Below, in pieces: positions 1 through 64,000 of a stretch of 64,000 nt of DNA (positions are counted from its first letter, which is position 1; the number at the start of each line of letters is the position of its first letter). This DNA comes from Callorhinchus milii (Eukaryota). The translations under genes were made by a program, and so were the position numbers. The notes beneath the pieces were generated by a model. The model saw only the letters and a list, made by a program, of their open reading frames with translations. It searched no databases and had not been told where the DNA came from. The stretch covers positions 35,900,001 through 35,964,000 of the forward strand of contig NW_024704742.1 in NCBI RefSeq assembly GCF_018977255.1, read 5' to 3'.

Positions 1-241
1 AGCCAATTGCACTCAGCAGTGTCCCACAAACAGTCGTGGATTGAGTGACTAAATTATTATTTTTTATTTTTTCAAAGGGATTATTACCCCCAGAAAGCAA
101 TCTGGTAATCGATTAACAATTGGGTTCCAACTTACTGATAGGTAAACAGAGGCATGTGGTGGAAGGAAACTTGCCTAAGGTCTTGCCCTGGTCCTCCACT
201 TTGCGAGGCGAGTGTTCATACCAATACGCTACAGGACTCCA
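1..241 (-). mobile_element. tRNA-derived SINE, long subfamily (5' half; runs off the window start)
   Basis: Reverse complement reads TGGAGTCCTGTAGCGTATTGG...CCTTAGGCAAGTTTCCTT...GCCTCTGTTTACCTATCAGTAAGTTGGAACCC...ACGACTGTTTGTGGGACACTGCTG. It aligns by eye with the SINE copies at 43331 and 53472. Confidence 0.85.
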
Positions 242-1307
242 CTTTCGCGTGGGAACAAACATTGAGTTTTAACGCACAGCCAAAGGGGGGGAATCTTTTT
301 AAACTGAAAATTTATTTGCGATACTTACATCCACTCCATTCACTCTGTGGGAGACACAAATTTTTCCTTTTCTGTCGTGGTAATTTTATATCCTTCAATT
401 CTGAGTTTGTGGTCTAAATGTGATAGTTTAATTGGATTGCATCATTGAAGCCACTCAACCTTTTAAGAAGCTGGATTATATTCCAAAACATTAAACATAG
501 TACTAAGAGGCTCTGGCACTTATTGCATGACTAATGCTGTAATGTTGCTGGTCAGTGAATACTTAGATGCAGATTGTTTGTGTAAAAACTACATTGACTG
601 GTCCTTGATTCTGTCACAATGGGCCTGGAACTATTCTTGAAATGAGGGTAAGTAAGGCTGTCCACTGTCACCCACCTTATTCGATCTATTCATCAATAAT
701 CTATTGAATTCCACTGAGGGGGGTGGACTTGGTGTGTCTGTCCCAGCCATCATCCTTTAAATCAAAAATGTAGAAGATCACAATGTTTTTTCAGTGCTGT
801 GTTCTTATTTAATAATAATAATAAAAATAATAAGGCACTTTTCTACCTCCATAACCTTTTCAGAGAAGCAGTGCCCCTTTAAGTGCAAATGAATCCTTTT
901 CCTGTTGACCTCTTTTCTTGTTTATGCCACTTGCTACTTGCCTCCATATGTCTTGCTTTAGCTGGGAGGGCAGAGTGCCCTAGACCACAGGCATCTCCTC
1001 AATTGGTACTGAGGCCACTCCTTTATCAGTACATTTGTCCTCTGTCTGCGCTCCAAAAATTCAATTCTGGCTCTTGGTTTATTGGACTTGGGTTGGTTTG
1101 AAGAGACTAGTTGACAGAGAGGAAATGAATCATCCTCTGGCAGTCAGGTACCAGACTAGTTACTATTTAACTCCTGGAGCGAGGGAACAAATGGACTTTA
1201 AATGGAATGCCTTAAATGGATCTTAAAACAAGTGATGTCTTAATCATGCATGTAGCAAGTTTGATTTCAGATTTAAATTTTCCTATCTGCATGTTGAGAA
1301 TATTTAT

Positions 1308-1703
1308 GTGTCAGCCTGGCTCAGTGTTAGCACTCTCACCTCTGAGTGACAAGATTGTGGGTTCAAGCCGCACATCGGGACTTGGAATCACATAGTCTAA
1401 GATGACACTTCAGTACAGTGCTGGGCGGGTGTTGCATTGCTGGAGGTGCCATCCCTTGGATGAGTCATTAAATTGATGTCCTGTCTGCCTGTTTAAAGTT
1501 CCAATGTACTATTCGAAAAGAAAAGGGAGTTTCTGGCCAACAATCCCCCAAATAAAATTGGTCACTCATTCCATGGCTATTTGTGGGTGGCTGGCTACCA
1601 TATTTGCCCACAAAACACACAGTCAAACCACTTTATAGTACATCCTGTGAAGCGCTGTCTCGACAACATGATAAGATGCTATACCAAATGCAAGCATTAT
1701 TAT
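1308..1703 (+). mobile_element. Deu-domain SINE (SacSINE1/DeuSINE-like), degenerate
   Basis: tRNA-like head (GGCTCAGTGTTAGCACTCTCACCTCTGAG...GGGTTCAAGCC), Deu-like core (GGAGGTGCCATCCCTTGGATGAG...GTCCTGTCTGCCTG...CTATTCGAAAAG) and L2-type tail (GTGAAGCGCT...GCTATACCAAATGCAAG-ATT). Confidence 0.75.
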
Positions 1704-4171
1704 TGTACAATATTACAATATAATCGTTTTCCTTTTTTTCAAGCACCATTATTCAAAATGTGAAAGCATAATTTTTGAATCAAGATGTCTAATGATAAAA
1801 TTGAGTAATTAATCCTGAACAACTGAGGTTCAATTCTATTTGATTCTAGTGACAAAAATCTACTACAGTGATGACTTAAAAAAATTGTTGCTCTGGAATA
1901 CACTTCTAACATGTATACAAAAAGATAAATATTTTTAAATAAAAATGGCCCTCGTAAACAAAAGGCCCTCCATTTGATTTTAGATACAAGAAGATTTTAG
2001 TTTACAGAACATTGTTACAACAGAAATCCTTTAAAGGCAAACAATGCTTTATGTGGAGGAGGGATGGAATTGGAATATAAAGACCTTCCACCAGACGACT
2101 GAAAAGATTTACAGTGAATGTCTCCTCCCTCAGAGATACAGTCTCTGTTTCATGAGTCATGGAGACCCAATGATGACTCATTTGACTCATGAGACTCATC
2201 TGAAAAAAAGTACTTCTCAGATAACACATTCAATGGGTTCATCTTTGCTGTTACCATTGAATTGACTAGGGATTGACTTCATTCCCAGGTTTGGACATTA
2301 GCCCTGGGAATCAAACATGGATTAAAAATTTAATACTGCACAAGACTTAAATCTTTGGCTAGTTTGGAAATGTTCTACCGAGTGTTCAGAGTATCTGGGC
2401 CTGAAAACAAAGTGCTAACTCAGCTACACTTGGCCTACAAAATTGATACCACCAATGGTCTGCAAACATGAAACAGGCTCATTCTTTGAGATTTTTAGCC
2501 TTGTCATTTGCAGTTTGGGAACCTGGATTGTTTCAGTGTTATTTTAAAGGATAACAACTAAACTAAATTGTTATCCTGGAAACAGCACTTGAAAGGTTAT
2601 CTCGGTTTTGAAAACATCAGTCTTGCAAAGTGCTGGCTGGTGCAACATTTTGGGCACTACTGCTATTCAGATACCAAGAAGGGGTATTTCAAATGTACTT
2701 TGTTCCTTAATTAAGGAACAAGATGTGTGTAGGAATACTGCAATTTTGAACCCTATATTTTTCCAGTTTTATTACTGTTGTTTTCTTGTTTCTTTCCATT
2801 TACTTCTATGGAAACATGGCAAGTTATCATTCAGATAAAAAAATGTTTTGCTAGTGACTATTATGTTGTAATTTGATTCAGCTTGTTTCATTTGTGGTTT
2901 ATGTGGTTTATCATTGCTGACAATTTGATTCGCTTTAATTTGATGACCGTTTCCTTATGATTTATCTTTATTAATTTCAACGCAATGGCTGTTTTACAAG
3001 TCATGGTATTCCAAGCAAATTCATTCAATTTGTTTGGATTGCAAACTGGCTGATTGTCTCATTAGTTCCATTTCAGTGCAGTGCTGATTTTCCTTCTCCT
3101 TGTATTACTAGCAATGCTGTGTTGCGGTGGGAGCTGTTTATTTTTGTTTCTTCACTGGTAATTTAGCTTTGCCACTTTTTCTGAGGGTTCTTTTCTTCCA
3201 CATCGTAGTTTCCATTGGTCAACTTATTACTGTACTTAGGATTCAGTATAGTTTAACCAAATTACTGTTTTTTTAATTCTTTGCGGGCAGTCAGCCATTC
3301 TACCTAATTAAGGAGCATGGAGCATGTTACAATTTTTAGGCAGCAACTCTTACTGCTTCTGTGTGTCTTTGCATCTTCTTCAGAGAATTCACATAGAATA
3401 GAATCATCTAAGATTTTAGCACAGAAGCAAACCATTGAGTCCAGCCTGGTGCTAGCTTCTATATTAGAGCTAAATGCCCTAATCCCAGTTCCCTGCTCTT
3501 TCCTCTTTTATATTGTTTCTCATCACAGACTTGTCCAATTTCCTTTTCAGATGTTATGGCCTTAGCTTGAATAGCACTTGTGGATAAGCATTTTAGTGGG
3601 TTCATGTTCTATTTATACTGTGCTGTTTGCGGTGAATTGATGTGAACATTCATTGAGTCACCGCGAAAACTAAGGCAGTACAGTTTTATAATCCAAATGG
3701 GATTCATGTTGGAGTGTACCTTCCAAAACCACCTAAAGGTATTTTCTCAGAAAATTCCTTTGAAAGACTGCAATATAATAAATAATCCTTACATTTAACA
3801 TTTAACATTTTACATTTAACCCATTATATTTTTTACCTTTCACACCCGGAGGACATTTCAAAGTGTTTCACAGGATACTATAAAATAGAGTGACAGTGTT
3901 CGCTGACGGCAAAATGTAATGAAGACGGTGCAATCAATTTGCTTCTTGTTTGAAAAGAGGCCTTAAAATTCTTGAAATGATCTTTTGGGCTGCCCACCAC
4001 TATTTAAAGGATCATTTTTAATGTTTTTAAACAGCCAGTCATAGTACAGTAATGTTAAACAACTAACTGATGTTCAGGACTACAACAATAATAACAACTT
4101 GCAATTAATATAGCGCTCTTCATGTGGTAGCATCCCGGATTTAGGAGATCCCTCGGCATGCATGTAGTTGC

Positions 4172-5903
4172 TGTTGCACACAACTTTCATCAGCCATGAT
4201 AAATTGATCACCCCCCACCCATCCCCCACTATACTCCTTCGACCCTATCTCTCCCTCCTCCCTCACCGCGATTGCTCGCAAACTCAAACCCACCACCTGC
4301 TCCCTCAATTCCATCCCCACTTCTCTCCTCATCTCCCAGCTCCACTTTCTGGCCCCTCTCCTGTCCGACGTCATCAACCTCTACTTGTCCATGGTTCAGT
4401 TCCCACCCCCCTAAAAACAGACGTCATCACCCCCATCTTGAAAAAAACCTTCCCTGTATCCATCCCTCCTCTCCAGCTACTGCCCCATCTCTAACCTCCC
4501 ATTCCTCTCCAAGGTCCTGGAACGAGTCATTGCGTCCCAGCTCCGCTCCTTTCTCTCTCACCATTCCCTCTTTGAACCCCTCCAATCCGGCTTCCTCACT
4601 GCCCACAGCACGGAAACAGTCCTGGTCAAAGTCACTAATGACATTCTGAACATCTGTGATCAGGGCTCCTTCTGCCTCCTTGTCCTCCTCGACCTCTCTG
4701 CCGCCTTCGACACTGTCGACCACTCCATCCTCATACACCGCCTCTCCTCTTTACTTACTCTTCGTGGACCTGCCCTTGCCTGGATCGAATCCTATCTCTC
4801 TCACTGTCTCCACTTTGTTGCCTCTAACGGTTTCTCCTCCAGCCCCCGCACTGTCACATCTGGCGTCCCCCAGGGTTCTGTCCTTGGTCCTCTCCTCTTC
4901 AAACTGTATATGCTCCCCCTTGGTGACATCATCTGCAGACATGGGGTCAACTTCCATATGTTTGGGGACGACACCCAACTCTATCTTTCTGCCTCCACCC
5001 TCAACTCCAGGACCGACAGACTGGCTGTCGGACATCAAGTCCTGGATGAGGGCAAATTTCCTACAGTTGAATGTGAACAAGACTGAGGCCCTCCTGATTG
5101 GTTCGCGCCAGCGCCTCAGCAACTCAGGCTCTGGCAGCATCAACCTCCATGGTTGCACACTACAACTCACCAGCCAGTCAGGAACCTGGGTGTCTTGTTC
5201 GACCCTCAACTGTCTTTTCTTCCCCACATCCAAGCCATGACCCGCTCTGCCTTCCCTCACCTCCGTAACATCGCCCGACTCAGCCACTACCTCACTCTTC
5301 AGGCCACTGAAACTCTTGTTCATGCCTTCATCACCTCCAGGCTCGACTATGCAAACGCCCTGGTTGTCGGCCTTCCCAACTCCTCCCTCCACAGGTTGCA
5401 GATAATCCAGAACTCTGGAACCCGTGTCCTCTCCCGCACCAAACTCTGTGACCCCATTCTCACCCGACTCCATTGGCTCCCTATCCTTCAGAGGATCCAG
5501 TTCAAGATCCTGGTCCTCACTTACAAAGCCGTCCATGGCCTCTCTCCACCCTACCTCTGTGACCTCCTAACCCTCGCTCCCTCCACTCAGCCGGCTCTGG
5601 CCTGCTCCACGTCCCCCGACCCACCCGCTCCACCATTGGTGGGAGAGCCTTCAGTCACTCTGCTGCCAACCTCTGGAATTCAATCCCCCAATCACTCCGC
5701 CTCGTCCTCTCCTTAGCCTCCTTCAAGTCCCGCCTCAAAACCTTCCTCTGCGACCATGCCATCGGCCACACCCCTTCCCCTCCCCTCCCTTCTCCCACCC
5801 TGACCCCAGCTCAGGTCTGAAATGCTGTACTCTGTCCAGCACCTTGGGACATCCTCCCTACGTGAAAGGTGCTATACAAATGTAATCTTGTTGTTGTTGT
5901 TGA
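4172..5903 (+). mobile_element. L2-clade LINE, 5'-truncated, frameshifted RT (ORF2) plus 3' UTR
   Basis: RT motifs in shifting frames: PISNLPFLSKVLE, QSGF..AHSTET, LLDLSAAFDTVDH, GVPQGSVLGPLLF, FGDDTQL, WMRANFLQLN, VRNLGVLFD, LVHAFITSRLDY, LHWLP. Ends in a stem-loop plus (TTG)n. Confidence 0.95.
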
Positions 5904-6096
5904 TTTTGTAGTGAAAAAGCTAAATAATATAAAGCAAAGAAAGATATGATATGAAGCTTTGAAAGTCTTTGAATCAGCCTGGATTCACTGGATAAACGTC
6001 AGGAGGTTGGGGACTCATACCAGCTTCTCAATTTCTCCATCTTTAAGAATACATGGGAAATTGTAATGTATAACAGATTTGTCAACACATTGTCAC

Positions 6097-6370
6097 CTCA
6101 CTCTCTCTGAGACCTTTAGAGACGGGTTAGGGTGAAACCTCACGCTCTCTGAAGTCTTCAGTGACTTGGATCAGCTTGAGGCTTCAGTCTCTCTAAAGCC
6201 TTCAATGCCTTGGGTCATAGTAAAGCCTTGCGCTCTCTGAGACCTTCAGTGACTTGGATCAGAGGGAAGCCTCTTTCAGTCTGAGGCCTTCAGTCACTTG
6301 TGTCAGGGTGATGCTTCACTTTCTCTGAGGCTCTTAGGGACCTGGATCACAGTGAAACCTCTCTCTGTCT
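6097..6370. repeat. Diverged minisatellite, about 44-bp unit, about 6 copies
   Basis: Recurring unit of the form CTCTCTGAGACCTTCAGTGACTTGGATCAGGGTGAAGCCTCACG, with substitutions. Confidence 0.8.
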
Positions 6371-8009
6371 CTCCCACTTACCTTTGCTTGGAAATCAGAA
6401 GCTGGGGATGCCTGGAATCTGTATAGTTGGTACCATCATTTTTCATTGTTGTCAATTGTCGCCAAATATCATCTTCGTTCATCATCACTGAGGCCAATGC
6501 ATCAACAGCACACATTTTCTTTCTCAATCCTTTTTTGAAGTATTGACGAATACATTTAAAAACACATATATGTTTATTTGAATATAAAAACTGGAGTTCT
6601 CTCCCTGCCTAAGTTGTAGCCAAAACATAAAAGTAAACTAAGAGGCACTGAAAGAAAAAACTGGAGTATTTTTAGGTTATTGTAATCGCAAAGATGATAA
6701 AGCTATTAACAGGCAGTAAGCTTATTTAATTTATTAACTTATTTAATTTTCCAAATATTCAGTGGGGGAAACAATCCTATTGTCATATTTAACAATTATG
6801 GAAGCCAAATATGTTCTCTATTGCCAACAATAAGAAAGGAGGCAGCAGCTGGATTCAAATAATACAGTAAAGCAATGGAACACACATGATTTATGAATTT
6901 TGTTCCCGGTACAGAAAATTATGAAATAAAGTGTATTTACATTTCTACAGGAGTGTTTACAGGAGTTATATGTTTTGGACAATGTTACACTTCAAGAATG
7001 GATTGGTATCTGAGTCTTGAATTAACAATGCATAAACATCATATTTTATAACTTACCTCATCAAATCGTTATGGCTGCTTCATTTCTTTTACATTGTTGT
7101 GCCAGTCAGCTGTGCTATGATTAGCCTATGAATGTTTACATTAAATGTTCCCGAACTTAGTCATTCGTAAATACCCGAGAACATAAGAAACGTCCATAAA
7201 CAATCAGCCCATCAAAACTACTATTTCCATAGACTGTGCAGAATCTAACCCATCAAGCATGTAAGCAATGCATTCAATGTTCTAAGGAAAACCGAGGTGT
7301 TGTTAGTGGTGCCTGAAACTGGAAATAGTGCATTGTGGCGTAAACTGCATCTCTAGCAGGGAACCCCATACATTCATGTCAGCTCATGAAGCCTCAGCTC
7401 TGATTGTAGATACTTGACGTACTGCTTATCTGAAAAAAGTGTTTTCAGACCTATTTTGTTCTATTTGACTATTTGATCGTTCTCATTCTGATAACCTCCA
7501 ATCTATTTTCCAATTAGGAGGTATTGTGCACCTTATTTTATCAGAGAATAAATCGCATTGGCTTCATTATGCTTGCTTCTAGCTGCAAAGTCAAGCTCGT
7601 AGAATTGTAAAATGAACTGCAATGTTAGTTGCTGCAATAGGAAATAAAATGTGTTATAAATTATGCCACCTTATCATAACAGTGTGTAGAATGTGATTGA
7701 AGACACTGAATGCCAGCCAATCTATTACTGCTTGTTTTTTTATGACTAAAAGGAAGCAGAGTTTGTTGCTGGCGTGACTTGCTAGTGCTTGCAATGTCGT
7801 GACATTGAGCGAAGCTTTATGGGGAGATTATCTCTGGTTGTTCCGGGATGTGGGCCTCCTCCACTAACACTCCCAATGAGATGCTACCGGCCACGTCAAC
7901 CAGAGAAGAAGCAAATCTCATTTTTATATTTCACCTTTCATGTAAAACAGTGTTTCAAAGAGTTTCACAAAATGACTTCATTTCTATGTATTTCATTTCC
8001 TGCAGCTGA

Positions 8010-8822
8010 ATGTCGGCAAGATGGAAGCCATATTCTTTGGCTCCCATCAAAGTCTTCTCTCCTACAGGTCTGAACTCCACAACCTCCCTGGCTCTCCCTC
8101 AGACTCTCAGAACCCATGCGCAACTTAGGTGTCAGGTTCGATCCCCAGCTTTCCTTTCTACCACACATCCATTCCTTGACCAGGATCGCTTTTTTCCACC
8201 TCCATCAATTTGCCCGCCTCCATCCGTATCTCACAACCAATGCAGCCGAAACCCTCGTCCATGCCTTCGTCACTTCCCAGCTGGACTGTTCCAATGCCCT
8301 CCTCGCTGGTCTCCAATGAATACAAAATCCAATTAATTAAAAACTCCGCTGCCCGCATACTCAACAGCATAAAACTCCGTACCCCCATCACACCAGTTCT
8401 TGCCAGACTCCACTGGCTCTGAATCACCGAACAAATTTACTTTAAGATCCTCTCACTCATTTTCAAATCACTTCATTCCCTTGCACTTCCCTACCTATCC
8501 GACTTGCTTACCCCCCACTCCACCACCTGCTGCCTCTGCTCGGCTGGCTCCAGCCTTCTATTTGTCCCTCGTGCCTTCCATTCAACCATTGGCGGCCAGG
8601 CCTTCACTTGGCCCTAAAAATCTGGAACTTTCTCGCTCAATCCCTCTGCCTTGCCCCCTCCCTCCCTACCTTCAAATCCCGTCTAAAGACCTTCCTTTTT
8701 GATTGTGGTTATGGTCACCTGCTCACTCCTTTCCCCTTTGCTCGCTGTCAGACTCTGCCACTGTGAAGCACTCCGGGACGCTGCCCCTTGTGAAGGGTGC
8801 TACATAAATGCAAGTTGTTGCT
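8010..8822 (+). mobile_element. L2 LINE 3' fragment
   Basis: MRNLGVRFDPQLSF, LVHAFVTSQLD and ARLHWL motifs; tail GTGAAGGGTGCTACATAAATGCAAGTTGTTG. Confidence 0.9.
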
Positions 8823-10299
8823 CTAATAAATTTAATTGAATCCCATCCAATTTGGGAGCCAAATGTGTATTTTGTTGATATAAGAAGTATCATCAGTTTG
8901 CAATAGCACACAGTTGGGTACATAGCAGATGGTATTTTCCTTCCTGTTAGTATATCAAGTTGGCGATAGGCATTTATAGTGGGAATCTTAGTGCATTGAT
9001 AAGAGAAATTTGTGAAGTCACTACACTTTGTGCAAAGCAGAATGGATTTTCTAGTTTCAACATCAGATAAGGCTCCTTAATTACTTGAGCAGCCCAAATT
9101 GCACCAGTGTAACATTGCAATTTCCTACCACAGTCATTTTGTTGCCTTTATAATTCATTAATAAACAGTGTGAACACAATGTGAATGATATTGTTGAGTC
9201 TGTACCAAATAGAGAAAAGAGGGTTATATTTTACATCAAGAGAAGAATAAACACCCAACACATTGTTTCTAGCTGTATTTAGTAAACCAGCTCGAATGTG
9301 TTGTTATGTGTGTTTTCTATCTCCATGGAATATTTACAACATTATGACATGGAAACTACTTGAAAACTATTTGTTCTGACGAACCTTATGTTAGGAAGCT
9401 TTATTGAGAAATAATCCAAATAAGTCAGTGAAGGTTACAACCATGATTAATTGCAGTCAAATATGTGCAGATTCTTCTATATTTATTTAGAACATGGAAA
9501 AACTATCCCAAACATATGGAAAGCTTCAATTGAAATATATATATATATGTGTGTGTGTAAAAAGACCAGGACAAAGTCCTCGTCAAACCATTAGCAATTT
9601 GTTATTGTTTCCGACTTGTTAAACCACCATTACTGAAACCTGGCTGACCTTTCAACAGCATTGGGGTCTAAATTGCGAGATTCTCAAAAGGATTGGAAAT
9701 AATGAATCTTGGATGTATCAGCTACGATCCTCTGGAATTCCGCTTGAACTGCAACTCCACACATGTCGAAACTGAGATCACTGTCCGAGCAAATTGCTAG
9801 AGAGTCGGCCATGACCTATCCAACAATCACTATTTCCATATTGTTTTTCGAATGTTACACTTAAGACCACATTGTTTCTAGCTTCACTGAACAATGTAAT
9901 GTTCTTTATAATGCCAAGGATATTCTTTTTAATGTGTAAAATCAAAACTTGTCTTTTGGAATATGGAGAATCCTCTTATAGTACCCTTTGATAGAGAATG
10001 TCCTTGCTTCAACACAGATCTCATGCTGATCCATTGTTAATCAGAAGCATCATACACCCGACTTTGAGCACTGATTACCCGACTTTAACTCTCTACAAAA
10101 TGGCCAAAAGTGAGGATTAGTCAATTGTCCAATACTCAACACATGTTTTGGGAACTCTAGGATTATAGCATTAGAGAAGCAGGTTCCAATTCGGCTGAAG
10201 GAGCTGAAAACCAGTGGAATGGATTATCTATATCTCCTGGGTATTTGAACAAGGGAGAAGGTTTGTGAAGCATTAATAATATTAATAATCCGTGGATTT

Positions 10300-10681
10300 G
10301 GTATTGTGCCTTTCACATCAGGATGACATGCCAATGCACTTCGTGGGATATATTTGTAAAGTGAAGTGACTGTGTTTTATGGATGAACACAGCAGTCAAT
10401 CTACACACAGCAATGCCAGTGACCCACAAATAGCCATTTTTTTATTTTGGAGGATTGTTGTCCAGGACACTAGGAGAAACTGCCTTGATTAGTGCTTTAA
10501 TGTCCAACCTGAACAGGCAGATGGGCTTCTGGTAATGTTGCACCTCCAACAATACAGCACACTTCCAGCACTACATTGGAGCATCAGCTTAGACTATATG
10601 AGTTCCAAGTCCCAACATAAGGCTTGAACCCACCACCTTCTGACTCAGAGGTGAGTGCTACCAACTGAGCCAGCCTGACAA
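10300..10681 (-). mobile_element. Deu-domain SINE, degenerate
   Basis: Reverse complement starts TGTCAGGCTGGCTCAGTTGGTAGCACTCACCTCTGAGTCAGAAGGTGGTGGGTTCAAGCC; same family as the element at 1308. Confidence 0.75.
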
Positions 10682-11759
10682 CAAATGATCATTGATGGTC
10701 ATTGTGGTTCTGACATGACCAACAAAATATGCATCCATGAATTTCTGTGAACCTTTTTTCTGAGTACATGGGATATTGTGGGCAATTTACTTTCCAAATG
10801 AGAGTATAAACTGGGTTCTAATTTCAGTTAATTTCTGGCATGAGTGCACTTTATATTATTTGGTGTACATGTTCACAACTTGTTGGACTTCAGAGTGCTA
10901 TCAAAGCTGCATTGCTGTAAATTCCATAATGGTGTAAATTCTACAATTCTTTACTAATATGATGTGCTCTCCATGCCTCCTTCAGCTTCCACCCCCAACA
11001 CCGTGAGACGTCAACTTTGAGATGTCCTCCTGATGTAAAAGGCACTATATATTATGGAAATTGTTTTGTATTATCTGGAGCAACCTAACTGAAGCAATTT
11101 TCAATAACTGGGACGTCAATTTCTTTATATAAATGTAGTTGATGATGGAGTCTACCACAGACATCCCTAATAGTAGGGAATTTTTGGTTTTATGTTTATT
11201 ATGGGATTTCCCATTCTAACCAAATACTGAGAAGATTGCTGCTGTTAGCACTGCATGCGCAATATTAATTTTGTTGACAACTAGATTCAATCAATCAACA
11301 AACGAGGATGATTTATTCTCGCCTGTTCATATGCAGCAGGCATTTGTTGCCCAGTTTCGTGCCAATTGTAGTTTTAAGAAATGTGTTGACAGTTCTCGGA
11401 ATAATATTTATTTCTCAAGTGTATGCACCCACTTATGACATATATATTACTCCAGCAATACTAAAGTCAAGTCTGCCACAAATAACATCTGTCGATTAGT
11501 TGAACATCTGGTTAACATGGTTTGTTGAGATAAGCAGTCATTTTCTGTCACTGAATACAAATGACTTGTTTAACAACTAATTTTCAGAATTTGGCAACAA
11601 ATGCATACTGATTTTCCAGCTTTTTTAACAAATATACAATCCTCTGCCATTCATCTCATAATCCAATGATCTTCTTGATGCATACCAATGACAGATGGAC
11701 TGGGGTGTGGGGTGTGTTGTAGCATAGATCATCAGATGATATTGCTCTTACAGTTTGTA

Positions 11760-12340
11760 AGATCACAAAAGAGGTACAGATGAAGAAAGCCCTTCGACTA
11801 ATTTGAGCTCAACCGTCCAGAATAGCCACTTTCTTCTCATTATAGCATCAAGCTGTCTCTTAAATGAGTCCTGCATCTTGGCCATTAACATCCTTCCTGT
11901 TAATATGTTCCAGCTGTTAATTATTCTGTAGAAAAATACTTTCCTTAAATTCACAATCCTGAACCTATAATCTCCTGACTTGTTGCATTGATGTGTTTGA
12001 AAACATTGTTGTGGATTTAATTTTTTAAAAACTACTTCGCAATTTAGAGCTTCCAGGGGTCCCCTCTGAGATGCCTCTGTTCAAGGTTGAAGAACTGTAG
12101 CTTATCTAGTAGTTTCTCACAGCTTAGCCCTCTCACACTGAGGATCATCCTTGTTGAATGCTCTATCTGGACAAACCCTTATGTTGTGGCAACCAAAATT
12201 GAACACAGCATCTCAGGTGTAATTCTAACTATATTACTGTACAGTTTAAGCATGACTTCCATGTAGTTTTAATTTGGCAATACAGTTCAGCATCTTGCTT
12301 GCCTTGGTAATTGCTGCCTCACACTGTTTATTGTCATTGC
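11760..12340 (-). mobile_element. CR1-like LINE 3' remnant
   Basis: Minus-strand RKVFFYRIINSWNIL...FKRQLD resembles the CR1 ORF2 C-terminus (RKHFFSQRVVNLWNSL...FKxxLD). Confidence 0.65.
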
Positions 12341-14849
12341 AAGACTGAAGTTCATCATGTCCTTTAAACACACTGTGAAAGTTGGCAAATGGATTTGATG
12401 AAATTATATTCTCACATTTTTGACTATTTTATTCTACAATGGAAGTAAGTGCCATCGCAGAAATGGACAGTCACCTGAAATGTTGTTAATCACAAGATCA
12501 CAAGATTAGTTCAGATAAAGAATGCCCTTCGACCCATCTGATCTCTCTCCAGAATATCCAGCCTTCCATCCTCCCATTACAGTATTATGCTTTTTTTAAA
12601 GTAAGTCCAGTGTCCTAGCTTCAGCCACCCTTCTAGGCAATGTGTTCCTGTCATTAATTACCTTCTGTGTTTTTTTGTAACTTGGGCTTTGAATTGAAAT
12701 GCTATTGAACCATGTGATTTGAATTGCAGTCCAAACAGCTTTACGTTTTGCTCAGCAACCATATGGCCTCACACCCCAGGCTATTTCCTGTTTCCTATTG
12801 GGCGGTACAATGCAGTTTATAAAAATACACTGCTGTTGAAAAATCCTTTAAATTAAACCTAGTTCCTTTCAGTGAAAGTGAGTGGACAGATTTGACTCAA
12901 GGCAAAGTCCGATTTTGCTGGAGATGAGACTTAGCCATTTTGGTGAGATGTAATTTGCAGTGTTAGAAATTCTGTTGACCCATGGGAACTCTGCTCTGGA
13001 AGTAAATCACTGGAGTGCTCTTCCCACAGGTCAGCCTGACATATTTTGGGCTATCAGAAGTCCCCATTTGCATGACTCGGATTGCTTTTAACAACATTTT
13101 GCATTTATACAGAATTCTTCATGTAGAATAATGTCACGGAGAGTTGAGAAATACTTATCTGTTAAGAAATACTGCACGTTTGACCCACATATTTATTTCA
13201 AGAAATAATAGAGGTGATTCTCTAAAAGTTAGTAATATATGGTGTTTGCAGCAAGACCATTATTTTTCCAACTTATGGTGTGGACTTATAACTGAATTTT
13301 CCAGTGTAAAGGCACAATGTTATGGCTCATATATGTATGGTTCAGCAGAGAATAGGATTTTCCCACTTGACAAGGTCCATAAATTTAGCGGTCTTCAGAA
13401 ATTCACCCTCTTTCAATACCATTTCAAGTTAACTTTCGTGCTGCTTCTTTAGTGGGAGGTTAGAAATTATTTTGCAGAAAGTAAGCTCAATACACACCAA
13501 AAATCACCTGTTAAAAGGCGAATGGCAAACTAAAGACAGTAAACTCGATAAATACTTATTTTAAATAGAGCTAAGGCAAGAAACTCTGAATACGAGTAGC
13601 TGTGATCGAATTCAAACTCAATGGATCTCACATTTTCCCTCCATCCTTTGAGACCTTCCAATGCATTTTGTGGTCTGGGAGAAACTTTTTTTTTATTATT
13701 TATTTCACCTTGCCATTAATTTTAAGGTTCACCAAGTGAGCTTTCCCAAGACAGTGATGAAAATCAGCCATAATAATATTTTATAGGCCCATAAAAATTA
13801 ACTTGCAACATTAGAACTAAATGTTTTAAAATTTACTTCACTAAACTTGTTGAGAAAATTGAAGGGAATCAGCGATATATACACAGACAAACAAGTCGGT
13901 GGGAGCACTTACAAAAAAATCACGTTATAATTGCATAATAATTGGGTTACTGCTTTTTCGACCTTTTATTATTTTTAATTTTCGACAGATAAAATGAAAT
14001 TCTGTTTTACCTTTTTGTCAGGGTTTATCAAATTTTCGCAATCTTTTTCGCTGACAAATGGTGATAAGCGCTTTGAAATGTCCTCCCGACATGAAAGGAA
14101 ATACGGGCATATAAATGTAAATTGTTGTTGTAAGGTTGTCTTGAACATCACTTTCTGTGCACTCCACATGAGCATTATACGCCAGTAACAACTTACTTCT
14201 GTATAGTGTCTTTCACGTCAGGAGAACGTCTCAAAGCACTTCACAAAATTAACTGGGAGCCTGAGTTGTAAGTGGGTGTTGCTTCACTTTGTTTAGTCCA
14301 CATGGTGGAAATCCATCATCATGTTTAAGAGTAACCAAACCAGACTGAGAGTTACATAAATGTATGCCATCTACACATGGACATTTTTCTATGTCTGAAG
14401 TGGAACATGCACTCTCTCCCTGGACGAACATATCCTGCTCACCTAAATCCAAAGTATTAGGTACAAATTAACATACGTTGAGGTACCGCTGGAGCCTAAC
14501 CAACTAAAACTGCATAGCTTGCCTTTGAGCACTGTCGAGCTAGTTTCCTGCTGCTTGTCCAGTGAGGGCCATCATACCCAATAGAGCTTTGGCTAGCCAG
14601 GTTAACAGTGAGTGGGAAGAATTGCTGCTCCCAGTGACCGGGTCTGCTCCTCCAACTCATGTTCATGAACCAGGTTGGCTATTCTATCATCAACAGTGTC
14701 TTGGACTAACTGGCTCATGAACCAGACGACCGAGACAGAGACAACCTTCACTTCCTGAACATGAGGCATAGTGTACACATGCAGGGTTGCAGGAAGTGAC
14801 AACCTTGACAATCTTATGACCTAGAAGTCGGCTATTTAGTTCTAGCCAG

Positions 14850-15212
14850 GCTCCATTGGCTCCCTGTCGCCAAACAGATCGATTTCAAGATCCTCACACT
14901 TGTTTTGAAATCCCTTCATGCCTGGCACCTCCCTACCTCTCCGACCTGCTTACCCTCCGCTCAACTGGCTCCGGCCTCCTGCATCTCCCTTGTGCCCTCT
15001 GCTTCACCAGTGGTGGCCGCGCTTTCAGCCACTACGCCCCAAAATACCGGAACACTCTTCCTCTATCCCTCTGCCTTGCCCCTTCCTTCCCTATCTTAAG
15101 ATCGCGCCTTCCCCTCTCTCCCCGGCTCGACGTCGTGTTCCGCCACTGTCAAGCACTCTGGTAAACTATCCTGCATGATCAGCGCTATATAGATGCATCT
15201 TGTTGTTGTTAT
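14850..15212 (+). mobile_element. L2 LINE 3' fragment
   Basis: CTCCATTGGCTCCCTG (LHWLP), FKILTL, APPYLSDLL and GGRAFS motifs; (TTG)n tail. Confidence 0.85.
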
Positions 15213-18200
15213 TTTGTAGTTCAAAACAGTATTAAAAATATTTTTTTAAAAACTATTTAACGATGGGGATTTATTCCTGGATTTGGAAGAAACCCAATGA
15301 TTACTGATTTTTACCAATTTAAAATAACTAATCTAATTATAAGCCACAAGAGAGATCAAGAAATTGGTTTCTGAATCGCTCAACAAGAATATTTTCATGT
15401 TATTTCCTGTCGGATACCTTTTCTATTTTCAATTCTGTATGTTTTATGACATTGCAATCATTAAGGTTAGGGTTTGTTTGCACTAGAAAATGGAATACTT
15501 TCCCACTTCAGGTGGCAGCATCAAACCCTTTCAGCTCAGGATTAGCACAAATAAAAAGCAGAAGAAAGCTGCTTCTGCTCTCACTCAACAATACTGCATA
15601 ACCTTTAAACTTTAACCTCAGAAGAACGCAAGTACATTATAAGTGGGACATTTCCAATTCCCCTATCAGCCAAGCTTTATGAGTCAGGCCAATAATCAGT
15701 GACAAAATAGGGCAATATCTACTAAAGAGACTGCCCAAACTGATTCCAAAATGGACCTTTACAGCTGACAAACAGGAGATTTTTATTCTATCAGTCTGAG
15801 TTGCCTTCAAGGCCTGGGCCCACAAGGTGAAAAGACAACATTGCTAATCCACTGTATCAGCTAGTCTGCTCCCAATAGTTGTTTTTGCAGTGCATACAAC
15901 AAAGTTGTTTTGAACCATAAAAATAAGTCTGATCTGTTGATGCTATGTGGAAAGAATTTTTTTTCAGCAGCAAATCATTGGCTGGAATACTCAATTCAGT
16001 TGATGTGTAATGATGTTGTCCTTGAAAGATTACAAGTGTAACCACAGTAAGATGCCTAGATTTTTATCTTCAATGAGTCATAAGAAATAACACTGCTTTC
16101 TATGTGATGATGTGCACTTAATTTGATGCACATCTTTCCCACTCTACCACTAGGAGGTGTGGAAGAGAAACCCACTCGGTGATCACCCTCCTCCCTTTCC
16201 TCTGTGTGTGGGGAGATTGCCAGCCCTTCCCAGTGGCACAGTTGAAATCGGAAACTCCTGTTGAGAATTATGGAAGCATCCTATCCTGCCCTTCAGAGCA
16301 GTACTCTGGTAAATCTATATTTACCAGTGAAGTCATTTGCAATGTTTAGTGTTACACTTAGCAATTTTACAATCTTATTATGTCTGTAAATTGAAATTAA
16401 TGTTGCAATGGAAGAAGGAGTCTTTGACTACCTATTAGGACTTCTGCTTACCTCATCACCAAGGAGGATAGTCACTGGTTAGTCCAGCTTTGTATCCTGA
16501 CTGGTTGGCTTCCTGCATATGGCACCCAGGTATAGAAACCCAGGTACAGAAGTCTTTGACTATCTAACAGCGACTTTGTCCAGCTAAGGATGCATACTTG
16601 GTAATTTCATTAGGTTGGTCTATTTTAAGTCTGGATTTGCTTTTGTATCCTGAGACAGTCCGTCACACATCAGCTGTTAAAACTGTGCATGCAGTTCCCC
16701 TTACATTTCAGTATAGTCTGAAACATTGTTTGCACAATAAAGTAAAATGTATCTCACCAGTAATCATTCTTCATGTGTATGATAGCTATTCTACCATGCA
16801 GGTCTAATCCTGTTCTCGCTCAGCATCCAAATTTAAGCAATTTTCAGATAGCAATAGGGAATGGGAACACTGTTTGATTTATTCCCTCTTCAGACTAAGG
16901 TCAACTCTAGAACATTGCTGCCTTGGCTGAAATCAGATAATTTAGTACAAATCTAGAATTCAACCTAATCACTTCTGTTTAGCCAATGGCTTACCAACTG
17001 AGCCTTGGGGGGAACTCTGATAGTTTTTTTTATATAAAAAAGGGGAATAGCCAACACAAAGTGCAAATGTAGGCATTAAACATCTTAACCCAAGTGGTTT
17101 GTTGGATTCACTGTTTGGAATTTTAACCCGGGGCACATTTTTTGCAAGAATCTACCCGGGATGTGTCAACACAAATCCAATTATGCGGCTTTATCTTTGC
17201 TTGTAGTTTGAGGATGTGTTGGATGGACGCTTGTTACATATATTAAATTGAAGGTGATAAAAAGGAGTTCCCTTTAACCACAAATGCTCATAATTGAAAG
17301 CACACATCAAAGCCATTGGCCTTTTGTGATGCAGTATGACGAAGATCTGCCATGATTGGCAGGGAGTTTTCAAGTATTTATGCGGAGTCCAGTGCCATAA
17401 TCAGAGACTTTAAGGATACATTGTCGAGCTGCCTTGTTTCTATTGCTGGTTCTCTCCATATTGATCTGCTGAAGACTTATGCATGTGAATGTCAACTACC
17501 ACTGTAAAGGATCCAAAGATTTTTTTGGTTTGTTTAATTATATACAGTGTAGGACTGACACAGCAACGAATACCCAGTAAAAACTGATACTGTTCTAAGC
17601 CTCCAATTAGTCTCAATGTAAAAATTATCTTCTTACCCTCAGATGAGGGTGTGCTGGAAGTGGAGACCAATGTGTTATATTGGAAGTTAGTTTATGGCAC
17701 ATTTGAGATCTACTTTGATCTGATTTGCGATTAGCAATGTAAACAGAACTTAAAAACAATTTGGGGTTGAGGCTATTTGTACTTTGAAGGTGTTTAAAGC
17801 AGGGTTTTGTAAACTGATACTGTACATGTACAACCGTGTTTCCTCTGGGGAGTGCTTGTCACAGAGTGCTCTCTCTCACTTGGTAAATGCAACAACATGT
17901 AGTAGGTCTACAACCAGGCAGGGCCAATGCATATTCATTATTGGAACGCAATTAGAATTTGGGCAATTTTAAAAAAAATGAGATGGAAAATACAACATTT
18001 CATAACAGGTTCTCTAAACACGTGTAATTAGCAGATAAAACCAGCATTCAGTACAGCAAATGTATAATCTGCAAACACAGATGAAAGGTTGATTATGTCT
18101 TTTAATGTTTTACCTACATTAACTCTAGGAAGGGTTTATTCTCCATAAGGCAGTAAATTTAGTGCAGTGAGTATCCATCCTCTGTTTCTTGTTAAGTTTG

Positions 18201-21200
18201 CAAACCCTGATCATGTGAACCTACAAATGCGGAAGAGGTGAATCCTTACTGGAATGAAATAGTGGGAATATCCACATAAGAACTTAAGAAATGCTAGACG
18301 AAAAATGAGACCAAGGGCCATCTAGTTTGCCTTCCATCTTTCGGATAGTCGCATGCACATATGTTCCAAACTACCTATGTACTATATCCTACAACATTAT
18401 TTCCTTAGAGAAAACTATGTAATATGCGTTTGAAAGAATCAACATTTCTTGCTTCAACCGTCTCCCTGGGGAGCCTGTTCCAGATGCTCAATTGTAGCAA
18501 AGTGAAAGACCTTATGATTCTTTTTGGCCAGTGGTAAGGTTAAAATCTTTGAAGAGCTTAACCTTCAAATGCAAGCATTCCTTGAAGCTAACATGGTTTG
18601 AAATCTCTTTAAAACGGTTGTGGTGACTGTGTAATCCAGCAATATTGTGATTGCAGATGTTTACTGTCAGGATTTTCAGCTTGCCCAAAATCTGCTTGTA
18701 CCACTGGTCCTCAAAGGGGCCCATTTTTCAAGCACAAGTGCCTGTTAGTCATGAAGGTAGAAGAGACCATCCACCAGACATTTTTTCTCACAACAGGAGC
18801 AGCTACAAATGAAGCAGTGATGAGTTTGATGGGAGCTTACACACCATTGCATGTGTTTCTCTCAATGCAGCTAAAGGTCATGTCCCTTTAAGGTATTAAC
18901 AAAGAATAACAGATTTTCAAGAAGGTGTTACTGAGTGTAAGTTTCGTCTTCCAAAGCTGACTTCTGGGTAAAGCGGTAATGAGTTAACAAGATAACAAGA
19001 TTCAGTATATGCTGACATGAATAACTATTATGCTTAGATCAGGAGTTTCCTAGAATGGAAGTAAATGGGAAGTGATTTGGCGGATTGGAATTCTGTAGTT
19101 GGATGGGAATTATGCTTGGATTGAGATTAGCCATTTATCTGGAGTCAAGCGAACTTGTTAAAATAAAGCTTCAGTATTGTTTTTTTAAATGTATCTTATG
19201 TACAGGTCTAAAATATTTCTTGATGTAACAGTTATCAACCCTTATCCAACTAATTGGGCCAAAAACGGCTGGCTTGTTTCCATTGAAAATAATGGAAATT
19301 CCTGAAATTCATCAGTGTAAAATGGTTAACCTCTTAAGGTCAGTGTTTGAATGTACTTTCAGATCTTTCAAATATTGTTCATGTGGTAGGATACATGTCA
19401 AAACAAATTGCTGCACATCAAGAACATGAAAACATGGTTTCAGGTGACTACAGCTCTTTGCAGTGACGTACATATATATAGTTGACACAAATAAACAGAA
19501 TGTTCAAAGTGATATTTAAACTCTAGAAATACTCAGAGGAGTTAGTAGTTGGAGAAAAATAAAAGTAACACCAAAACTCCTGTGTGAAGTAAATCTCACC
19601 ACTATTTTAAAAGCAGCTAAAACCTGGAGACAACATGTGCAATATCATTTCAAGAACTTGACAGTCTAAACCCCCAAACCTCTTCAGACCACATTCCAGT
19701 TCTGTCAAAACGCAGCGTTAATGGTTTCAAAATTTGCCCATAAGTAGATCTTTCATGCGAACAACTGCCAGTGGCAAACACATGTTGCTATGTTGCTATT
19801 GCGGCCCAAGATGTTTCACAATTTTCTGCACATGTAACACATCAAAGCCATGGGCTGTTTTTCAGCAGAGAATGCTGAAGATGGTCTGCTTTGATCCAAG
19901 TTTTCATGGTTTAATAAAGTGCTGTGTCCCACATTTGCACGTACTGCTCATTTTTCGTTTAGGTAAGCATTCAATGGGCAGGTGTTTTCTTTTAAAAGAC
20001 ATGCCTACAGGTTATTTTATTGCTGGGGTTCATAGGCCAAATAAAACCAATAAATGGCCCCCATGTAACTTTAACCCATACAATGCAAACTTTTTTTTCA
20101 CAATTTACCTAGTGTTCCGGTTTTGCAGGTTGATACCCAAACATCTGCAAATGGTTACCAGGAATTTGTGCTGACAATTTTAATTACTTTAAACTACAGA
20201 TGGACCTGTTTCGAAATCAGATGACAATAGTGTAATTTTCTACAATCAGAGCTTTGAGCTAGGCTCTTCATGAATGGTTTGAATTCTACACTGTCCATAC
20301 ACAAGGGTTAAAGAATTCAATGCTCTGTGAATCATTGGTAAAATTATAGCACCAATGAAAAATGTAGGAATGTCAGCATCTTGCACTATTGTTTCAGTGA
20401 GTACTATTACAGAAGAAATGTTCTCTGGATAAATGCATACATACCTGACCCAAGTGTGGAATTCCAATACACTAAACCACTTCCTACTCAGTGCTATTGT
20501 ACAGACTTTTTGATCCAAGCATAACACTCCAATATAGCCTGACCCAAGCATAAACTGTACTGTAATTATCCAGCCTTTAATGCACAACACACTTCCTTCA
20601 GTCAATGTGCTGCTACCTGCAAACAAGAAGCAGCAGTACTCATCTGATTATTGATGTGACAAAAACTTTTGTTAAGCGCTTTCATTTTTCATTGAATGTA
20701 GGGTGAAATAAGGTTGTGGTAAAAGGGTTTGTAAACCAGTTGTTTTATCTGGAGTTAATAAAAGTCCTGATTCAAGCATATAATTTCTTGGCAAATTAAT
20801 AATACCCATCAGAATTCAACCGTGAATTAATCTGAGCTGCGGTGGGTGGGTGTTAGTAGCTGTAAGCACAGTCGAAGAGGAAGGTTTTCAGGCAGAACTT
20901 GAAAAAGGGGAGAGTCATAAATTACCCTCTAAATAAAGAATAGCTTCAGCACGAAAACTTCAAGTCACAGCACATGAGCAAGGAACTTAAGCAAAGTAAT
21001 AATAATAATAATTACATTTTATATAGCGTCTTACCACGTCATTGAGACGTCTCAAAGTGCTTCAAAGAATATACTGTAAAGTGAATTAACTGTATTTTGT
21101 GGGGGAAAGACGTTTATCCTATCTCCAAATTTTGCACGGCAAAAGAAAACACACTTTGATAATCATTTCAATTGTACAATCTATTCTTCTACGTTCACTT

Positions 21201-21207
21201 TCTACAG

Positions 21208-21337
21208 CTTCTATAACTGGGATTCACACTTGAGTGCAACCAACGCCAGCCTACATTATGAGGTCACTGCAAAGAATGTCTCTGGACTCGTTTTCAAGTC
21301 CAAGAGAGACAGAAACATGTTAAGTGTCGATCCAAAG
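21208..21337 (+). CDS. CFAP299: CFAP299 (C4orf22) penultimate coding exon
   Basis: Acceptor ttctacAG and donor AAG|gtaaat. Translates (S)FYNWDSHLSATNASLHYEVTAKNVSGLVFKSKRDRNMLSVDPK, matching recalled human [44 protein letters not shown]. Not in the ORF track. Confidence 0.92.
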
Positions 21338-21584
21338 GTAAATGACTTTTTATCTCTTCCTCTACAATTTCTCCCATATCTTTAAGTACAAATAATATTG
21401 GTAAAAACTCAGAAACGCGGATTGAATTTAGAAACTTTGCTCTTAAATATTACATTTTCATAATTTCACAAAGATCTAGTTAAATGTTTTAACTTTGACA
21501 ATCCATGCCAATGTAGACGCATAGCAACATTAATGGATTTCAATCTTCCCCCTTCCTCTATGGAGTGAGATGGTGAAAATTAGC

Positions 21585-21750
21585 AAAACAGTGCTGGGCC
21601 ACACAGAACAGTAAGTTAAAAGTTCGAACTCCAGCCTGTGGTGAGTTAACTTGCTGATCTCAACGAGAACAGCAGTTGGCCACTACAATTGGCCTCAATG
21701 CTCCTGTGTTTGGAAAGTGAAAAAGCAGCATCGGTTCTCAATCACGATCA
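21585..21750 (+). mobile_element. Old SINE-like repeat, family unassigned; related minus-strand copies near 16805-17010 and 44590-44765
   Basis: The shared core GAGTTA..GCTGATCTCA...CTACAATTGGCCTCA.TG recurs in reverse at 44617-44700 (ACTGAGGCCAATTGTG...TGAGATTAGGTAATTC). Confidence 0.55.
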
Positions 21751-22749
21751 AGGCTTTGGGCATGATTTCTCTGTGTGAACCCTCTATGGGCTTATAATAC
21801 AGATGGGACACGTTTCATCGTTGAAGGTTAGGTAGTGTATGCTGGGACAAAAATTGTCAAAACTTTAACAGAATTAGTAGGTCTTCTCCTTAATACTAGT
21901 TTCTAGTTTTTCAAGACTAGTATGATGTGTTACGTGACATAGGCAAAGGACAAGTTCTAAGGACCCCAAGTTTAATGCAGCATATTGTGATTTGGCACAT
22001 TGTGATCTGCCCAATTTACATAAAGTGTTTTGCTAAGTGAGCAGTGTAACTGTAACATTTACATTTTTTTTGCTAACGAGTTTATAAAGACTTTTCACAT
22101 TTCCTCAATCCCATGTCATCTGTAGATTTACCATTTTACTGCCTAAAATGCCTTCTATTCCATCTGCTTATTAAAATGATTAACAGTGCCTTCTAAATAG
22201 ACAGGGGAATCATATCTTAAGGCCACTGCAACTGGTTCCATTGGGTCTTGTCCGTACCTCACGTTCGATGAACTAAACACTAGCTGCACAAACTAACAAA
22301 ATTGTACATTGCTCAAAATATTCCCCTTCGCCATGAAAATCACAACACAAACCTGGAGAATTGGCAACCCACTATTTCTTGCTAAGAGTAATTAAGCCAC
22401 TTAGTGTGGTTCACATTCAATTTACAAAGTCCATAGAATAACCTCAGGTACTTTTCAGTCCAAATTATGTGAATCTATATGATTCATGTATAGTGTGTCC
22501 TTATGTGGAAATCAAAGCATTCCTTACACAACTTAGCATAAATAGTATAATTCCACTAAGTAAGTATGTGTGGTATGATGCTGTGCATCTCCAAAAGTTT
22601 GATGCAACCAATGGAAGGCCACGATGAGAACAACCATTAATCATCATGGCAACAAGCACAACAATGTAGATCAATTCAACTAAGTCTTTATCAAACTTAA
22701 TGGTATCATAAGTATATCCAAAGGAAATAGAATGGAAATCAGAGTGTGG

Positions 22750-24155
22750 GGATGCCACAGAAAGACGTCACAGTGCAAATACTCAGATGGCATTTGAAGA
22801 TACTGTGGCCAGTCATCAAGAAAGTTTGTTTGGTGTTCATGGCTGTATGACTGCAGCAAAGACTAGGATGGAAGGATATAACAGCTGGACAGAGTCAACA
22901 TGAGCAAAAACACCTTTCGAACTGCCTCGTAGTTCAAGAAGAGATTTGGAAAGCAAGGTAAGGGTGCCTTGTGCATGATATTGCTGAATGATTTAAGTGT
23001 TTGCAATGTAGGAGTAATGTTTGTGGATGTTTCACAATTTAAAGTTGGCATAATTAACACTGGTGTTAGTTATCATCACAATTTGCTATGTTTAGTGTGT
23101 ACTAACACCACTTGATTCAAACTAAACATGGTGTAATAATTAGGCAGCACTAAATGATAATATTTCCCCATTTACCCTCCCTTTGCTCTGACTTTCAAAG
23201 ATCAACCATTTGCTGTGCGCAATTGACTGCCGTGTTCGCCCACAAATATACAGTCAATTCACTTACAGTGTGTTCTGTGAAGCGCTTTGGGACGTCCTCC
23301 TGGCGTGAAAAGCGCTATATCAAATGCAAGGATTATTATCAGTGTTTTCCTTTTGAGGTGAGATAATTTTTTTTAAATATTTGTAATTTGGGCTCTTAGA
23401 AAGTGTGGTAAATATTATTTTTGGTTTAAAAATTATTCTTTGGTTTAAAAGTTATTTTCCAGGCTCAATCTTCCAAAGAATGGCAAAATTCACACTCCTC
23501 ACAGACATTTATTGTATTATACCACACATAGTTTGAATCTATTAATGTTAGCTCACTCTAAATACAGCATGAATTATTGTCCACTTGTAAATTTAACTCT
23601 TTACTGTATGTATGCCTTATTTTGTTCTCAAAGTTATTCTACCCCTGGTTTACATTCCCTAAACAGGAAAAGACATTGTCAAGAAAACAAAAAATAAAGA
23701 AGCCGGGTGGATATTCAGTGCTGGCAAAACTAAAGCCAGCAGAAGAAATAATTGCACATCTCATTGACAATGAATTATCAGAGGTTGTGATGCCACTGAT
23801 AGGTGAGGGACATGTCACCCAAGGTAGGTGACATCCTATGCTTCCTCCAAGTTGCAGTATCCATAGAGCTATCCACTTTGCAGTTATTTGATGCAAATAG
23901 TATATGACTTTTTGAATGAACTTTGAGGAAGCTATGGACAATAATTACTGTGCTACTGCATTTAAAGAACCAATGACTGAAGCAGAGCTGCCAACAACCC
24001 AAGCTGAGGAAACCACAGAGGAGGAAGATGAAGATGAAATCAAAAGCTTTGACTCATCCATGGATGACATGTCTTATTATGCTAATTCCACCTCGCCCAT
24101 AATGAACATTATGTCACAGTCCACCGCAAAGCCAAGCACATCAGTGAATCCCGAG
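22750..24155 (+). pseudogene. Decayed Myb/SANT-like (NAIF1/MSANTD-type) Harbinger ORF1, spliced
   Basis: Exon-like block A (about 22750-22957, ending AAG|gtaag): AFEDTVASHQESLFG..WKDI..DRVNMSKNTFRTAS*FKKRF. Block B (23667-23823, cag|...|gtagg): EKTLSRKQKIKKPGGYSVLAKLKPAEEIIAHLI. An acidic block follows, ending GAG|gtatgg at 24155. Contains stops and frameshifts. Confidence 0.6.
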
Positions 24156-25222
24156 GTATGGCTGGGTATATGGTACACCAACAACAACAACTTGCATTTA
24201 TATAGTACCATTCATGCAGAGTAGCGTCCTGGAACACTTAAGTTATGGTATGGCAAGTTACACAACAATGGTAAGTTACACAACACCAGTGGTGGAGAGC
24301 ACAGTAACAGTGGGGATAGAGAGAGCAGAGGTACCACCTTGCAGCTGATCTGAAGCAGCTGGATCACATGTCCTATAAGGAGGAACAGGCTCTGTAGCCA
24401 AACATGGTACAATGGAGACTCTGGACCTGTGTGCTCCAACTCAAAAGAGACCTTGAGGGTCTCAACAACAGAGCAATGGAGAAACTTAGTGGACGTGTCT
24501 GTTGCCTCAGATTACCATCTTGGATGGTCAGGCATTCATAATGCTGGGGTGCACATCAAGAGAGGTTTAAATCCCATGACAGACTGCTAATCAAATGAAT
24601 CAAAGTGTGTTATGATAGAGGGTGGAAATGGCAGAGGTGTCAGTTGTAGTTGGTGAGCAACTGTCTGATGAGGATTCGGTGGAGCAGGCTCTACATCCAA
24701 TACAAACATGTTTGCAGCAAACGCTGACCAACTCTTTAGATGAGGTGACAGCCCCCTTTGTTACCGCATTGGTATCCCAATGAGAGCATTCAGTAGGGCT
24801 GCATTCGTGTATCTCCCCCTACAGGACCAGCTCAAATCAGTACAGTATTTTGATATAGGCTGGGCACTCTGAACACGTATCTATCCCTCCAGTGATGCAC
24901 CCCATCATTGAGGATAAGTCCACCTTCAACAGCGCAACACTTTTAGGCGAACAAGAAGCAGAATTCTTTCACCATGTTCTGTCCTTAAAAAAAAGCGTCT
25001 TGAGGTCATTCTCAGGCTACATGGACAGCAGCTAGCATGAACCCCTTCCTGTCTTCAAGAGGCAACCACCCCGTCTACAGGCCATAACCTCCACACAACC
25101 TAGCAAAGGTTGTGTGTAGATACATAGACAAAGCCCGTGTGCGGGTATTAGGAAGAGACAACATGCAGCAAAGCACACTGATGGACAGGCACATTGCTTG
25201 AGCTGTAAATATGTTCAGTCTG

Positions 25223-25352
25223 CAAATATTGTAAATACATGTTGTAAGTCTTGTAAATACATGATGTAAATATTGTAAATACACAATGTAAATATTGTAA
25301 ACACACAATGTAAAGATTGTAAATACACAATGTAAAGATTGTAAATACATAA
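25223..25352. repeat. Tandem repeat of about 22 bp (AATATTGTAAATACACAATGTA-like)
   Basis: About 5-6 visible copies, located between the two Harbinger ORFs. Confidence 0.85.
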
Positions 25353-25492
25353 ATAAGTAAAGGTTTGGTTTAAATTGCATTATATTAATGTTTGACATTT
25401 AATTGTTTATCTCTTGCAGGACAGGTACATGAATAACAAAACCCCAAGTGGGTCCCACCTCTTCTTAGTTGCAGTTGCAGATCATAGTACTT

Positions 25493-26330
25493 TTAACCAA
25501 CAAAAACATTTTGTAACAAACATTGATGAACAGCTCTACCAGTGCCATGTTCTTCCTAACCATCTTCATCCCCATTTTCCTCCGAGCTATTGTCAGTGTC
25601 TATCCACTAGATACCCTCCAATGGAAATATCCCTTCCTTCACTCCTTGCAGTTTTTGTGGGTACTTACTGTCATGGTACCCCTGAGTAATCCGAGCGCGG
25701 AGAGCTTTCGTTTAAATTTTTGGCTCTCGTAAAGGTAGTATAGTATCTGATTTCTGATGTTTGAGGGTTCATTAATGACTTCCTTAGCCAGGGAGTAAGA
25801 TCATAGTCATTGTCCCCGATGAGCCAAACCTTCAACTTATTTGGATCCAAGCTAGGATGCTTGAAGTCCATAAAATGAACACATCATGCAATAAGCCAGG
25901 ATAACGGCAGTTGAGATGTAAGATTCTGCCTTGACTGTCCCCTATTACCTACACATTAACACTGTGAAACCCTTTCCTGTTAATGTAGATTAGGATATTT
26001 CTGTTAGAAACATTGGTTACCACTGCATGTAGTCCATGTCCATAAAAGCTCCTCTGCTGTGCTACTTGTACATATGGGCCAAGAGTGAACAGACTATACT
26101 TTGGACTCTTCCTGTATAAGGCTTTTGTAACCTGTGGAATTACAAAGTGTGCAACATAAATCCTTCCACANCCCCCGACGTCTTCCACAGAGGTTTGAAA
26201 ATGAGTCCGTGGCAAAAAGATTAAGCACTAATGTCACTTATCCTTGATCGACAAGTCAGTAAATCACTCCTTGGCTGCAGTGTAAGCGTGAACATAGTTA
26301 CAGAGCTGTATTAATTTCTCAATTAGCTAT
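25493..26330 (-). pseudogene. Decayed HARBI1-like (DDE_Tnp_4) PIF/Harbinger transposase
   Basis: Colinear motifs across frameshifts: LIQLCNY..LQPRS, VTLVLNLFATDSF/QTSVED, YINRKGFHSVNV, DSQGRILHLNCRYPGLLHDVFIL, WLIGDNDYDLTPWL..LMNPQTSEIRY, DYSG, acidic linker, then GRAVHQCLLQNVFVG*. Confidence 0.85.
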
Positions 26331-27907
26331 ATTTATATTTCACATAGCATTGATTTCATGTCCATTATTCCCCATGGATAACATTAACCAAAAATAAATG
26401 CTGGTCCTGTCAGTGTCGCCCACATTACAAGAGAAGTAAAAAAAAGACCTGCTCTGTCTATGTACTATAACTCTTTTAATTCCTTCACTGTAATTACTTT
26501 ATATGAGCAGCCAAAATATCATGGAGTTTGGCGCCTCAGGAGAGGACAGGATCAAGCTTCACTGAGATGTCTTCCAAAGTCCAATAGCCTGCAATATTTA
26601 CCATTAAGGCTCAGGTATCACTGACTTACCGCAAAGTGCCTGTCAGAAATAGTCACCTGTTCCCTATCTTGCAGTCTTCTTCTATTCCCTGGGTTTTTTG
26701 ATGAGGAGCAACACTGGAATATAAGACTGATTTTTTTTCACAAGTTTATGTTATTTCATAAATGGCTGTAGAGTCAAGTCTCATTTGCGGGGGATATAGC
26801 CTTCAAACAAATATCAGATCCGAGTGTGTATTTCTCGTTTTGCATTTAACATTGTTTCTTTTATTTTTGGAGATAACTGGAGTGATGGTAAGTTTCAATA
26901 TCAACGTTAATTACTTGTTAGTCAGATACATAGTAAAGCTTCTTCCTTTTTACCCCAACAATGTATTTTAATTCCAATATCAAAAGAGCAACCCCAGCCT
27001 CAACATCCCTTTCAGTCTGTTTCCCCATCCCTTCAATCAGTACTAGTGACTGCCTCTGAGTAATACTGGCTTTGGTGCTGAGTTGTGTCAAGCAGCTGTT
27101 TGCATTGAATACGGTCTGAAATGCAGTGATGTCTACCAAGAATACTTAATAAAGAAACTAACTGGAGAGAAGTCACACCAACTCACAGGATCTCCACTAC
27201 AATGCAATGTAGTTCTGGAGAGAAGTTCAATATTGCCATGTTTTAGACCCCAGTTGTCTAAAAGGATGTACCATCAGAGGAAATTAATCATCAATGAAAT
27301 GTTTTTCTCCTGCTGCTGGTGATGTCTTTTTAATTTTGTGCCAGCAAAAAATTCTGACATTTTAACAGCTATGATAGTGGTGAAAGTTTACAGGCCTAAC
27401 AGAATGGAGCAAACCTGCTGAATTGAAAACACTAAAAATGAAAGATTGCACCAATTCTGCCACACCCTACCACTGATCTCCCCATATTGATGCAACTTTG
27501 CCACAGGCACTATAAGTCCTTACTACTGTAAAACACAGCTCTTATTGGTCACAGTTGAGAAAAACCCCTGTTGGAAAATGGATAGTAACAATTACACCCT
27601 GATAATTTAGATGTATACCCTTGTATCTACTGTTAACATATTTAAACCAATCCAAATTCACTTTACATAAGATCCATACAGCCCACAAAAACAGAACACC
27701 TTTATCCTTTCAATGTAGACCGAAATCGAACCCGGGTCCTAGAGGGTAAAACAATTGTGTTCCAACTCACTGCATCTTCAACACAGCAGTATACATTCCT
27801 CATAAGCCAAAGAAAAAAATAACAATCTTTAAAATAAAATAACATACTTCAATATATCACCATGCCATGTCTTCAGCTATCAATTTATGTTCCTTTTTCA
27901 TTTTCAG

Positions 27908-28009
27908 AACCTTCCTTCTGATACAGTCAAACGGACTGTGGTTAAGACCGATCTTTATGCCCAAGCTGTCATTTTTGATCACTTGATACGAAGAAAGACT
28001 TTGGCATAA
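27908..28009 (+). CDS. CFAP299: CFAP299 last coding exon
   Basis: Acceptor ttttcAG, phase 0, compatible with the previous exon. Translates NLPSDTVKRTVVKTDLYAQAVIFDHLIRRKTLA*, matching the recalled human C-terminus ...TELYVQAVIFDHISRRKT. AATAAA at 28098 and 28522. Confidence 0.92.
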   Translation, partial: NLPSDTVKRTVVKTDLYAQAVIFDHLIRRKTLA

Positions 28010-29394
28010 AGGAACTAAGGAAGATCGGGTCAACAATTTTTACATCAAGAAATTGGCTGATGAATTAGCTTGACTGGCTTTGTGTAACTGCTAAAAAAAT
28101 AAAAACAGTAACCTGGAATAGTTTGTATGAACTCTATAACGAAGCTTCGGTTAACAGGTCCAAGTGAGTAATGCCTAGGCAACATTATTAGTCATTAGTT
28201 AAAAACAGTTACTTATATACTTAGAACCACATCCACTGTATTTAAAATCTTGGTTTTATTATTATATTGAGACAATTTCATTTCATTATAATAATGTACA
28301 CTATGAAAATTAGATACCTTAAAAGATCTTTAGACCATTTGATGTATTCCAGATGTTTCATTGTCAAGCACTTACAAAATGAATTAAAGCCAAATACCTC
28401 ACAATTGTCTGTTGAGTATGCACAAAGTACAGTGACCTTTGACGGTGATTGTGGTTTTGATTTCTTGTGATAAATGAAAACTATTGTTAACTTCTGTTTA
28501 ATATCAAAATAGAAGCCTTTGAATAAAGAGGTCTCAGACAAGTTATGACATTCAAACTCTTCCACATAATCACTGCAGAAATGCAGCATGTTTTCACAAA
28601 GGAAATATTCAAAATATACTTTTACTAAGATCAAATGCAATCCAGTCTGGTTCCATAATTTGTATGGTTTCCTGTAATCATTTCCCCTTTCCCTTTTGGC
28701 TGATAGATATAAATTGGCTAAGCTTCTGCACAAATTATTAATTGAAATAATGCCAGTAAGTTTGAATGCTGGGGTGTCAAATGAACAGATCTTACCTCAC
28801 TCAGAATTATTAGCTTTCAATGTACTGTTATGTTCTATTTACATTGGCCGTCATTGAAGCAGAGTTAAATCTGCCTAATTCAGATTTCTGTGTACTAATG
28901 TCAATGTGATCAATTTTTGCTTTGAATTAGTCACAATACAAGCCCTACTCAAGCATACATTTCATGTCAGAACCACTTCGGAAGCAGTACAATATAAACA
29001 CTCACATGATTTCTTGGCATATGAGCTGTGATCTGCCCACTTCATCTGCTCCAGTCCTATCACCATAACGAGGGATTAAACAATATCTTCAGTGCTCATT
29101 TATACATTTTGGGGGGATTTAAACAGAACCAGTAAAAAATGACTAGTGAGCTTGCATAAAGTTGCTTGGACTCCATGAACAAAATATATACTTGTGGTTG
29201 ATGAAATTGATTTTAATTGTTTTCATTTTTCAGACAATATTTTTTTTCAATTTTTATAGACTTTTATCAACAATTTTCACAACTTGATGACACAACACTA
29301 GGTCGATAATCGTGATAATTTATCCATGTTTATTACTTGCATAAAGTCATAAATCCGACAATCTTAGATCTTGTCCACTTGGCAAAAGATATTT

Positions 29395-29950
29395 ACAACA
29401 ACAAGAACATTGCATTTGTATAGCGCCTTTCACGTCAGGAGGACCTTCCAAGGCGCGTGACAGACAGAGTTTTGGACGCGAGCTGGGGCTCGGGATTGGG
29501 AAGGTGTTGGGCAGGGGGGGAAGTAGGTTGATCGAAAGCACGGTTGAAGAGGAGCGTCTTGTGATGGGTCTTGAAGAAGACAAGAGAGGGGGTGAGGCAG
29601 AGGGACTGGGGGATAGAGTTCCAGATGGTAGGGCAGAGTGGCAGAAGGCCTGCCTGCCTATGGTGGGGTGAATGAGGTGGGTGACGTGAAGCAGGGAGCG
29701 GGCAGGATGGTAGGGGGTTAGTAGGTCGCAGAGGTAGGGGGAGCAAGACCGTGGAGGGCTTTGAAGGTGAGGACCAGGATCTTGAATTGTGTCCTCTGAG
29801 TGATGGGAAGCCAGTGGAGTCAGACAAGGATGGAGGTGAAAGGATCATGGAGCCTGGTGCGGGAGAGGACACGAGCTGCAAATTTCTGGATGATCTACAG
29901 CCTATAGAGAGGAGTTGGAAAGGCCGACAAGCACTGAGTTTGCATAGTCA
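29395..29950 (-). mobile_element. L2 LINE 3' fragment
   Basis: (CAA)n tail and stem-loop at 29395-29457, followed by the reverse complement of the LHWLP/FKILVL region. Confidence 0.9.
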
Positions 29951-30196
29951 AGCTTCAATGTTATGAATGCGTGTATTTAGTAGGAAACAGCCATTTTATT
30001 ATATTCAAACAAGCAAGCAGCTATTTTAAATAAATAATCTTTGCATTTAATAGAGCACCTCATCAGGTCAAAACATTTCAAAATGTTTCACAGTGTTTCA
30101 CTGCAAGGTATAGTGACTGCATTTGTAGTCTCTCACCATAAACATCGTTCTACACAATATTATCATCTTGTACAGTATTTGATATATCAAATTAGA

Positions 30197-30648
30197 TGTC
30201 AGCTTGGCTCAGTTGTGAGTCTGGGCTAACACTCAGTCAGGGGGTGCTGTGGGAGCGCTGTATTGCTGAAGCTGCTATCCTTCAGATCAGACGATAAACT
30301 GAAGTCTCATCTGCCACAATGCACCAGATAATAATAATAGTAATAATAATCCTTGCATTTGTTAGAGCACCTTATCATGTCTTTCAGACGTCCCAAAGTG
30401 CTTCACAGAATATACTGTAAAGTGAATTGACTGTATAGTTTATGGGCGAAATGCGGCAGCCAATTGCACACAGCAGTGTTCCAGATAAATTGGCCAATTC
30501 ACTTCATGGCTGTTCATGCAACATTGTTATGTGTAAATCGGCTGCTGTGTTTGCCTACAAATAGTCACTTCAAAGCACTTACCTGTGAAGTGTTTTGAGA
30601 CATTTCGATGTTTTAGGCACTATATCAAATGCAAAGTTTATTATTATA
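30197..30648 (+). mobile_element. Deu-domain SINE carrying a nested antisense tRNA-SINE 3' fragment (30332-30480)
   Basis: Head TGTCAGCTTGGCTCAGTTG and Deu core CTATCCTTCAGATCAGACGATAAACTGA. Interrupted by a minus-strand SINE tail flanked by the direct repeat CCAGATAA (30324, 30481). Confidence 0.75.
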
Positions 30649-33600
30649 TTGGCTTTAATGTAAGGTGTCAAGCATTTCACAGCTAATGTTGTCAATTAAG
30701 TCAGAGTATTTCACATCAATCAATTTGTGCACCTCAAGGTCCCACAAACATCCGTTTATCTGGAGCAATGTTGGCCAAAAGATCAAGAGTCTGGCTAGCC
30801 AGACTATTGGGGGATGGGGTGGTGAGATCAGGTCCGGTGAACCAGAATTTCTGGCTAAGTGTAATTACAATGAGAGGACCAGCATTTAGTGGCATTTTTC
30901 AAGCAGAATAAAGCGAATAAGCCGAATTTTAAAAAAATGTTTGAGTTTTGGGCCTGGTCAGGCTAGGTTGGTTAGCCGAAGTTTACTGTATAGCACGTTC
31001 TGGGGATTCACTCCCTGACACAAAGAAATGCTAGAAATGGAATAACCTTGCATCTGCTCCACTGGATCCTCAGATGATTGAAGTAATTTCAAAACTGCAG
31101 CCTCTTCTTACACATCGAGTGCTTACCTAGATAGAAAATTGCTATAGGATTCTGATTGCATCTGAACTCCTTGGTTGTGCCTATTGTTTCCATTATTTCC
31201 TATGTGAGGGTGGTGAAAATAATCAAGCCAAACATAAAAGGCCTGCTTTCTCCATTAGCAAGTGTTAGGCAGACCATTTCCCATTTCTTCACACACAGTG
31301 TTTGGTGTCGCTGGAAGATTTGCTGCTTTCCTTACTCAAATCAAGACAGAGCTGCTAAACAACTTCATGAAGACGTGGCCCATTTAAGTAACTTTCTCTT
31401 TTTTTACTGCCTTCCAGTCTAGGTAGATCCAGGACAATTCTGATTTTATCCTGAATCCACCTGAAGCAGATTTGGCAAACTGTCAATAATCACAGCACAG
31501 CGAGAAGCCACTCATGTCAGTCTGTTCAGTCTCTATTGTCTTCCATGAACCAGAGCACATCAGAAACTGGAAGCATATGATAAATGATAAATGGGGTGTA
31601 AGTCACATCAGAGGCTGTAAAGAATGATATGTAACTCAAAACATTTATCTTAAGCAGTCCGTTGCTTTTAATTAAATCTGTGTATAATATATACCTAACT
31701 TGAGACACATTCTTTATTCTCGTGGCTGCTATATATTTTAGATGTTGTCAAATACAAAAATCTGTATTTTTCAGCATGTGCTTCTTGTTTCAGGAGCGTA
31801 ATTTGATGCAATTACACACATAATTATATTATTTTCAGGCATTCCACCAAGTGTAACTTACCACTTCTATTCTAAAAGCACCGACTTCGGCTGCAGTATA
31901 GTTCCTGTGAAAATTACCCTCAAGTGTATTGTTCAAGGGGTCTTTTTTTCATGTATCACTCTAAATAGTAAGTACCGGTAGGATACTCGATTCTGGAGAT
32001 TTTGCTACAGAACTCAGTACTATCTTTACCTGGCAATCACACGTACACTTGTGCACTTTTCAACAGAAGTCATGAGATAGTGATCAGGTTTAGAGACCCT
32101 GGGCAGCATTCTCCCTCATTGGGGAACTAAGTTTGATCATGGTGTCACCACGTCACGTAATAATTCGTACATTTGGTATGGCGCTTTTTATGTTGGGAGG
32201 ACGTCTTTCTTCACAGGATATACTATAAAGTGGAGTGATTGTGTGTTTTGTAGGCGAATGCAGCAGAAATTTGCCGCAGCAGTACACAAGAGCAAATAGT
32301 CTCATACATCTGTAAGACTCAATAACCAACGTGTGGTGCGTTTACTCATCTATTGTGAAAATAAACTCCTTTTTTTAAGATGATATTTTCCATTGATCAA
32401 CAGAAAAGAAAAAGCATCTGCCTCTAATTGGAGTCAGGCATTAGCCGGAAAGTTAGGCAAGTTACATTAATAATATTCCTTGCATTTGATATAGCGCCTT
32501 GTAATATCATGGAGACGTCTCAAAGTGCTTCACAGAATATACTGTAAAGTGGACTGACTGTCTATTTCGTGGGCAAAACACGGCAGCCGTCAGTAATTCA
32601 CAGGAGATGTGCGTGACTACTGGTTCACAATCTTTTGATGCCTTAGTTTCATTTTTCATAGCATTGATATGGCTGTAAGAATCTTCACTCTTAGGCTGAA
32701 CATTCCCTAAAAACTCCACTACATAGACTGATGATTGTTTGTATTCCCGGTCCATGACAGACAGTATTTATTTTTATTCCCAGAAGGAGTATTTAGGAAG
32801 CAGTAACCTGCTCGGAGATCAGAAATGTGCAGTGCTTAACTTTGAAATGTTTGTTATGTTTCTATAAACAAATTAAGGGCGTGTGGGCTTTTCTGAAGCT
32901 CATTACATCTAGAACCCACCCACCAGGCTTTCAGTTCCATTTGACCTGTAAAAAACATCTTTTGAAGTAATGAAAAAAAGGGAGAAAGTATTTGTTTTGA
33001 CTGATGTCAATACTGTTAGATATTAATTTTGATCATTTTGGTTACCTGTGGTTTCTTTTGTATTTTCCATTACTGATTTTGGTCCATCTTTTTTTGAGGA
33101 ATTTTCTGAGAATCAATAAAGTTCCTAACAGCTATACAATTTATGGACTTCTAAGGCCGAAATTTCACTTTAGCTTAAACTTTAAGACCGTTTTGTCTTA
33201 TAATATAAGATTGCATATAATGTGGAAAATTCTGAAATTTAGTCACAACTTGGAACCTATTTTTCTGCAGTTATTAAAGCCAACTAGTTTAGGTTGACAG
33301 GTGGAATTTAGAGATCCCATGGCACTAGTTGTAAAGTATCCTGGCCAAGAATCTTCCTGATAAATTCATCATTCACCTTATGGGACCTGGCTGTGCACAT
33401 ACTGACTGCAACATTTACCTACAAAAACACTTGACAATAATTATTTGTAACGTACTTTGAGGCATTTCAACACTATAGGTGCTATTATCAAATGCAAGGA
33501 TTATTATTTAAAACATCCTTGAGCTCCTCGATTTTTTTCCAGTAAGGACAAAACTCCTCATAAAGTAAAACTCTTCAGTCCTGGAATCATCCTCGTTCAC

Positions 33601-33889
33601 TAATTGAATAATTCAAGTTTCTATTAAATTTGAACTTTTATAATCATGTAATGTGTTAACACCTATGGGCTAATCAGCACATTTACTTGAGTCGATCGTA
33701 GCAACCTTATGATATGAAACAGATAGACCGATCCCCATGCATGCTCTCCGGTAAACCCCCCCAACACCATTCTCAATGACTGTGCCTGAGAAGCTTTAGT
33801 TTCGCTTAGCTTTAATCTTGTTTAGTTCAGATGACATCTCGCTCACCAGCAGTCAATGCTGTAATATGCAAATAGGAATGAGAGAATGA

Positions 33890-34170
33890 GAGGTTAAACT
33901 GAGGTACCATCTGCCTGTTCAGGTGGACATTAAAGATTCCATGGCACTATTCGAAAAGCGAAGGGAGTTTCTCCTGGTGTCCTGGCCAACAATCTTCCAG
34001 TTAAAATAAGTCATTCACTTCATGGATGTTTATGGGATATTGACATGCCCAAATTAGATGCTGAGTTCACCTGCAAAATACACAGTCATTATATTTTACA
34101 TTATATCCTGTAAACGGCTTTGAGATGTCCTCCCGACTTGAAAGGTGCTATATCAAACTTATTATAATTA
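33890..34170 (+). mobile_element. Deu-domain SINE 3' part
   Basis: GTTAAACTGAGG..ATCTGCCTGTTCAGGTGGACATTAAAGATTCCATGGCACTATTCGAA..GGAGTTTCTCCTGGTGTCCTGGCCAAC, followed by an L2-type tail. Confidence 0.8.
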
Positions 34171-35270
34171 ACACATAACAAAATGTACAAATGTGCCTAA
34201 AACTATCTACAATATTTTAAATGTGGCTTCACCATTAATCAATACATATACAAGGTTAGAATAACTTAGTTTGATTTATGGTGAATACACTTGACATGCA
34301 ATGTAGTATTTGACTTGTTTTGTTGACAGTCACTTTACATTAACTGGAAACCTTCAGCAAATGATCAATCTCCCCCAAATCTTTTGCCTTCCGCCTCTGT
34401 TAATGGATAGCCCTTTATTTTGTAAAGGGACCCTTCTTTATCAAAGTGTGACTTTCTATTCATTGTTTCTGGTCTTGTGTCATGATTATTACCTTGCTGG
34501 GATTTCAAATTAAAAAAACTATCCTCCTTGGAGGAAGATAAGTGGAGTCTCCTTGGAGCTGAACTGAAATGTTTGCAACAGAATGTCAGAATTGAGCCCA
34601 CCCTCTATGGCTGTCTCGGTGGATCTCTTCCTGAGCCAGGTGAGTCCGCAGTACTCCCAGGGCACTACTTAAAGGCCAGCCAGCATGGCTCATCGGCTGG
34701 AAGTGAAAGGACAGACCCTCTTCCCACTCAGCTCCCGTTAACCCTGCAAGGGCTAACAGGTAGGTTGGTCCTAGCTGGTCAAGCAGTGGGAAAGCCTGGC
34801 AGATGGTGATATCAATTACAAGCTATGCAGTTTTAGCTGTACCGCAATCCTTTGCTCTTGCTAACTTGGGCCAAATATTCCAGAATTAGCTAAGCAGAAA
34901 AGCAGGATTTTTTTTTGTTCAGCCGGGTATCTGACACATGCAGAAACCCATCGCCATGCTTAAGAATATCCAAACCAAACAAAAAATTCCATGCATTCCA
35001 CCAACACATGGAAATTCCAGAGATAGATTGTTGGAATGGAAAGTGCACTTTCCCTGGAGGGACAAATCCTGCTTATCTAATTCCGGAAAGTATTAGGCGC
35101 AGGTTGGCAAGAGGAGTCAAGACCAATTTTCCCTATTAAACCAACTCTATCCAGCAACCACATCCAGTGGCCACTCTTTTTTTTAGCACTGTTGATCTAA
35201 GAAAAACTTCAGAGGCTAGTTTTAAGTGAATTTAACTGTACTTATTGGTAATCCATTACCAATTTACATA

Positions 35271-35418
35271 GGGCTGTGTGCAGACTTATGCTAGACTCCT
35301 AGTACATCTACCAACACCCACTTAGCAACCTACGTGATGCCTACAAGATACCTGCCTCACTGATGAGAGGGTGTTGATAAATGCACGAGGAGTCTAGCGG
35401 AAGTCTACATATGGGCCC
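35271..35418. mobile_element. Palindromic MITE-like element
   Basis: Arms of about 50 bp are imperfect inverted repeats (GGGCTGTGTGCAGACTTATGCTAGACTCCT.../...AGGAGTCTAGCGGAAGTCTACATATGGGCCC). Confidence 0.65.
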
Positions 35419-37011
35419 GCAGAATTTTTAAAAAAATGTCCACAAACCAACAAATTCTTACTCAAAAGCCCTTACATAAAGACCACTCTGGTCCGGTCCC
35501 CTGAGTGGTTGCTGAAAACAGGTTTGACTGTACTTTAATTGATAGGAGATCTGGTACTAAATACTGTACGAAGTTTGACTTCTTGCAATGTTTGTCCTCT
35601 TTGTTTGCATTCATTTTCACACTTGAAACATGATTCTGTAATACACTTCAATTCATTTTATGAACTGTTTACTGTTACATTTTAGTAAGCATGGCAGCAA
35701 TTATCTGTAAATATCAAAAACAGTTTTCAAGTGAAGCAAAAGTTAAAACATGTCAGTGTTTAGAAGATACTCCAGTGCTGTGTTAGAGAAGCTTGTGCCG
35801 TTCTTCGTACGAGACATTAAATCTAGGTCCCATTAACATTATCCATAGATGTTACCTTTCTCTCTCTTTCCGTGCAAGGCACCCAACTGAATATCAATAT
35901 TGCTGGGTGACCCTTTGAAATATTGGTCATATTTCTTTCTTATCTGCTGCAAAGGTCCATCTGGCAAGTGGAGATAATAAGTCAAATAATTGCAGTTCTC
36001 ACCCAAGGGAATTTCTCTTCTCCAGTAGAGGGCAGTGGCAACACTTTACCTTTTTTTTATCAAAAGCTTTTTATATTGGATTTTTTTAAAACTGATTTTA
36101 AAAACACGTTTAGACCTTATTTGCCTTCCAACTTCCCGCAGTTCAATCCCACTGATTGTTTTCTCTATGCCTTAAAAATGCTTCTTCAATCTCCTTGATG
36201 CCAGTTAGTGTGCTGCAGTCTCCATGAATATAAAAGAAAAGTATTTGCAAATAGTGAAGTGCTTACAGTAGTGTTTATAGCAAGTAGCATAAAGGAAATG
36301 ATTCCTAAGAGTTGTTTATTTCCTCAACAGTTTAGCTATTTGGCAACTGGAGCAATAAGTCTGATCCACAAGTATCAAGTATGTGTTCCAAGTCAAGGAG
36401 AAATTACAGTGCCCTGTGCTCTCAACGCATTCCTTTTAGCTTATCATCAGACAATAGGTTTTGCAGGTTATATGCGAAAGGAAATATGCACATATTTTAT
36501 TTAAGATGAAAGCTCTTTTCATTATTGGAATTGCTAAAATTACTAAATTGAGATCTGTTCGGTAAGACATGATTTGAATTTCAGCTCGACATAATATCCC
36601 AAGTGTTTTAGTAAGTCCCCAAGTGATTTTTACATTTTACAAGATGATGTCTCCTCCCTCGTTCCCTTCATGCTTTATGTTCAAAATGCTGTAATAATAT
36701 TCTTTGTAGTTGATATATCATTGTCATCAAGTCTCAAACTAAGTCACAGGACTTTTACCATGAAGTGGAGTGGCTGTGTATTTGAAGATGAATATCTACT
36801 ATGTCATTGGACACAGAGATCAGGGATATGGTATTTTTGGTATTTCCTCAGATAATGTTATGAATAAAAAGCATGCTTGATTAAGAGCTCTGAGGTTAAG
36901 CTATTTACTAGAAACTGGGTTGCGTGACTGAAAGTGATTTTGTTCCACGTTTTGCTTCGGAAATGGAAGTGTCTTTCACAACAATCCAAGTTTAAAATGC
37001 ACATTGTATTG

Positions 37012-37270
37012 AAGAGTCCTGTAGCTCAGTGGATAGAGCACTCGCTTTGCAAGCGAGAGACCTGAGTTGAATTCCAGGCAGAGGGCGAAACCTTGGGCAA
37101 GTTTCCTTACTCCACACAGAGCCTAATAATAATCCCTCCAAAACCAAAAACAATAATAAATTGGTCATTTTCAATCTACGACTGTTTGTTGGACATTACT
37201 GTGCGCAATTGGCTGCCGCGTTCGCCCACAAATATGCAGTCAATTCACTTTACAGTATGTTCTGTGAAGT
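37012..37270 (+). mobile_element. tRNA(Ala-TGC-like)-derived SINE, short subfamily, 3'-truncated
   Basis: A box TAGCTCAGTGG, anticodon arm CTCGC-TT-TGC-AA-GCGAG, B-box-like GAGTTGAATTCC. Body nearly identical to the copy at 43331. Confidence 0.9.
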
Positions 37271-37411
37271 CCCCTTAGGTTCAAAAATAGCCTGTACAAA
37301 TCTTGAAGCTTGTCCAAGGTTGATGGGCACTTGTTCAGAACTGCACCAATTCGTATTGATCATTTAGCAGAGAGGATTTTTTGAAATACCTGCAGCATTA
37401 AATCAGGATAA

Positions 37412-37860
37412 CTTGCCCAGTTGATAGCCTCAGCTCTGAGTGAGAAGGTTGTGGGTTCAAGCCCCATGTAGCGACTTTGAGCTCATAGACTAGGCTAGTA
37501 CTCCAATGTAGTGCTCGGGGAAGCCCTCTAGTATTGGAGGTGACAATCGTCAGCGAATATATTAACCCAAAGACTGTTCATTCAGGTGGACATTAAAGTT
37601 CCCATGAAGATTTCCATTTATCCCGATTTAATGCTGCAGGTATTTCAGAAAATCCTCTGTTAAACAAAGCAAAAAGGGAATTTCTCCCCAAGTCCCAGCC
37701 AGCAGTCCTCCAGATAAATTGATCATTCATTTCCTGACTATTTATGGACTGTAAACAAATTGTCTGCCTCATTTGCCTACAAATACACAGTTGCTAGACT
37801 TTGTTGAAAATGCTCTCAGACATTTCAACATCAGATGGCACCATATCAAATGTAATTCAC
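37412..37860 (+). mobile_element. Deu-domain SINE containing an inverted insertion
   Basis: CTCTGAGTGAGAAGGTTGTGGGTTCAAGCCCC head and TTCAGGTGGACATTAAAGTTCCCATG core. Confidence 0.7.
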
Positions 37861-38859
37861 ATCCTCCCAACGTGAGAAAAGCGCTATACAAATGTAGTTT
37901 GTTGTTCTTGTTCTTGTAGGCATTATTATTATATTGGCTCGGCTTCTGTTTCAACAAGTATTTTAATGATTGATTCTGCTTAGAAATTGGATCAGTGTTA
38001 AAATAAAGGGTAATCTGGTTTTACACATTGTATTGAAGAGTCAACAAGTTCCTGATCCCAATCCCCAGATCAGGTGCAAATCCTTGATTATCCAGCACTT
38101 TGGGACATCCTACCGACACGAAAGGCGCTGTACAAATATAATTTGTTGCTCTTGTTGTTGTTTTAGGATTAAAGCAAACAAATCATGGAAGCATTCAGCT
38201 AGACAATTACTAGTTAACATCTCCATCTCTGTTCCCTCCCATTGCTTTTGGGACATCCTCCCGAGGTGAAAGGCGCTATACAAATGTAATCTTGTTGTTG
38301 TTGTTGTTTGGGGCACAGAGTGAACGTGTTATTAGTGAAATATTCACACTAGAACTGCTGAAATTGTTGAATCTTGGAAATTCATTTTCGGAAGTAAAGT
38401 AAAAGCGTTGTCCAAGGAAAGTAAGCCCGAAGCGAGGAATCGGCTGTTTAATGATACGGTGTAATTTAATGCGAGGACATGCAGTCTTGCTGGGGATTTG
38501 CAAGTTACTGAAGGCTGAAGGGAAGACAATCCAACAAATGTCACAATCTGGGTGTAACTGAGACTGCAAAAAGTCGCTCAGGTCTGACAGCAGCTTCATC
38601 AGTCAACTCCAGCAAAATCAGTTCAGCAGAGGATCGATTTGGTAGATCAAGTAACAGGTGATGCACACCTGCTAATGTCAGGCAGGTAAGTGGGGTGGAG
38701 GTAAAGTGAAGCCAAGTGCGAGTCTCCATTGATGTTGGTCCTTGTGGAGATTTGTGAAATGTGAAAAGTTGGCACCTCAGTTAGACTGGTAAACACAGCA
38801 AACAATTAACACGGTGTATTGTGCCCATCTGTGCATATTGTATCACAGTTATTTCCACG

Positions 38860-40690
38860 GTTAGCTCACCGACTGGGCATCACACCTGACTGGTCACTGT
38901 ATTTATGACTGTAATTCCCTTTGCTCATTCTCTTTCCCGTTGTCGTGTGAGTGTATCTCAAATGCACACACACACACGCACACGCGTTTGCCTTTGTGTG
39001 TACAGCTGCACTATGTGTGTACACATATGCGGGTGTCCGCGCGCATTGGGTGAGGTTCACACACCGAAAGTGCGTGCACTTGGGTACGTGCACATGGCAC
39101 ACGGGACGGGCACCAGTGGGAAAGATCCTCCCGATCTCTGGTCAACACTGCCATCGGGACCCCCGCAGGTCAGTGCGTGGTCCCTGTGCACTTGAACGCT
39201 CCCTTTGGGGAAACACTCCCGACATGTTTCATCCCAACCCCTCTCCCCCCTCCCCAACCCCCCCTCCCCAACCCCTCGTGAAACACAACCCTACAGAGTT
39301 CATCCTAATAGATGTTTACGGGAAATCATTAGTAACTCTCGGGCGCTCGTGAAAGAGGGTATTTAGAGCCTTGTCCCGATCTTTATTTGTCAGTGTAGCA
39401 CATGCAATGCTGTGTCCTGACCAGGAACTCCCAACAGGAAGAGTCCGCTTAACGCCATTCACTGTGAAACAAGGGGCAGCTCACATGTAAAGCCCGGAAT
39501 AAGCCACTTCATTCCTCCCCAAACTCCAGAATCGGATCCCAATGAATTGCATTGCGTCAATCTACGATATCATCTCGTGTATAGGGATGAGTCAGAGCTG
39601 TGGGGGGGGGGGGTTGCAGGGGGGTTTGCAGGGGGTTGGAGGGGGGGGGTTTAGGGTTTAACTAACTGGCCATAACACTGTGCAATTTTTTTTTAGGGGC
39701 GAAAGTAGGACCCGATCTGAAATCCGGTTCTCAGTGGAGATGCTCTTTTTTTTTTTGGGTCGGTTGTCCGTTTGAGACGCAGTGTTTCTTTGCAACGCGA
39801 CCAAAACGGTGATCGAATGCAAATCAATACCCTCATGAAACAGCGAGGACCCCCCTCCCCCCCTCCTCCCCTCCTCCCTCCCCTCCTCCTCCTCCTCCTC
39901 CCCTCCCCCCTCCTCCCCCCTCCTCCTCCTCCTCCTCCTCCCCTCCCACCCCCCTCCTCCCCTCCTCCCACCACCAAACAACAACAACAACAACAACAAG
40001 TTACACGTTTACGATCGGGATCAGCTCCTGGATTCAGAAATACCGACGTTGAAGTTGGACCGATTTAAGGAACGCCCTCCACCTGCGGCCCTCACCCCCT
40101 CTCTCTCGTGGGTGGGGTTTGGATGGAGTCAACCGATCCTTCCTTTACAAGAGGGGCTTTTTATTTTTATTTTATTTTTTTATTTTTTTTTTATTTTTGC
40201 ATTTATTTATTTTTTTTTATTTTATTTTATTTTTGCATTTATTTTTTTTTTTTTTTTTTGCTTTTTTTGCACTGACATCTCCCGTCGTCGGGAAAGAATC
40301 CCAGCGGTTGGGACGGGGCGGAGGGGATTGGATTGATTCTCTGCAGCGAAAGAAGAGTTTGCCCGGAACACTCCCTCTGGGTTTTTTTTTTGCAGAAGTC
40401 AAGACCAGAGCTCTCAATCGCTTCGTCGAAGCACTTTTCAGCGTTACTCGCGATGTTGCACTTCGCGAGGATGCAATTCGGGGGTTTTACAAAATTGCAA
40501 CCTCATGAAAAGAGGGGAGGGGGTGGGGGGGGGGGTGGGGGGGGGAAATACACGAAACACGATCTCTCCCCCCCCCCCCCCCCTCCCCACTCCCGGCAAT
40601 CCATTAGATCCGTGTAAAACCATTTACAAAGTAGCGTTGCAGCCCCCAGTTGGAGAGTGAGCACTGATCTGTCATCTCCCGACGTCTGAG
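38860..40690. promoter_or_regulatory. CpG-rich upstream region of BMP3, with C-rich, (CAA)n and T-rich low-complexity tracts
   Basis: CpG density is visibly much higher than in the flanking AT-rich DNA; lies 2-4 kb upstream of the BMP3 start codon. Confidence 0.55.
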
Positions 40691-40692
40691 AT

Positions 40693-41809
40693 GTGGTGGG
40701 TGGTGTGGGTGTGTGGGTGTGTGTGTGGGTGTATGGGGGGTGGGGAGGGTTAGTGGGGTGTGTGTGTGGGGGGGAGTGTATGAGGGGTGGGGGGGGTAGT
40801 GGGGGTGGGGTGTGTGTATGGGGGGTGGGGGGGGTGTATGGGGGTTGGGGGGGGGTAGTGGGGTGTGTGTGGGGGTGTATGGGGGGTGGGGGGGTGTATG
40901 GGGGGTGGGGGGGGTAGTGGGGTGTGTGTGGGGGGGTGGGGGGGGTAGTGGGGTGTGTGTGGTGGGGTGTATGGGGGGGGGGGGGTGTATGGGGGGTGGG
41001 GGGGTAGTGGGGTGTGTATGGGGGGTGGAGGGGGGTAGTGGGGTGTGTGGGGGGGTGTGTATGGGGGGGGGGGGGGTAGTGGGGTGTGTGGGGGGGTGTG
41101 TATGGGGGGGGGGGGGCAGTGGGGTGTGTGGGGGGGGTGTATGGGGGGTGGAGGGGGGTAGTGGGGTGTGTGGGGGGGTGTGTATGGGGGGTGGGGGGGG
41201 TGTATGGGGGTGGGGTGTGTGTATGGGGGGTGTATGGGGGTGGAGGGGGTAGTGGGGTGTGTGGGGGGGGTGTGTATGGGGGTGGGGGGGTGTATGGGGT
41301 AGTGGGGTGTGTGTGGGGGGTGTATGGGGGGTGGAGGGGGGTAGTGGGGTGTGTGGGGGGGTGTGTATGGGGGGTGGGGAGGGGTGTATGGGGGTGGGGG
41401 TGTGTATGGGGGGTGTATGGGTGGAGGGGGTAGTGGGGTGTGTGGGGGGGTGTATGGGGGTGGTGGGGTAGTGGGGGTGTGTGGGGGGGTGTATGGGGTG
41501 GGGGGGGTAGTGGGGTGTGTGGGGGGAGTGTATGGGGGTGGGGGGGTAGTGGGGTGTGTGGGGGGGGTGTATAGGGGGTGGAGGGGGGTAGTGGGGTGTG
41601 TGGGGGGTGTATGGGGGGTGGTGGGTAGTGGGTGTGTGGGGGGGGTGTATGGGGGTGGGGGGGTAGTGGGGTGTGTGGGGGGAGTGTATGGGGGGTGGGG
41701 GGGTAGTGGGGTGTGTGGGGTGGGGGGGGGGGTGTATGGGGGGTGGGGGTAGTGGGTGTGTGTGGGGGGGTGTATGGGGGGTGGAGGGGGTAGTGGGGTG
41801 TGTGGGGGT
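40693..41809 (+). repeat. G-rich satellite (GGGGGGTAGTGGGGTGTGTGGGGGGGTGTAT-like units)
   Basis: About 1.1 kb of G/T/A with essentially no C (one seen, at 41117) and dense G-runs. Confidence 0.95.
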
Positions 41810-41912
41810 TAAGTTCTGATTTGATTTAAGAGAGAGCAGCGGTTTGATTGGTCAGAGTTGGGCTCAGCCCTGAGTTGGGTCACATAACAGTGCGTTTTGC
41901 AGCCCCGATAGG
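41810..41912 (+). promoter_or_regulatory. Candidate BMP3 core promoter with an inverted CCAAT box (ATTGG, 41847-41851)
   Basis: Only unique sequence between the two repeats; no ATG seen between here and the start codon at 42624. Confidence 0.45.
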
Positions 41913-42335
41913 AACAGAGCAGCCGAGAGCCCGAGAGCCACACTCACTCACTCACTCACTCACTCACACAGAGCAGCCGAGAGCCACACTCACTCACTCA
42001 CTCACACAGAGCAGCCGAGAGCCACACTCACTCACTCACTCACTCACTCACACAGAGCAGCCGAGAGCCACACTCACTCACTCACTCACACAGAGCAGCC
42101 GAGAGTCACACTCACTCACTCACACACACAGAGCAGCCGAGAGCCACACTCACTCACTCACACACACAGAGCAGCCGAGAGCCACACTCACTCAGTCACT
42201 CACACACACACAGAGCAGCCGAGAGCCACACTCACTCAGTCACTCACTCACACACACACAGAGCAGCCGAGAGCCCGAGAGTCACACTCACTCAGTCACT
42301 CACACACACACACACAGAGCAGCCACTCAGTCAGT
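41913..42335 (+). repeat. Compound minisatellite CAGAGCAGCCGAGAGCCA+(CACT)n/(CA)n, 9 full units and 1 partial; probable BMP3 5' UTR
   Basis: GAGCAGCCGAGAG recurs at about 41917, 41971, 42009, 42054, 42094, 42131, 42169, 42213 and 42261. Confidence 0.9.
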
Positions 42336-42623
42336 CAGTCGGTCAGTGCCTCCCTCTGCCCCTCTGCCCCACACCACCAGACCCCGGGACAGCCACAGGA
42401 CAAGGCTCTGCCTCTCGCATCCATCGCACAGGCAGCAAACTATCCGCAGGCGACCCCGACCTCTGCAACTTACGCGAGGAACTTTCCCCCCTTCCCCCCC
42501 CACCTCCCCCCCCACCCCTCCCCCCACCCCCACCGCCACCACAACAACAACAACAACAACGTTTAGATCCCCAACTCATCAGCCGGAGTGCAGCCGCCGC
42601 TGCGCTGTGTGTGTGCGGAGGGG

Positions 42624-42909
42624 ATGGGCAGTTTGCGGACCCTGGTGTTCGTGTGTGTCGGGTGGAGCTGCTGCGGTCTGGGCTTCTCGGAGGCGCTGAG
42701 GGAGGGTCTCCGCGGACTGAGTGGGATGTCCGGTCCGGGCGGCGGGAGGGGGGACCCCGTCACCCCCAGGAAGCCCCCCAGCCCCAAAGCTTCGGGTCTG
42801 CTCCGGGACACGGTGTCGGAGCACATGTTGATGCTCTACACCAAGTACAAGGACTCGGGCTATCAGCTGAAGGATGGAAACACGGTCCGCAGTTACAAAG
42901 CACATTTGG
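42624..42909 (+). CDS. BMP3: BMP3 coding exon 1 (signal peptide and start of prodomain)
   Basis: GGGATGG Kozak context; MGSLRTLVFVCVGWSCCGLGFSEA signal-like sequence. DTVSEHMLMLYTKY and LKDGNTVRSYKA match recalled BMP3 DKVSEHMLRLYDRY and LREGNTVRSFRA. Donor G|GTGAGT, phase 1. Confidence 0.93.
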
Positions 42910-43330
42910 GTGAGTACACAGCGCAGAAGATGGGGGTCATGTTACCCCGAATGAGAAGAGTGGGGGGTGTGTGTGTGTGTGGGGGTATGTCACTGTTGGG
43001 GGGGGGGGGGTCTCGGTGTGTTTGCACTACAGGTGAGTTGGATTTTGCAAGAAAACTTGTGCCTACAATGTCTTTTTTTTTGGAGCATTCAGTGGCGACT
43101 GTCCGACCCGAAGCCCAGTTGTCCTGAGGCTGTGGTTAACTCTCCCGAGTTCCCCCCCCAAAGACTTTGTAAACACAAAATTAGGAGAATTTTTTTTCTG
43201 ATGCAAAAAGTACTGGGGATCTCTCCATACTGTGGCTCTCAGCGAATGTAACTGGGGACCTCTCTCGATGCGGATTGCATTTTAATTCTGCGTCCTGGGG
43301 TTTTCTCATCAGTTCGTTGCACTACATTTG

Positions 43331-43660
43331 TGGAGTCCTGTAGCTCAGTGGTTAGAGCACTCGCTTTGCAAGTGAGAGACCTGAGTTCAATTCCAGGCAG
43401 AGGGCGAAACCTTGGGCAAGTTTCCTTACTCCACACAGAGCCTAATAATAATCCCTCCAAAACCAAAAACAATAATTAAATTGGTCATTTTCAATCTACG
43501 ACTGTTTGTGGGACATTGCTGTGCGCAATTGGCTGCCACGTTCGCCCACAAATATACAGTCAATTCACTTTACAGTGTGTTCTGTGAAGCGCTTTGGGAC
43601 GTCCTCCCGACGTGAAAAGCGCTATATCAAATGCAAGGATTATTATTATTATTATTATAT
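43331..43660 (+). mobile_element. Full-length tRNA-derived SINE, short subfamily, with TSD TACATTTG
   Basis: tRNA head, body, L2-type stem-loop tail and (TTA)n; TACATTTG at 43323-43330 and 43661-43668. Confidence 0.95.
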
Positions 43661-45984
43661 TACATTTGAAAGAGATGACATGCCACTGTCAACCAGTCAG
43701 TTGCATTGGATTTGGTTCCCTTTTAACAGCACCGGTTGCGTTGGCTTTTCCATGGTTTCCCATTATTTGCCCACACATACACAGTCACTACACTTCACGG
43801 TAAATCCAGCTCTGAGGCATTTTGATGACGTGGTGAGGTGCAACATCAAGTGCAAGGATTTATAGATATTTTTTTTATCTCAATCAGTTGATGCTCTGGT
43901 TTGGAAAACAATCCATTTTTTTTTGGGGGGGGGGGGGTATTCTGCTGCAATTAAAGTCAGATCATCTGGTTTTGAGTTGCAATTTCCTAGAATGAATTAG
44001 GACATGTTGTGTTCCTGGGGCAATGATTTTTTTTATAAACTCAAGTTAATAATCTCCGAAGATAATGCTGGAGAGTACCTTCGGGGCTCAATTACGTGAC
44101 CGATCCACAGCGGAGTGGATCTGTCGCGGCTCAGCTCTGATTGGAATCGTATTTCCCTCCCCACGGTTTTCTCCCCTTGTGCTCAAGTTTTCAAGGAGAG
44201 CAAGTAAGTCATTGGTGAGAAGGAACAGCTTCAAAGGTGGGCAGCAACTCTCCAGTGTTGTGCTGAAATTGCTGCCCTTCGTGGTCAGTTGGTTCCCTCA
44301 TTTCCCCCTCTCGACTCTCTACCCCCTCCTCTCTCCCTCCCTTTCCTCCCCTCACCCTGACCATTTCCCTGCTCGGGTCCTGACCCAACTGTCCAGCGCC
44401 TTGGGATGTCCTCCCAATGTGAAAGGCGCCCTATAAATGGAATCTTGTTGGTGGTGGTGGTGGTGTTGGTGGACTTTTGCAGTATGAGAGAGTCACAGCC
44501 CAAACTCAAACCTGTCCCCCCCCACCCCCACCCCCACACTTCCAATAGGAGTCACTGGATAGCGGTTATGAATGGAAACCTTGGCCAAACCTTTTTCCAG
44601 CCTTAGCAGAGAAACACTGAGGCCAATTGTGATGTCCCCACATCCGATTTGCTTGAGATTAGGTAATTCACCACAGACCAGCGGATTGAACCTGGAGCTT
44701 TCTTATTAATCTCTGTCGCTACTTACAACGCGCATTGCATGTAGTCACTAAACCATCAGGGGAGCTATGTTATTGCAATTGTTGTACGCTGGAAGAAAGA
44801 ATGGGTACGTATGTTACTACAAAATAATCAAGTGGTAATTTTAAGCCTGAAATCTAATTAAAGGGTTCAAATTAGATTAACGAGACATTCAAGCTTCACT
44901 TCCCACAGTATGCGATGCAGTTAAATTGAGAGTAAAATATACTTGGGTGAGATTTATAAGGCTGCATGCAATTGAAGGTTTCAGATTAAGTCATAAAGCA
45001 TGAGAGCAAAGGTCAAGCAATTTATAAATACCTGGAATCCACGATTACGTTACGACCTTGGTTGGCGTCATGATCAGATATCTCATTCGCTTTTTAAATA
45101 TTTACCGTTGTGTTTATGAAGATGACAATTTCATTTCTGGATGTTTTATATCAGTGAGGTCAGGAGGTACCACACACCTAATTCATCTGAATATTCACGA
45201 CCAGGTGCTTTGTACCAGGAAGTAGAACCCAAAAAGGAAATAACTGCTGGAAATCTGAAATCAAATCAGAAATTGTTGGAAATTCACCAGTCGATCAGCA
45301 TCTGAAAGAGAAAAGCAGGGCGATAGTTAGGAGTGTGTCAATACTTTAGTCGTCTTGCATCAAATGTGAAGAAACTAAAGCTCAACTCATTTTTTTTTCA
45401 GATGTTAATTGATCTGATGTGCATTCTCATTTTATAATATTATTAATACTACGTGTTGGTTATAAAGCGTTATTAAACCTTTGTTTCTGTTTGTTACTGA
45501 ATTTATCAAGATATGAAACAACTTGTAAACATTATAGGATACTTCACTGTAGTATTCTGCCTTTGAATATAAACTTGCACTCATTTTAGGAATGCATAGA
45601 TTTTGCTGAAATGTTTTCCCCAAAACTTTACCCTGGATTTAAGGACATTTCCACCATTCTCTAATGTAACCTGAGGTATCAAGAGATTGGCACTGAAATG
45701 GGTATCAGTTGACACATCTTGAAATCAATGCATTCTTTTTATATTGACTTTTAGATTTGCTCAATAAGTTTGATATTCATATAAGGTGAAGTACCTGAGC
45801 ACTGAACCCACAAATTACCTTCCCAAAATTTGTTTTAGTTTTCTTGACTAATAAAACATATCAAAATTTCATTAAAGATACACTATTGTGCTGTTTGTTG
45901 TTGAGTGGGCGGATGAGGTGAGTTTCCAAATGAAAATGTATTGGAATCTCCAATTCCAATCAAACATACCACTTGTATATGTTC

Positions 45985-46210
45985 TCATCGCTTTTCCGGG
46001 GGTAATAATCCCTTCAAAACAAAAGTAATAATAACTTGGTCACTCAATCCACGACTGCTTGTGGGGCATTGCTGTGCGCAATTGGTTGCCGCATTTCACC
46101 CACAATATAAACAGTCACTACACCTTACAGTATATTCTGTGAAGCGCTTTGAGATGTCTTGATGCTGTGATGAGGCGCTATATCAAATGCAAGGATTATT
46201 ATTATTATTA
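45985..46210 (+). mobile_element. 5'-truncated tRNA-SINE, long subfamily
   Basis: CGCTTTTCCGGGGGTAATAATCCC...TGTGAAGCGCTTTGAG...GCGCTATATCAAATGCAAGGA(TTA)n. Confidence 0.85.
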
Positions 46211-47853
46211 CTGTCTCATTGGGAACGGGCTCAGGTCTCCTACTTCCTTTCTAAAACAGGAGATGATGTGCAAATTCTTAAAAGAAATCGAGGAAAAAAA
46301 ATTGAAAATTCACCCCTAATACTTCTTCAGAATTGTTTTTTCTTTTTTGAAACATTCAAGCAATTGAGAAGTTCATTGCTCTTCCACATCCCAAGCATTG
46401 AGCGTGACAACACCTATATGTGCCTTTACAACGTTCACGTGCTGTGCCATCTTGTAGTCAATGCACTCCTCAGTCGTCTTGCACTCAATTTTTTTTTGTC
46501 TTCCATCACATTGAGAATTCATTTGCCAGCCTTTTGAAATCGTCAAACTGTTCAGAGTTATGTCATTTGAACTTCTTTTTAGACAGTAATGTTACACAAC
46601 AGTGATGACAACTTTACATTTATTTAGCGCTTTTCACATCAGGAAGACATGACAAAGCTCTTCACTGGGAGCCCGGGAGTGGGGGAGCTGAGGAGGGTAG
46701 GGGGGGGAAGAGAAAAAGTGACCAAAGTCCAGTTTGATACATCGTACATCACAGTCTTGTCTATTAACCATCTTACTTAATTTCATTTTGATCTTGGTTC
46801 AGTTGTAACCAGCCTTTCAAAGTGAACTTTGATTGTCACGGCATACTCCCAGTGCCACTACATAGTCACATGTTGTGCAACCTCATAATTTCACTTGAAA
46901 ATCACACCTTTTCTACATAGGTATGTGCAACTAACTCCCTTTATAAATATGGAATCTAATGACTCACATCTCTTCTATGCTGGATGTATCATTGTTGAAT
47001 GCCCTTGTTACTCATGCTACGTTTCATTTTGAAGTCAAAAATGTTCAGAGCTGAATTCTTCCTGCTTTCCCCCCACCAATTCAGATATTATATCTCTGTA
47101 CATATTGCTGCTGTGGGTCATTGCAATATCATGTACATTTGAGATTGTAAGTTGCATTTGATGGCGAAAGAGCTCCCCCTGTCATCAGCAATGGGTCTCT
47201 GTGAATCAGCAAGTTTCACACCAAGCTTTTATTTGAAATCTGCCACAGATCAAGTCAGACAGACATATCTGCATATAAGAAGCTTGACAGTAAAGTAACT
47301 GAATCAGGACAGGGATATGGATTCACATACAACAGAAATACATCTAAACCAGTGAGGTTACAGTTACGCTTTCATAGTGTGTCTTCACCACAAGGGTGAA
47401 GGCACCTTTTACTGTACAAATTGGTTGTGACAAACAGCACTTACTTGTTTTTTCCACACTTGTGAATTGATATAAAGTGTAAATATATTGAATTATATGT
47501 TGTGAATTTAAAGTGTAAGTGGTAATAAATGTCATGCAGTCACTTATGTGAAATCAATTCAATAGATTTGATCGAATGATGTCATAAACCAGACAACAAA
47601 ACTCAAGTGGTTTATAGACGTCAGCTGATAGTTATTACAGTACATTCACTTAATGCATTGAATTCACCACTAGATGTTTGTCATTCTTTATTTTTGTGTA
47701 ACAGATAGCTTGTTTATTTTAGATCGGCATTTTAACTGTTATGTAATGTGTGGGACAGATGCAATGCTAGACCTGGTGTAACTAGGTGAAAGGGTAACAA
47801 AACTGGCAGTGACAATAGGACCTAAGTGGTATGTGAATCGCATAACATAATCG

Positions 47854-48163
47854 TGGAGTCCTGCAGCTCAGTGGTTAGAGCACTCGCTTTGCAAGTGAGA
47901 GACCTGAGTTCAATTCTAGGCAGAGGGCGAAACCTTGGGCAAGTTTCCTTACTCCACACGCCTAATAATAATCCCTCCAAAAACAATAATAAATTGGTCA
48001 TTTTCAATCTACGACTGTTTGTGGGACATTGCTTTGCGCAATTGGCTGCCGCGTTCGCCCATAAATATGCAGTCAATTCACTTTATATTCTGTGAAGTGC
48101 TTTGGGACGTCTAGAAGACGTGAAAAGCGCTATATCAAATGCAAGGGTTATTATTATTATTAT
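47854..48163 (+). mobile_element. Full-length tRNA-derived SINE, short subfamily
   Basis: Near-identical to the copy at 43331. Confidence 0.93.
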
Positions 48164-49049
48164 AACGTATGCTATAATACAGTATTACAGCTGGGCTATC
48201 TGTCCTCTACAAGATTATGACCCTGAGTGGCATCAACAAAGTTGTTAGCGTGTAAGAGAGACCTCTATGCCTATGCCAGGAACACAAGAGCTGCTGCAGC
48301 TGCCCATCAACATTCTGCATCAATACCAAATGCCTGCAGCGAATAGCAGTGGTGAAGCTTCACACTGCACACCCTCTTCTGTGGAGCTTTCTCCTAGGGA
48401 GCGTCTCCCTATGTGCAGATTCAAATGTATAGAGTTAGCTATTGTTGTCAAAGACAGTTCGAGCTTGCAATAACTATCGAAAAACTCTGGCTTTTCTTAG
48501 GGTAACCCACCACAAGTGTCCAATATTGTTATTGTACTTTTGTGACATTTGCTGTTTCAGGCTGCACCCTGTTTCATGCCTCCGAGGATTACATTTTCTT
48601 TTCTTTTTTGGTTTCCCCACGGTCAAGCAAACTGTACGCAATACGTGATAAACAATTATATAATAAGTAGAGTAGAATAAGTTAATTACCAACAGAGAAT
48701 CAGACGTGCAGCCACCAAGGTTGGTAAATATGGAGCTCTCTGGTTTGGATACTCTAAAGCATGGTGATGAGTTTCCGCATATGTCATACATCTGGTTAAC
48801 CAAACAAAAACACCCTAGCATTGCCATAATCTACAGCATAAGTTAAAGGAGGATTGTTTACATGGGCACCTTTTTGTGTGTGTGGCGGGGTGGCCCTGCA
48901 AGAGTGAGAAAAAATAGAAGAGCCATACGTCAGTTTTGTTACAATGCCACACTCAAATGATATGTAGACATCTCTGATAATGTGTTTGAGCATGATTTAT
49001 GTCATCATATCAGCTGTTTGCAGACAAATTAAAGGTTTGTCAAACACTT

Positions 49050-49752
49050 TAACAATAACAACAACAAGATTACATTTGTATAGCGGCTTTCACGTCGGGA
49101 GGACGTCCCAAGGCGCTGAACAGTGTACAGAGTTTCAGACCCGAGCTGGGGTCAAGCGGGGAGAAGGGAGGGGAAGGGGGGGTGACCGATGGCATGGTCG
49201 AAAAGGAGGGTTTTGAGGTAGGACTTGAAGGAGGCTAAGGAGGGGGCGAGGCGGAGTGATTGGGGGATCGAATTCCAGAGGTTGGGGGCAGAATGGCTAA
49301 AAGCTCTCCCGCCAATGGTGGATCGGGGGACGTGGAGCAGGCTGGAGCCGACTGAGTGGAGGGAGCGGGCAGGTTGGTAGGGGGTTAGGAGGTCGCAGAG
49401 GTACAGTGGGGCGAGGCCATGGAGGACTTTGTATTTGAGGACCAGGATCTTGAACTGGATCCTCTGAAGGATAGGGAGTCAATGGAGTCGGGCGAGAATG
49501 GGGTAGGTGGGGTCGCGGAGTTTGGTGCGGGAGAGGACACGGGCTGCAATCTGTGGAGGGAGGAGTTGGGAAGGCCGACAAGCAGGGCGTTTGCATAGTC
49601 GAGCCTGGAGGTGATGAAGACATGAACAAGAGTTTCAGGGGCCTGAGCGGTAAGGTAGTGGCAGAGTTGGGCGATGTTATGGAGGTGAGGGAACATGAAC
49701 AACAACAACAACAAGATTCCATTTATAAAGCGCCTTTCACGTCAGGAGGATG
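49050..49752 (-). mobile_element. L2 LINE 3' fragment, with a second isolated L2 tail at 49697-49752
   Basis: PHLHNIAQL..ETLVHVFITSRLDYANALLVGLP on the minus strand; (CAA)n tails at about 49052 and 49698. Confidence 0.9.
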
Positions 49753-50842
49753 AAGATAGTGTCCCTTTTAGGTAATAAACTGTAGACTACACAGAACATG
49801 CCATAACATTTTTCATCAAGATAGTGCCTCTTTAACTTTAACTCACTGACTTTTCACAATTTTTTTTTGTTGGCTGTAATGAAATTTTAGCTTTTAAGGC
49901 AAATATTGTGCTGTTTCACGATGCTCTAAAAACTTCTGTTAAATATTCTATGCATTTAATCTACACTGCTACTGTGGAAATGTGAAACATTAAAAATCAC
50001 AGGAACTTATTAATAGCTTGTTAGTTTGTCAGTGTACGTGCAGTTTCTACCTTACTGTGGGGTTTCACATGGATGTTTCATAGTTAATACAAGATCCAAC
50101 CATGGCTTACGTAATGTGAATAGAACCAAACGCTTTTTAGAGCAGCTATGGTTTAATATAGCCCGTGATACCAAGACAATGTTTACCCTGTTTGCCTGCA
50201 ATGAACAAAACCATGCATGTTTCTACTCCAAAGAGCTGACTGAATTGGACTAAATTATAGGGTTAGTGTAACTGAAGACGATTTCAAAGTTTAAGATGAT
50301 ATAAGAGTTCAGACTCTAATGTACACAATGCAAATTGGAAACTGCAATCAAATTCTCAAAGAAGGTGTTGTACTGGATTTCATTATTTTACATTCTTTGT
50401 CAAAGTTCATGTTCATAATAATATGGGAGTCTTTAGAGCTTTGACATGTATACATACAGGTACTAACATGGACTGAAAACACTGTTGTGAGTGGCTGAAG
50501 CACTGAAACTAGTTTTCATTCTTGCTGGTTAATCATTTGCTGAGTGCAGTAAATTTCTGTCAGTATGTCACTGAGCAATAAAACAGTATCTGTTGTGAAT
50601 CTAAAACGTAAAACATGACAAGGCTGAATTTTAGAAATGAATCTATGCACGACCTTATAATAAAACAGTTTTTAAAACATACAGTGCTTTTTTTTTGCCC
50701 CATTGATTTATAGAAATAATCCTCAATGTGATATAATCCCATCAAATTCAAATGTGGTAATGTCATTTGTGGTCATTTCTGTAACTTTTGGGCTAATAAT
50801 GCTATCACCAGCATTGCAGTCAAGATTGTATAATATATGTTC

Positions 50843-50931
50843 CACACAAGTGGTCAACAATGCAAAATTAAATGCTGACCTTTTGATGGGAATAGAGATT
50901 ATTTCAACTGTTCCAATATCTTGGAAACAAC
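50843..50931 (+). pseudogene. Duplicated fragment of BMP3 exon 2 within intron 1
   Basis: 81/89 identical to 52201-52289 with no gaps (TQVVNNAKLNADLLMGIEIISTVPISWKQ vs TQVVNNAKLNDDLLIGIEITSTVPRSWKQ). Confidence 0.92.
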
Positions 50932-51311
50932 AATAAGCCATTGTATGTTGAAAATAATTTTCAATATTTCTGCCTAATCGATGGACAAATAGATTGCTAC
51001 AGACTGAAGATAGTAGTATTCAACAAATAAAATAGACTGCAATCACCAGCAGATGGGTGAGAATTCCTAAAATAAAGGTGTAATAAATACTCTGATGAAT
51101 TTGAAGGGACTTCCCTGCCATTCCTGTTTCAAAGAAGCATGGATTCTTTCTCTTAGTTGATCTAGTTTACATTCCCCTCCTAATCCACATTTACTCCCCA
51201 GTTTCAATTAACATTGTTTACCCACCTGATTGTTCTTTATGGGATTTTGATGGTGTGGATTAGCTGCCTACATAATAAAATTCACTTCATTTCTTATCAA
51301 TTATGATTTTA

Positions 51312-51625
51312 TGGAGTCCTGTAGCTCAGTGGTTAGAGCACTTGCTTTGCAAGTGGGAGACCTGAGTTCAATTCCAGGCAGAGGGCGAAACCTTGGGCAA
51401 GTTTCCTTACTCCACACACCTAATAATAATCCCTCCAAAAACAATAATAAATTGGTCATTTTCAATCTACGACTGTTTGTGGGACATTGCTGTGCGCAAT
51501 TGGCTGCCGCGTTCGCCCACAAATATACAGTCAATTCACTTTACAGTGTGTTCTGTGAAGCGCTTTGGGACGTCCTCCCGACGTGAAAAGCGCTATATCA
51601 AATACAAGGATTATTATTATTATAT
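51312..51625 (+). mobile_element. Full-length tRNA-derived SINE, short subfamily
   Basis: Near-identical to the copy at 43331. Confidence 0.93.
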
Positions 51626-51911
51626 TATATAATCTGTAAATATAATTATATCAACTAACAATTATTTTCTTTTTACTTGAAGTGTACGTTATAAATTCAT
51701 GGTTGTTATTCTATTATTACAATTAAAACATTCTGATGAAGCTTTTGGGTTATAAAGTAAATGTATTGCCTTTTATTTATAAAAGAGACCAAGTGTTTTA
51801 GAGGGCATTCTAGTGGAGTTAGAATTATTTAGTTCTTCAGTTTTCTTGTGTACTTTGACATTTTGGTAGTTTCAATATTTCTAATCTTCTAATGTTTTGT
51901 TTTTATTGTAG

Positions 51912-52816
51912 GAAATATTGGAGATAAAGCACTGTACATCTTTAATCTGACCTCCCTGACAAAATCTGAAGATGTCTTGTCCGCCACATTGCATTATTTT
52001 GTAGGTGATCTCGTTAATAGTAGTGGCATTTGCCCTTATGCTAAAGGCTGCAGTCGTTATTTACACCGAAAACAAGTCAACGTTCATCTTTCAATCTGGG
52101 GTTTTGCCTCTGCTGGCAATGAAACCAGAACTCTGGGTCACTACATGATCAATACGTCCACTCTCTACAGAGACTTTCTCTCTTGGCAATGGAAGGACAT
52201 CACACAAGTGGTCAACAATGCAAAATTAAACGATGACCTTTTGATTGGAATTGAGATCACTTCAACTGTTCCGAGATCTTGGAAACAACTCCTTTCAAAC
52301 CGATCCCCTTACATCTTGGTGTATGCAAATGACAATGCAATTTCCGAACTGGACACTGTGGTGGGCACACTGCAAAAACAACAGGGCTCCTTTGTCGCCA
52401 TTTTGGCAAATTTAGGAATGTCAGTGACTGACAGGATACCTGAAACCAGAAAGAAACGATCGACGCACCTACTCATGCCATTGCACAACAATGAATTGCC
52501 TGGTGCAGAATATCAGTACAATGAGGATGCTACATCGGCAGCTCGGAGGCCATACAAAAAGATACATCGTCGGCCAGCAGACAGACAGAGGAAAGGAAGA
52601 CAGCGGAAGGGGAGCAGACAGAAACCGCAGACTCTTCAGTTTGATGAGCAGACATTGAGGAAGGCCAGGCGGAGACAGTGGATTGAGCCTAGAAACTGTA
52701 CCCGACGTGATCTGATAGTGGATTTTGCAGACATTGGCTGGAATGAATGGATAATCTCTCCCAAGTCATTTGATGCCTACTACTGTGCAGGTGCTTGCCA
52801 GTTCCCAATGCCACAG
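51912..52816 (+). CDS. BMP3: BMP3 coding exon 2 (prodomain, RKKR 52448-52459, RKARRR 52658-52675, start of the mature TGF-beta domain at Q, 52676)
   Basis: Acceptor ttgtAG, phase 1. LYIFNLTSLTKSE, PYILVYAND, LHNNELPGAEYQY, QTLQFDEQTLRKARRRQWIEPRNC...DFADIGWNEWIISPKSFDAYYCAGACQFPMP. Donor CAG|gtgg. Confidence 0.97.
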
Positions 52817-53471
52817 GTGGGTTTTATTGTCTAAGCTTTCTTCCACTCCTTCTTTAGTTCCCTGTAGTGTGCAGCCTTCGTGCGTAGGTCAGCAGGCAAT
52901 GCATTCCCAGCATCTGTTAAGGCTGCTTTGCAACCAGAGAATAAGAGATGCACTGGAGTGAGCTAGATAGTGCCCAAGAGTCCTAATTGTATTTATTTCT
53001 CTCCGTTCATCAGTGTTAGGTACAACTTTGGTTCTGCTCACTGCCTCCACAGTTTCTTGGAACTCAAGCTCACACCTGCACCTGCTAAGCCACAGCACAC
53101 TACATCAATGTATCAGTGTCCTACTTTGCTGAACAACTCTAAAACTGTTCATACTTTTTTTAAAGACTGTAGTTGGAAAAGACAGCAGGGTGATTCCCTA
53201 TTAAATGGACTGACCTTGGCTGTGTGAGTTTACAATGGGAATTTCCCTGATAATCCTGATTAATGTATGCCATTGGGTTAGTGATGGGGCTACATGAATA
53301 CAGTCAGATTGCACCCTTTATCTTTGGGAATCAATCTCTGCAGCTGATGGTTCCTGCTTTGGTGAATTTAGCAGAATTCTTAGTCGAACAGGGTTTCTTC
53401 GAACAGGTTAGCCCTTTGTCACAGTGATTCACAGTACCACACAGCACACAAGCAAAATCCGAAATGTACAG

Positions 53472-53826
53472 TGGAGTCATGTAACTCAGTGGTTAGAACA
53501 CTTGCCTCGCAAGCGAGAGACCTGTGTTCGTTTTCCAGCAAGGCGAAATGTTGGGCAAGTTTCCTTAGTCCACACACCTTTGTTTACCGAGCAGTAAGTA
53601 GGAACCCGGTTGTTAGTCGATTGACAGATCACTTTTCCGGGAATAATAATTCCTTAAAACAATAATAAATCACGACTGTTTGTGGGACGCTGTTGTGCAC
53701 AATTGGCTGCTGAGTTTCACCCACAAAATATACAGTCAATTCACTTTACGGTATATTATGTGAAGCGCTTTGAGACGTCTCAAAAACGTGATAAGGTGCT
53801 ATATCAAATGCAAGGATTATTATTAT
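53472..53826 (+). mobile_element. Full-length tRNA-derived SINE, long subfamily, in BMP3 intron 2
   Basis: Same head and tail as the short subfamily plus an extra internal segment (about 53578-53640); flanked by a TACAG(TGG) direct repeat. Confidence 0.9.
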
Positions 53827-54252
53827 TACAGTGGGTATTTTGAAGACTTCCACTGACAGAACAGTTATGAGCAATGGGAATACAGTTCTAATGGAGAAGG
53901 GAGATATGTCCCGTCAGAATTTCATAGATCCAGCTGGCACACTTTCGTCACAACCTGCTGAACCTGCTTAGGCACTGCTACACTGGCATATCACTAAAAC
54001 TCTCTCGTGTGGTAGAATGACTGGGACAGTGTTGCGAACCTCCAAAATTCTCTCTATACTTCTGGACTTTCCTCTCCCCTTCACTTGCATATGCCTGACA
54101 GATTACTCCATCCATGATCTCCGTCACAAAAATCGTGTGTCCATTTTTGGTCTTAATATTCACCTCCAACGCTTAACTTATCAGCTTTATTGTCCTCATG
54201 GACACTTGAGGCCCAGAATTCAATCTACTCTTATTCTTAGCTTCTTTCATCC

Positions 54253-54401
54253 TAAAATTTTAGATTACACAGAATTGTGGAAAATTCTGAAATTCAGTCT
54301 TAATTTAAAAGCTGGTTTGCTGCAGTTCTTAAACAGAAAAAGCTTCTAAATTAGGACCATATTTAAGAATTTTCCACAATACTCCCCAATCTTAAATTTT
54401 A
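54253..54401. mobile_element. Palindromic MITE-like element; related half copy at about 33155-33290
   Basis: Left arm TAAAATTTTAGATT..ATTGTGGAAAATTCTGAAAT..GTCTTAATTTAAAAGCT mirrors right arm AGCTTCTAAATTAGGAC..ATTTAAGAATTTTCCACAAT..AATCTTAAATTTTA. Confidence 0.7.
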
Positions 54402-54898
54402 AGAGCAATAGTTTTACAGTCGATTACGTGGGAGAAATTCAGGTGTCAGGTTTGAACTGAAGATGAACAAGCCTTCTCTTCTTAACTGCAAAAGTTTTGA
54501 TTAACTGTTGTTGTTACTCATCGGTCTGTATGAGATGTTCAAACTGCATGACATGTAAATGTTTACACATACCAACTTGGTGACAAAAACTTTCACGAAC
54601 CCGATGACAGACAGACACCTCTTATAATAGCTGCTGCACACTCTCTACGAATTAATAATTAATAATTATAATATAATTAATTAATAATTAAAAGGTCCTG
54701 TGTGTTATGTGTGGATTTATGATTTACCCTGATTTACACCAGTTGTCAAGAGTGGCCTCACAGTTTGTCAGTCCTATTTTATTGATCGGGGTTTGAAAGG
54801 AAGTTGAAAAGATGAAAATGTAAAATAATGTTCAGAAAACAAATGGCAATAATTTTTTCCCTCTATCTGTCTCTCTCTCTATCTCTCTCGATCATCAG

Positions 54899-55090
54899 TC
54901 TTTAAGACCTTCAAACCATGCTACGATTCAGAGTATAGTGAGAGCAGTTGGTGTTGTCCCAGGGATTCCCGAGCCGTGCTGCGTGCCCGAAGAAATGTCA
55001 CCAATCGTCATCCTGTTTATGGACGAGAATGAAGATGTGATTCTCAAATCCTACCCGAACATGAAGGTGGAGTCGTGTGCCTGTAGATAA
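54899..55090 (+). CDS. BMP3: BMP3 coding exon 3 (C-terminal cystine knot)
   Basis: (CT)n polypyrimidine tract and cAG acceptor, phase 0. [63 protein letters not shown]. Not in the ORF track. Confidence 0.97.
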
Positions 55091-55844
55091 CTGCCACAGT
55101 GTGAGGACTGAGTCTGGAGTTGCACTGCTGGAATTTGTGTTTCTTTTGTTTGTTTTTTTCATTTTGAATGAGAAAAGGACATTTTGATTAAGTCTTCCAT
55201 CAAATGAAAACTGAATGGTGCCCTTCTATGAAAGGAATTAAAGAAATAATTTATCCTGCTCTTTATGGAACTTTATCACCTGTGTTAAAAAAATGCAGTT
55301 CTTTGAATGGACACTAGCAAATACTCAGGATTCTGAGATCGACATCTTTTCAGTCCTTAATGACTGGTAAATACAAAATAACATAGCACTTCAACAGATA
55401 TTGTGTTTTACGGGCTATTATGCAGTTTGATTCTCTTATTCCCACCAAAAAAAATTGTGCAATGAGCATTTATCATAATGGGTCACTCTTCATTGCAGTA
55501 CAAACTTAGGTAAACTTACAAACTCAGCCTTTGAAATATAAAGTAGCTTTTGAACCAAATGCAAAACTATTTCTAGTAAAAGATTTTTCATTTTATTTGT
55601 TGAATTACATGAACACAGAAATGTTCTATATCTGATATGTTGTTTAATGTTATAACATTTGTGGTCAACCTCATGCAACATTTCAAACTGATGAAGAAGT
55701 TCATACTCAACAGGCATTGATTCAGAAATATTCATTGCAGCCAGGTTCAAACAGGCAAACCATATCCAATGGTGCCAGCGCTGTCTTCAGGAAAGGTCTG
55801 GGAGCCAATCCAGCAATAATGGAATTGATGGTGAGTCAGTCACT

Positions 55845-56200
55845 TGTGTCACACACCTCTTCACCCTGAATTGAATTCAAATCCATTCACCTCCCTACCT
55901 CTCCGACCCCCTCACTCCCCAATCCACTACCCAGCACCTCCTGCTCGTCCCTCGCACCCTCCGCCTTACCATCAGAGGTCGCGCTTTCAGCCACTATTTC
56001 CCCAAACCCTGGAACACTCTCCCTCAATCCCTCCGCCTTGCCCCCTCTCTCCCCTCTTTCAATGCATGCCTGAAAACTTTCCTCCTCAACTGTACTTATG
56101 GCCACCTCGCCTCGGCTCGGAGTCAGGCTACGCCATTGTTAAGCGCTCTGAGACCCTCCCCTGTGTGCAGGGCGCTATATAAGTGCAAGTTGTTGCTGTT
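55845..56200 (+). mobile_element. L2 LINE 3' fragment downstream of the BMP3 stop codon
   Basis: GGTCGCGCTTTCAGCC..CTGGAAC..GGGCGCTATATAAGTGCAAGTTGTTG tail. Confidence 0.85.
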
Positions 56201-56447
56201 GAAGTGACGCCATTTAACTGGCTCATGTTGTACTCTTTACCACAAGTCAGAAAAGCAGCAAAGATAACTCTGAGGCATGATACCTACTTACACAACACTA
56301 TCAGATCTGCAAAAAGTATCCATCGCATTCACTCTAATAAAGTATAGTCTTGCTCATATGAAAAAATGTGCAGTAATGCAATAAATGTAACACAATCTCC
56401 AAAGTAATTTCGACTGATGATAATGTAAGTATCACCTGTTGAAATTG

Positions 56448-56751
56448 TGGAGTCCTATAGATCAGTGGTTAGAGCACTCGCACGCAAGAGACCTGGGTTC
56501 CATTTCCGGCAGGCCGAAACCTTGGGCACGTTTCCTTATTCCACAAGCTTGATAATAATCCCTCAGGAAAATTTTTTAAAAATTGCTCACTTCAATCCAC
56601 AACTGTTTGTGGGACACTGCTGTGCACAACTGGCTGCCGCATTTCGCCCACAAATATACAGTCAATTCACTTTACAGTATATTCTGTGAAGCGCTTTGAG
56701 ATGCCTAGAAGACGTGAGAAGTGCTATATCGAATGCAAGGATTATTATTAT
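56448..56751 (+). mobile_element. tRNA-derived SINE, diverged
   Basis: TGGAGTCCTATAGATCAGTGGTTAGAGCAC head through the GCAAGGATTATTATTA tail. Confidence 0.88.
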
Positions 56752-59154
56752 GAAGTACATGCTTGGCAGCATTGATTGTGCTATTTGTTCCCAACAACCT
56801 AAATGTTTCATATGGTTTTAGGTGGCAAACACAAAGTGAGAATAAATAAATTATCACCATAGATTCACAATGGCTCTAAATTGCTGCATCCCTATGTGGG
56901 GTTTTCACTATATATTTTTCAGTGAATCTTGGGATGCTCTTTGTGACATCCTCCTGACATGAAAGGTGTTACATCAAAGTACAAGCATTCCATATCTAAT
57001 AATGGCCATGTCTGATAGACTAAAATAGCCAGAAAAATACCTTGGATGGTGTTTTTTATTCCTTATTCAGACTAAACAGACAGAAGTAAGCTCAAACAGG
57101 CAGCACATCCAAATGTTGTGCCTTTCATTATGCTCAAAATCTTCAGTTCTGCATGAATACTTCTGATTGATGAATTGGAAGTCATTTATAACTATCTCAC
57201 CAGGAATATTTTTACATCCAAAGTGTCTTCTGAATTACTTTGTTAAGACAAGTTTAATGTTGCTGCATAGCGGAATCATGGTGAAGTTTAGCTTCTAGTG
57301 CAAAATTGCTGTGTAACCTTCCAATGGATAAGGCGTAGATGAACATTTTCAGTACCTGCAGGTGACCCTAGTGATTATACCTAAGTCCCACTCTTTGGAA
57401 AGAGCAGCTTACAGCCCTGCTTTACACCTCCATTCTCTATGTGTAATCCTGAAGGATGAAAGACATAAAATGGGCATGGTGTGAACTTTCCATCTTCAGC
57501 GATACTTTCGTCACTTTTTTTTAAACTGGGATGGTCTCTAATGTGAGTTCCAGCTTTGTATTGAAACCACTGTCCTATAGCAGACATCTCTGAAGTGATT
57601 AAATATATTCATAAAAGTAATTAACTCAAAGGATGGTCTATCAGAATCAGGCTTTGCTGACACTTATTGTTGCAATCTGCTTGTCAGCCCAAATCTCAAC
57701 TACAGACCAAGACTAGAAATAATTGATAATGGAAGCAAGTGGACCAAGTTATAGGCCTTGTTCTATACTTGGCTGTTTTGAATGAGATTGACTGGGTAAG
57801 ACTCCAGGCACAATGAATGTGGGGCTACATCTGATCAAGTCCTCTATGTGAATCTGGAGCCAAGTGGAGTCAGAGATGTTAACACTGACCTTTGAGAATG
57901 CCTTAGAGTATTATATTTTAATCAGCAGACATAGTAAAGCATGCTATACTCTTATCCACTTGGGTAATGCATCATCTTCCATATTGTTTCTTCCAATGCG
58001 CAGTATAAGTTACCTGGGTTTTACTTTCCCATTGATTCCACAGTTCTGTCCCAGATCCAACAATATCAATAGTTTCCACTAGTTTCTTTTGCATCTCTTT
58101 TGTTCCTCTGTATAAGCATGCAATTATCAGTCATTCTGGCAGAGGAAGATATTTTATAATCATTTATAAAAAAGTAACCACCTATGTAATTTTTCAACAA
58201 TATTTTTAATTCAAATGTATTTTCACATTTTAGCAGGTGCATACGCTGAATATTTGTAATGCTGGGTTGTGTATATAGTTCTATATTCGAGTTGCTACAA
58301 ATATAAACATGGACAGTTAATTGCCAAAAAATTGCCAATTGAAAGATTATTAAATGAATGTGTCCTATTTTTCAACCTTATTCCCATCAGAATTGGCCAG
58401 TTTATAATAAATTAAATCTAGCATTAATAAAATTGCATGTTTTCATATAAAAAATGCTTGTTTTGAAAATATATTTTATTACAGAGACAACTGTATAGCA
58501 GTTTGTCTGTGTATCATCCATTTTTTTGAAAGGGTAAATAACAACCAAATTGCCAACTAATTCAATTTTAAAAAAGCGTAATTATTCTTTATTCAAATGT
58601 TGCATAAAATAATACAATTGTTTCCATTGTTAACTCTGACCATAAAAAGACAATATTTAAGGATGAATGAAATTATATTGGCTGTGTAATGTTTAAAGTC
58701 ATTTGTATGTCTATTAACATTTATCAAAATGATACTTTATTGCAGTGTCTTTCGGTTTGTGCGTTATCTTGTATTTGACTGTAGCAGATTTAAGAAATCA
58801 AAATTTCATTCATTTGTAAAGAATTTTCTGTAAACATTGAGTTGATATGTAATATTGTACAATATGTTTTAAAATAGTACATATTTGTATATGGAAAGAA
58901 ACCCTGTTGATTTTTTTTTAATTTATTTTATATTGGTGGCAGTTTGGGTTTTTTGTTGCACAGTTTCAATTTTTGGTTGCAGAAATGTGTATTAAGACTG
59001 TCAGAGGACAACAAAAAGAGCTTCAAAACCTGAACACTTCAAAGCATCTGAACTGAAACTGTGAAGGGCACTTGTCACTACTGATGTCTAAGCTTCCTTG
59101 TTTTACGATGGTTTATTGCATTAATGGCAACCTTCATCACAATCTTTGAAAGTG

Positions 59155-59181
59155 AATAAATTTAGTTATGCAACTAATAAA
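59155..59181 (+). other. Candidate distal BMP3 polyadenylation signals (two AATAAA)
   Basis: AATAAA at 59155 and 59176, following an AU/TGTA-rich stretch typical of distal 3' UTRs. More proximal AATAAA sites also exist. Confidence 0.35.
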
Positions 59182-59454
59182 ATCACAATAATTTCCTTGC
59201 CATGTTTTATCAGCAGTAAATCCTGAAATCCTATGATTTTCAAAGCTAGCTTGTTTGCCCATATAATGTTGTACTGTGTGTTACAGCCACATTGATGTTT
59301 TGTAGCAATTTGTAAAGTGTGCCATATTGATTAATATAGTTTTTTCCTTAATTCTTAATGCAGATCTCTTCAGGTTAACCCAGAGACTGCCAGTAGCTCT
59401 AGAGGAACTTCAGTCTCCCTAAGCCAAGCTGTTCTGCCAATTTTTATCTCACTC

Positions 59455-59760
59455 AATTCTAGAGATGAGAAGATAGAGGTGTTTAAAATTATAAGAGAGT
59501 TCAATTAGGCGAATTCTACTTGATGGTGAGTCCAAAACAAGAGGAATCAATATAAGATAGCTTGTAGCAGATCTAAGGGGGAGTTTACACAGAACATGTT
59601 GTGAATGTTGAACTCATTTGAGGAAGCTGTGGTTGAAGCAGAAAGCATTAAGCTATTTAAGAGAAAACTCAAAGAGAATAGAGGGGTATGAAAGAGGGAA
59701 TATGGAGGGTGGAGACTCATACACAGTATAAACACTGAACTAGTTTCCATGTTGTATGGT
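59455..59760 (+). mobile_element. CR1-like LINE 3' remnant
   Basis: ATAGAGGTGTTTAAAATTATAA (IEVFKII)...TTTACACAGA..GTTGTGAATG..GTGGTTGAAGCAGA..TTTAAGAGAAAACT, typical of a CR1 ORF2 end. Confidence 0.6.
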
Positions 59761-60465
59761 CTATTTAATTATTTGATGAAGATGATAATACTAATGACAG
59801 TAATAAAGCTGTTAAAATATGAGGTACAAGTTGCAGTGTGGGACTATCCAAATTCACATTGCTTGACAAGTCACCAACCACAAAGTTACTTGGGCAGATG
59901 ACTTGTGCTAGAAACACTGATAGCATTCACAAAGTCTAAGCAAATGAAGTGAGACGTCCTACAGGGCGAGAGATTCATTTTCATGGGAAAAAGTGTATCA
60001 CGCAATGGTAATTGAAACTATGCCGGAAGCAAAGATTCAAAAAATGGCAAAGGTAAAAGGCAGAATTGGACCCTTGAAAGCATCTAGCCACAGTGATGGC
60101 ATCACTGAAGCTAATCCCATATGGTGCTGCATCTCAAGGGTGTTTGATTAGAAGCCCTGTGTAATTCTTTGGTAGGGTTGCGTTACGTACAGTTCTGATT
60201 ACCTGGCATCAACAGAGCATTGATATATTACGAAGAGTTCAGAAAAGAACGTAAAGCATAATTCAGGGAGTAAGACCTTGTCAAGTTACTTCTGAAAATT
60301 AGAGTAATTTTGCAGTTGTTTGAGTAATCTTTGATGTTTATAATACTATTGTAGAAGAACGTTTTTAACAGTGTCTAAAGTGATAGTTATCTGTGAAATT
60401 CTTTTTGGACTTCTACTTTTACTATTTCTTCATACACATACAAAATCACTAGATTGGTTCAGATG

Positions 60466-61745
60466 GACAACAACAACAAAATTTCATTTGTAAAGCGCCT
60501 TTCACATCGGGAGGATATACCAAGGCGCTGAACAGACAGAGTTTCGGACCTGAGCTGGGGGTCGGGGAGGGTGGAGGGCAGGGAGGGGGGCAGGGAGATT
60601 GAAAGCACTGTCGAAGAGGAGGGTCTTGAGATGGGACTTGAAGGTGGTAAGGGAGGGGGTGAGGCAGAAGGACTGCAGGATGGAATTCCAGAGAGTGGGG
60701 GCAGAGTGGCAGAAGGCCCACCCGCTAATAGTGGGGCGAGCGACGTGAAGCAGGCCGGAACCCGCCGAGCGGAGGGAGCGAGCAGGTTTAGGAAGTCGCA
60801 GAGGTGGGTGGGAGTAAGACCATGAAGGGCTTTGAAGGTGAGGACTAGGATCTTGAATTGTATTCTCTGTGAGATGGGAAGCCAGTGGACTCAGACAAGG
60901 ATGGGGGTGATAGGGTCATGGAGCCTGGTGCAGGAGAGGACACTGTCGCAGAGTTCTGGATGATATGCAGCCTGTGGAGGAAGGAGTTGGGGAGGCCAAC
61001 AAGCAGTGAGTTTGCATAGTCAAGCCTGGATGTAATGAAAGCATATATGAAGGTTTTGGCGGTCTGCGGTGTGAGACAGTGGCGGAGCCGGGCGATGTTG
61101 CGGAGGTGAGGAAAGGCAGAGCGGGTCATGGTGCAGATGTGGGGTAGAAAGGATAGTTGAGGGTCAAACAAGAATCCAATGTTCCAGACTGGTTTAGCAA
61201 GGTGGAGTGTTCAACCATGGATGGTGATGCTGTCAGCGCCTGAAGTGAGGAGGCGCTGACAGGAGCCAATCAGGAGAGCCTCGATTTTGTTGATGTTCAA
61301 CTGAAGAAAGTTCACTCTCATCCAGGACTTGATGTCTGACAGACATTCTGTCAGGACAGCAGTGGTCCTGGAATCAAGGGTGGAGACAGAGAGATACAGT
61401 TGGGTGTCATCCGCATACATGTGGAAGTTGACCCCATGTCTGCGGATGATGTCACCAAGTGGGAGCATATAGATGTTGAAGAAGAGGGGACCAAGAACGG
61501 AGCCCTGAGGAAAGCCGCACAAGATGGTGCAGAGGCTAGAGGAAAGGCCGTTTGTGGAGATGAAGTGGAGGCGGTGTGAAAGGTACAATCTGAACCAATC
61601 AAGGACAGAGCCATGAAGGTTGAGGTGAGAGAAGAGGTGGATGAGGATAGAGTGGTCGACGGGTGTGGAAGGCAGCAGAGAGGTCAAGGAGGATGAAGAG
61701 GCAAAGGGAGCCCTGGTCATAGATGGACAGAATGTCATAAACAAG
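60466..61745 (-). mobile_element. L2 LINE, 5'-truncated RT and 3' UTR
   Basis: LLDLSAAF, GFPQGSVLGPLFFNIYMLPLG, MYADDTQLY, WMRVNFLQLN and AFITSRLDY motifs; stem-loop and (CAA)n at 60466-60520. Confidence 0.95.
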
Positions 61746-62199
61746 GCCCTTCAGCTCATTTGATCTCATCCTTTCAGAATACCTTCTGGCTAATGAAATA
61801 CTTCCTGGTGTCTTCCCTAAAATTGCCCTTTGCACCCCTGAACCTTTCCTCTCTTGTTTTATTTTCTATGTATGTATCTGAAAGTGTTTTTTCTGGATTT
61901 ACTTCATCAATTTCATTTCGCTCTTTATAATAATTCATACATTTGGTATAGCAGCTTCCACATCAAAAGGATGCCTCCAAGTGCTTCATAAGGTATACTT
62001 TAAAGTGTAATGACTGTGTGTTTGGTGGGTAAATATATATGTTTAGATAGGTCTCCTTTGAAATAACTCTTTACCAGTGCTCTCTCCTTATGTTTTTCCT
62101 GTAAACTCAATCTGTTTTTCTTATGTATTAATATTTTAACTGATTCACTCATTAGTTTTCAACAATGCTTATTTAACTTACACATAACATCCTTTTATT

Positions 62200-62930
62200 A
62201 TGGTCAGCTGTCTGTCTGACAACATGGATACCTATCACCAAGCTTAGTCCTCTCCAAACCAAACTACTGAGGATTCCACATATGTATAGCTTCTGTTTAC
62301 CTGTTGTCGAGTGTGCACTCTCTGCTGGAGGGAAGCACTCTGGTAGAGTGTTTAGGTGCAAAGATTTGGGGATGCCAGAGTATGCATTGATGTACTGCTG
62401 GAGTTCAATCGGTTACAACTATGCACTTTGCCATTGCAAACACTGGATAGCTTCCTGCTCCTTGTCCAGGTAGGACCACCTTCTTACCCATTGGCCTGCA
62501 GGGTTAATAGAATCCCAGTAGGAAGAATCCCATCCTCAGTGACTGGTCTATCCCTTTACTAATGAGTCATACTGGCTAGTCCATTGTCAACAGTGTCTCG
62601 GAGTACTGCGGACCTGCCTGGTACAGGAATCGGACGAAGTCCACCACAGAGGATTGACTTACAACTATTCATTAAATGCTCTTGAGCATGTTCTCCACTT
62701 CTTGCTTCACTCATTGTTTGAACAATGAAACAACACTATCTATTCCTTCAGTCTACAGGTACGGAATCTATATTTAAAGAGCTCCTGTTAATATAACTGA
62801 GGGCTTCACCTAATCCCTCTTTCTATTTGTCCGGATTCTGGGAGTGTTGCATCGGGTCCAAGTTGCCTGCATATATTTAGCTCCTTGAGCTTCTTCAAAA
62901 CGTGCTTTACTGATTCCTGAGCTAACATAA
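62200..62930 (-). mobile_element. Highly decayed CR1-like LINE RT fragment
   Basis: Minus-strand VLKKLKELNICRQLGPD resembles (V..L..L...K..GPD); PGRS and LNTLPEC remnants follow in the expected order. Confidence 0.5.
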
Positions 62931-63779
62931 TTAGATCCAGAATTTGTTAGTTATCTATAATATGGATCATCTGGTCATCTATGGAAAAGAAGCTGGGAAT
63001 GCTTGGGTTAAGTTTAAAAAAAAGATATTATTAACACCAAAAGAATGGCACAAACCCTTGTTATAGCAATCATTTACGAGCAAAGGCAGTGCTTATTGAC
63101 ACCAAAGTTGTTTTCTACACAAAGGTAAGTCATTGAACTGGATTACACAACGATTTTGTGAATTCCATTTCGATAACACGTGTTTAAATTGGAAAACAAT
63201 CTGACTGGAAATCATCCACTTTCCCATAGATCAGCACATTATTGATTTGTTTTTTCTCTAAATAGAGTGAAATTTTCAAATTCTAAAAGAAACTTGAATT
63301 GTGACTTTTCATGCAACACTTCCAGTTATAATAAACACCCAGACATGATGGCACTATAATTGTTCTCAGTGACTGAATGATGGAAAGGCAAAAGGTAGCC
63401 AGGGTACCTTATCTGGGTTGTCTATGGATTTCTGCAGGTTTGGTTTAACAGGTGTGATCAGGATTTGGTTTCACTTGATGGACTCATGGTTTGTGGCCGC
63501 TTCTACCACAAAATATACAGTCAATCCACTTTACCATATATTGTGTGAAGAGCTTTGAGACATCTCAATGATGTGATAAGGTGCCATATCAAAGGCAAGG
63601 ATTATTATTATTATTGAATAATCTACCAGTTCTCGCTATTTGGGATCATACATCAAGAGAAGCCTTTTGGATGTGATTTAATAATATTTCTCTTATATAA
63701 CTCTAATATTGGGTACCACTAAGCCTCAGCAGTACTTCCACACATTGGCCTTAATATGGTTTCCTACTATTCTAACTTA

Positions 63780-64000
63780 TCATCAACAACCACAACAAAT
63801 TACACTTGTATAGCACCTTTCACGTTGTGAGGACATCCCAAGGCACTGGACAGTCAGGGATTTGGACCTCAGTAGGGAATTGGGATCAGGAGGGGTGGCA
63901 GGGGTAGGAGGATCACTGAAGAATTGGTCGAAGAGGAAGGTCTTGAGATGTGCCTTGATGGAGGCAAGCGAGAGAGCAAGGTGAAGGGAACGTGGGCTGG
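63780..64000 (-). mobile_element. L2 LINE 3' end, running off the window
   Basis: CAACAAATTACACTTGTATAGCACCTTTCACG...CCCAAGGCACTGGACAG tail. Confidence 0.85.

Follow-up and report, generated by a model that had tools for sequence, protein, structure and literature searches.

A decayed PIF/Harbinger transposon with a putative Myb-like partner gene in the last CFAP299 intron of Callorhinchus milii

The last intron of CFAP299 in Callorhinchus milii holds the remnant of a PIF/Harbinger DNA transposon, which was analysed in a 64,000-nt stretch of contig NW_024704742.1 (assembly GCF_018977255.1, positions 35,900,001 to 35,964,000 of the forward strand), hereafter the window. The remnant is an ordinary ancient Harbinger fossil. 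Probably, one ancient autonomous two-gene element entered what is now the last CFAP299 intron and decayed in place. Such an element would have carried its genes tail to tail: a Myb/SANT-like gene on the plus strand, with exon 1 at approximately 22712–22957, an intron at 22958–23666, exon 2 from 23667 and an acidic tail to approximately 24155; and a HARBI1-like transposase gene of the DDE_Tnp_4 type on the minus strand, from approximately 26308 down to approximately 25558. Two SINE pieces would later have inserted into the decaying element. By their coordinates, the two halves span approximately 3.6 kb in a convergent layout, and both span and layout fit an autonomous Harbinger of typical size. 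We infer both that the plus-strand blocks are Myb-like and that the two halves arrived in a single insertion.

The host intron was delimited using protein profiles and RNA. The penultimate and last coding exons of the CFAP299 (DUF4464) orthologue lie on the plus strand at 21206–21337 and 27908–27997 and form the upstream and downstream boundaries of the intron. Positions 156–201 of the DUF4464 profile (PF14713) correspond to window 21206–21343, and positions 202–230 to window 27911–27997. Among four runs presumed to be RNA (X1 to X4), three (X1, X2 and X4) contained a contig joint from 21335 to 27906 (cut +2, GT..AG) that spans the Harbinger remnant, and this exon–exon joint shows that spliced RNA is present in those runs. 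The exons on both sides, together with the joint, confirm the location within the last CFAP299 intron that had been proposed from the letters of the window.

The HARBI1-like transposase remnant on the minus strand (25558–26308) is real and dead, and was recognised by Pfam, a family profile and pairwise matches. With TAG read as X, the stretch 25832–26227 matched Pfam DDE_Tnp_4 at 27.7 bits (E 2.3e-6, cut-off 24.8), and a Pfam scan of the same genome returned a DDE_Tnp_4 match at window 25850–26020 with 26.8 bits. A profile of 31 full-length relatives aligned from 26308 to 25841 at 75.6 bits and from 25841 to 25716 at 19 bits, and the remnant is colinear with positions 53–264 of its 359 positions; the approximately 52 N-terminal and 95 C-terminal positions of this profile were not found. 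By these scores, coding sequence for a DDE_Tnp_4-type transposase, a criterion of the PIF/Harbinger superfamily, is present. The colinear HARBI1/DDE_Tnp_4 motifs described earlier for 25493–26330 were thus recovered from 26308 to 25716, but the stretch 25493–25716 yielded only a weak pairwise piece (25635–25558), the tail of the remnant. In total, 250 library proteins resembled the remnant at E ≤ 0.001 (top E 1.5e-9, 34–42% identity), and among ten relatives that were looked up, the named ones were 'putative nuclease HARBI1' from sharks, hake and scorpion. The frame is broken by four in-frame stops and at least two frameshifts, and the region of the first catalytic Asp motif (GFPxVxGAIDxTH) is missing by deletion. 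An active or autonomous Harbinger has open frames and a complete DDE triad; here the transposase has lost the first catalytic motif, and the frames of both gene halves are broken.

The minus-strand piece might alternatively represent a pseudogene derived from the domesticated HARBI1-like gene of the host rather than a transposon, an origin that we regard as highly improbable. A quick, unfinished tree placed the fragment in a 14-row group (SH-aLRT 92) that includes the intact 419-aa DDE_Tnp_4 gene of this genome (contig C19), and tblastn with this gene gave 48.5 bits; however, the placement inside the group is loose, the fragment is not sister to the 419-aa gene, and its branch is so long (2.47) that the placement is unsure. 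Identity to the 419-aa gene is 30%, no higher than that to shark and hake proteins (32–42%), and the putative remnant of a Myb-like partner adjoins the fragment. The closest paralogue in the genome shared 45% identity at the protein level over only 56 residues.

On the plus strand, exon 1 of the presumed Myb-like partner (22712–22957) comprises 82 codons in one frame with a single TGA (22901–22903) and ends in AAG/GTAAGG. A phase-0 GT..AG intron of 709 nt (22958–23666) separates it from the exon 2 ORF (23667–23828, 54 codons), which carries the motif KKPGG...LKPAEE (23697–23747) approximately 10 residues past the splice; joining 22957 to 23667 leaves the reading frame of both exons intact. The sequence-only reading had claimed this donor, this acceptor and a K-K-x-G-G..L.P.EE motif, and all three are present. 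Before its decay, the Myb-like coding region probably continued into an acidic-tract ORF (23916–24155). This ORF shares the frame of exon 2, with four stops between the two, and as a separate 'exon 3' it is not confirmed. The Myb-like frame is broken by the TGA in exon 1 and by these four stops after exon 2. Canonical GT sites are present at the two further proposed donors, 23824 and 24156, but the RNA contigs go through or past them unspliced: X1 record 5 (23858–24204) and X3 record 18 (24116–24205) cross 24156, and none of the contigs listed joins across either donor, stretches lacking contig coverage being disregarded. Of the introns proposed, one (22958–23666) is supported. Among 15 loci of the Myb_DNA-bind_5 type in this genome, six (L039 and five others) have a phase-0 GT donor at the place of the phase-0 donor of exon 1, the same in form and position.

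Profile searches of the plus-strand blocks were negative. The exon-1 read-through matched no Pfam family at E ≤ 10, exon 2 and the acidic ORF gave no Myb/SANT match, and none of 39 further stop-to-stop frames from both strands of 22442–27273 scored at or near a Pfam cut-off. The gathering cut-off of Myb_DNA-bind_5 (PF13873, 21.7 bits) was not reached, and the genome scan, which scored only the best candidates, lists 36 places without the window among them. Against a Myb profile made from sequences of this genome, exon 1 scored 4.6 bits (E 0.0016 at Z=1) and was the fifth best locus in the window, and hhalign aligned exon 1 with Myb in the register expected (P 0.039). By profile, the 'Myb/SANT-like helix pattern' consequently does not exceed chance, and the Myb/SANT profile search that had been set beforehand as the refuting test found no match to the plus-strand blocks. 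Exon 1 may bear a weak resemblance to Myb domains in the correct register.

In the Atlas, the ten best named neighbours of exon 2 all belonged to the Myb_DNA-bind_5 family or clan with scores of 0.75–0.85; as these scores are below 0.9 and the recognition is 2060, the result was graded as a lead only. The exon-1 ORF had no named neighbour in the Atlas. Homologues of exon 2 were not found by word search among 5.8 billion proteins (longer and near-length), nor did a word-index search with 13 aligned Myb-type ORFs of the genome give a match, both being weak evidence given the word filter. A protein search of the genome with exon 2 returned only itself. The motif expression, composed after the motif of the window had been seen, had one match in the window and none in 281 kb of other loci, and was found 0.01 (loose) and 0.0 (strict) times per shuffle in 200 shuffled windows. 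Among 11 fish Harbinger Myb-like proteins from Data S2 of PMC9179366, the Myb domain is immediately followed by T/D-GG(G)...L-x-x-(x)-E-E/D in nine, and six fit the exact expression used on the window. Within the 1.5-kb flanks of the genome's Myb-type loci, a downstream exon of the KKxGGG type was seen in one example only (L055).

RNA contigs over the plus-strand half suggest that the intron at 22958–23666 is still spliced in present-day plus-strand RNA in two studies. RNA depth was elevated over exon 1 and zero over 22972–23205 in X1, X3 and X4. X1 record 4 and X3 record 16 both end at 22955, leaving remainders of 191 and 43 letters, and the bin depths are consistent with second contig pieces from 23665. 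The splice is derived from this contig arithmetic, the joint 22957/23667 not being among the 15 of 67 joints listed. X1 contigs were continuous from 21513 to 22955. In the runs of study P2, the plus-strand contig depth was 5–12, of the same order as that of the last CFAP299 exon in X3 (13–19). Over the transposase (25780–26247), contigs showed almost no RNA depth, which is weak evidence.

It is rather unlikely that only the transposase piece derives from a transposon and that the plus-strand blocks are chance frames, with a cryptic GT..AG pair in CFAP299 pre-mRNA and a chance KKxGG..LxPxEE. The absence of a Myb/SANT profile match and the chance-level scores of the exon-1 profile across the window agree with chance frames, as do the long stop-free frames found on both strands (e.g. 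101 aa at 23639–23944, minus strand) and the pre-mRNA-like X1 contigs. However, chance would yield the motif 0.01 times per window, yet it occurs in frame approximately 10 codons past a splice after a frame in Myb register; the Atlas neighbours give exactly the family predicted in advance; the intron position is common to six Myb-type genes; and the blocks are placed exactly where the partner gene of a Harbinger is expected. A Harbinger Myb-like partner is the most likely reading of the blocks, because of the post-Myb motif, the Atlas neighbours, the conserved phase-0 intron position and the in-frame splice to which the RNA contigs point.

The apparent splicing raises two further possibilities. 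One, quite unlikely in our estimation, is that a spliced plus-strand RNA nested in CFAP299 preserves the promoter-proximal exon 1 and the first intron, being either a lncRNA or an alternative 3′ part of CFAP299 transcripts; if true, a transposon gene was recycled as a host transcript and not as a protein. A domesticated and still-functional gene pair of the HARBI1/NAIF1 kind would also be expressed as RNA with a spliced intron, as the plus-strand contigs suggest, but is improbable in the extreme and contradicted by the broken frames: the transposase has its four stops, at least two frameshifts and a deleted catalytic motif, the Myb-like frame is interrupted in exon 1 and four times after exon 2, and the transposase region has hardly any contig depth, weak as this last point is. 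The intact conserved ORF that distinguishes domesticated HARBI1/NAIF1-type genes is absent, the frames being broken. The seemingly spliced intron of the decayed element would be an example of transposon splice sites that persist in host introns long after the death of their gene.

Apart from the two SINE pieces, the Harbinger remnant is single-copy in this genome. DNA-level searches with 25400–26330, 24250–25225, 22400–22960 and 23040–23209 returned self-matches only, and within 23600–25230 the SINE piece alone is repeated in the genome. Because further genomic copies were lacking, the consensus proposed earlier could not be built, and no family, terminal inverted repeats (TIRs) or target-site duplication could be defined. 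A search for TIRs (14 nt, ≤2 mismatches; 21344–22745 against 26400–27910) gave 14 candidate pairs, compared with a mean of 14.35 in 20 shuffles, and none of the 14 had the matching TAA/TTA flanks of a TWA target-site duplication, a comparison of low power as the ends of the element are undefined. A search of the region for inverted repeats also gave no convincing TIR. The definition of TIRs and a TWA duplication, likewise proposed earlier, thus ended at chance level. Since short TIRs would be expected to disappear with decay, this outcome weakens only the claim of an intact element. The genome scan found at least 41 DDE_Tnp_4 and at least 36 Myb_DNA-bind_5 places, and no listed place of one family was 5 kb or less from a listed place of the other, both lists being lower bounds; co-occurrence thus lends no support to the pairing of the two halves.

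With neither TIRs nor a target-site duplication to tie the halves together, and no second copy to show them travelling together, two independent insertions might be considered, in which a piece of a Harbinger transposase gene came to adjoin a Myb-like gene piece of other origin, either a different Harbinger or a copied host gene. We consider this very unlikely. Both halves are single-copy, similarly decayed and arranged tail to tail within 1.4 kb, and their combined size equals that of one autonomous element; moreover, two rare partner-gene fossils would hardly meet by chance in one 6.6-kb intron. A single inserted element remains the preferred reading.

As described in PMC9392472 and PMC9179366, a live Harbinger relies on its Myb-like protein to bind the terminal repeats and to take the transposase to the nucleus and to the element ends, where the transposase performs cut-and-paste of the element. 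No such function is possible for this copy, as the transposase is broken and lacks the first Asp motif, the Myb-like frame contains stops and the termini are unrecognisable. According to PMC9179366, autonomous fish Harbingers (Harbinger3_DR, Harbinger-1_LC, Harbinger-1_OK and others) combine a DDE_Tnp_4 transposase with a Myb-like protein, as the window appears to do. By comparison of the printed sequences, those proteins and the window share T/K-x-GG(G)...L-T/K-P-x-E-E after the Myb domain, which is putative in the window, followed by an acidic region. As printed there, the Harbinger-1_OK/CC protein is interrupted directly behind its third helix by an insert with stops, which may be an unspliced intron matching that of the window in position. 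Unlike these fish elements, the copy in the window is single and broken, its TIRs and target-site duplication are unrecognisable, and it has KKPGG instead of TGGG. Its transposase shares only 30–42% identity with the transposases found. The domesticated Harbinger genes HARBI1 and NAIF1/MSANTD of jawed vertebrates have the same protein families and ultimate origin as the putative pair in the window, but are intact, conserved and unlinked host genes (PMC9392472), whereas the frames in the window are wrecked and lie side by side as in a transposon.

Ancient vertebrate PIF/Harbinger fossils such as UCON84 are described in PMC9004415 as highly degraded, mostly unannotated, detectable only at the protein level and often intronic in large genes. 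The window copy is alike in these respects and additionally retains a readable trace of a putative partner gene and one intron. It adds one more ancient relic to a kind that PMC9004415 has already surveyed in bulk. PMC9179366 reports Harbingers as undetected in the single cartilaginous fish examined, and the DDE_Tnp_4 and Myb_DNA-bind_5 places of this genome bear on that negative result. The superfamily would have been once present and long extinct in this cartilaginous-fish lineage, rather than never there.

Several repeats were also located within the remnant. The 22-bp tandem array noted earlier between the two genes lies at 25224–25349 (5.7 copies, 90% matches), between their converging 3′ ends; a role of its unit as a binding-site repeat near the element ends was rejected, as the unit is confined to the array within the window. 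Intron 1 contains an inverted repeat with 55-nt arms (23084–23138 and 23515–23569, 75% complementary), and its interpretation as a MITE was rejected since its left part (23040–23209) is single-copy in the genome at the sensitivity used. Enclosed by these arms is a fragment of an abundant SINE-like repeat (23210–23340), a later insertion with up to 96% identity to copies at dozens of unrelated loci and a summed contig depth of approximately 282,000 in X1. The second, short SINE-like piece (24175–24245) belongs to a very abundant repeat, with 966 first-look candidates in the genome and 40 of the 41 matches listed at 84–96% identity.

The DUF4464 (CFAP299) profile placed plus-strand exons along 250 kb of C1, the contig holding the window, including one at window 21206-21343 (profile positions 156-201) and one, with the profile end, at 27911-27997 (positions 202-230). 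An RNA contig joint from 21335 to 27906 (GT..AG, cut +2, 6570 bases skipped) was present in three of the four sequencing runs guessed to be RNA (X1-X4), from two studies. CFAP299 exons thus lie on both sides of the element and RNA contigs join across it, which locates the element in a genuine, spliced-out last CFAP299 intron, as the sequence-only reading had proposed. In live Harbingers, a Myb-like protein binds the terminal repeats and brings the transposase to the nucleus and to the ends, and both genes are required (parts of PMC9392472 and PMC9179366). We consider it likely that the locus is a single two-gene Harbinger, whose tail-to-tail genes would have been inserted together and later inactivated and eroded.

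The minus strand carries a HARBI1-like transposase remnant at about 26308->25558, delimited by Pfam, family profile and pairwise alignment. Pfam DDE_Tnp_4 matched 25832-26227 (-) at 27.7 bits (E 2.3e-6; cut-off 24.8 bits) with one TAG read through, and a whole-genome Pfam scan (991.5-Mb genome) recovered the locus at 26.8 bits. Among 1.84 billion representative proteins, 250 relatives were found at E<=0.001 and none at 1e-10 or better, the best reaching E 1.5e-9 with 34-42% identity. The named relatives (seven of the ten best looked up) comprised six 'putative nuclease HARBI1' proteins from three sharks, hake (two clusters) and a scorpion, and a hypothetical beetle protein. A profile of 31 full-length relatives picked from the database matches, circular for the core and not for the extensions, aligned positions 53-218 to 26308->25841 (75.6 bits) and positions 222-264 to 25841->25716 in a different frame (19 bits), and together with the Pfam match it bears out the minus-strand transposase of the sequence-only reading. 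The tail down to 25558 is weak, lies in a third frame and comes from one pairwise alignment. The remnant is dead: four stops interrupt its frame, which is also shifted at least twice, and about eleven residues are missing at the relatives' GFPxVxGAIDxTH (first catalytic aspartate); the aspartate of WLxGDxxY is retained. One assembly N within it, at 26171, falls in a codon GGN, Gly either way. A living domesticated gene pair is contradicted by the broken frames and is scarcely credible. A pseudogene of a host HARBI1-like gene would fit the position of the fragment in a 14-row tree group (SH-aLRT 92) that also holds the genome's intact 419-aa gene on contig C19, with shark proteins and a hake protein, but the fragment is not sister to that gene; the tree is quick and unfinished, the fragment is placed unresolved on a very long branch, and we judge this origin very improbable.

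The plus-strand half comprises exon 1 (22712-22957, with X for its one TGA), exon 2 (23667-23828, open frame) and an acidic ORF (23916-24224, open frame). The Myb/SANT profile match named beforehand as the test of these blocks did not appear: no Pfam family matched any of the three, and the window is absent from the 36 places listed in a genome-wide Myb_DNA-bind_5 scan. By hhalign, exon 1 aligned to Myb in the expected register (P 0.039), and against a Myb profile from 16 ORFs of its own genome it scored 4.6 bits (E 0.0016, one sequence). In a sliding six-frame scan with this profile, the exon-1 locus ranked fifth in 64 kb; the slightly higher loci (5.9-8.1 bits), at 48627-48990 (+), 755-1144 (-), 31299-31688 (+) and 53307-53624 (+), are probably chance. 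Word-index protein searches returned no relatives of exon 2, and its own genome no paralogue. In Atlas, the exon-1 ORF had no named neighbours, and the ten best named neighbours of exon 2 (scores 0.75-0.85, recognition 2060) all belonged to the Myb_DNA-bind_5 family or clan, the family predicted beforehand, which we take as a lead. The K-K-x-G-G..L.P.EE string proved to be a real family motif. Among 11 fish Harbinger Myb-like proteins with the post-Myb region printed in Data S2 of PMC9179366, nine carry T/D-GG(G)...L-x-x-(x)-E-E/D after the Myb domain (e.g., ...RTGGG...LTPFEE... and ...TGGG...LTPAED...) and six conform exactly to the expression GG.{4,9}L.P.E[ED], counts drawn from 14 of the 15 'GGG' places there. 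This expression matches the window once, at 23706 (+), and nowhere in 281 kb of other loci; shuffled windows gave a mean of 0.01, or 0.0 with two preceding basic residues (200 shuffles), and as it was devised after viewing the window, the p-value is optimistic. A solo transposase fossil beside intron DNA with chance patterns, which the missing Pfam match favours and this motif counts against, seems doubtful.

Exon 1 ends in ...DLESK at a phase-0 donor, AAG|GTAAGG, and splicing to the acceptor at 23666, ...CCCTAAACAG|G, carries the frame on into exon 2. A phase-0 GT donor straight after ...DLK+SA[RK] occurs in 6/15 Myb_DNA-bind_5-type loci of the genome (L035, L036, L037, L039, L040 and L045), that of L039 being identical to exon 1's; the best alignments to exon 1, with L045 and L039, were both non-significant. 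L036 and L037 (G000:C1:135.78-135.81 Mb) are near-identical first exons of this type, oppositely oriented and separated by about 30 kb; both end in a phase-0 GTGAGT donor after ...KSAR, and they may represent a duplicated host gene of Harbinger origin. X1 record 4 (641 nt, depth 10.2) was placed on 22506-22955, leaving a remainder of 191 letters, and X3 record 16 (194 nt, depth 7.58, different study) on 22805-22955, leaving 43. Bin depths fit both remainders beginning at 23665, a joint equal to 22957|23667 under the leftmost-cut convention, both cuts being preceded by AG. For X1, 0.39 = 10.2 x 9/234 and 9.1 = 10.2 x 182/234 + 5.37 x 50/234; for X3, 0.29 = 7.58 x 9/234 and 1.07 was observed against about 1.10 expected. 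Contig depth was 0 across 22972-23205 in X1, X3 and X4. We infer the splice 22957|23667 from these remainders and depths, as the joint is absent among the 15 of 67 joints listed. In the dead Myb-like gene, the first intron is apparently still spliced, which is the sole feature of the locus worth follow-up.

The further proposed donors, at 23824 and 24156, have the canonical GT, but contigs pass both unspliced: X1 record 5 (23858-24204) and X3 record 18 (24116-24205) run past 24156, and X1 record 4, with an end at ~23855 by depth arithmetic, runs past 23824. Exon 2 and the proposed 'exon 3' share a frame with four stops between, and no in-frame acceptor for exon 3 was evident from splice sites and translations; a gene of two exons, of which the second has decayed, is accordingly the simplest layout. 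Unique sequence from the acidic ORF to the tandem array (24180-25308) had contig depth 8-12 in both studies, and its contigs end near the array, compatible with a plus-strand transcript 3' end there. The 22-bp array reported earlier is present at 25224-25349 (5.7 copies, 90% matches), its unit occurring nowhere else in the window.

Two pieces of abundant SINE-like repeats landed within the element later, at 23210-23340 (up to 96% identity with copies at dozens of unrelated loci) and 24175-24245 (966 first-look candidates). Their summed RNA contig depths were about 282,000-308,000 and 4,000-5,000, respectively (X1/X2), and many contigs join the two, reflecting other genomic copies. The first piece is enclosed by an inverted repeat in the spliced intron (23084-23138/23515-23569; 55-nt arms, 75% complementary), which also encloses a 19-bp tandem repeat (23409-23458); a common MITE was ruled out, its left part being single-copy. 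The rest of the element tested besides the SINE pieces is single-copy, and the closest paralogous piece of transposase shares 45% identity across 56 residues; hence the consensus from genomic copies that had been suggested, and with it family and ends, is not derivable. Between the intron flanks, 14 candidate TIR pairs were found where shuffles gave 14.35, and a TWA duplication accompanied none of the 14. Among the places listed in the genome, which are lower bounds, no DDE_Tnp_4 place had a Myb_DNA-bind_5 place less than 5 kb away, and the suggested co-occurrence test therefore lends no support here. Two separate insertions appear improbable.

The locus derives from the PIF/Harbinger superfamily and works like it: a DDE_Tnp_4-type transposase is present, probably with a partner gene. 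The locus is not intact and shows no TIRs, target-site duplication or further copies, as expected of a solitary relic of great age. Bulk catalogues of ancient Harbinger protein fossils exist for vertebrates, chimaera included (in the part of PMC9004415 cited), and this locus adds another relic of an already known kind. One survey, in the cited part of PMC9179366, reported that Harbinger went undetected in the single cartilaginous fish it included, whereas the genome here has at least 41 DDE_Tnp_4 and at least 36 Myb_DNA-bind_5 places. Two of these have long intact frames, both DDE_Tnp_4, and are presumably domesticated HARBI1-like host genes: L002 (G000:C19:2536121-2539597; 419 aa, 103.9 bits) and L003 (G000:C21:6290476-6293967; 371 aa, 100.1 bits). 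In the quick tree, L003 stands on a long branch far from L002.
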